Shown: positions 1 through 51,604, counted from the stretch's first letter. The stretch: 51,604 nucleotides of DNA from Octopus bimaculoides (GCF_001194135.2 NC_068982.1:179660417-179712020); one strand, 5' to 3'. Translations and numbers: made by a program. The notes: generated by a model not told the origin, from the letters alone.

Positions 1-495
1 ATATATATAAACAAATAGTAAATGAGTATATGCATATATACGTACAGGTATGTGCATACCGACATCCACCTGTATGTATAGGTGCATATCTGGGTACAGG
101 ACATTGCAAACAAAACGTAGACGAGAAAACACACAAGCCACATAGAGAACATTCTACTTCATCAGTTACCCACGTTTTAACACCGGCGTTTCGACGAGCT
201 TCGAAACATGGATGTATTCCGTTCGCCATAACATACCCCGTCAGGTAATCTAAGGTACTATCTTTTGTTCTATCTGCATGTGATATGTTGATTCTGAAAA
301 GAGGTTAATAGTTGTATTAAGATGGGGATATATTTGAAACTTGCGTTCGCGGTTTTCTCTGTCATTGTGCTTCGTGAATGCGGATGCATGTCTCTGATTG
401 TTCGAAGTGTTTAAAGTTCAAGTGCGTGTGCGTGTGCTTATAAAAACGTATACATTACGTTAGTGCAGTTCTTGGGGCCATCTGAGACGTATATA

Positions 496-713
496 CGAGT
501 GGGTGCTGAAAAGTTCCTGAGTATAAGGGTGTCACGAAAGGCTTGGTTGTAGGTCCAAGCTTCCGAGTTCTTTCACAGGGCTTAGAAAAACTAAAGGGCC
601 GCTGCAATTAAGGGTGTGAATTTGAGCGGGGAATATATTGAATAAAATCATGATTAACTGATCCTTCTGTATTTTCTTTCACTCAAAGCCAGGAACTTTT
701 CAGCACACCCTCG
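496..713 (+). mobile_element. Mariner-derived non-autonomous element (MITE/internal deletion)
   Basis: 24-bp terminal inverted repeats with 2 mismatches (CGAGTGGGTGCTGAAAAGTTCCTG / CAGGAACTTTTCAGCACACCCTCG) and TA on both sides (494-495, 714-715). An internal frameshifted remnant GLEKLKGRC..CVNLSGEYIE* resembles a mariner transposase C-terminus. Confidence 0.8.
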
Positions 714-1825
714 TATATCTGAAGGTGTGTGTTTGTAAAGACGTATGCGTGTGTATATTTGTGTCACAATAGAAATAGTGTGGTGGTGGTGGTGGTGATT
801 ATGAGGGTTTACTAAAAAGAAAGGAAATGAAAAAAAAATGTTCCCTTGTGGGTTTTTGATACTGAGCTATTGTGAGAGAATTACTGCACGTTCATGTATT
901 TTGGACACAATTTTTCTGATGATTGCTCTGAAGTTGTTATTAGTTATGTTGCTAATTATTATTTGAAAAGTGAATGAAAGCGTTTTGTTCTATTTGAATC
1001 TCCTGACACCTCTGTTTGAATGTCATAATGGTATTTAAGGAGATACCCGTGCATGTGAGGATATAAAGAGATTAATTCTGTGAGCTTACTCAACGTTTTG
1101 GATTTGTGTTTCATGACTGAAAATATTTTCTCAATACAAATAATACAGGAAGTTTTTATTTTATAGGTAACTTGATACTCTATATCAGGGATGAGGTGTA
1201 TAGTGTTATATTTTTAAGAAAAGAAAAGTTTTTTTGTTTTGTTTACCTACAGGTTTCTGAATGTATAAATATGTTGTTGGAATACGTTCTTAAATTGGTT
1301 AACAGTCATTTCTGTGTAATCAATGCCACTTCGGTAATGTTAGATGTGACAGTGGCAACATATATAAGTGAACGACGAAAACGACTGCGCACGTACGCAT
1401 AACACACGCACACACGTATACATATATGATGGGCTTCTACACAGTTTCCTTTCATCAAATTCACTCACACGACATCAGTCGTCCCTGGTGTATGCTAAAA
1501 AACATTTGTCCATGATGCCGTATAACCGAAACCACATAATTTCAAACCAGACTTCATAATACCATAGCTGTATCTGCGCCTGTGTACGTATTTGTCTGTA
1601 TTTCGTTTTCTATTAAGCTTGCCCTCTGTTTAATGGGAACATTTGAAAAAATTTCTCATTAGCACATAACTCTTTAATGTTAATTATACGCAGAACGAAC
1701 CCTCAGGCTTTAAATCAGTTTGATGACTGCATTAGACGAATTCGCCGTCCTTGAGTCACTTTTGATGCATTCTGCTGACTAAAAATTTTAAAATATTCTC
1801 ATATACCGAGTTCTACGAAACCTAT

Positions 1826-2030
1826 ACATATAAATATATATATGGGCGTATATAAGCACACATATGTATACATATATATGTATATACACATAAATACATG
1901 CACACACATATATAAATTTATATGTGTGTGTGTGTGCACACATATAGATATATGTATGTACGTATGTATGTATGTGTGTGTGTATGTAAATATACATATA
2001 CATATATATAATGTATGTATGTATATATGA
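1826..2030. repeat. Compound TA/TG/CA microsatellite
   Basis: Direct reading; source of the spurious Y/I/M/C/H ORFs. Confidence 0.9.
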
Positions 2031-3042
2031 ACCAAACATAAAAAGTGCAGATAATACTAATAAGAAATATTAAAAGCCATGCTAAAGCACAAAAATGGAA
2101 AAACGTCAGCCATTTTCATATAGGTGATTTATTCTTTACAAGAGCTTCACATTTATTACTTTAAAGATAGAAAAATTACTAAAATCCTTTATGGAATATT
2201 TATTGAGTTGAGTTCTATTGTAGGATGTGCAATATCTAGACAAAATATATTATATATTAAGCAGTGTTTTACGTGGGAGATACACGGAAAAAGAAAATAA
2301 CTTGTAAAACATTTTCACCAAAATATACGATGGATTAGACAAAAATTACGTTATGAATTTATACACAACCTTTTAGGAGATACACAACTAAAATATTAAG
2401 CAAGTTATACGATATCTTACGAAAGATACGTGGATAAAACTTAATAAATATACGCTACTGCCGCGTAGAACTTTGTCTACCTTCTTTATATCTTATATCT
2501 TGATGGAAAATAATAAGAAAATGGAATCAAGTCTTAGACAGAACGTCAAGAATCAATGGACAGCTCGCTTTCGTATTTCTTTATTTCTTTTCTGTTGTTG
2601 GTTCAATAGCTTATTTGTTTCATTTGTCTTTTTCTTTGTTTTATTCTAAGAATATTCTGGAAGGCAGCTGAATCATAAGCACGTTGCATTCATTTCCATT
2701 TATTTATTTATTTTTTTTTTAATGTCTGACTAATTGATTCAACTCAGAATTTAGGAATTAATGTTTGTCCAGGTTTTGTTTTTGTCTTCTTAATCAATTG
2801 TGTATTAAGGTATCTACGATTTGTATCACAAAGCTATTATTATAAATTATCATTTTGTGATGTATTATCTTAGCAATAAAGTGAAGTCATACAAAGTTTG
2901 TGAATGTACAGAGACAATGAATAGCAAACAATGATCACTAATGTAGATTATTAAATATGGTTACATGAACTTCTTGACCATATAATACAGTTACAAAAGT
3001 ATTATACATACATACATATATATCTGTATATATACATATATA

Positions 3043-3219
3043 CGAGGCGAAGTCGAAAGTTATCTACACTTATGCCATAACATATCTTTATTATTATCGC
3101 TCTGCATTTTGTGCATGCCTGCTTATAGTTGGTATTATTGTGGTCGCGTGATCGAAGTTTGAGCCTGATTGCGCCACTTTTCTTCCTGGCTTTACAGTAT
3201 AAGCATGGCCGCTCCACTC

Positions 3220-3220
<1 letters not shown>
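3043..3220. mobile_element. Possible mariner-type MITE remnant
   Basis: TA-CGAG...CTCG-TA termini inside TA microsatellites; only a short terminal match. Confidence 0.35.
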
Positions 3221-3255
<35 letters not shown>

Positions 3256-3265
3256 NNNNNNNNNN

Positions 3266-3310
<45 letters not shown>

Positions 3311-3311
<1 letters not shown>

Positions 3312-3609
3312 CGAGTGACTACGTGGCACGAAGTTTCCCTCCCAACCACATAATTCCAGGTTGTGAGTAAAAGAAGCCCATTGCATGTGTGCACATGTGT
3401 GTGTTTGTCCTCCACTACCGCTCGACAACTGGTATCAGTGTTTACGTCCCTATAACTTAGCGGTTCGACAAAGTAAACCGATAGAATAAGCATCAGGTAT
3501 TTAAAAAAACATAACTACTTGAGTCGATTCATTCGACTAAAATTCTTGAAAGGTGTGCCCCAGCATGGCCGCATTATCTAACGCCCGAAGCAAATAAAAG
3601 ATAAAAGAC
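3311..3609 (+). mobile_element. Degenerate SINE-like interspersed repeat (family A)
   Basis: Shares gtttacgtccc-taacttagcggttcg-accgatagaataag and cagcatggccgca blocks with the inverted copy at 8834-9110. Confidence 0.65.
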
Positions 3610-4119
3610 ACACATTTAAAGCGTGTGAATGTATGTGTGTGTGTAAGTGTGTGTGTGCGTGGGGGTGACTTAATGGTTAGGGTTTTGTCTTATGGTCATA
3701 TGAGGCTGTTGGTTCAATTCTTGAACCGAGCAGCGCGGCGGTCTACTCAGCTGAGCCAAAGGCTGGGAATGTGAGTAAATGTGTATGTTTGGCACTATGT
3801 CATACTCGCTTGGACGGTGACAGCTCTGATGTATAGACATATATGTATGTGGGTGCGCGTGTTTATGCGTTCGCAAGCGTGCATGTGCATGTGTGTTTAT
3901 GGTTAGATGAAATTGATCAATATTTGACTTTGCAAACGATGGGAAGAAATGTGCTCAATATGAAATTAGATTTTGAATATTAAACCGAAGTGGTATAAAT
4001 TCTTGACGAGATTACCCCTTGGTATGCAGCTTCCGCATCAGAGGTAAACATGCAGTTAATGTTTGCACATTGGAGTATTTTTTATGAATGATGCGTGTGC
4101 GTGCGCGCGCTCAGGTGTG

Positions 4120-4640
4120 AAGCCAAAAAGCCGAGTAGTAAGGGTGATCTGCTCATGATCATAAAGCCATGAGTTCAGTTCTTGGATCGGGTGGTGTGTT
4201 GTGACCTTGAGCAAAGCACTTCATTAAACATTGCTCCAGTCTATTTGGTTGTAATGACTACCTTTCGGGTAATTGCACAGCCCTCTCTTCACCCAGCTGT
4301 TATAAACTGGATGCTCCGCTAAGTCAAAAGGTATGAGTGCCGAGAGATGTCTGTCTGGCGGTGACTACATAGGCACGAACATCGACTCGACCCCTTCCCT
4401 AAAATTACTGGCCTCGTACTTGTATTGGGTGCAAGCCTAGTGGTTAGGCTATTTGCACGCACGATCGCGCGACTGTGGTTTCAATTCCTCGGCCAGGTGA
4501 TGCGTTGTGTTCTTATGCATGCAAAGCATTTCATTTCACGTTTCTCTGCGATCACTTCAGCACTTGACGCGTGGTACACTGTGCACCTCTTCAGGCAACG
4601 TCGATTCGATGCAGCGAGTGAACTAATGTACTAGGTAATA
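4120..4640 (+). mobile_element. Two tandem degenerate tRNA-derived SINE copies (about 4120-4400 and 4425-4640)
   Basis: Degenerate A/B boxes and gtgttcttga/gtgaccttgagcaaagcacttcatt cores shared with the intact SINE at 10729-10991. Confidence 0.55.
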
Positions 4641-4720
4641 ACCAGGAGCGACTTTAGATTTAATTATCCCTTAGAGATAATAAACTCCTCTAACTGATAC
4701 CTACACTATATATATATATA

Positions 4721-5321
4721 NNNNNNNNNNNNNNNNNNNNNNNNNNNNNNNNNNNNNNNNNNNNNNNNNNNNNNNNNNNNNNNNNNNNNNNNNNNNNNNN
4801 NNNNNNNNNNNNNNNNNNNNNNNNNNNNNNNNNNNNNNNNNNNNNNNNNNNNNNNNNNNNNNNNNNNNNNNNNNNNNNNNNNNNNNNNNNNNNNNNNNNN
4901 NNNNNNNNNNNNNNNNNNNNNNNNNNNNNNNNNNNNNNNNNNNNNNNNNNNNNNNNNNNNNNNNNNNNNNNNNNNNNNNNNNNNNNNNNNNNNNNNNNNN
5001 NNNNNNNNNNNNNNNNNNNNNNNNNNNNNNNNNNNNNNNNNNNNNNNNNNNNNNNNNNNNNNNNNNNNNNNNNNNNNNNNNNNNNNNNNNNNNNNNNNNN
5101 NNNNNNNNNNNNNNNNNNNNNNNNNNNNNNNNNNNNNNNNNNNNNNNNNNNNNNNNNNNNNNNNNNNNNNNNNNNNNNNNNNNNNNNNNNNNNNNNNNNN
5201 NNNNNNNNNNNNNNNNNNNNNNNNNNNNNNNNNNNNNNNNNNNNNNNNNNNNNNNNNNNNNNNNNNNNNNNNNNNNNNNNNNNNNNNNNNNNNNNNNNNN
5301 NNNNNNNNNNNNNNNNNNNNN
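4721..5321. other. Assembly gap (N run); a 10-N gap also lies at 3256-3265
   Basis: N characters. Confidence 1.
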
Positions 5322-5413
5322 NTAGATAGATTGGTAAAAGGGGTTACGCATAAATATGTATACCTGATATTTAAATAATAGCCAATAACTGCATGGTGTG
5401 TGTGTGTGCCTAC

Positions 5414-5445
<32 letters not shown>

Positions 5446-7603
5446 TGTATATCAAATCTACCTTATGTGACACATATTTATATGAAACGATAAAGTTTAA
5501 TATCGCGATCTGACCGATTTCTCCACTTTCATATGACGCCCCTGTAAAAATGAGTGATTAATCTTTCATGGCACATTTCATTATATTGTCTTTTTGCTTT
5601 CTAATCAATAACTATTACATCGATTAAGAAAGAACGACAGTATCGCCGTTTGTGTTTCAGAGTTCGATGAGAGTTCGTATGGGGCCGTCTTAACACGTTA
5701 CTTTTGTGGTGTCTATTAACGAACTGTGTTGATTTATAGAGATATGTCATTGTGTGTCTTGTTAATACTTAATCACCAGTTATTTCTACCACGAGCAGCA
5801 GCAACTAACAACAACTGCTACAACTAACATTACTATATGGTACATATATAGCTACTATAGCTATTATATTTCTGTGTCAGTGTATGCATGCAAGTGTGTG
5901 TGTGTGTGTGCGTGTAGAATGCCAGTCATGGCCAAACACTGAAGAATTTATTGTGTCCAACGAGACAAAGAAATTGAATGATAACATTTTGACAATGTTA
6001 AGGAAATGGCATTTCGGGAATATTCACAGAAGCTAAGTTTAATGTATGAAATTCTTCAGTTTAGAAGCTGTTCCACCGAGAGGTAGCTTCGAGATCTTTA
6101 TAGATGAAAGGTGCAGTTCTTTGGAATTTTTCACGTTTGTATTTCAAGTAAATATATTGTCATTGTGTACCAGAGAAGACAATGTGATGTCTGAGTTAAC
6201 AATAACGACAACAACGATATACACCGATACTTGTTCCATTCATCAACATCGTAACACAATCATTTGACAAGGAAACAAAGAGTATTACACATTATGAACG
6301 ACACAACTAAACGTTCGCACTCCTTCACAAGCACATAGTCTTGCACTCTAACTGCTCATGGCAATCACACGTTTATGTAAGGCTGATTTTCTGGACTTGA
6401 ACAGGAAATAATACTCTTCAAGATTTCTCCGAGACTTTTTAGTGACAGAAATGTCAGTGGTTCCTAATCTACAAGCCTCCACTAATACTCTCTATACTCT
6501 CCTTGTCCACCAACAGCTGCAACAATCATGAATAACGAACTCCTACGTTAACTATCCCTTTCCACAAAAAAAAAAAACTACTCAATTCAAACATCATTCT
6601 CGGTAACTGTAACTGTATTTCATTAAATCTCGTATTAAACACTTCATTTCACCTCCTTCAGGTACTCCATCGGTGATTTTCTACTCACCCATTTGTAAGA
6701 CAAGATCAGCAAAGCTCGAGACAAATGACACTTTCTCCTGGAACTAATTCATAAAACTTTTGGAGATGTAAAGTGAGAGTATAAAATCAATGGAACTTCA
6801 GTGACTGCATAACAGTAGTAATGTATGGAGAAAGAATATAATAGGAAGCAGAGTTTCATGTCGATAAAAAATAATCACTTACACTAAATATGAAGTTATA
6901 CAGTTCAAATATGTGACAAGCAATCATTAAGTGTAGTGGTTTAGTTTCGGTCAACACTGACAGCGAAGACATGAGAATAGCTCTGATCTTAAGCAGGGTG
7001 TCTTGGTTTTCCGGTATTCGTTCCGATGTCCCGAAAAAGGCTTCTGGATAGTGATTTGTCTCGTTTTTTTTTTGTTTTTGTTTTGTGTGTGTGTGGAGCT
7101 GGGGGTTGTTTCAAAATATATCTTAATTCCATGAATAAGTTTTTGTAAATATTTTTCGTTTTTTTTTTTTTTTAGTGTTTCAAAATGTTTGCGTTTTGCA
7201 AATCTTTTATTAAGTACAAGTTCGCTTTAAAATTTGTATACGCAATTTCCCTTGAAGTATATATAAACCTACAACTAACGAACAATGCCAGTGACGTAGC
7301 CGCGTATTTTAATCTTTTCAAGGACCATCGGAGCACGAAGCCCTCCTCACAAACGCAGGTTCATGAGATGGTTGTGATATGTAAACAGTTTTGTGTAGGA
7401 ACCGGACAGAGACGTATAAACACGCACTGCGCATGTCAAAATAAAATAGAAGAGATGAATAAAACAAATTATATGATGGTCTGCATGCCACGTCGGACAT
7501 CACTATCATGCATCTTTGCTGCGATATTTCTTGTTTTCGTTATTGCTTTTGTTTTTATACCACACGATTTCAACTACTTTAATTCTTAAAATTTTCTAAA
7601 CAC

Positions 7604-7785
7604 AAGGCGATGAGCTGGCAACATCATTAGCATGCCGGGTAAAATGCTTAGCGATATTTTCACTGCGGTCGACTTAGCTTTTCATCTTTTCGGGGTTGAT
7701 AAAATAAGTAAAAGTTGAGCACTGAGTCGATGTAATCGACTTACCCGCTCCGCCGGACTTGCTTCTGCCAAAAGTTGAAACCAAT
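7604..7785 (+). mobile_element. SINE-like repeat (family B)
   Basis: aaggcgatgagctggca...aaaatgcttagcg...gtcgacttagcttttcatcttttcgggg...gtcgatgtaatcgactta is shared with 13611-13803. Confidence 0.7.
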
Positions 7786-8428
7786 GTTTTCTATAAATGA
7801 TTTAACAAAGTGCACTGGCAATAATTCTTATTCCCATGCATAAAATGCATATGGTGTATATATGTGTGCGCGTGCGTGACAGAGTAAACTGAGATCCTTT
7901 CCTATTATACATATTTAAAGAAGTATGCTCACCCTAATCTTAAAGTAACTTCGAATCCCAAAGGACAAGCTAATTTAAGAAAATATAAGACGAAAAAGAT
8001 ATCAGACACAGAAATTGAATAATGTAGGGAGAGATAATATAACGAAACATAAATGATGGACAAAAATCAAATGAAAAAGAATATATATAAAAAAAAAAAA
8101 AGAACGTTAAAATTACTGTGAACGTAAACATGGAAGATTGAGGTAAAACAAGTGAAACAAACAAACATAAGCAAAGTGAAAGTCAAGAACTGCAAAATAT
8201 TGAACAAGAAAACATCAATCCAGAACAGCATAGAAAGAAAAACATAAATAAAAAGGAACTGGAGAAATGTACTGGAGAAATGTTGAGAAGAATGGAAAAT
8301 CTGAAAGATGGACTCTTTAAATACGACAATAGTGTAGAGGTAGATAAAGAATTACATTACAGTAGATATGAACCGCCGAAATGTTATGCCGTCTCAAAGA
8401 TGAAAATCAAAGTTGAAACAACCACTGC

Positions 8429-8474
<46 letters not shown>

Positions 8475-8671
8475 ATTATCTATAATATATATATATAAAC
8501 AATATATGAGTATATGCATATATATGTACATGTATGTATATACGTTCATCCACATGTACATATAGATACATAACTGGGTACATGACGTGGCAAAAGAACA
8601 AGGACAAAAATGGTAAACAAGGTGCAACAAACAAGCAAGCCACATAGAAACATCCCCTTCATCAGCTATAT

Positions 8672-8833
8672 NNNNNNNNNNNNNNNNNNNNNNNNNNNNN
8701 NNNNNNNNNNNNNNNNNNNNNNNNNNNNNNNNNNNNNNNNNNNNNNNNNNNNNNNNNNNNNNNNNNNNNNNNNNNNNNNNNNNNNNNNNNNNNNNNNNNN
8801 NNNNNNNNNNNNNNNNNNNNNNNNNNNNNNNNN
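8672..8833. other. Assembly gap (N run)
   Basis: N characters. Confidence 1.
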
Positions 8834-9028
8834 CATTTGACTGCGACCATGCTGGAGCACCACCTTATGGGGTTTTAGTCGAAGAAATCGACCCCAGGGC
8901 TTATTCTGTGTACACCTAGTACTTATTTTATCGATATCTTTAGCCGAACCGCTAAGTTACGGATATATAAACACACCAACATCGGTTATTAGGCAGTGGT
9001 CGGCGAGAAGCAAGGATACAAAGACACA

Positions 9029-9063
<35 letters not shown>

Positions 9064-9107
9064 GACGGGCTTCTTTCAGTTTCCGTCTACCAAATTCACT
9101 CACAAGG

Positions 9108-9110
<3 letters not shown>
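8834..9110 (-). mobile_element. SINE-like interspersed repeat (family A), reverse orientation, containing a TA tract
   Basis: Reverse-complement similarity to 3311-3609 (ccgaaccgctaagttacgg, accatgctggagcac). Its gggcttctttcagtttccgtctaccaaattcactcac block recurs degenerately at about 1427-1470. Confidence 0.7.
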
Positions 9111-9144
<34 letters not shown>

Positions 9145-10399
9145 GAAGATGGAAGCATATCATCGTACACATAACGTCCTGGAAATATCCGTACACCCAT
9201 ATGATAAAAGTAACAAATAATATATACAGAAACTCGTTGCTAAAAATCTGCTGTTGTGAAAAGCAAAACAACTCTTTGAGCCCAAAAGAACAAACAGAGT
9301 TCAAAGTAAACCATTTTCCTAAGAACTAAGTAAGACAAAACAAGAAACGAGTGAGTCGCTAAGAGGAAAAGACGTGAAAAATTCTATGGAGGAGAATATG
9401 TTGTCTGATAAATTCCTCGCGCGTAATTACATCAGTAAATTCATAGCTATGGCAAATACATTGCCATGCCTTTTGTCAGCGGAGTAAATAAATCACTTAA
9501 TCGTTGTTCAAAGCTTCTATTCGCACAGGAAAGGTCGTATTTTTTTTTTTTTTTTTTTTTAGGAATTAAATAGACGTTCAAAGACTAAGGATAAAATATC
9601 AATATCAAATTTACTCGTCATATACGTAGAAAAGGAAAACAAATCAGTTACTTTTAAACATAAAATCACAATTTTTAAAATCCACTTAAGCGATAACACT
9701 ATTATAAACTGAATGAAGAAAAAGAAACTCTAAAATTATGAACAATTTCTCGTAAATAATCCAGGATTTTACAATTTTTATATTCATTAAAGACACTTTT
9801 ATATATTCATTTGGGTGGTAGATGTAGAGTTTCCACACCGATAATATACATGGCATACTGTTCGACCATTGCTTTGTTGCTTGATTGATCCTTTTTCAAG
9901 ATATCTAGAGTTCTAGATCATATAGAGGAAATATTTTGTTTTTGAATTTCTTTAAAATTGATAATATGTGACCTACTTACTCTACAAATAAAATATTTAA
10001 TGTTTAACGAGCGATGTATATTTTATTCTGCAGATAAAAATTTTTATGACAAATTAAGCGACGAATAATTGACCTGGAGATGAATTTATCGGTCATATAT
10101 TGACTTGCAATGTAATTAGCTTGCAACGAAATTACCAGATGTTGAAAATACAAATGATGTATTTTATGCAAATACAAATGATGTATTTAACGTTATCTAA
10201 TTACTCATAATAAATTTAGAGCAAACTGGAGTTTGGGCAGCAAGAAAATGTAAGAGCAAAATTTAGATCATTGTCGGAAAGAGATAACACTCTAAACCAA
10301 CAAGAAATGACAGAATACGAAGGAAAATATCCAGAAGGTAAAATTTCCAAACTTGTAGTTACAATGTCTAATAGACACCTAAGTATCAATCAGTATCCT

Positions 10400-11100
10400 A
10401 TATTCAACAAGTACTTCTTAAATATTTAAGTACATTAAAATATTTAACAAAGACTTCCAGTATATTTAAGAGGTACCTCACAGATACTTCTAAAATACCT
10501 AACAAGTGCTTTAAAAATATTTAATAGTTACCCCTAGAATATCTAATAGGTGCCTCTAAAATATGTAACAAGTATCTATATCTAGCAGGTCCCTCTAAAA
10601 TATCTGATAAATGCCATTATCTAATAGATACTCCTAAAATATCTAGCAGGTCTCTCTAAAATATTTAACAGGTATTTCTAAAATATCTAAAAGATGCTTC
10701 TAAAATATCTAACAAGTACCTAAGTACTAGTGTGGAGGCGCGTAGCTTAGTGGTTAGGGTGTCAGCATCATGATCGTAAGATTGTGGTTTCGATTCCTGG
10801 ACCGGGCGACGCGTTGTGTTCTTGAGCAAAACACTTCATTTCACGTTGCTCCAGTCCACTCAGCTGGCAAAAATGAGTAACGCTGCGATGGACTGGCGAC
10901 CCGTCCAGCTGGGGAACACATACGCCATTGAAACCGGGAAACCGGGCCCATGACCCTGCCTGGGCTTTAAAAAGGGCGCATTTATTTTTATTACCTAAGT
11001 ACTTATAACTCACAATTACCTTTCAAATATCTGGTCTTAATCCTAACCTTTACAACATCGAACAGGTCCTTCTAAAATACCAAGCAGGTTCTCCCAAAAT
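10400..11100. repeat. Degenerate minisatellite of about 22 bp (approx. CTAAAATATCTAACAAGTACCT), interrupted by the SINE
   Basis: More than ten recognisable units of taaaatat(c/t)taac/gca(a/g)gt before 10717 and a few after 11003. Confidence 0.8.
10729..10991 (+). mobile_element. Near-intact tRNA-derived SINE with 12-bp target-site duplication
   Basis: A box TAGCTTAGTGG (10743-10753), B box GGTTTCGATTCC (10786-10797), TTTA-type tail, TSD TACCTAAGTACT at 10717-10728 and 10992-11003. Confidence 0.88.
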
Positions 11101-11329
11101 ATTTCAGAGATATATTCAATTTGCAGAAAGAAATGAATACACTAATGAATAACAAATGAATACACTAATGAGGAAATAATCCTCTTGATTTCCTTAAACT
11201 AAAAATAAAATCATCAACACCTGATCGAGAGCTCGGTAGCTCAGTACTGATAACATTAACTTCGAGGGATCCATCAATAACGTTGGTATTCAGGGAATTT
11301 TTTGCTTTAGGCATCTTGGAATACTGCTT

Positions 11330-12200
11330 GTAACTCTGATTACTTAGTACTTCAAAGCCTAACTACTAACTGGAGAGAATATCAATAAGCATTCGCTAAA
11401 AGACGACTTTAATTATTTGGAACCCTTCTACATATTACATGTCTACTCTTTGGAAAGACAACGGGGACTATTTGCTACAATATAAAAGTTGAATATTCTA
11501 GATTGTGTATCGAACTTTAGCATGTAAGACAAGAAAATAAGAAGAATGGTAGGTACTGTCGGATCACAACATACCCTTAATTAGACTGGTGTATCAAAAA
11601 CACATATAGAAACATTTAGCATTAAAAAAAAATCGTCTAAGGAGGCTCCATCCTTTAGTAACTTTTTTTATATGATGTTTACAATCAGCATGCTAAGAAA
11701 AATTGGTTTGGAAAACTAAACAAAAAGAATGCATTCATTTGTTAGGCAGAAGAAAAAGTAAAATAATTACGCTAAACACAAACTTAGGTAGGAATTAAGC
11801 GAAACAGAATATACATAAATGGAAAAGTTTGCAAAGAAATATTACAGATGCATTATGGTAATAACAAGGTGTTCCGCAAATAAGTTATAATGTTCTCAAT
11901 TAGATTAGCGAAAATAGATAGGAAAATAAGGAAAACCAGGACTGCATTAGAATACACTAACCCGCACGATTATATGCACCACGAATATAGGGAAGTCGCA
12001 GTCTTCTGGAACTGGAAAATTGTCAGGAAATATCCACTGTAAGACTACAAAAATATTTAATATATAAAACTAATAGAAATAGGTATAAAACATGAACAAA
12101 ACATCTGTTTTCTTTAGCAGTTGGCTAACAGTTAACTGTTAGTTGGGCGGAGAAATGTTAACAGGATGTATTGAAATACTAAAAACTAAATTTAGAATGG
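11330..12200 (+). mobile_element. Possible highly decayed LINE remnant
   Basis: A-rich, coding-like but stop-riddled stretch with no splice pattern. The assignment is an impression only. Confidence 0.2.
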
Positions 12201-13610
12201 GATGAAAATATGAAATGTTAAGACAGTAAAAAGAAAAGCCACAACCAATTCTGAATATGACTGAACAAACTCGAATTGAATATTTTAAAAATGAAAGTAC
12301 TGGCTGAGAAATGCTTTACGTAAATCGGAGTCACATTATAGACGCGAGACCAAAGCCTTCCCATAAGAAATCCCCAAACATACAATAAAGCTGAATACAG
12401 AAAGCAACTGAAAATTAAGTGAGGGCTGAGAAGAAATAATTAACGTTTTGTCGGTGACTTAGCAGTCTTCGAGTGAAGTGTGTAAAAAGATGGAGCACAG
12501 TTGGAGCTTTCATACACTGGAAATTACGTCAGTATCATGAAATACGTAGGTAAACATCATGCATTACAAAAGTTCTCAAAGAATGACGAAGTGATCATCC
12601 TCTGAAATGACATACTAATTAACCCTTTTGAGACGCTCGGTGTTTTGGTATGCGCAACCAAAAAGTTTTTTTTGCTGTTGAGATTGAAATTGATGGGTGC
12701 ATGTAGAAAGCAAAGGATAAAGTGCCTTACTTTATTAGTATGCAAAACTATATATGTCATATAGTTTTATATTATATCTCTTGAAAGACGATCCCTAATA
12801 GGTTATTACACTTCAAAAGGTTTGTTTCATCGGGCCGATGAATTAGCCTCAAATTCCTTGGGCCGATCAATCGGCTTGGGTGTCGCAAGAGGGTCAATGC
12901 AGACTGGGGGATAAAGGCTAGTCAACCAAACATTGTAGTCTACCAAAAACCCATGTCCTCTAATCTATGCATCAGTCCCAATATGTCTAAAAGTAATGGT
13001 GAAACGATCTCGATATAGAGGTAGAAATATCCAAAATGTCGAACTCGAAAATAAAAAGTTCCAATACTTATAAGTGTCTTGAAAATTATGAAAAGACATA
13101 CAGGCAAATATGCAGCCAAACATCAAGAACGTTCACAAACACTGGAACTAACATAGACTGATACTGCTGCACACAAAACTTTTCAAACACCCAACACTTA
13201 TCCTCGAGACACAGAGTTACGCTCAGTTATAAAGTGAAAGTAGACAATAAAAATAGAACTACTTACATATGTGGGTAACATCGTATACAGCTGTCTACTA
13301 CTATGTGTATATATGTGCACATACTATTATATACAGCTATCTACAGTATATGTGTATATACCTTTGTATGTAACTGTCTACAATGTTTATGCATGAGTGT
13401 ATATATATATATGTGTGTGTGTGTGTGTGCGTGTATGTATGTATGTATGTATGCATGTACGTATGTATGTGTGCACACCACAGTATGCAGTTGTCTACCA
13501 AATATATGTATATTTGTGTTTATACAATTGTATACAACAGTCTACTATATACGAGTTCGTGTGTGTATATTAGTGTCTACAGCTGTCTACCATATGTGTG
13601 TGTGCGTTTA

Positions 13611-13803
13611 AGGCGGCGAACTGGTAAAATGCTTAGAGGCATTTCGTCCACTGTTACGTTCTGAGTTCAAATTCTGCCGAGGTCGACTTTGTCTTTCATT
13701 CTTTTCAGGGCGATAAAATAAATACCAGTTGAACAGTGGGGTCGATGTAATCGACTTAACCGTCCACCAAAATTTCTGGCCTCGTGCCAAAATTTGAAAC
13801 CAG
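13611..13803 (+). mobile_element. SINE-like repeat (family B)
   Basis: aggcggcgaactgg...ctgagttcaaattctgccgaggtcgactttgtctttcatt...ggggtcgatgtaatcgactta. Confidence 0.75.
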
Positions 13804-14999
13804 AAATATATGTGTGCGTGTGTGTGTGTGTATATGTGCGCGCGCATATGTATTAGTGTGCGTGTATGCGCGCGCATATGTATTTGTGTGTGAGTCTCTG
13901 TGTGTGTGAACAACAAAACAGTTAAATGATTTACAACAAAAAATACGAAACAACAGTGAAATGGTCTTTTTCCATTGACAGAAAGGTGTAGACAGACTTT
14001 ATTGACAGAATATTCACAAAATAAATAAACACATTTAATAACAGGAAACGTGATATAATGTTAAATTACAGAACATATTTAATAACGCATGATATTCTAT
14101 GGTTAATAGCCAAACATAAATAACAGAACATACAAACAACGTGTAATTGTGGAGCACGGTTCATAGCAGGAAACGTTTGGTGTATAATAACAGAATACAT
14201 TCAACGGCGAAACACTTTTAATAGCACACCATCTAATGACGAAATGCTGATTTTATTAAATAACGGAACGAATTCAATAGTAGAATTGAAGGATTAAATA
14301 TCCTTAGTGTTTGAACAGATCTCAATTCAATATTCAATGAAATTAATCAAATAATTGGAAATGAATTAAATAATTAAATAATGTTTCTCTATAATGTAAT
14401 CGGTCAAATATTGGAATATGGTTAATAGTGTAACGTATTAGAGAAGAAAATATGGAGACAATTTAGAAATGATCAACAAATATTGTGGAAATGTTCAAAG
14501 AATCACAGAAGTCCATGAAACCAGAGTGTGGCGCATCCTCTTCTACAATCCTAAAGACTTCTGCTTGCAAAACGGTCAGGTACATGACTACATGACAATC
14601 ACGTCAATATTAGTTTTGGTAATTGTCATTCCTGTTTAATTAGATCACTCTAAACAAGTAGAAATATATTTTAACTTTCTAGCAAGTTGCTTAATTAACC
14701 CTAAATCTAGGAATCACTCTGGTCAACCCTTTGCTTGTCCTTTCTATCAAATGTGGCACACACAACATATTTCCCTGGCGTCTACGCATCATGCATGATA
14801 CACGTTCCTACTGTTTCTTTCAACCATCAGACAAACTTGAAATTTATGAAAGGAAAGCTCTATATTATTCAAAATGTATGAAACAAAGTCTAAAAGTCGG
14901 AAAAGAAGCATGGACGTTTAGGACAAACGTATAAAAATGTTTCGGATACACAGAGTGAATGACAAACAACAATTGGAATTTCAGATTTCCTGTTTGTTG

Positions 15000-16000
15000 G
15001 TCATTCTTCTCCAAGAAGACTTTAACTCGAAATAAGGTGGTCTCTACCACTGTCTCTTGACTTTAATTTGATGTTTCATAACTTCTATCAACTTCCACTA
15101 AACTTTTGAAGGACTTGCGACCAGGCATCTAACAATCGTGATATTTTGAAGATGACCTTTTTCTTGGAGATGAATTTTGTTCTATTTAATACATTTAAGC
15201 TATGTATGTGTAAGAATCATAGACAAAAAAAAAGCATGGGCACAACAAAAATTAAAGACCCTCTAATTCTAGGTTCATTTCACTATTTTATCACAAATAA
15301 CTAAGTTCAAGAAATATCAAACTGGGTGATGTGATATTTGAACATGCTGTGAAGACATGCCAGCGATATTAAATTTAAACGGATTGCCAGTTTAGCCGCA
15401 TTGCAAGTCAACCTAGAAAGTCTTGTTAACTCTGATAACTCTTTTTTTTATGTTTTAAAGCTACAAGTTTCTCTAGGGAGCTAGGTGAGTCGAACGGAGA
15501 TAATGGATTAAATCAGTCCTTGAAAGATAAAAAGTAACGTTCTTCTCGCTGAGATTTGAACTTACAACATGAAGGTCCATAACTAAATCCACAATGTATT
15601 CTATCCGACGTTCCAACGGCTCACCAAGTACAACACTCTCCTCAGAGTACCTATCAAAATTAGCTTTCCTCTTGAATATTTCTAATAGTGAGGATTCTAT
15701 TAATTGCAGAGAGAGAGGAGGGGCCAGTTTGAGTGAGAGTGAGAGAGGAGCAATAAAGTTACTACTTGAACAAGCTAAGATCAAATAATACTGAAAAATT
15801 CATTTAGAAACAATCTTTAGGGAAGCTCTGATCATATTCTTAGTTAGGTCACACCCTCTTTCTGGAACTAAAGCATACAAGAATAAATCCCACATTATAG
15901 GCGAAACTTTAACTTATATACAAACATATACTCTATACTCATAGCTAGATGTTTCCTTCTTCCCTCGATTACTAAAAGTATATCAGCTGATACAAGAATG
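15000..16000 (-). mobile_element. Highly decayed non-LTR retroelement 3' region (L1/Tx1-like, tentative)
   Basis: Coding-like composition with broken frames (VVLGEPLERRIEYIVDL, MKHQIKVK). No intact RT motif seen. Confidence 0.3.
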
Positions 16001-17784
16001 AATTGAATTAATCCCTCATTGATTGTCCTTTATTTACATAACAGTTTAATAGTTATCACCTAAGGCTTGCTTCCATTGCAATATTCTCAATAATTCTGCA
16101 CTTGTGTAATGAATAAAACTAAGTGTAGACTCCCTGGCAGTGACAATTCAAAAATCATTCTGCCAGCTGACCACCCATTAAACACATTAAAGTAGTCATT
16201 TACATTTTTTTTTACTTCAAAAAAAAAAACTAGGTACTAGTAATTATTCCGCTATATCTGTATATCCTCTAACTTAGGATTTCTTATATAGCAATGTATA
16301 AAATTGAGTATTTCTTCTTTTTTCTAAAGACTGTCATTTGTCATGGAAGCACCGCTAATTGGGGAATCATAGAATAGTAGACAATTTGTAAAGATCAATC
16401 AATATAAAGTAATTTCTTATCTTAGATATGTTATGAAACTGTCTAATCCATTTATTTAGCATGTGAATTTGCCCCAGTCGTCCCCTGCGACGATTTGAGA
16501 CGGTTTTCCGCCAGAATCAAAGAATGCAATCATCTGGAATATTAAAATAACTATTAGATATATTTAATTACAGAGTGCATTCAGAAAATCGGATTGTTCT
16601 GACAAAAAGAATCCCTATCAAAGTATTTAAATACAAGTATGAAAGAAACCAATTATTTACTGGTTCACATGTTTGTCTGCTCGAGAGTCAGGTTTGGCAA
16701 TGTTTCCAATTGCTAGTGAGACTACATTCATAAGTAATTCCATGTGCATCTTGTAAAAATTACATTTCAAACACGTAAAGAAGATATTGTGCTTATTTAG
16801 AGTTTATAACGCATCGCTCAACAGAACAACTCCCAGCTAATCTTATAACACAAAAACAAGTCAAAGGCAGGTATTGTTTATAAGAATCTATATGGAATAA
16901 TCCATTCCAAATGAGATTAAATCAAAAAATATGAATATATCAGACTTATTGTGATTGTAAAAGATTTTTAGTCTAAAATGGTAAAATTTAGCCAGTTATA
17001 GACGCAAACACTAAATTCTGATATAGCTCGCAATAAATGAAACCGTTAGATAATTCTACTGCTTATTGTCTAGTGATAATTGCAATTACTGATTATTGTA
17101 CCATATATATTAGTAAAATGGTAGCAGTTCTGGAAGCTGAGATGTACAACTTAAACTGCATTTGGATCTCCCAGCGTTGTGTTCTTGTTAAGAGTCCATA
17201 TCTTGTGCTTTCTTCTTCTAGACCCTCATCTGACGTTTCTCTTTAGTGTATCATACTGCTGTGTAACAAAGAAAAATGCACCATATTTGATCCTCTTACC
17301 ACTCTACTTACTCCCATCATGCTGCTTGTGTAACAAGTGCTTGCATCAGATGTCTGTATACAAGGCACTGTTAATCACGACCACTCACAATGCACTGCAA
17401 GCCATGACTCACTTTTACTATCAGCCACCTGTATTATTCACCATCTTACCACTCTGCTATCACTCTGTCTCTTCCATTACTTCCTCTACTAGACTCTTTT
17501 TCTTACATCATACTCCCTTTGCGCTCAAGCTCGCGCCTTGGTACTTCGGTATGACAACACTCGCTTCTATTCCCCTTCTTTGTCATGTTGCATCTGAATA
17601 GAGAGATCACATAGAGTAGTGATACCTAAGACTTGACAAGGTATAAGGCAATCACATTAGTGATAGTACCATGACTATATATATACACCTGGTACACGCT
17701 GCATAGTAGATGAATGGACGACGTCAACGTAGGATCGAGAGGACCCTTTTATTTCAAATTTAATTATCTCATTAATAATAACGG

Positions 17785-17996
17785 CTTCAAATTTTGCTAC
17801 AAGGGCAGCAATTTTGGGGAAGGGGATGAGTTGATTACATTAACCCTAGTGTTCAAATGGTACTTATTTTAACAACCCCGAAAGGATGAAAGGCAAAGTC
17901 GACCTGAGCAGAATTTGAACTCAGAACAGAGCAATGGGCGAAATACTGCTAAGCATTTTGTCCAGCGTGCTAACAATTCTACCAGCTCGCCGCCTT
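17785..17996 (-). mobile_element. SINE-like repeat (family B), reverse orientation, in an AAT tract
   Basis: aaaggatgaaaggcaaagtcgacctgagcagaatttgaactcagaac...accagctcgccgcctt is the reverse complement of the family B head. Confidence 0.75.
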
Positions 17997-18833
17997 AATA
18001 ATAATAATAATAATAATTCCCAATGCCCCAGTTTCTAAAAAAAAAAGAAAAAACTATCAGGTGATTAGTTTCAAGTTCAAAGATAACTTCTGGATTAACA
18101 TGTCCTATTTAAGAAATAAAAATTTCTTTAGTAAATTTGCTTTTGATTAAAATCTATTTTAAAATGATAATAATAAATAAATAGGGGGATAATGTAAGGG
18201 CAAGCAATGTAAAAGGAAACTAAATTTGTAAGGCAGCGAATACCAATCTTCCACATTTGTCAGAAACTAGTCTCACAACACTGCATTTTTATTTTTTGGT
18301 TTTTAACTTAATAAACTATGCCTAAGGGGGAGAAAATGAACTCCATATTTACGTGGAAAAACAAAAATACAATATAACGAGCAGTATTTAATCACAAGGT
18401 CACATTATAACTTTTAACTACTCGAATACTTAGTATAAGATAACACTGCAGCAGTTAATATCTTTCCTAATTTGATAGATCACTCACCAGTCCTTAGAAG
18501 TATCAATTTTCCACATTAAGGGTAGATCAATTAGTAACAGTTGTTTATAAATCAAACGAAAATTGATTGGGCTATAATTACACCAATATTGTAGATTAAG
18601 TTAAAATTTCACCAGCTATGTAGCAGAAATTTAATATCCTACATATTCCAGTTCTTAAATAGAATAGCAATATTATCAAATCCATGAGCTTTGTAAATTA
18701 CAATCCAGACAATTTATTTTTGGTTTATTGGCTTTGTACAAAGGAGAGCAAAAATGGGCACTCACCTAAATAATACGAAAATCTCATTGAAGATTTAGTG
18801 ACAGGTTGCACCAGCAGTCTGTATGGTGACTAC

Positions 18834-19213
18834 CATGTACATAACCTAAGCATGTAGCAACAACCAGACCTATGTCCTAGACACGTAACCATAAGTGTAT
18901 AAAGCTAGACATGTAGCCATGGTCAGGTACATACCCGAGGCATGTTGTATGAGTCATACATACAAAATATGATTTAGGTATGTAGCAATGGTCATACTAA
19001 CTAGATATGAAGCAGCAGACATGACCAAGACATGTAACAAGTCATACAATCAACCTATGTGTGTAGCAATGGCTGGGCATACAACCTAGGCATATAACAA
19101 CGATCGGTATTAAGACATGTAGCAAGTCAGGCATACAATTTAGACATGTGGTGACAACAATGCATACAACCTTGACATGTAGAAATAGTAAGGCATAATG
19201 CCTAAGCATCTAG
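18834..19213. repeat. Degenerate minisatellite of about 30 bp (approx. CTAGACATGTAGCAATGGTCAGGCATACAAC)
   Basis: Recurrent ctag(a/g)catgtagcaa and catacaacc blocks, about 12 units. Confidence 0.75.
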
Positions 19214-20780
19214 CGATGATCAATTATAACATGTAGGAATGACATGGAAATGTAATAATGATCACACATTTTGACCTTGATTAGATTAGCTAATAAACAG
19301 AAATTTGTTTGGAAAGTACTAAAATCGAATGAGGTGAAACAGTTGTAAATGATAAACCAACAAACACAAGAAAAAAATGGTTGCTCATTTTCGACCAAAT
19401 TATTTTGTCTTAAGTCTTTCATGGTTTTTTTTTTTTGTCATTGTTTCATAGGTGGTGGAATACATATTCAAAAAACAAGTGTTGGTTAGCAATAGATGAT
19501 GGTTGGAGTGATTTAACATGAAGCTACTTCTAGTTACTGAGGTGAGGAGAGATTGTAAGAATATAGGTGAGCAAGTTTATATTATTAACCAATAACATCC
19601 AATGGTGACATTGTGTTGTTTTATTTATAGGGAAGTTAGATTAGTAGCCAATTAATTTTCCAAGTGGATAATGCATACTAGTGTTATCAGCATTGCGATA
19701 TACAGGGAAAGAATGAAAAACAAAACTGTATGTCTGATAAATAGATCTGTTCATTACATTTAACCCTTTTGACACCAACTTGCCTGAGGCTGCCCATACA
19801 TCTAAGTATGCTAATTTAAGTTCAAAACACTAGCTTAATGACAAAGTTATTTTACAAAATTCTTCCTTATTTTCTTACAAAATAGGTAGTGTATTTCAGC
19901 AGAAATATTGATAACAAAAGGATTAAGAGCATGATGTTAGGTGTAATAGCCCGTCGCCCTAGAGGATTTTAAACTGGGCATCAATCACAGCAATGATGTG
20001 AGGGGAGCCTACAAATACCATTGTCTGTCCTATAGATTAAAAAATTCAATAAAACACAAAATTATAACTCTCACCACCAGCTATATATATAGCGGATTAG
20101 GCCATCAATATTAATTTTATACCCGTTTTTCTATAATGGTGTGCATTGTCACAGTCTGAATCAAGTCTTACTTGGAACTACTGTACTCTTAGACATTAAT
20201 TTATGATGCAACTTTCAGAGTCTACATATAATTCATTCATTCTATTTTTGGCAGAGTTTCAAGAGTTGAATGTTTTTCTATCAGAAAATGCTTGTTGGGT
20301 AAATTTCATTGAACTAGTGGCACCCAAGAGGATTAAAGAGCCCAGTCCACCTAACACCAGTTCTTTGGTAGGAGGGTAGGTTCTGTTTTTAGCATGAATG
20401 CCTTGTCTAATTACTTATTATTTTTATAGGTAGTACTGAGTGTAGTATTGAAATATTTGATTAAACAAATGTTATAGCAATCGTCTGTGCAATTATATGT
20501 GTTACTATTGGTGATGTGTTTTGTGCAGAGGCATGACTACTTTTACAACTACATGCAAGAAAATATATAAGCATCACAATGTTGTTATGGTCCAATACTG
20601 GCAAAACAGGCTGTAGTCGAAAGATATATTTTCTTAATTTCTAATAAGTGAATAATAAACACTTTGAAATAGTTTGGTTGCAGTACTAGGATCTATAACA
20701 ATAGGCAAACACGTTAAATGATATTTCAGAAGGCAGTAGCAAAGTTTCTACTGTCTTTTTTCTTCTTTCATTTCCAAGAG

Positions 20781-20827
20781 AAAAACAACAACAAAGACAA
20801 AAATAAGATGGGTGAATGGTTTTTATT
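20781..20827 (-). terminator. Poly(A) signal AATAAA (20822-20827) with downstream U/GU-rich element
   Basis: The minus strand reads AATAAA-AACCATTCACCCA-TCTTATTTTTGTCTTTGTTGTTGTTTTT, with a CA 12-13 nt after the hexamer. Confidence 0.7.
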
Positions 20828-22585
20828 GAATTCTTCCAGAGATTGCGTGCACCGCCACATCACACACACACTCACTCACAATGCAGCTATTTAACTAAAC
20901 TAGTGAAAGAGACCCAACTTAATACAATAGTGTCATCTTCAGTTTTTATCTGTCTGTCTGTCAGTTCTGGATCTGGCTCAAGAGAAAGGGTGGACTTAGT
21001 GGGAGGGAAATTAACAAGAGTAATGAAATAAAACCATTCATTTTGAAACTGCTTAATAAATGGTAAAACTCTTTAAAGTAACAACAGCTCCCTGATAAAG
21101 AGATATCAATTGGCACAGCCGAATCAAAATCAATTTTCAGTAACCTCATTTGGTTACCGAATTCTTTGAAGGGCCTTTATTCTTAAGTGGATGAACAAAT
21201 TTTCACGATGAAAGATTAGCTAAGTTCATGAAAAGAACTGAACTCAAAGAAAAACCAGGGAGAATGATTATCTGGTCCACAGGTAATCTTACGGAGCAGC
21301 AGCATCACAGTTTAAAATATAGCCGCTTTGGCACTTTATATACAGTTTGGATATATCTACAAGAATATTCTGTCTTCAAAGATTTAAAATAGAATAAATG
21401 ATGAAATTTGCAAATGAAACACCACTTCTCAATGAATTTGAAAAACATAAAAACAAACAAAAAACTAACAAGATGGAATATATATATATGACTTCAAACT
21501 ATAGGTTGGATCTGTGCCAACTCTTAACTCCATATAGAATTCTATACACAACTGAGACATGGTAAAGATCCAGCTGACAGTAGCAAAGTTCATACAGAAG
21601 TATAAGAAAGAAAAATGCAGGGATCTTAAATTTCATGAAAACCAAGTGAACACCTTTGATAAGTAAGTAGCATTAACATCTTATTACATGTTGCATTAAT
21701 ACTCAGCATAGATGATCAAGTCAAAGGTGTGATAGTCCTAGTAGCAGTGAAGATGGCCATTCAAACAAACAGTATTGACAAGCTCACAAATTCAAAGAAT
21801 TTATCCTCTGATTATCCCGTGTGTGGTGGTAACACACCAACTGATGTGTTGCCACACACAGCTATTAAAGAGAGAAATAACGGAGAAAGGAGACTGTAAG
21901 ACATAGAATAACTTGAGGTAGTGGAAAACTGAAATGATTGTCCAAAGAAACAGCAGCCACTTTTCTAGGCAACAATTACAAAACTTATAAAGCAATTCCA
22001 GAGCTCAGTTGAAAGCATGTTTATTATTAACAGAATCCGGTTTGGGCTGGACTAAGGAAGGACAAGAGGACAATTGACAGGAAAATATAATTATAGGAAA
22101 CTTAAAGGAATGTCATGGTGAAAATTACAGACAGGTAAGAGCCTGGCAATGAATTTACTCAATGACAAACCAATCTAGACAGACACCAGGCTCACAGTTC
22201 CAAGAAACGGACAGGCAACAAAAAGGAGATGACACCAAGTGAAGACATATGAGAAGTGGTAACAAATAACACATAAGAAGTTACAAAACAACAAGTAAAT
22301 TGGGAGAAAATACATCCTAAAATGTGAAAAAAACCAACTGATATATGACAGAGGCTTTATCTACAGTGTTCAAAACCAGACTTGATGTTTTTTTTTTTTA
22401 AATAACAACACAGAGTGCATTCAAGGTAACAGACACATGTTAGTGATGGTCCAGAGAATGTTTACTTTATCAGGAACTAATTTCAATATGGCGAAATTTC
22501 TACACAGTCAAACGGGATTCAAAATTTATTCTAGAAATGGTTGATAGAACTAAATAATCAGCACACACAAGCTTGGGTAAGAATA

Positions 22586-22639
<54 letters not shown>

Positions 22640-23327
22640 TATAACTGGTTGTCTCTTAAAAGGGGGCTCTTGATATAACAATAAAGAAAAGACTAATAAA
22701 AGTGAGAAGTAAAACCAGTGATGAACAGGTTGCAAACAATGTAAGTTGTCAAAAAAACCAAATAAAATACAAAAATCATTGCTGTGATTCCAGACTAATG
22801 GGATATAAGTGAAATGGGGAGTGTGAAAATGAATAGGGTACGCCGTCAATAAACCACTTGCCTATTATCAAGAGGTCCCAAGTTCTCTCCTACTTCTCTC
22901 CCATATACACACACATACATACGGTACAAAGATTACCACAAGCCCCAGAGACTGCCAGCATTTTAACCCCTATACTTTACTTTGTTTAGGTGAATGTCAC
23001 TGCAGGCAGAAATATCAAAACTTTGGTGACAATTCCAGAAATGCTGCAAGGTAACTGGATGCTCAGTTGTTTTATTTTTAATCTTTTTTTTTTTTACTTT
23101 TTTTCTGGTGCAAGTCCAGTCATTGACAGACTTGATTCAATATCGAAACATCCTGGGTTATTTAAATAAAGCACAATAGTGGAGGTAGAGTTGCCATTGT
23201 ACAGTAGGTAATAAAGTCAATACTATACTATATAGATATGTATACTAATTATTGATAACGCAAGATAAAATGTCTGGAGAACTAATTTATTTGTTTCAAC
23301 ATACAAATAATAATGGTAGTGGTGGTA

Positions 23328-23397
23328 GTTGTAGTAATAATAATAATAATGATAATAATAATGGTAATAATAATAATGATAATAATAATAATAATAA
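23328..23397. repeat. Imperfect (AAT)n, reading (AUU)n in the 3' UTR
   Basis: Direct reading of the sequence. Confidence 0.9.
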
Positions 23398-24559
23398 AAA
23401 CATCCATGGTTATATGCTTACCAGAAGTATACATATCAAAACAAATTCAGCATCATTCATTCCATGGATTGGTGAACTATTAATGTGCAATGATAAGGGA
23501 GGGGAGGGAAAATCTTTGGCTATAAGCTAACAGCATTGAACAGGAATATTTATGTATGATGAGCCTTAAACCAGTAACCTACAAGACATCATTAGTATAT
23601 TTAACACTTAGGTGGTGGCTACCACATGATAGAAGTTTAACAGTTTAAAGATTGAGAAAATGGAAAGAAATCTTAGTTGGGAGAGGGTGTCACAGTTTCC
23701 TAGTATTTTTCAAACAGCTGTCATGAAGGAGAAGTGAAAACCCTCATTCTTAATGTCATGTTACTTTATTCTTAAAAAATATTCCAAGATATGGCTGTAA
23801 AAACTAAAATGAAAACATCTTTAATGAAGACCAGAGTTTGCCCTCTCAATTTACTGGCCACAAAAATATGGGTTAGCTACTTTGCCAACAGAAGGAGGGG
23901 AAAGGACAGAGAGGGGCAGTGGAAGGGGGAAAAGGAAGAGGAGGAGCATAGGAGAACAGGTTGTTATACTAGCTAATATTAAAATAAATTTAACAAAAAT
24001 ATCACTCTTAATGTGTTGCCTATTCCTAGCAATGCAACATTAACCACTGAACAGCATTGAAATTAGAGGTGCAGCCAGGTAGTGCCCACATAAGGAGGAG
24101 CCAGTAAATTTCTTTAGACTACTCCCACTCAGTAGATTTAGAGCTCCTAAACAGGTTAATATTGCCATCTAAAGTAATTTCTGAAATTTTGCAACAAACT
24201 TTTTCAACATAAACATCATAGAAATGGTTTTTAACTTCATTTTTAATAACTTTTCAAATGTAACATATTGTCACATGACCTTTTATCAAGCTAGCCAAAG
24301 TGTGACCGACAGATGTGTGTGTACATCCTTATTTAGTGAGAAGACCAGTTCAAAATATCAAGTCACTAATTTAAAGCTCTGTGGAACTATCTGTTACTAG
24401 TATCGACACCAATAGCTGGATAAACTACATGCTATGGGCTTGATGGTAAACTATTCTCTTTTCCAAACACTGGAATGAAAATTGTTTTGTTAAATTGTGA
24501 AGACAGAGTCACAATTGCTGGTACAGACTGCAGTTCAACCACATCTCTGATCTGAAAAC

Positions 24560-24622
<63 letters not shown>

Positions 24623-25687
24623 ATGTATGAGTAAAGAGAAGAGAGTGAGAGTGAAGAGAGGTAAGGGAATGATGGTAGGAGTCACCACATTACTCCAGTA
24701 TCATGTCAGGAGAGTTAAGAGAACATTTAATTCCAAACAAGGATGTACACAATAATCTGCCACATGTGAAATAGTGACCTCAGAAGTGAGTTACTGTACA
24801 ATGAAAATAATCACAAAGTCCAACTAGCTGAAGGTTTCACACAAATTCAACAAACTATAAGGTGGAACAAAACTGTCTCCCAATAAACACTGCAAACAAT
24901 TTATCACGGCACTAAAGGGAATCAAATAAGAACATAAAACAAACTACAAACACATCAAACCATTTTTTTTCCTTTTTTTTTCTTTTGTACACTACTTCAA
25001 TACCACAAACAAAACTAGAAAGATTTTGGATTAAAGGTGCCAAATGTGTAAACTGTACGAAGATGCACCACTGGGGTATGGAGGGGTTATGTATAATTTC
25101 CTTTTGACTTTATTACACTTATTTTCTTTTTTTTTTTCTTTTTTCATGGAGGAGGAGATAAGTTTTTTTTTTCCCTTTCTTTCATAATAAAACACAGAGT
25201 CACACACACAGTGACAAATCAACAAAATTTTTCGTGTTTTAGTCTTTTGTTTTCATGGTGTTTTGTTCCTCTTCTTTACACATTATGCAAACCTCCTCAA
25301 CAAAATACAGCCTCTTTCAGCCTTATATAATAACCAATACTGTCTCAGAATCTGTTTCATTTCATACCAGACCAAAGCTCAATTGCTCTTGCTTCTTTCT
25401 TTGTTATAAAGGAGAGGGTATGGCAATGACTGTTAGAATATGTACATGGCATATAGTAACATGCTCTTGGTAAAATTTTTTTTTTGGTCAACATTTTGGG
25501 GGAGTGGGTCATTTTTGTTGTATTTCTTTTATTTGCTTTATTTCCTTTTATATTTTCAAGTATATATTCTATAATTGATCTTGATTGGTGATCAGTAAAA
25601 TTCCATAGTCCAATAACATATGTAACAAGAAACCCAAGTCAATAGAAACGGAGCACACACGAACATACTGATAACAATGCAACACTT

Positions 25688-25714
25688 CAGCAGCAGCAGC
25701 AGCAGCAGCAGCAG
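25688..25714 (-). repeat. (CAG)9 on +, (CUG)9 in the CELF 3' UTR
   Basis: 27 nt of uninterrupted cag. Confidence 0.95.
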
Positions 25715-27440
25715 ACAATTGGCTGTACAGTCCAGATGACAAAACCCATCAGCGATGCACTGATGGCGTTACCCCAGTGGCACGCCATTCACAAACTACG
25801 TAGAAAGTTTCTCTTTTTTTTTTTGATAATTTTTATCAATTTTTTTTTTTAAAGAATCTTAGAAATATCTGTGATATATATATTCACATACACATAGAAC
25901 ACACATATATGTGTATATATATATACATATACACCCACAGATACAAGCAAACACATATACACACATGCGGTACATATGCATGTGTGTATATGTGCTGATA
26001 TATATATATATAGATAGATATTAACACACATTTATATATTCTTTTTTTTTTAAACTCAGCGAAGAACTTGAGATGCCGCTGACACTTAGGACATCAAACG
26101 TGACAGGCAGAGGAGACAACGAAGGACGTCACGTGAACATGGGAAGGACGTCACGCCACGTGCGATCTACAGAGAAGAGAAGCAAAGGGTCAAATTAAAT
26201 GGTATTGCTAGTGCTCGAAAAAGGCAATCTGGCGCCTTGGCATATTTATATTTATCTCAAGCCTAATTTTCTTTTCTTTTTTTTTTTTAAATAAGAAAGA
26301 AAAAAAACTAAAAAAAATGTACACACATAAATATATAAAGAAATATATACATATGTATGTATCTATGTGTAAAACTGCTTCTACTGGATGAGTGGTGTTA
26401 CCGTATGAAAGTATTAAGATATTTAGAGCTAATCCTACAATTAACACATTGACCATCTATCTATTCCAGGTGTTGATTAAAATTTTACATCCATAAAATA
26501 ATGGAAAATTTTACATTAAACTGAAAATTATTTTAATGAATGTGGTTCTAGCAAGAATATTAAGATTTAATTTAAATTACTGAGATGACAGTCAATAATT
26601 GATATTAAAATCCACAGCAAAAACTAACTGTACATGTATGTCGAAGCTGAACCTTTCTTAAATCTCAAAAATCCATCCAGGGACATCCCTCATCCAGTTT
26701 GCTAATCCTATTATCATATAAGGCAGAGCAGAAACAAAATTCACATGCTATAGATATAGAGTAGACAGCTAAATGCAAACATTTGCTTAATATAACATTG
26801 TCCAATGTCAAAGCGATAACTAGAATTTCCAATGATAGCACATTTAGCCTGGGACGTCAGGAGTGTGTGTAAGCGCTATCTGTTCAGATATGACAGCTAG
26901 GTGCAGTTATTGATAATGCAAAGAATATTTTTGCTATAAATGTTAAGAAATGAGAAAAGGGGAAAGTCACTCTATAATGCAATGTGAATAAAGTTTCTGC
27001 TATTTAAAATAAAAAGAAATAAAAATATATACAAATTATACAAGTTAATGGGATAAAACTGAAAAAAAATTCTGAGTGTTCTGCATTTGCTAAAGGCAAG
27101 CAACATAAGTTGGTAAAGTGCTGTAATCTAAGAAATAGAATAGATGGAGTGAAGATTACCAATAAAGTCAACCATATTGTTGTTGTTGTTGCTGACCCAA
27201 CCCACTTGACAACAGAAGAAAAATATGTAAACCAAGGATGTAATCCAAGCAAGATTTAAAGTCCCTCGTTCAGTAAATAAGCCATAAAATAGTTAATGTT
27301 CGAACATATAAAGCTAACAGTGATAAATGGTGATAGCAGTAGTAATGGTAGTGTAAGTGGTAGTCTGCTGCCATTATAAATAGCAAGAAGCAGAGTTAAC
27401 ATCGAAATGTAGCAAATCAGCAAAGTGGGTGTCAAGTATT

Positions 27441-27498
<58 letters not shown>

Positions 27499-27505
27499 AT
27501 GTGTA
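27441..27505. repeat. (TG)n microsatellite
   Basis: Direct reading of the sequence. Confidence 0.9.
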
Positions 27506-28697
27506 TAGTTAATCACTGTTACCTTTATATTAGTACAAGCATGCAAGTGGTGCAGGAACTAACAAGCTAACAACGAGCAGAGCACAAGTAAATCATTACC
27601 TGCACACAATATAGAAATAAAAGAAAAAAATATGGACTGAAATCAATACACATCCATCACCTAAAAATAGGGGCTAGATTTTATGGTGTAAGAAAAATAA
27701 AAGATGTATTACCCAGAGAGGAAGGGAGGACACTGAGTACCTTTTGCAAAATAAATTGCTTAGTAAAAGTGGACCTCTAGTGGACAACTTGAGATATTTC
27801 AACTATATCCATACAGTTGTCACCATCATTTCAGCTGCTCTCTTATATGGGGCTCTATGTTGCACATAATCACATACTGTGCATGTGCATTCAGGCATTT
27901 GTGTACGTGTGTTGCCAAATACTTAGGAGTGGCTGGGAAGAAACTTTATATATATATATATATATAGCATAAACATACATAAAAGATGCTTTAGGAGTAA
28001 GTAATCAGATATTTACAGTTTCAAGTCATATGCAAATTGTCTCGGTATTTTATGTTTTAAAAAAGCTGCTGGAATGTCCGTCATTAAAGCAGCATAACCA
28101 GAGACTTAAGACGATTCTTTTGGCAGAATCGGGAAAATATAAAATTAGGTAGCAATACGGGTTTTTTCCTAATGCAAGCAAGAGGAAAGAAAGAGAAGGA
28201 CAACTATAATGCATTTAGAGATGTTAGGAAGAGGTGGAGGAAGAGCAGCAGAGTGTGAAGAAGCAAAGACATGCAAAACACTCAGTCAATGTTACACTAA
28301 TGCACTATCAAGTGAGAAAAAATAAATAAATAGATAAATAAATAAATAAATAAATGGCCAGCAGGAAGAAGGAATGGATTTGGAATACCAAAGGTTGGGG
28401 AAGTTGCTAGTGGTTAAAGCAGAAGAACTGGGTTGGGAATGATGGGTGGGGGGAGTCAATCAAAGGGTATTGTGCAGGCAAACAACAACAACAACAACAA
28501 CATCAATAACATAGATGACAAATTGGTACAGAAAATACAACATGTAAAAAATAGGTTTGAGGAGGGAGGCAGGGCGGAGTGGCTGCTGAAGAAATCAAAA
28601 TGGAAAGCATTACAACAACATTAACAACAAGAAAACATTAACGTGAACAAGTGCGGCAAAACAAAGAACAATTATGGATGAGTTGTTATCCAACAGA

Positions 28698-28738
<41 letters not shown>

Positions 28739-31700
28739 CATAGAGAGTACAGAGTAGAACAACAACAACAATAACAACAACAATAACAACAAAATAGGGA
28801 CAAGTTCAAAAGTTTATGAAAAGACATTAACATTAAATAGAACAATACACAGAGCCAGTCAAACATTGTCTGCTACAGAAATATGATGTAAATATCCTTG
28901 ACTATTTCATTATATATGTGTGTGCATAAACACACACCCTCATACACGCACGTGTATGTGTGTGTATACATACATACATATATATGGTTTTACGATAACG
29001 CTATGTGTATATGAAATCTAAATATTATTATTTCTTTTCTTTTTAATGCTCAGGAATAGACCCAAGCAAATAGATTTTGAAATTTTTCTTAACTTTTTCT
29101 TACCCACTTTTAAAAAACATGAATTCAATAGAACTAATAATGTGTGTGTGTGTGTGTGTGTGTGTGCGCGTGTGTGTGTGTCAAGAAATTCAAGAGCAAA
29201 TGTGTTAATTATCGATTTGTTTTCCTAATTTAATCTAAAGTAGAAATTGTATTTTACAAGAACAGTGTGATGTAGCTATATGAGTGACTGTCAGGTCAGA
29301 CAAGCCATATAAAACAATTTATACAAGAGGGAAAAGTAAGACAAACAGACAGATTCCAGATAAAACAGAGACTCATTCACATTTTACCTTTCATTCTGGT
29401 CATGTTTTGTTTGATTCAGACATAAAATAGCCATCAGGTCTACAAGAGACAGTCTCCTAAACATATAGCATTTAATATGGTCACAGTCTCAAAAACTTTA
29501 TAGATAGGAATAACCCAAACGGTAAAAATGTAGAAAAATATTTTTATTTAGCTATTATTTAGCAGTTTGGAAATATATTACAGTGTGAAGATGTCATGGT
29601 ATGATTTCCATGGCATCATACAGGATGGAAACAATAACAAAAAAAAAATATCTGAAAGAAGGAGGATCAGTGGTTGTTACATAAACTGATAGTGATGATG
29701 ATGTAACTGGACAGGAAAAGTAAAAAAAAAAAAAAACTTTGCTCTGCTTGAATTTGATGGCTGCTTTCCCACCTTTAACAGTAGCAAGGGAGTGTGAAAA
29801 GTAATAATGTTAATAAGTATACAGACTGTGTAGTGAACTGATAAATAGTATAAAAAGATTTCAAAAGGAGGTGGTGTTTTGAGTGCCATTCAGCTGTCAT
29901 GATGGATGCACCTGTGTGAGTGTGTATGCACACACTGACACACAGAGAACAGGAGATTGACAATTCAAAAAGTGAAACATTTACAAACGCAGGTACAGAG
30001 AGAAGGTTACTTTCTTTACTTCCACAACCACTTAAGTCACTTCACCATACAAAATAAATATATCAGCAGCTCAACATATTGCTATCTTATACAAGAAAAA
30101 TGTATCTCTAATCAGGGTCAAATCATTTTTATGAGAGAGAGAAATGTGATGCTAATTAATTCAGAAATAAAAAGCCTGAAGTTTTTTTTAAACCTCAATC
30201 AAGAGTTTATACGTTAATGAAGTTGCAAACCATAATATTCAGGGTATGAGTAATATATGTGAATGAATTACAGAAACGGAGAAGGTGAAGAAAATATGGC
30301 TGATGTGATTCATACAAGACATAACAATGTAATCAAGGAGGAGATTTTATTTTCATTTTAAAGTAGTAGGTTAGTATTATGTAGGTTAACCCCACCACCT
30401 GGCTATCGAATATCTCCTTTAACTGAGTTCACTTTGTTGCAAGCATTCAGGTACCTTATTTTAGGATACTTCTTGTTTCTTTCATATGAGTCTTGGCAGC
30501 CCAGAAAAGGATCATAGGTACTGCCTATGCATTCTTTAAAATAGAAATTTTTGTATAGCCTTAGGTGAGTCCTGATCCACTAGACCTATAATTAAAGATA
30601 ATCCAGTGATTACGAGTTCATCATTTTTGCTTGCAAACAGATCGATGTTTAATTTCCTTTTTTTAAATAAAATTGTGATTTAAGTCAGATTTGATTTGCT
30701 TAGCTTTCAAATAAACACATAGGATCCTTTCAGTGGCTTAGGAGCTGGAGGTGTCATACGACAAAGGGAATCACTCCAATATGACCAAATTATTTCTAGC
30801 TCTTAAGGAAAGATGAAGTTTAGCAATATTATTTTACAAGGAAAGTTGCTGGAAGAGTTGACTGCTAGCACATATATTCACACACACACACTCAAAATTG
30901 CACATAATATACTTTTCTGCACCAGAATATGCTGTGCTTGTTTTATTAGTATCAAATTATCAGATTTCTTAATGAAGGATGCTGAGTGAAAGGGAAGGAA
31001 GCCCAACCCATTAAATGTGGCAGTTCTTAAAAAAAAAAAACATCTATATATATGTATATAATATTCTGTTGGTTCGTTAGAGCCAGACAATACACACTAA
31101 AAAATATTTGCTTTTGAAATGCAGACTTGAAAAAAAACAATTGCTGCCAGTTGAAGATCTGGAAATCATGGAACATTTTTGAAAAACTTATTTTAATTAG
31201 CTGCTAAAATTTTTTTCTTAAAACTGTTTAATCAATATGAGATTACGGCTTATCGTTATCAGGATGGCTTTGAGGTCAACACATTTTCTATTACAGTAAG
31301 AAATCCAAAACACTGGCATCAACCATTGCATTCTGTACAAAAAAGTATTGTCGTCACTCCAAGCTGCCTAACCAGTAACTGGTTAACAGTGACAACTATA
31401 ACTGCAAAAATGCCTAATATCCATTGTTATGCTAACAATAATTTCACAAGATAATTGATGGAGTGGAGTAGCAAATTCAATCAAATCCCAGTGTGTGATG
31501 TAACAGCCACATCACAAAGATGAAAAGTAAAGCTGTTCAGAGGAAACAACTAAATACTATAGTACTCTAGCAGAGAAGTAATACCACAAAGGATCATTTA
31601 GTCATATACTTTGACAGCAAACAACTCAATACCACAACAGATCACATAATCTTGTACTCTGGCAGACAAGTCAATAAATAATAGCCTTGCATAATGCTAC

Positions 31701-33135
31701 AGCAGGTCACTTTCATCTTACATTCTGCCATTTCAATTACAGTACATAAATAATAACCCATTTAACGGATGTCTTAGAAAGTAGTAAAAAATATGTAAAC
31801 AAACGTATTAATCAAAAGCACAGGACTGTCATACACACACACACACACACACACAACAAAGAATATAGCACTGCTGGACACTGCATACGCAATACATGAA
31901 GTACTTTCAATATAATAGAAAATACAAAGCAAAACAAAACAATGCATGTGCCCAGAGCTGTGCTCAATTGTGTTATGAAAATATGTAATAAAAATACAAC
32001 TGAATAATAATAAAAACAGTTTCTTCTGCAGGCATGAAGCCTGAAATCTTTTCAGAGAATACAAGTGTGGTAATCGTGACATACACAGCCATTAGAAGCT
32101 AAATAAATGCTTACTTTTGGAGCAAGGCCACACATTCAAATGGAAGGGTCCATCTGAGTTTTTACTAACATACAATCAACCAATACATTACATTGTCAGA
32201 GAGAAGAACAAACATATGCAATTTTTGTTCCTAAGTTCAAATAGGAGTGTTGTCCATTAATTCACATTTTCTAATTGAGCATCTAACTTCTATATGACAA
32301 GCACAGGACACCCTCACTGTACACATCACATACAGATGTCCTTAACTGACATGTGCATGATAGCAATGCACACACTGCACTGCATTATTACTTGTATCTT
32401 ATATGTACGTTAGAAGGGGAAAAGTCAACCAAAAAATAGCACAAGTGCTTGAACCATTATATCACAAGCTTCTTAAGTACTAATAGTATTATCGACACAA
32501 CTTATGTAAATTGCTGCACCATACTGATTATACTTTCTATACAAGTTATCAAAAACTCATCTCTACTTTTTACTGTCTTCAATTTTAATTCCCACATCCA
32601 ACAAACCTTTATGCACAGCTACCATTCATTTTACAATAATGACGTTACCAACAGAGTTTCGACTATGTTTAACCATGTAACTATGCAATAGAATAAACTG
32701 GTCATCTGATCGGCAAAACATTTGCAATTCCTTTTTTTTTTTGAGCAAGCTGAGAATTAGACAAGTAAAGCCTTCAATCTGTAAATTCTTTTTATTAGTG
32801 CTTAACTATTCAACAAACACTGCAACAAGCTAGACTGAAATCTTGTTTAAAAGCATTCTCACCAGCAATGATAGAATTGTATGTAATTCGTCAATACTTC
32901 TCTTTCAACAATCTCTAAGCCCACACATCCTGGAATATCTAAATAGTTTTTGCTGCCTCTTTAAATTACATCTCATGCAGTAGTTAACATCACTGCAACT
33001 ACTCCAGTGATTGAAGTCTTGTTAGCCAACTGACTAATGTTATACAGTATCAAGCTATTGCTGAAACATTTCAAGCACACAACATTTGCTGAAACACTTT
33101 GAAACATTATTTCTTCCATAATATTAAAACTATGG

Positions 33136-33273
33136 CTGAGGTTGACTTTGCCTTTCATCCTTTTGGATGGGGTGGGGGTGGGGCAAATTAAATACTAGTT
33201 GCATACTGGGGTCAATCTAATTGACTGGCCCCCTCCCAAAAAAATTTCAGGCCTTGTACCTAGAGTAGAAAAG
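33136..33273 (+). mobile_element. 5'-truncated family B SINE with 16-bp TSD, in the CELF 3'-UTR intron
   Basis: Core gaggttgactttgcctttcatcc. TSD AATATTAAAACTATGG at 33120-33135 and 33274-33289. Confidence 0.8.
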
Positions 33274-35763
33274 AATATTAAAACTATGGTTGAAAATTAA
33301 AAACCTTTCAATAATAAACATTTTTGTTGTTCAGTATGGTATAAATTATGAAAAATGGTTTATATTTAAAACAAACATACTAATTTTGCTGTCTGCGAGG
33401 AGGAAAAGCCTCTAAAATATTATCATTTTTAAAGCAGCAAAGTAAATTAATGGAATGGGTTTAGAATTAAAGAAAATAATTTTGAGAATTAGAATAAAAT
33501 ACAAGGTGTAAATCTGAAACTATAATTTGATTTATAAATATGTTTCAACATTCCTACTCAACATTTTATTTTTGTCAGTTAATTTTGAATTCTATCAATG
33601 ATGGAGGATGAAATAGCACAGTAGTGATACATAAGTTTTCATTACAAAACACTAAAAATGACCAACATTCTGTAAAAACACTGAATATATTTTGAAGCCA
33701 TTGCTGTGATAAGCTATATATATAATTAAAACAATTAGTGACACAAAAAAAAACAAAAAACATTTAAGCTGTTGATAGGTCAGCTTCAGATCTTGCAGTT
33801 GTTATTGTATTGCACACAGCAGACTTTCAAAAGGAAAGCACATACCTCTGTATTAATGTAGTTGCAACGTTTCAAATATTTTAAACTTTATATCACATTA
33901 CTGTTTTACTATTTGAATTAGTTGCCCAGGACTAAATTTATAATATGAAAGAGTGCATTAAGTGTTATGTTGAGATGTGACAATATTGTAGTTTTCCTAC
34001 CAATAAAAAGCATTTTGCATTAAAAAAAAAAAGTTTGTTGTACTAAATGTCATGAGGAAAGGATTGACCAAATTACTCCTATTAATAAAGGGAAATTTAC
34101 TTTAATGAGTTGGAAGAAAATCTACAATAATGCTTAATCCCCTTAGTAACTCTTTATCACCATGATTGTTTAACATCTAGAAAAACTGGGACAATTTCCA
34201 AGTGACTGATGTACCTAGCTTGAAAATATTACCAGAAATATTTACAAATATGAATTATTATTATCCGAACAGATTTATTATGAATCGAAATGGCAGAAAA
34301 AGCATACAGAGGGTGTGTAGAAACAAGAAAGCTTTGTAGAATGCCAAGCTATGGTCATTGTCATGTTCTTTATGCATAAGATGCATCCATATTTAGAAAA
34401 CTAAGATTGTATTAAACTGAACTCAACAGATGTCTTACATACGGACTCCTGTTTTAAGGTTAAAATAAAGCTAAATATTGCGAGCAAATATAGGGGCAGT
34501 AGGAATAGTATTGAGTGTTCTATACCGAGTGGAACATGAACGAAATTGAGAGACAAGTTTCAAAGGAAATGGGGTGGGGAGTGGGGGTCAAGAGAAATAA
34601 GTGAATTCCAGCAACATACCATAAATAAGTTTTCTTAATTCAATGAGACATATTTGGCTTTAAAGTAAAATAAGTATTAAAAGTAGTTATGTCATTATGA
34701 AAGAAGAATAAAATAACTGCCAATTAACAAATTGTGAGAAGATCGAAGTTTGCAATTAATAGTACAATAACCATTAGAAGAAAAAAAAAATCAAATGCGC
34801 TTTGGTCATAAGACAATATATTGAAGAATGACTTCACAAAACCCAATCACCAAAATTGCACAACTTGAATAAATAGATTTATAATTTTGTATTAGTGTGT
34901 CTTGGCCTACATTTTGCTGCAATTAACCTATTTCTGTAGAAGATAGTAAAATGGTTCACATCACCATCATCTCAATTATGAAAGAAATCTAAAAGATACT
35001 AGCCAGTATACTTAATTCTTTGAGCCAAGAGAACTTAGCTAAAGAACTCATCTTTAAATTTACTTCAGATGAGCCAAAACTGATATGTCCAAAAATATAG
35101 TCATTAAACTGTATAAAGAAGGGATTTGTTAAAATATGTACTTATACCTAAACTGAATACAGCTTTAATCAGCTAATTCACAGTTATCAGAACTAAACTG
35201 TATCTACATTGGATAAAAATCTCAAATAAGGAGTCCACTTAAAGCTAATCAGCTTCCAAAATTTCCAATTCAACTTCTAGGAACAAATATAATGAAACTG
35301 AAACAAATATAATAAACTATTGAAAGTGGTAGAAAATGTTTAATAAACTTAAAATGACTGCCAAAAGCAAGCTATGTTTTCTGGATTTCAAAATTCAAAA
35401 CCATTTTTCTTCACTACCATCCCACAAAGTTTACATCAAATATGACCAAAGAACTTTGAACCAAAAAAAGACAAAATAACCATCAAAGTGTTGACCCTCA
35501 AAGGAAGAGAAAAAAAATTCATAAGTAAGGTAACAAGTTGTTTTGTGAAAGAGATATGGGGAGTGTATGTAAATTTCAGAATTTGATCTAAAAATAATGA
35601 ATTTTGTAGCAGCAGATGGTTGTTTGCCTGACCATTTGTCTATGTTGTGGACATTTATATTCTGAATGTACTTCATACATGTGTATGTATGTATGCATGC
35701 ATACACACACATATATACTTATTAACAGATCACAAATTAAAAGAATATAAAAGACTTACTCAC

Positions 35764-35785
35764 CGGTTTAAAAGGATATTCTACA
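35764..35785 (-). other. CELF2: 22 nt of 3' UTR followed by a splice donor (3'-UTR intron starting at 35763)
   Basis: TAA-TGTAGAATATCCTTTTAAACCG|gtgagtaagt is a near-consensus donor. Confidence 0.8.
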
Positions 35786-35913
35786 TTAGTATGGTTTGCT
35801 ATCATTTTTTGGCCTCTTCAACTGCACTTTCAGTCGTTTCATGCCAATCTGAAATCCATTCATGGCTTGGATTGCTGCTTGTGCTGACAAAGGATTGTCA
35901 AAACTCACAAAAC
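35786..35913 (-). CDS. CELF2: CELF RRM3 C-terminal half and stop (G)[41 protein letters not shown]
   Basis: Acceptor gtccatttttgaacag. Completes RNP1 (CFGFVSF). Near-identical to the CELF1/2 C-terminus. TAA at 35786-35788. Confidence 0.97.
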
Positions 35914-36023
35914 CTGTTCAAAAATGGACAAGTATTGTCTCAACTATCCACTCAAAGTAAAGAGTGTAGCCACTAAAGCAGTTATTCCATTATTATTATT
36001 ATTTTTTTTTTTTTGTCACTATG

Positions 36024-36054
<31 letters not shown>

Positions 36055-37316
36055 AAGACATTTATAGTTTCATAACCATTTTACCATAGATATGCAAAGG
36101 AGATCATCTTGGAAATTGACTAAACAGATGGTATCTGTGGACTAGTGGCACATGTATGTGTATGCGTGTGTACCATTGCATATAAACAAAGTAGCCTGAC
36201 TGATTTTTATTGGGGAGTTGTAATTTAGTTATTATACTTCTGTTCAAGTCTTTCATACTGGACCTACATCAACATGCATATTTTCACTAATGGATATGAC
36301 AATTTACCTAGCACTGGTGGCAATGTATTATGTTTACAAAACATTGCCACTTTCAGTTCAAATCCTGTCAAAGGCATTGCAGCTAGACATTGGATGAGGC
36401 ATTCCTTGCCTGAGGATTCTTGATCCATTTTATTAATAATGGAATCACCATTGATGATAGCATTATTAATGATATCCACTTGTAAAAGGCAACAATTCTA
36501 TTTAATGATGCAAACATTTAAAATTCAGAACTGTCCAATGCACTTTGACAACAAAAATTTATCTGTTGTATATTCAAATCCAAAGATAATTTCCCAGACA
36601 AAACAAAAAGACATAGCGGTAAAAAATGCAATAATTTGCAAGGGACATTGAATAGAATATCTACGAAACGAAGATCCAGTTTGTAAACTGATAACGGAGT
36701 CAAAATACACACCGACACAGCTGGTACTTAAAACATCATTGAATAGAATTTATAAAACTTGAAAAATGAGGACATAAAATATGTCTGAACTTAGCCATTG
36801 TAGGAATAAATGCTCTACACCTAAGATTCAATTGTCAATTTGACAATCTGAGACACCAGTATATCTGATCAATAAAAAGAGAATAACAGACACCATATTG
36901 AAAATGATTTTGTCCAAAATCATTTCAGAGAAAGGGCTAACAAATAAAATTAAAATAAATAAGGGAATTAAAAATTTGTCATTTTTTTTTTTATGCACAG
37001 ACTTTTCACAAACAATATATAGAATATCTATATCTATATATATATATCTATATATATATACATACAGATAGATATGTAGGTAGCCAGATTCCTTCAATTT
37101 TCCTTAAGTTTCATCAGAATATGATTTGTGCAATTTTTTTACATTAATTAATTAAGATTTCATCATTTTTTTTTTTTAATTTTGTTTTTCAAATGTTTTC
37201 ATCAATCTGTTAGATGAATTAATATTTTTACAAGATAGTGTTTCTGATAAAAACATTGAGAAAATATGGTAGTCATAAGGAAGAGTAAAAGAAAACGGCA
37301 CCTATTCAATACATAC

Positions 37317-37460
37317 CAAAGCACTTGCTAAGATTTGTTTGTTTATCAATGAAGACTTTGGCTGAAACAACATTTCCAAATGGAATAAAAGTCTGCATGA
37401 GGTCTTGATCACTGAACTCTTGTGGTAAATGATATATAAATAAGTTGGCGCCGTCTGGAC
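37317..37460 (-). CDS. CELF2: CELF RRM3 N-terminal half (G)[47 protein letters not shown](G)
   Basis: Acceptor ttgcctgttattgcag, donor TTG|gtatgt, 144 nt. RNP2 LFIYHL. GAN, DQD and [15 protein letters not shown] fit CELF1/2 rather than CELF3-6. Confidence 0.97.
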
Positions 37461-38259
37461 CTGCAATAACAGGCAAGAATCACATACAAACAAGCAGTTG
37501 TACTTTGAATGGGACCATTTCTGAATCAACACCGTTAGCTCAATAATACTAAATGGAAGTAGTCAAATATGAAAGGAATAGAACAATGAATCTCAAAACA
37601 AACTGCCAATATAGACTTGGACATTTAACAACCATCAAGATAACAAACGGCTTATTCCGCATAAATTATGAACTAGAAGAAAAATAGCATTTAAGTAGTT
37701 TAACAATTTTTTTCTCCACTATTTGAGATGTGATTTAATTTAAATATATAACATTATATATTTATTTACAGTTGAAGGGAGTTAAATAGCTGTGTCATGT
37801 ATTGTTAGAGCCAACGTCTTACAATTACACACCCACTCAAACTAACCAATGCCTTGCCTTAAGACAGGATTTGAACTCTGTATTATAATAATTCCCCTAT
37901 GACATTAATCTTATACTTCATGCAACATTTCACCAGTTTATTCAAATGTCTAGATGTATTTTTTGTGTTTACTTCTTGATGCATTTATCAACATTAAAAT
38001 ATAAATCATTGGAAGCAAAAATTAACAAAAGATAAAAATAAAAAACAACAATAATAAGAATATACAACAACAGACAGTAAGCTGCTGAGTGTTGTGGACA
38101 GTAAACATTTGAATAATGGCAATCTGAATTTCTATTAGCTCAAAGCAAATAGAATTTTATTAAAGTCATATAAAAAGGTAAATCTTGATGTTTCACAAGT
38201 TAAAAATACATTTAATATGATATAAAAGAAGAGATTGCTCTCTATAAGGGAGTATTTAC

Positions 38260-38346
38260 CTTCGGTTTGTTTCCCAGCAGCAGAATTGGCTGCAGCCTGT
38301 TGGAGCTGCTGAGCTGATTGGCTATTGAATGCATTTGGAAAGGAGG
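38260..38346 (-). CDS. CELF2: CELF1/2 coding exon (A)SFPNAFNSQSAQQLQQAAANSAAGKQTE(G)
   Basis: Acceptor tttttctctttag, donor AAG|gtaaat, 87 nt, phase 1-1. SAAGKQTEG matches the SAAGSQKEG lead-in to RRM3. Confidence 0.93.
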
Positions 38347-38999
38347 CTAAAGAGAAAAAGAAACAAGTGTCAACAACTGAAATATTAATCAGAATAGAGA
38401 GATTAAGAACACATAAATCCAAACACAGTGAAGCCAATAACAAAAGCTATGTGAGAAACCAAAGATTTAGTCTCTTCAGAAGAAGACCAAACATTTGGTT
38501 TGTTGTTTATTTAAATTCTTTCTTTCTTTTTTTTCTTTTCTTTTTTTTTTTTGAGAATAGCTACTCTTATGATGAGTATTTGGAGGATTGAATGAGGATA
38601 GCATTCAGTCTGGAGTGAAGAAATACCCAACCACTGGGAATTGATTCCTCACTACTGAATCTTTTTTTACATCATTTAGGGGGCAGCCATCACAGTGAGT
38701 TTATATTGAAATATATTAATTTATATTTCAATAGAATCTAATGAAGATAAAAAAAAATATTTACAAAATCAAAACAAATTCGTGGGACAAAAAAAAATGA
38801 TTTTTAAGAATAGTAATTTTTTCATGACCATTTTCTACTTTTTCAAAAGGTGATCATTCTCTGTCAAAAACAAAATAAAACCCATTTGGCTATGGTGAAA
38901 ACAAGAAAACTATGATACAGAGCTCTTAAAAGTTTAAGTGCACTTTCAGTGATTATTCACAGGCATTTTACTTTTTTTTTTTATTATTATAATAAGTGC

Positions 39000-39170
39000 A
39001 TGAAATTTAGGCACAAGGCCAATAATTTTAAGGAGAGAGAGTAAATCAATACCATCAATCCCAGTACCCTAGAAGTATGAAAGGCAACATTAGCCTCAGT
39101 TGTATTTGAAATCAGAATGCAAAGACATTTCATCCAATGCACTGATTCTGCCAAAGTACTGCCCTGTTAA
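39000..39170 (-). mobile_element. Degenerate family B SINE (intronic)
   Basis: tgaaaggcaacattagcctcagttgtatttgaaatcagaat resembles the reversed family B head. Confidence 0.5.
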
Positions 39171-39894
39171 TAATAATAATAATATTCTCACATCAATAAA
39201 AATATTTGTTTAGCAATTATGTTATTTTTAAAAAGTGGTTTCCGAAATTACTGTGCTGAATAGAAATATGAATTCTATAAGAAAATTGAAATTCTGTAAG
39301 ATTGTTTGTTTCAAGTGATAAAAATAACTGTAGAAACTAACATTTAAAGAAATACTAAAATACTATAAAACATTCAGTCAGACTTTCAGTTCAAAATTGG
39401 CAATGATTAAAGCATCTACTGTAAAGCAACACTCCACCAAGCATGAAGGAAAAATATATTTATATCAAGATAGGAAATGTTTAGCAAAAGCAACAAATAG
39501 AGCATGTCAAAAATGAGAAAAACTGATTATTTTCTAACAATCTAAGCTAGAAGTGTTTATCTTTCTAGTAGACTGAGGTGTCTGTGCAAAGAAGGAAGAG
39601 CTATATTCACAGCCTGTGTAAACAACTTCACAATTAGAAAGGTCAAGTGAATGAGAAGACAGGAGTTCCTGAAATGTTATGTTTAAAACCAGCTAAAGTT
39701 TCCCATTGAAAATGTATCAATATCAGTATAAGGCCATCATCAGACTTTCAATAGATTTTCATTGAGAATTAAATCACTAAAACTAATTCACTGCTGGCTA
39801 GAGTTTCCCATTAAATATTTTTTTATATCCAGAATCACTGGCTTCTGTTTCCTCCACCCGCTGTTGCTGGTTTTATAGAAATATCGATTTCTTA

Positions 39895-40070
39895 CATAGG
39901 CCTCACATTTAGCAGGGAGTAGTCAATTATATGGGCACTCACTACTCAACTGGTATTTTACTTCATTGAGCCTGGCAGGATGAAAGGTAAAGTTGACCTT
40001 GGTGGGATTTCACGTCAGAAAGTAGAATAAATTAAGACATTTTGTTTAACGTTCAAACAACTCAGCCAGT
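39895..40070 (-). mobile_element. Degenerate family B SINE (intronic)
   Basis: caggatgaaaggtaaagttgaccttggtgggattt resembles the reversed family B core. Confidence 0.55.
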
Positions 40071-40449
40071 CAAACTATTTCACACCGAAATGAAGTTTTC
40101 TCACAGGTATGAGAGAAAATAATCCACTTTAAGTAGCACTAGGTTATCTTTACAATCCAGTACTGATAATGGTACCAAAATACTATGAGAAGAAAAACCA
40201 ACTATTCATTTTCAATTCATCAAAAATATTCCATATCAAAATTATAAATTTACGAGATCAATTTGAACAAAACAGAATTTAGTACATTCAATGTTATAAT
40301 TCAACGGTTCCCTTTATTTGTACTACATTAAAAGTAACTAGTTACAGACTGTTTTCTGAATTCCTGTACTGAGATCAACTGTACAGTCAAAAGTACAATT
40401 TAGGACAGTCAATCAAATAGCAGTAGCACCAACTGCTACAAAGGCAAAA

Positions 40450-41500
40450 AAGATGCAACTAAAGGAATCAGACTGATGGACCAAGATATATGACAGCAGC
40501 AGTTATAAATCTACATCAGAAAAGAATAAGCTTCCTGGCGAAAAATTCTTATCTAAGAGTAAACCACTATACCTCAATAAAAAGTAAGTTTAAGTATCAC
40601 ACTATTTAAAATAGGAATATGTGAAGAGTTTGCAAGTGCCATGTAATCTATGTTAAGAGTTGGCAACAGCAAGCTGAGGGTTAGCAATCAGTTCAGTAGG
40701 GACTGTAGAGTGCAGACAAATGTCTATAAAGGCTCAGTTCTCCGACCCTACTTTTTAGAGTTCTCAAAGAGCTTAAAAGCGGTTATCCATGGGATTCCTG
40801 TGTCAAAGACCTAGTTTGCATATCCCACTCTCTTGAAGAATCAGAAAAGAAATTCAAAACAATGAAGAAAAGCTTAGTTAGAATTAAGAAGCTTCAAAGA
40901 AAACCTAGTTAGCAAAGATGACTCAACTTTGTTGCCATAAGGGGAGTGGCCTTGTTCAATATGCAGAAGCATGTACCAGGTGTAAATTATGAGTGCACAA
41001 GTGATGCAGAAAGATCATAGACAGTCAAAGAAAAAAAAAACTCAGAATGAAGTAATTAGCTGGAAGAGCACCCATAAAATGTATTCAAAAATATCAAAAG
41101 TCCCCTCTAGAAGGAGTAGATAGTTTCTGCTACCTAGGTAATGTTAATAAGCAGTGGAAGCGGGTATGCTGAAAGTATAATACTAATAAGAAAGAAGTGG
41201 GGAAAAGTTTATGATGCTAATAGCTCTGCTAGAAACAAAAAAAATTCTCTTGAGTGAAGGGCAGGTTATATATTGCTTGTATATGAATAAGAATGCTGTA
41301 TGAGAGTGATAGTAAAACATAGGTAAAGGACATATGAATAATATGAGATAAGCATGCTTAGTTGGATGTTCGATTTCAATGTTCACTAATGACAGAACAA
41401 ATGAACTGAGAGAAAAACTCGATACAAGAAGAATCAGATGTAGCATGCAAGAGAAAAGCTTGTACTGGTACTGACATGTGATGCATACTGGAGTGACAGT
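40450..41500 (+). mobile_element. Decayed RTE-clade LINE, reverse transcriptase region, antisense in a CELF intron
   Basis: Frameshifted RT-like peptides in order: KGIRLMDQ, EKFLSKSKPLYL, GSVLRP, ELKSGYPW, DLVCISHSLEESEKKFK, WPCSICR, LEGVDSFCYLG. Confidence 0.75.
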
Positions 41501-42208
41501 TGAATCAGCAATCAGAATGGAAGGAACCCACAGAAGAAAACCCCACAAAAAAAAAAACTGATCTCTGGAAGTTGAACCTCACAAAGATCCTTCTAAACCA
41601 TGCAGGCATGGGAAAACATATAAAATGAAAAAGAATATTTGAATATACATATGTACACACACACATAATGGAATTGTGTTGGGACAGACACAAGGACAAA
41701 GACACAAATATACTTGAATCATATGCTACAAAGAACTTCAAGGCAAAACTCAACCAAAATACCTTTACTGAAATTACAATTATAAACTCCGAGACAACAG
41801 ACTAAAAAATGGTGATTAGGCAACACAGGTTACAATAAAGTTTCTACTTTAAGCTATCTGACAATTACATGTTTGTGAACCAAAACAATGACAGTAATAC
41901 AAAACAGAAAGTGTTTGGGGAAACATTGTGACATGACTTGGTGGTAGTGAGATTACAGCTATTAAAAAAGGTGAAGACAGGTATTGGTGGGCAATATGAC
42001 CTCTGGGCACCACCAAAAGAAGAGCATAATAATGTGTGACAAAGAGGAGTAAAAATTCTCTATTATACACTGGATGAAGGTCTTTAAAGAATTTGGGGTT
42101 AGGTGATGTGAACTGAAAGTTTGATGACCATACCAAAGCCTCACATGACTACACACAAACAGAGTCACACCTGGAAAAACTAGAATAGAACATGAAACAA
42201 ACCTTTAC

Positions 42209-42430
42209 CTGGAGGGAGCAAACCTGACAAACCTGCGTATTGCTGTATCCCCGAATATGCTTGGCTAAGAGCATCAATACCTGTTGGGTTGGTATTGGAG
42301 CCAATGCCATTCATGTTGCTTGTTACACTTGAGGTCAAATTAGAGAGGTTTGTTAAGGAATTGTTCCCTAGATTTTGCATTCCAGTGAGGCCACTTAGTG
42401 AGTTGGAGGAGGTTGTACCAGTTATAGTAC
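42209..42430 (-). CDS. CELF2: CELF1/2 linker coding exon (G)TITGTTSSNSLSGLTGMQNLG...GIDALSQAYSGIQQYAGLSGLLPP(G)
   Basis: Acceptor ctttttccgatttgtag. DALSQAYSGIQQYA matches the conserved CELF1/2 DALTQAYSGIQQYA motif. The end shown is the CAG|gtaaag donor; other in-frame donors end the exon at 42233, 42224 or 42203. Confidence 0.92.
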
Positions 42431-44964
42431 CTACAAATCGGAAAAAGGTTGTTTGTATAAAAAGAGGTGAGACAAATAAACCCTAAAATGCCAGGTAATC
42501 AATACACTGACATATCAAATACATTCAAATCAATTTAAAAGCATTCATACAACAGAAGATAAACAGATGTATTGCTAATCCTGATGCAACCATTCAATGG
42601 TCAAAACAAGAATACCTAGCATGAAAAGATGTGACATGAGGGAAGAGTTGTCTAGTTAAGATGCTGAAGTTTTCATATTTGAGAAATTTCATAATACATT
42701 TCAATAGGTGAGTCATTTAAACAGGAAATAGTTTGAAAGAAAGAGAGAAAGGATTGACACTAAAAATGTCAAATTAAATCTGCTAGCAGTGATAACCAGC
42801 AAAAGGGGCATGATAGAAATCAGAGAAAATAGAGAGGCAGCTAACAGGAATAATTAATGCTTCTGGTTGTCTCAAAGGTTTTCTAGGTAAACAAGATAAT
42901 TCTTTCAAACATCCCCTCACCAATCAGCCTTTGTATTTTAATAGGAGTTTATGTTTTACCTTAGCTCTTTAATAGCAAGTAGTATCCTCCACTGTGTTTA
43001 TTTTAAAATCTTGTATCAAATGATTACTTTCATATCAAATATTTAGCAGAAACTAAAAGACAATTAGTCCAAAAGAAATTATTTATGTTATACAGAAATT
43101 ATACCTTGATCAGGGTTTGTTAAATGCTTCATAAAGCAATGTATTTGCTGATCGGCTGATTTCTTTTAGCACATTCAGCAAAAATGTCAACAAATAGATT
43201 GGGAACTCCTTCCAGATATTGGTTCCATCCTAGTATTTCATTCATATAATATCTATTTAACTACATACTAAAGATACAGTTTCTATCAAGATAAAGATGT
43301 AACACAGGCTGAGACAGCACTTTTACTTGTAGAGGGTGGTCACATTCAAAGAAACTATAGAGGATAAATACAGCAATAAGAATGAAGAAATGGAAGCTTC
43401 AAATATTTCAACAACAGAGTTAGTAAGAATGAGTGAAGTAGAAAACACTTTATTTAGTATGTTAACTAGTTACAAAATATACCATCTACATAAAAGTATT
43501 AGTGAATGTAGTTAATGAGTTCAAATGAAAGCTATATGAAAATAGCAGGGAATAAATCTTAATTCTATTTATATATTTTTATAATCTTAAAAGTGAAACA
43601 ATATATTGAAAAAATGAATCAACTTAAGTAGAGCTGGAAATACTAAAGACAATCTATCAAAAGACAAACAGCAGAACCTTCCTTTGAGACAAGGAATTAA
43701 GGTAAAGTTTAAGTAAATATGTAAAACTACGTAATATGGATAGAATACAATGAATTGAAAAGGTTTGTGCATAAAATTTAAATAATAATTGGCTAATGGA
43801 TTATTGCCACAATCAGGAACACAAAAAATATGGTGAAAACATTAAATAGAGAGAAATTAACAAAAGTATTGTAGAATTATTATGTGAGGGGCACTTGGCT
43901 GGCACAAGCAATTTATACAAATAAAACATGTACTTCAATATTTGATAAAATATAAATGCAGTAATTCGAAAGTGAAGATGGCTAGAAAAGTTCAACCTCC
44001 TGTATTGTGGCTTGAAAAAAACACAATGAATGTAAAATAGCAACAACATGGACAACAAACACTGTAACAGGACTATAAAAACCAAATAATTAACAAGAAA
44101 ATAAATCAAACCAGACAGAAGTCATAGCAACAACAGCAAAGTAGATGTCTGATAAGACCAATAATGAGAATAATTTAATAAATATGCTTTGAGCCAATAG
44201 TATTGCTATAAACTAAAATTTGATTGAATTTGGTTGAGATAAAATAACAAGCCAGCCATTGTATTGTCTAGCACTATACAATGCCTACAGCATGCAATCC
44301 TGAAAAATACATACAGGAACTAAAATATGCAAAAATCAATAACCTCAATTTCAAACAAGTAGCAGAAATTTATGTTGGAAAAACAGTTTAAGACATAAAG
44401 GGTGAGAAATGTTAATAGATAAACTAGAACAGCTTTTTGGGGCTGGCAGTATTCTGATTTTGCTAGGGATTCAATTTCTCATGATTCTTCTAACATAGGA
44501 TACAACTTGATTTTATGTATATTATATTGACAAAATACCTATTTTATATTCATGCTACTTTTTTTTTTTTTTCATTTTCACTCATTGTCTTGGGAGAATA
44601 CAATCAGTTTATATATATAATGTGTGCTTCTACATTATATTAGACTGAAATCAAATTGATTACTCAAAAATGATATTTATACAAAGAGATGATGTGAAGT
44701 GATATTAAACAAGTTGTTGACAGATGACAATGAAGATAGTCAGTGAAGGCAGTACATTGATAACAAAATATCATGGAGTTGTTAGGTGTGTCAAAGATAA
44801 AATAGATAACAAACAATTAGAATACATAAACTTTGTTAAAGAGAAAACCAATACATTAAAGCCCGTGATGTTTAGTCAGGATTACCAATATCCTGTGGCC
44901 TTTTATTTAATAAAAAAGCTAATTCAGTTATCAAAGCTAGCCAGTAGTATAACATTACACTATC

Positions 44965-45350
44965 AAAGACAGTAGCAGTAATGCCATCATATCCATCTCT
45001 CCATTTTGTACAACACACAGCAGTTAAAAACATAAGCAGTAATGAAATCAATCTGTCTCTCTCCATTTTTGTAAAACACACTATTGTTAAAGACATGATC
45101 AGTAACACATCTATCTCTCCATTTTGTACAACACTGTTAAAAAGACATTGGCAGCAATGACATCTCCATTTTGTATAACACACAACTGTTAAAAGTATTA
45201 GCAGTGAAGTCATCTATATCTATATTGGCAGTAAAGATTATATATAATTTTGTGTAGCACACTACTTCATAAAATATATTAAAAGTAACATAATCTATGG
45301 CGATTCTGTACAACATCATACTGCTAAGTAACTACATCTCCATTTTTGTA
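44965..45350. repeat. Degenerate tandem repeat of about 47-62 bp in a CELF intron
   Basis: CTCCATTTT anchors at 44999, 45061, 45117, 45164 and 45338, followed by gtacaacac...ctgttaaaa...gcagtaatga-like blocks. Confidence 0.8.
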
Positions 45351-45583
45351 ATTTTAGTAGAAATACTTGGTATCATGCACATATTCATAGCAGATATGGA
45401 TTTTACAGACAACAAATTGGAGTAGTGACACACTATATATAGCAAACTAGAGAAACACACACTTAACTAACATCAAACCAACAAAAAATAAGGTAAACAA
45501 AAAAAATCCAATGAAACTGATAGTTTAACATGAAAATACAGAATAGGCCAAGGAGGAGAGAAAAAGGAATAAACTGTACTCAC

Positions 45584-45604
45584 GACAAAAGTTGAAGACA
45601 GGTT
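45584..45604 (-). CDS. Candidate 21-nt frame-preserving microexon (E)PVFNFC(R) in the CELF linker
   Basis: ttctccattgttatcacag|AACCTGTCTTCAACTTTTGTC|gtgagt. No AG in the 155 nt upstream of the acceptor. Phase 1-1, no stop. Confidence 0.55.
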
Positions 45605-46848
45605 CTGTGATAACAATGGAGAAAAATTGATATAGTCATTGTCGAACAGACAGATAACAGAGTAGTGTGCGGAGAATGAATAGTTATTAACCAACAGGTG
45701 AACATCAGTTGTTAGATGAAATAAAAAGGAACATAAATCAAAAAGCAAGGCAATCACAAAACTGAAGTAAAATGTATTTTACAATCGTAAGTAGATTGAA
45801 ACAACACAAGTTACCAAAATCTGTCTTACTGTTTCCCCTACATGGGTGATGTTGACTAACTCTTTAAATGGAAAAATGAATTAATTTCCACAATAATATT
45901 TTCATTTTAAAGAGTAAACAAAATGAAAAGATTTTAATATCTCCTGTTTAAAATAGTTTTTGCTAATAGCTTCATAGAAATCTAACATGGAATATAAACA
46001 TGTATACACCAATATTCATTTCCATTGAGCAGAAAGAATGTTGTTCAATGGTTTCACTGAATTCCTGAATTTCAAAGATTACATTTTTGAAGAAGTCTAA
46101 TACCAAGAGTTACAGATTTACAGACACCTACAAACTCACTTGAATTTTATTTACATTGTTACCAATGTAGATCATCACCATTTACCAGATTTTACACTAT
46201 TAATAGTTAAAAACACATACAGTGTGTGTTGAAAACAGTACAGTGTAGAGTTTTTATCAAGGTTTCTAGACCTATAAGGTTTTTATCTTGGAGACAAAAT
46301 GGTTTTTGTTGGCATGCTCTATTGCTATTACGTAAGACAAGAACAATAACAAAGATATTTAAGGTTTGAACGCTTATCTGATGGCTCCGGATTTCTTGCA
46401 GTTTTTTTAAATATTCTATTTTATTTATTATTATGACTGGTGTATGTTATTACTATTATACTTTTAGCACTGTGTTTTTGTTAGTAAAGTTTCCATTGTT
46501 AATCATCTAGCAGTTTAGAAAATTCGGCATAAGATGGATATGTTTTTAAATATAGTTTTGCTTTGTATAATACAAGACACTGCAGTTGCTACTTGTATAT
46601 GTACCGTGAGCAAGCAAGAAAGTACCAGACCTGTAACACTAATATAATAGATGTAGTGAAATTTTACAACTTTCATACTTACAAACAAATTAATAAATCA
46701 CATTGGCCATTGTAATTCGTTTAATTTTCATAAATGGAGTTTGATATAGCTTTTAAAATTTAGTGGGATTTTGAGGAGACTATTAGTATTTGTTTATGTT
46801 GGATATAAAGCATTTTGTAGTTCTATATTTAAAAGATGCGGAATTATG

Positions 46849-46946
46849 TACATTATTTACATTTAACGGATATTTGTCCTCATTTTGTTTGTTGTTAACA
46901 CAACAAACAAAATGAGGACAAATATCCGTCGAATGTAAATAATGTA
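46849..46946. repeat. Near-perfect inverted repeat (46-bp arms, 6-nt loop)
   Basis: 46849-46894 versus the reverse complement of 46901-46946: 44/46 identical. Confidence 0.95.
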
Positions 46947-47949
46947 AAGCCTTTTGTCGTATGTCTATTTTATGAGTTTTTTATGCTTCCATCTATTATA
47001 TAGTGAACATACATTTGAATTAAGTATTAAACATTATATATGCTTTACTTTTAACAGACTTTTAATCTGGAGTGATTGTGTTGTTTATTTTTTTGAGTCA
47101 CTATTCTTCTATAGCTTGGTCTGTAGGTTTGTTTATATTCCCACAATTTTATTCTCTAGATTTCTTTGTGCAAAAGAATCAATCAATGTAGAAAATTCAC
47201 TACTACCAGTTTGAATCTGTGTGAACAGTCACTGTCTCCACAAAAATGTGCAGTCATTTGTTAGTGCTAAGCGTAAACAGGCTTGATATATTTTGTATTT
47301 TGACATGGGCATAAGTTTTATTTGGACTTTGTTATGGATATTCTTTTGAGCAGAGTTGTCTTCTAATTTTCTTTTTTTTTTCATCTTAACATCTTCCAGC
47401 ATATCCATTGAAACAAGTATTCGTATCATCAGCTTAACATTAACCATATCAGTACAACATTTTCTTGACAGCTCACCATGCATTTAGGAGGAATAACTAC
47501 AGTACACCACAAAGTGAAACTTCATCAAAAATCTTTGTAAACAACACATCCATTTTGTACTGAATTTCCCACAAAACTAGCCAAATATTGGTGAAGGTGA
47601 TACACACAATACAAAACAAACAAAAAAAATCAACAACACGTACACAAATCACAAGCAAAGCCTACTTCCTAACTGTTGAAAAAAACAAAAATTGCCAGTG
47701 GTCAAAAAACTGAAACCTGATAATTTAGCGTTGCATATTAACTGAGAAGAAATAAATATCAAAGAGAGAAAATACAGAATAAAAAAGATGAACCCTGAAC
47801 ACATTTTCAATGCAATATGTTTAAAAGAAAAGCAGTTTCTTGAGTACATTATTGGAGATTTTCTCTCCAAATTCTAGTGCTTGTAATGAATCACCTGAGA
47901 GTCACACCATCTGGAACAAGGCAGATTGTGTAATGAAAGTACAACTTAC

Positions 47950-48030
47950 CAGATGCACTGGATGCATTTGTGTTTCCTGCAAGCTGGTTTAATGCTGCCA
48001 AACTTGGCATTCCTAGAGCACTTAATGAAC
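47950..48030 (-). CDS. CELF2: CELF1/2 linker coding exon (G)SLSALGMPSLAALNQLAGNTNASSAS(G)
   Basis: Acceptor tttttttctctacag, donor CTG|gtaagt, 81 nt, phase 1-1, open frame, A/S/L/N-rich like the CELF linker. Confidence 0.88.
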
Positions 48031-48256
48031 CTGTAGAGAAAAAAAAAGAAGTATTATATTGGCTGATATTTCAAAGACAACATATAATTGGATATCAGAA
48101 ACAAAAATTAGTAATGTTCCATGTGAGACTAATAACGAACATGTCAAAATATTGACAATTATGTGCGTGCGTGTTAAGTTATATGTAATAACAATGCAAT
48201 AATATCCATCTTACTACCAGAGGTATTAGCCAATGACAAGCAGCAATAGCACATAC

Positions 48257-48331
48257 CTGCATTACCAGAGGCATTAGCCAATGCAGTTAAACTCTGTAAG
48301 TTCTGCAAATGTTGCAAATTGTTGGTTTCTC
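48257..48331 (-). CDS. CELF2: CELF1/2-type protein, linker coding exon (G)ETNNLQHLQNLQSLTALANASGNA(G); most 5' exon found in the window
   Basis: Acceptor ttttgtttttatag, donor CAG|gtatgt, 75 nt, phase 1-1, open frame. Resembles the 'MNALQLQNLATLAA' linker segment of vertebrate CELF1/2. The symbol denotes the CELF1/2 subfamily, not 1:1 orthology. Confidence 0.88.
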
Positions 48332-49845
48332 CTATAAAAACAAAAGTAAGTTCAACAATTACAATTGACTATTCATTTAAATAAAAATAAGACAAAATGT
48401 AGTTAGATATAATCTAGGAAAATAAATCAGTTGACAGAATGATAATTATGCTGATGGAAAAGATGGCTAACAGTTTATTAATTATAGTAACTTAAGGAGA
48501 TTTCATTTTAATTAAAAAAAAAGTGCCCAACACTGCACAGTAATAAATCTCTACATTAACTAATAACACTCAGTACTAATATACAATAAAAAGAGAAGGA
48601 GATGAAAAGAAATACAATGAAAATAGAAGACAAGATTACTGTAAGTGCTATGACTTTGTGTCTCATACATTCTGTATACTCATAGCTTTATTCAGTATAT
48701 GATATTTGTATTGCAGTCTGTTTAACTATGTTGTAGCTAGAGTACATAAAATAATATATTTACAGCTATAAACACAGAAATACTCTTTACCCACAGGTAA
48801 AAGCATAGTGAATTATCCAAATAAAACAATTTCAACTGTTCAGACCTGAATGTTTACTAGATAACGCAAAATTTAACTCTTATTTATTTATTAACATATT
48901 TTTTTCCATGTTATTTTCTCTTGTGTTTAATAAGCCAAGAGAGAGAAGGCAGTGTCCTTGATTTCTTACAGGGCCTCCGAAACAGGTGGGATGAAGCTAT
49001 CTTGGAACCAGATGTCTGGAATAAATGCTTGCAACAATGGACTCCACTAAGAGCACCCATGGCAACAGTGTTAAATCAGGCAATGAATTAAGTTAACCAC
49101 CAAAGTCGACCATAGCAGGATTTGAACTCAAAATGCAATGAGCTGCAACAAATGCTGCAAGGCTCCTGGTCTGACATTCGTACATTTTTGCCACTTCACC
49201 TCCTTGGATTGGTGCTTCCCTACCCCCAAAAGGATTTGAATTCAAAGAACCAAGCAAGAAGTGGAACAAACACTGCAAAGCATTCTGCCCACTGCTCTAA
49301 AAACTCTACAAATTCACTATCTTAGATGAATATGGCATTAAGGCATTTTTTACAGATTCAATCTCATCCTGACACGAAATGTTATTTGTTTTGCAAGTAA
49401 AAAAAATCTTTTTCCATGTAGCTTTGAAACAAGAAGAGAGAAATTATCGACAGTAGAAGTGCCAACAACACTGCATAAAAGACAGATGCAAACAAACATG
49501 CACACAATGGCCATTTTTCAGGTTCCATACACCAAACACACTTGAGATTTTAAATGGTCAGCTGCAATAGCAGTAGACAGGAGCTGAACCCAAAACCAAG
49601 TGATAAAGAAATGAACTTCTTAATCACATAACCATGCCTGTGCCTATATTAATGTGTGTGTGCATGAATAATTAGAAGTAAATACACGCGCTATATACAA
49701 TACATACAAATTGCTATGAAAGCCGACCTTATCCTTTCTGTTTTAATGTATATGAAAAGGATTGACAGTTACACAATTCTATATAATGAATTGAATTACA
49801 AATAAAAAATGTTGAAACTGCAAATTAATTAAATAGCACATTAGT

Positions 49846-50493
49846 GCGTGAAAAAGTGCCACACCCTAACAGTTGAGGGAACCCGTGGAAGANNNNNNNN
49901 NNNNNNNNNNNNNNNNNNNNNNNNNNNNNNNNNNNNNNNNNNNNNNNNNNNNNNNNNNNNNNNNNNNNNNNNNNNNNNNNNNNNNNNNNNNNNNNNNNNN
50001 NNNNNNNNNNNNNNNNNNNNNNNNNNNNNNNNNNNNNNNNNNNNNNNNNNNNNNNNNNNNNNNNNNNNNNNNNNNNNNNNNNNNNNNNNNNNNNNNNNNN
50101 NNNNNNNNNNNNNNNNNNNNNNNNNNNNNNNNNNNNNNNNNNNNNNNNNNNNNNNNNNNNNNNNNNNNNNNNNNNNNNNNNNNNNNNNNNNNNNNNNNNN
50201 NNNNNNNNNNNNNNNNNNNNNNNNNNNNNNNNNNNNNNNNNNNNNNNNNNNNNNNNNNNNNNNNNNNNNNNNNNNNNNNNNNNNNNNNNNNNNNNNNNNN
50301 NNNNNNNNNNNNNNNNNNNNNNNNNNNNNNNNNNNNNNNNNNNNNNNNNNNNNNNNNNNNNNNNNNNNNNNNNNNNNNNNNNNNNNNNNNNNNNNNNNNN
50401 NNNNNNNNNNNNNNNNNNNNNNNNNNNNNNNNNNNNNNNNNNNNNNNNNNNAGCATGGAAAGCGGACGTTAAACGATGATGATGATGATGATG
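49846..50493 (+). mobile_element. 5'-truncated RTE LINE 3' end spanning an assembly gap
   Basis: Left flank encodes VKKCHTLTVEGTRGR (RTE ORF C-terminus type). Right flank agcatggaaagcggacgttaaac leads into a (GAT)n tail. Possible TSD ATTAGT at 49840-49845 and 50494-50499. Confidence 0.7.
49893..50451. other. Assembly gap (N run) inside a CELF intron
   Basis: N characters. Confidence 1.
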
Positions 50494-51113
50494 ATTAGTC
50501 TGATAGTGAAAGTAATTTGTAAAATGAAGGCAGGACCACCAGATGGACTGCTAACCGGATACAAAAGGCTAAGTTGTCTAACAGCACAATTACTAGAATT
50601 GCTCATCAAATTTCATTCACAATATAACTAAAAAAAGTTATGTATTTTATAGTGTATAATTAAGACTAAAATCACACCAGATTTACAATAGTCACTTAGC
50701 TAAGATACTCGTGAATTTCACACGAAATACTTATAAATTTTGAAATAAGATAAATGTTAAATATAATCATAATTATCGCAAGAAGCATTCTATGTGTAAT
50801 TAAATATGAAAAAAAAAAAGAAAAAAAAACAGCTGAGCATTATCAAGTCAACCCAATATTAAGCAAAGTAAGATGGTTAGAATTCATTGATGGCTACTAT
50901 TGGGATAGTTTCACCATGCTATAGCTGAATTAAAAAGCAATTAGGAAATCATCCATCATGAAATGAAGAGCAAGCAATAAATAATGGCACAAGTAAAAAC
51001 ACTAAGCAAATGAAATATGCAATTCAGCCAGCCATGCAATATCTGAATGTAGTAGAAGTATGTGAGGTGGGTAGTTATGACATGGAGGAGGCTATGGAAA
51101 GATAAGTAAATCA

Positions 51114-51118
<5 letters not shown>

Positions 51119-51205
<87 letters not shown>

Positions 51206-51588
51206 TATATATACATATATATACACATATACACATGTATATGTACATACATATGTATATGTACATATACATATATACGCATATATATATATATATATAC
51301 AAATATACACATATATACGCATATATATATATACAAATATACACATATATACATATATATATATATACATACATACACACACATGTATATATATATATAT
51401 ACATGCATACACACATGTATATATATATATATATATACACACATATATGTATATATACATATACACATATATGTATATATACGTATATATACACACATAT
51501 ATACATCTATGTATATATACGTAGACACATATATACATCTATGTGTGTATATATATATACATATATATATACACATATATACATATAC
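51119..51588. repeat. Long compound TG/TA/CA microsatellite
   Basis: Direct reading of the sequence. Confidence 0.95.
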
Positions 51589-51604
51589 CGAGGTTATTTG
51601 AGGT

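What the first reader, a model, noticed from the sequence alone, without database searches (positions are those of the whole stretch)
45584..45761. Candidate 21-nt microexon with a 155-nt AG-free zone in the CELF linker
Seen: ...ttctccattgttatcacag|AACCTGTCTTCAACTTTTGTC|gtgagt. There is no AG on the pre-mRNA strand from 45607 to 45761 and the tract is pyrimidine-rich. Inclusion replaces a Gly with EPVFNFCR, a hydrophobic, Cys-containing insert in an S/A/N/G-rich linker. Known: long AG-exclusion zones mark distant branch points of regulated exons, and 3-27 nt microexons are enriched in neural programmes (SRRM3/4-type eMIC factors). Inference: a tissue-specific, possibly unannotated microexon in a splicing regulator.
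Basis: partly seen in the sequence, partly recalled or inferred. Interest (0 to 1): 0.72.

Follow-up and report, generated by a model that had tools for sequence, protein, structure and literature searches.

The report
Unproven 21-nt CELF microexon candidate
An intron of a CELF1/2-type RNA-binding-protein gene holds a 21-base stretch that looks like a tiny in-frame exon, but no transcript or close-relative data could be reached, so it is a testable lead that is somewhat more likely an unused look-alike.

Summary
On the minus strand the sequence reads ...ttatcacag|AACCTGTCTTCAACTTTTGTC|gtgagt (45604-45584). The 155 nt before the AG (45761-45607) contain no AG. Inclusion would turn ...SAS-G-TITG... 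into ...SAS-EPVFNFCR-TITG... in the linker of a CELF1/2-type gene (RRM3 E=3e-53 to human CELF1).

The pattern is unusual. It is the only in-frame, stop-free pair of 3-30 nt in 103 kb (both strands) whose two splice-site scores reach this level. About 2% of shuffled introns produce one, and none of 1,500 also had an AG-free zone of 100 nt or more.

The counter-evidence is substantial:
- A second 167-nt AG-free zone in the same intron ends in nothing exon-like.
- The UGC motif expected near the 3' splice site of SRRM3/4-dependent microexons is absent (nearest about -143).
- The encoded peptide is hydrophobic, unlike the linker.
- Three similar but frame-breaking candidates lie in the same gene.

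No transcript, annotation or coleoid orthologue was reachable. Five distant lophotrochozoan orthologous introns show no counterpart.

My estimates: about 0.3 that it is a genuine regulated microexon, about 0.55 that it is an unused or noise-level pseudo-exon. RNA-seq junction reads would settle it.

The parts
47950..48030 (-). Upstream coding exon Eb (81 nt, ...SLSALGMPSLAALNQLAGNTNASSAS + first base of the next codon). Its 5' splice site is CTG|gtaagt.
   Evidence: AG/GT borders are present. Rough acceptor score 12.4, donor 6.6. U1 duplex -9.1 kcal/mol.
45607..45761 (-). 155-nt AG-free, 68% pyrimidine zone upstream of the candidate acceptor.
   Evidence: P(no AG) = 0.011 for shuffles of its own bases. 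It contains UCUC at about -18 and -71 and CUCU at about -58. UGC occurs only at about -143 and -148.
45711..45715 (-). CUAAC, the only branch-point-consensus (CUAAY) match in the zone, about 107-111 nt upstream of the acceptor.
   Evidence: The CUAAY motif is as used in PMC8797185. Its use as a branch point is inferred, not shown. A weaker UGAC site lies at about -32.
45584..45604 (-). Candidate 21-nt microexon AACCTGTCTTCAACTTTTGTC. It is preceded by cacAG and encodes (G)AA CCT GTC TTC AAC TTT TGT C(GT), giving EPVFNFCR in place of Gly.
   Evidence: It is the best in-frame candidate of 131 in the 5,519-nt intron. No transcript evidence was obtained.
45578..45583 (-). Candidate 5' splice site GTC|GTGAGT. 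The intron side is consensus; the exon side is not (C at -1).
   Evidence: The PWM score of 1.5 is below Eb (6.6) and Ec (4.2), the two real donors scored. The U1 duplex of -7.2 kcal/mol equals or beats two real donors of the gene and is in the top 1.8% of 335 GTs in the intron.
45550..45569 (-). 20-nt uninterrupted CU tract TTCCTTTTTCTCTCCTCCTT, 15-34 nt downstream of the candidate 5' splice site. It resembles a PTB-type binding site.
   Evidence: It is the 4th longest pyrimidine run on the minus strand (13 runs of 16 nt or more in 51.6 kb, 2 of them in this intron). Protein binding is inferred only.
45401..45520 (-). UGU/GU-rich stretch downstream (11 TGT in 120 nt against an intron mean of 4.5). 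One TGCATG lies at 45379-45374, about 205 nt after the 5' splice site.
   Evidence: The stretch is in the top 3% of 120-nt windows in the intron. TGCATG occurs 23 times on this strand, so one nearby is weak evidence.
42209..42430 (-). Downstream coding exon Ec (222 nt, (G)TITGTTSSNS...IDALSQAYSGIQQYAGLSGLLPP).
   Evidence: It is homologous to genomic ORFs P0001-P0027 of other lophotrochozoans.
35786..38346 (-). The remaining coding exons that identify the gene: Ed 38346-38260, Ee 37460-37317 and Ef 35913-35786 (RRM3 and the stop codon).
   Evidence: One search gives the spliced ORF. Pfam RRM_1 E=5.5e-19. PDB CELF1 RRM3 2cpz E=2.8e-53 and CELF2 RRM3 E=9e-53.

Best explanation
The 21 nt are most likely an intronic pseudo-exon. 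A good-looking acceptor arises where a pyrimidine-rich, AG-poor block of the CELF intron ends, and a GTGAGT happens to lie 21 nt later in frame. In this reading the spliceosome normally joins Eb (47950) directly to Ec (42430). The 21-nt unit is skipped, or included only as noise. It is too short for exon definition, has a non-consensus exon side at its donor (GTC|), and lacks the UGC enhancer that lets SRRM3/4 rescue such tiny exons.

Shown: the sequence anatomy and its statistics. Inferred: non-use.
For: - The AG-free zone is part of a 341-nt block (45780-45440) that is 67% pyrimidine. Comparable blocks occur at two other places on the same strand, far from this exon candidate.
- A second 167-nt AG-free zone in the same intron ends in no exon.
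- Given such a block, the chance that its closing AG is followed in frame within 27 nt by a donor this good is about 1-3%, and the gene has two such blocks (derived).
- Three other candidates with equal or better site scores (20, 26 and 29 nt, all frame-breaking) lie in the same gene's introns. The local density of look-alikes is therefore high.
- There is no UGC within about 140 nt of the acceptor, although UGC near the 3' splice site is part of the eMIC signature (PMC8797185).
- The donor PWM score of 1.5 is below the two real donors scored, Eb 6.6 and Ec 4.2.
- EPVFNFCR is hydrophobic and Cys-containing in an S/N/G/T/A linker. In contrast, the 24-nt candidate exon shared by L014 and L015 in the orthologous intron encodes linker-like GSSGTSTS / GSGRPTSS.
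- The orthologous introns of five distant relatives (L011, L014-L017) have no counterpart.
Against: - It is the single best in-frame candidate in the intron and the only in-frame one at its score level in 103 kb.
- Only 1.3-2.3% of shuffled introns match the sites, and 0 of 1,500 also match the AG-free zone.
- The U1 duplex energy is as good as two real donors of the gene.
- Several features are what a regulated small exon would carry: the CUAAC at about -110, the UCUC motifs, a 20-nt CU tract just after the donor, a UGU-rich stretch and a TGCATG at about +205.
- Four of the five strict candidates lie in the sense-strand introns of the gene. This could mean that some of them are real.
- The absence of a counterpart in distant phyla-level relatives says little about an exon specific to coleoids.
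Confidence: 0.55

Rival explanations
1. It is a genuine, lineage-specific, regulated alternative microexon of the CELF1/2 gene. The long AG-free pyrimidine tract lets a distal branch point (CUAAC at about -110) be used. Pyrimidine-tract binders of the PTB type, on the upstream tract and on the CU run just after the donor, repress the exon in most tissues. Neuronal factors relieve the repression. These could be lower PTB activity, Rbfox acting at the downstream UGCAUG, or CELF itself acting on the UGU-rich stretch. The result is an 8-residue insert with two Phe and a Cys in the disordered linker.
For: - Frame-preserving 21 nt with AG and GTGAGT.
- Rarity of the combination.
- A 155-nt AG-free zone with CUAAC and UCUC, as described for eMIC exons.
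- A CU run 15-34 nt after the donor, a UGU-rich stretch and a TGCATG.
- A credible U1 duplex.
- Another small in-frame exon candidate is conserved in the same intron of two other lophotrochozoans, so this intron can host small exons.
Against: - No expression, annotation or conservation evidence of any kind was obtained.
- No UGC lies near the acceptor.
- The exon side of the donor is weak.
- The peptide is unlike the linker.
- All the motif evidence is post hoc, and the motifs are not independent of the overall T-richness of the block.
Confidence: 0.3
2. The functional unit is the pyrimidine-rich block itself, not the 21 nt. It would be an intronic binding platform for PTB, ELAV, TIA or CELF-type proteins that tunes splicing of the flanking exons Eb and Ec. 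The exon-like 21 nt would be incidental.
For: - The block 45780-45440 is in the top 1.2% of pyrimidine content on its strand and is not a repeat within the window.
- It holds a CU run and a UGU-rich stretch.
- The gene shows strong conservation of GU-rich sequence at and after the end of Ec, which suggests regulated splicing in this region.
Against: No conservation data exist for the block. Similar blocks elsewhere on the strand look like low-complexity sequence. No binding data exist.
Confidence: 0.12
3. It is a recursive-splicing site or recursive exon that is used to remove the intron in two steps and then removed itself.
For: There is a strong pyrimidine tract followed by AG in mid-intron.
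Against: Joining Eb to the 21 nt gives TCTG|AACCTG, which does not rebuild a 5' splice site, and AG is not directly followed by GTRAGT. The intron is only 5.5 kb, whereas recursive splicing is described mainly for very long introns (own knowledge).
Confidence: 0.02

Closest known systems
eMIC (SRRM3/4)-dependent neural microexons (Irimia 2014 and Torres-Mendez 2019 from own knowledge; Torres-Mendez 2022, PMC8797185, read)
   Same: It is 3-27 nt long, a multiple of 3 and frame-preserving. It has a long AG-exclusion zone, a pyrimidine tract with UCUC, a CUAAY branch-like motif, and sits in a gene with neural roles.
   Different: There is no UGC close to the 3' splice site (nearest about -143). 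The CUAAC is about 110 nt away. No neural inclusion or conservation has been shown. The insert is hydrophobic rather than the charged or polar type common in known microexons (own knowledge).
c-src N1 exon (18 nt), the textbook PTB-repressed neuronal small exon (own knowledge)
   Same: It is a tiny exon flanked on both sides by CU-rich tracts, with a UGCAUG downstream.
   Different: The UGCAUG is single and about 205 nt away. No G-run or other downstream-control-sequence elements are present (0 GGG in 220 nt). Regulation is untested.
Exons with distant branch points marked by AG-exclusion zones (Gooding et al. 2006, own knowledge)
   Same: The AG-exclusion zone is 100 nt or longer and pyrimidine-rich.
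   Different: A plausible proximal branch site (UGAC, A at about -32) also exists, so a distant branch point is not required. A second equal-sized AG-free zone in the same intron has no exon.
Intronic pseudo-exons (splice-site pairs that are never used; Sun and Chasin 2000, own knowledge)
   Same: It has decent AG and GT sites and sits in an intron without any evidence of use. Other look-alikes occur in the same gene.
   Different: It is in frame, stop-free and sits behind an unusually long AG-free tract. That combination is rarer than for a typical pseudo-exon.
CELF1/CELF2 (CUGBP Elav-like family) proteins
   Same: RRM3 is about 90% identical to human CELF1/2. The ...DALSQAYSGIQQYA... linker motif is shared. 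The candidate lies in the divergent linker.
   Different: No microexon at this position is known to me in vertebrate CELF genes. A literature search found none.

Membership tests
Alternative microexon (3-27 nt) | Length 3-27 nt, bounded by AG and GT, preserving the reading frame of the flanking exons | tested here: met
   21 nt, cacAG|...|GTGAGT, frame kept with no stop
Alternative microexon (3-27 nt) | Presence in mature transcripts (junction reads, cDNA or an annotated isoform) | not testable with these tools
   No spliced octopod or coleoid sequences were in the reachable collections. The peptide is not in the paper library. The supplement of the one octopus splicing paper is not held.
Alternative microexon (3-27 nt) | Conservation of the exon, its splice sites and flanking intron in related species | tested here: inconclusive
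   The orthologous introns of five distant lophotrochozoans have no counterpart. No close relative was available. The metagenome codon-pattern scan gave only two bacterial chance hits.
eMIC / SRRM3/4-dependent microexon | UGC motif close to the 3' splice site | tested here: not met
   The nearest TGC motifs are at about -143 and -148. None lies in the last 140 nt. The feature is as listed in PMC8797185.
eMIC / SRRM3/4-dependent microexon | Long AG-exclusion zone and long pyrimidine tract with UCUC | tested here: met
   155 nt AG-free, 68% pyrimidine, UCUC at about -18 and -71, CUCU at about -58
eMIC / SRRM3/4-dependent microexon | Strong branch-point sequence (CUAAY) | tested here: inconclusive
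   There is one CUAAC, but about 110 nt upstream. Branch-point use was not measured.
eMIC / SRRM3/4-dependent microexon | Neural-specific inclusion that depends on Srrm234 | not testable with these tools
   No expression data
PTB-repressed small exon (c-src N1 type) | CU-rich tracts on both sides of the exon | tested here: met
   The upstream tract has UCUC. A 20-nt CU run lies 15-34 nt after the donor and is the 4th longest on the strand.
PTB-repressed small exon (c-src N1 type) | Downstream enhancer with UGCAUG and G-runs; repression by PTB shown | tested here: inconclusive
   There is one TGCATG at about +205 and no GGG in 220 nt. Protein dependence is not testable.
Exon with distant branch point (AG-exclusion-zone class) | AG-exclusion zone of 100 nt or more with the branch point at its upstream end | tested here: inconclusive
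   The zone length criterion is met. The branch point is unmapped, and a proximal UGAC at about -32 is an alternative.
Recursive splice site / RS exon | A 5' splice site regenerated after ligation to the upstream exon | tested here: not met
   The junction would read TCTG|AACCTG
CELF1/2 gene (host gene) | C-terminal RRM3 with the CELF signature and a divergent linker | tested here: met
   RRM_1 E=5.5e-19. CELF1 RRM3 2cpz E=2.8e-53 and CELF2 RRM3 E=9e-53.

The most novel reading that the evidence does not exclude
This would be a coleoid- or octopod-specific, SRRM-independent microexon in the CELF1/2 linker. It would be repressed through flanking CU tracts and possibly autoregulated by CELF through the downstream UGU-rich stretch. 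It would insert two aromatic residues and a cysteine (EPVFNFCR) into an otherwise polar disordered hinge. That could change hinge-mediated clustering of the protein; CELF2 hinge-dependent nuclear condensation is reported in vertebrates (titles of PMC11566031 and PMC13522573).
Probability: 0.3. Interest if true: 0.35.

Novelty: not a real feature. Interest (0 to 1): 0.2.

Why it matters
If real, it would be one more lineage-specific microexon. It would sit in a master splicing and mRNA-stability regulator of neurons and muscle, and it would add hydrophobic 'sticker' residues to a disordered hinge that matters for CELF2 clustering in vertebrates. It would also be an example of a microexon with a long AG-exclusion zone but without the UGC enhancer. 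That would be of modest interest for how tiny exons are recognised outside the SRRM3/4 programme. If it is a pseudo-exon, it is ordinary intron sequence, and a useful reminder that AG-free pyrimidine blocks occur without exons: a second one lies 770 nt away.

Tried and rejected
- **Protein search with the spliced inclusion peptide.** It returned only 27 single-exon genomic ORFs of distant lophotrochozoans (72% identity or less), none spliced and none containing EPVFNFCR.
- **Searches with the Eb and Ea genomic ORFs, to reach contigs covering the intron in closer relatives.** No candidates were found.
- **Contigs of the closest relatives.** L001, L002 and L005-L010 carry only 92-1,258 nt upstream of Ec, too short to reach a site 3.15 kb upstream. 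blastn shows no similarity to the microexon region.
- **Degenerate codon pattern AGAACCNGTNTTYAAYTTYTGYCGT in JGI metagenomes.** The two hits both lie in a bacterial-looking open reading frame and are chance matches.
- **Long contigs of five distant relatives (L011, L014-L017).**
  - Eb and Ec were located, with no EPVFNFCR-like exon between them.
  - A VFQFC tblastn hit in L015 has no splice sites.
  - L016 and L017 share no conserved island in this intron; the only short match is an A-rich run.
  - L011 has a 21-nt in-frame candidate of equal score (ENSNMFHC), but it matches at only 6 of 21 bases, so I treat it as coincidence.
- **Repeat and transposon origin.** There is no second copy of 45200-46100 in the window and no tandem repeat. 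The two AG-free zones do not align beyond a shared CTAACAACT.
- **Literature.** The peptide string is not found. The only paper combining octopus and microexons has no held supplement. No CELF microexon is described. Accession numbers of the related contigs are not mentioned in any paper.
- **Rfam and tRNA scans of the window.** Nothing was found.
- **Recursive splicing.** Rejected from the sequence.

Full report
**What is there**

On the minus strand the window reads ...caatttttctccattgttatcacag|AACCTGTCTTCAACTTTTGTC|gtgagtacag... The 21 nt lie at 45604-45584. It is 68% pyrimidine.

The host gene runs on the minus strand. I placed seven AG/GT-bounded coding pieces:

| Exon | Coordinates |
|---|---|
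| Ea | 48331-48257 |
| Eb | 48030-47950 |
| candidate | 45604-45584 |
| Ec | 42430-42209 |
| Ed | 38346-38260 |
| Ee | 37460-37317 |
| Ef | 35913-35786 (ends in a stop) |

Spliced together they give one open frame with or without the 21 nt. Skipping gives ...NASSAS-G-TITGTT... and inclusion gives ...NASSAS-EPVFNFCR-TITGTT.... The C-terminus is an RRM (Pfam RRM_1, E=5.5e-19). It matches the solved RRM3 of human CELF1 (2cpz, E=2.8e-53) and CELF2 (E=9e-53). I could not verify that the organism is an octopus. The nearest sequences I could reach are 72% identical or less in exon Ec.

**Is it more than chance?**

The AG-free zone alone is weak evidence.
- AG gaps on this strand average 20 nt. This one ranks 8th of 2,395, and at least three of the seven longer gaps are an N-run or simple repeats.
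- Shuffling the zone's own bases leaves it AG-free in 1.1% of trials.
- A second 167-nt AG-free zone (44832-44664) lies in the same intron and ends in ...tttttgag|taatcaa..., with no donor nearby. The two zones do not align beyond a shared 9-mer.
- The zone is part of a 341-nt block (45780-45440) that is 67% pyrimidine. That is the top 1.2% of windows on the strand, and two other such places exist outside this part of the gene.

The combination with the donor is rarer. I used rough position-weight matrices written from remembered metazoan frequencies, so the scores are approximate.
- The acceptor scores 5.5 bits, in the top 1.25% of AGs on the strand. The donor scores 1.5 bits, in the top 4-6% of GTs.
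- Of 8,763 AG..GT pairs of 3-30 nt on both strands, five reach both scores, and this is the only one with a length divisible by three.
- In the 5,519-nt intron it is the best of 131 in-frame, stop-free candidates of 3-51 nt.
- Block-wise shuffles of the intron yield an equal or better in-frame candidate of 3-27 nt in 1.3-2.3% of trials. None of 1,500 also had an AG-free zone of 100 nt or more.
- By U1 snRNA duplex energy the donor (-7.2 kcal/mol) equals or beats two real donors of the gene (Ed -6.8, Ee -7.2). It ranks 6th of 335 GTs in the intron.

Two points count against over-reading this. Real sequence is lumpier than shuffles. The other three strict candidates on this strand (49561, 20 nt; 42170, 26 nt; 39971, 29 nt) all lie in introns of the same gene and all break the frame. 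Either the local density of look-alikes is high or the gene has several small regulated exons. My chance estimate for an in-frame candidate with this AG-free zone somewhere in the gene's coding introns is about 0.5-4%.

**Fit to known regulated microexons**

The published signature of eMIC (SRRM3/4)-dependent exons in flies and mammals has four parts: long AG-exclusion zones, UGC close to the 3' splice site, long UCUC-rich pyrimidine tracts, and strong CUAAY branch sequences (PMC8797185).
- Met: the AG-exclusion zone, and UCUC at about -18 and -71.
- Partly met: one CUAAC, but at about -110.
- Not met: the nearest UGC is at about -143.

The SRRM3/4 label therefore fails one listed feature. A UGAC with its A at about -32 could serve as an ordinary proximal branch site, so a distant branch point is possible but not required.

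Downstream of the donor there are three further features:
- a 20-nt uninterrupted CU run (45569-45550), the 4th longest on the strand and one of two in the intron;
- a UGU-rich stretch (45520-45401), in the top 3% of windows;
- one TGCATG at 45379.

This resembles the arrangement around PTB-repressed small exons such as c-src N1 (own knowledge). However, these features were found after the fact and are not independent of the T-richness of the block.

**Expression and conservation, the decisive evidence**

None could be obtained.
- The protein search with the inclusion peptide returned 27 hits. All are single-exon ORFs read from genomic contigs of other lophotrochozoans and run on into the intron (GKGLFH...). 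None is spliced and none contains the insert.
- Searches with the genomic ORFs around Eb and Ea found nothing.
- The contigs of the closest relatives stop 92-1,258 nt upstream of Ec and share no similarity with the microexon region.
- Five long contigs from distant relatives contain the whole orthologous intron, and none has a related exon.
- L011 has an equally scoring 21-nt in-frame candidate that also begins with AA, but only 6 of 21 bases agree. I regard it as coincidence, and as a measure of how easily such candidates arise.
- L014 and L015 share a 24-nt in-frame candidate ending CATCAG|GTTGG that encodes linker-like GSSGTSTS / GSGRPTSS. Small exons in this intron are therefore plausible in the phylum, but the window has no copy of that one.
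- The literature search found no CELF microexon and no usable octopus exon table.

**Weighing**

| For a real exon | Against |
|---|---|
| In frame and stop-free | No UGC near the acceptor |
| Unique at its score level | C at -1 of the donor |
| Long AG-free tract | Hydrophobic, Cys-containing insert in a polar linker |
| Credible U1 pairing | Exon-less twin AG-free zone nearby |
| Flanking CU and UGU motifs | Frame-breaking look-alikes in the same gene |
| Host gene class with much linker splicing | Low base rate of sequence-only microexon predictions being real |

I took priors of 1-15% for a real microexon of 27 nt or less in these introns and the chance rates above. The posterior then ranges from about 10% to 50%. 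I settle on about 0.3 for a genuine regulated microexon, about 0.55 for an unused or noise-level pseudo-exon, and the remainder for the pyrimidine block being the functional element.

**Verdict**

The interpretation can be neither confirmed nor refuted with the data reachable here, and its SRRM3/4 flavour is not supported. If real, this is a new member of a well-known kind. One RNA-seq junction count would decide it.

Noticed in passing
window 42240-42145 (minus strand); L001, L002, L005, L011, L014-L017 at the end of their Ec exons: The last about 35 nt of exon Ec and roughly the first 20-45 nt of the next intron (CAGCAATACGCAGGTTTGTCAGGTTTGCTCCCTCCAG|gtaaaggtttgtttcatg...ttccag|gtgtga...cat|gtgagg) are conserved at the nucleotide level across eight lophotrochozoan loci. 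The conservation includes the synonymous sites of GCA GGT TTG. L016 and L017 stay about 81% identical for roughly 160 nt past the exon. The stretch is GU-rich, like a CELF binding element. It also carries a chain of 5'-splice-site-like sequences: an internal CAG|GTTTGT, then sites 38 and 64 nt into the intron. This could reflect alternative donors or autoregulation.
   Followed up: partly
L014:7530-7553 and L015:1937-1960: A 24-nt in-frame candidate exon lies in the orthologous Eb-Ec intron of two distant relatives. The two copies share AGTGG.AC...CATCAG|GTTGG and encode GSSGTSTS / GSGRPTSS. It resembles the 3' end of exon Eb in the window and in L011. The window has no separate copy.
   Followed up: partly
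window 44664-44832 (minus strand): A second AG-free zone of 167 nt lies in the same intron. It also contains CTAACAACT but ends in ...tttttgag|taatcaatttg, with no usable donor. It serves as an internal control showing that such zones occur without exons.
   Followed up: yes
window 39971-39943, 49561-49542 and 42170-42145 (minus strand): Three other short AG...GT units in introns of the same gene have site scores equal to or better than the candidate (29, 20 and 26 nt). All would shift the frame. They could be pseudo-exons or poison exons. Four of the five strict candidates in the 103 kb scanned lie on the sense strand of this gene.
   Followed up: no
L011:8826-8846: The best in-frame candidate in the orthologous intron of a distant relative is also 21 nt and also starts with AA (ccag|AAAACTCTAATATGTTTCACT|gtgagg, ENSNMFHC). 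It shares only 6 of 21 bases with the window's candidate.
   Followed up: partly
window 44965-45217: Diverged direct repeats of about 25-55 nt (62-93% identity, three copies each) lie 370-640 nt downstream of the candidate. Weak inverted matches (70-75%) link this area to the AG-free zone (45612-45631 and 45704-45733). They are probably chance matches in AT-rich sequence.
   Followed up: partly
window 49867-50501 and 51100-51600: There is an assembly gap (a run of N) in the intron upstream of Ea, and TA/CA-type simple repeats at the window end. Both produce the longest apparent AG-free gaps.
   Followed up: no
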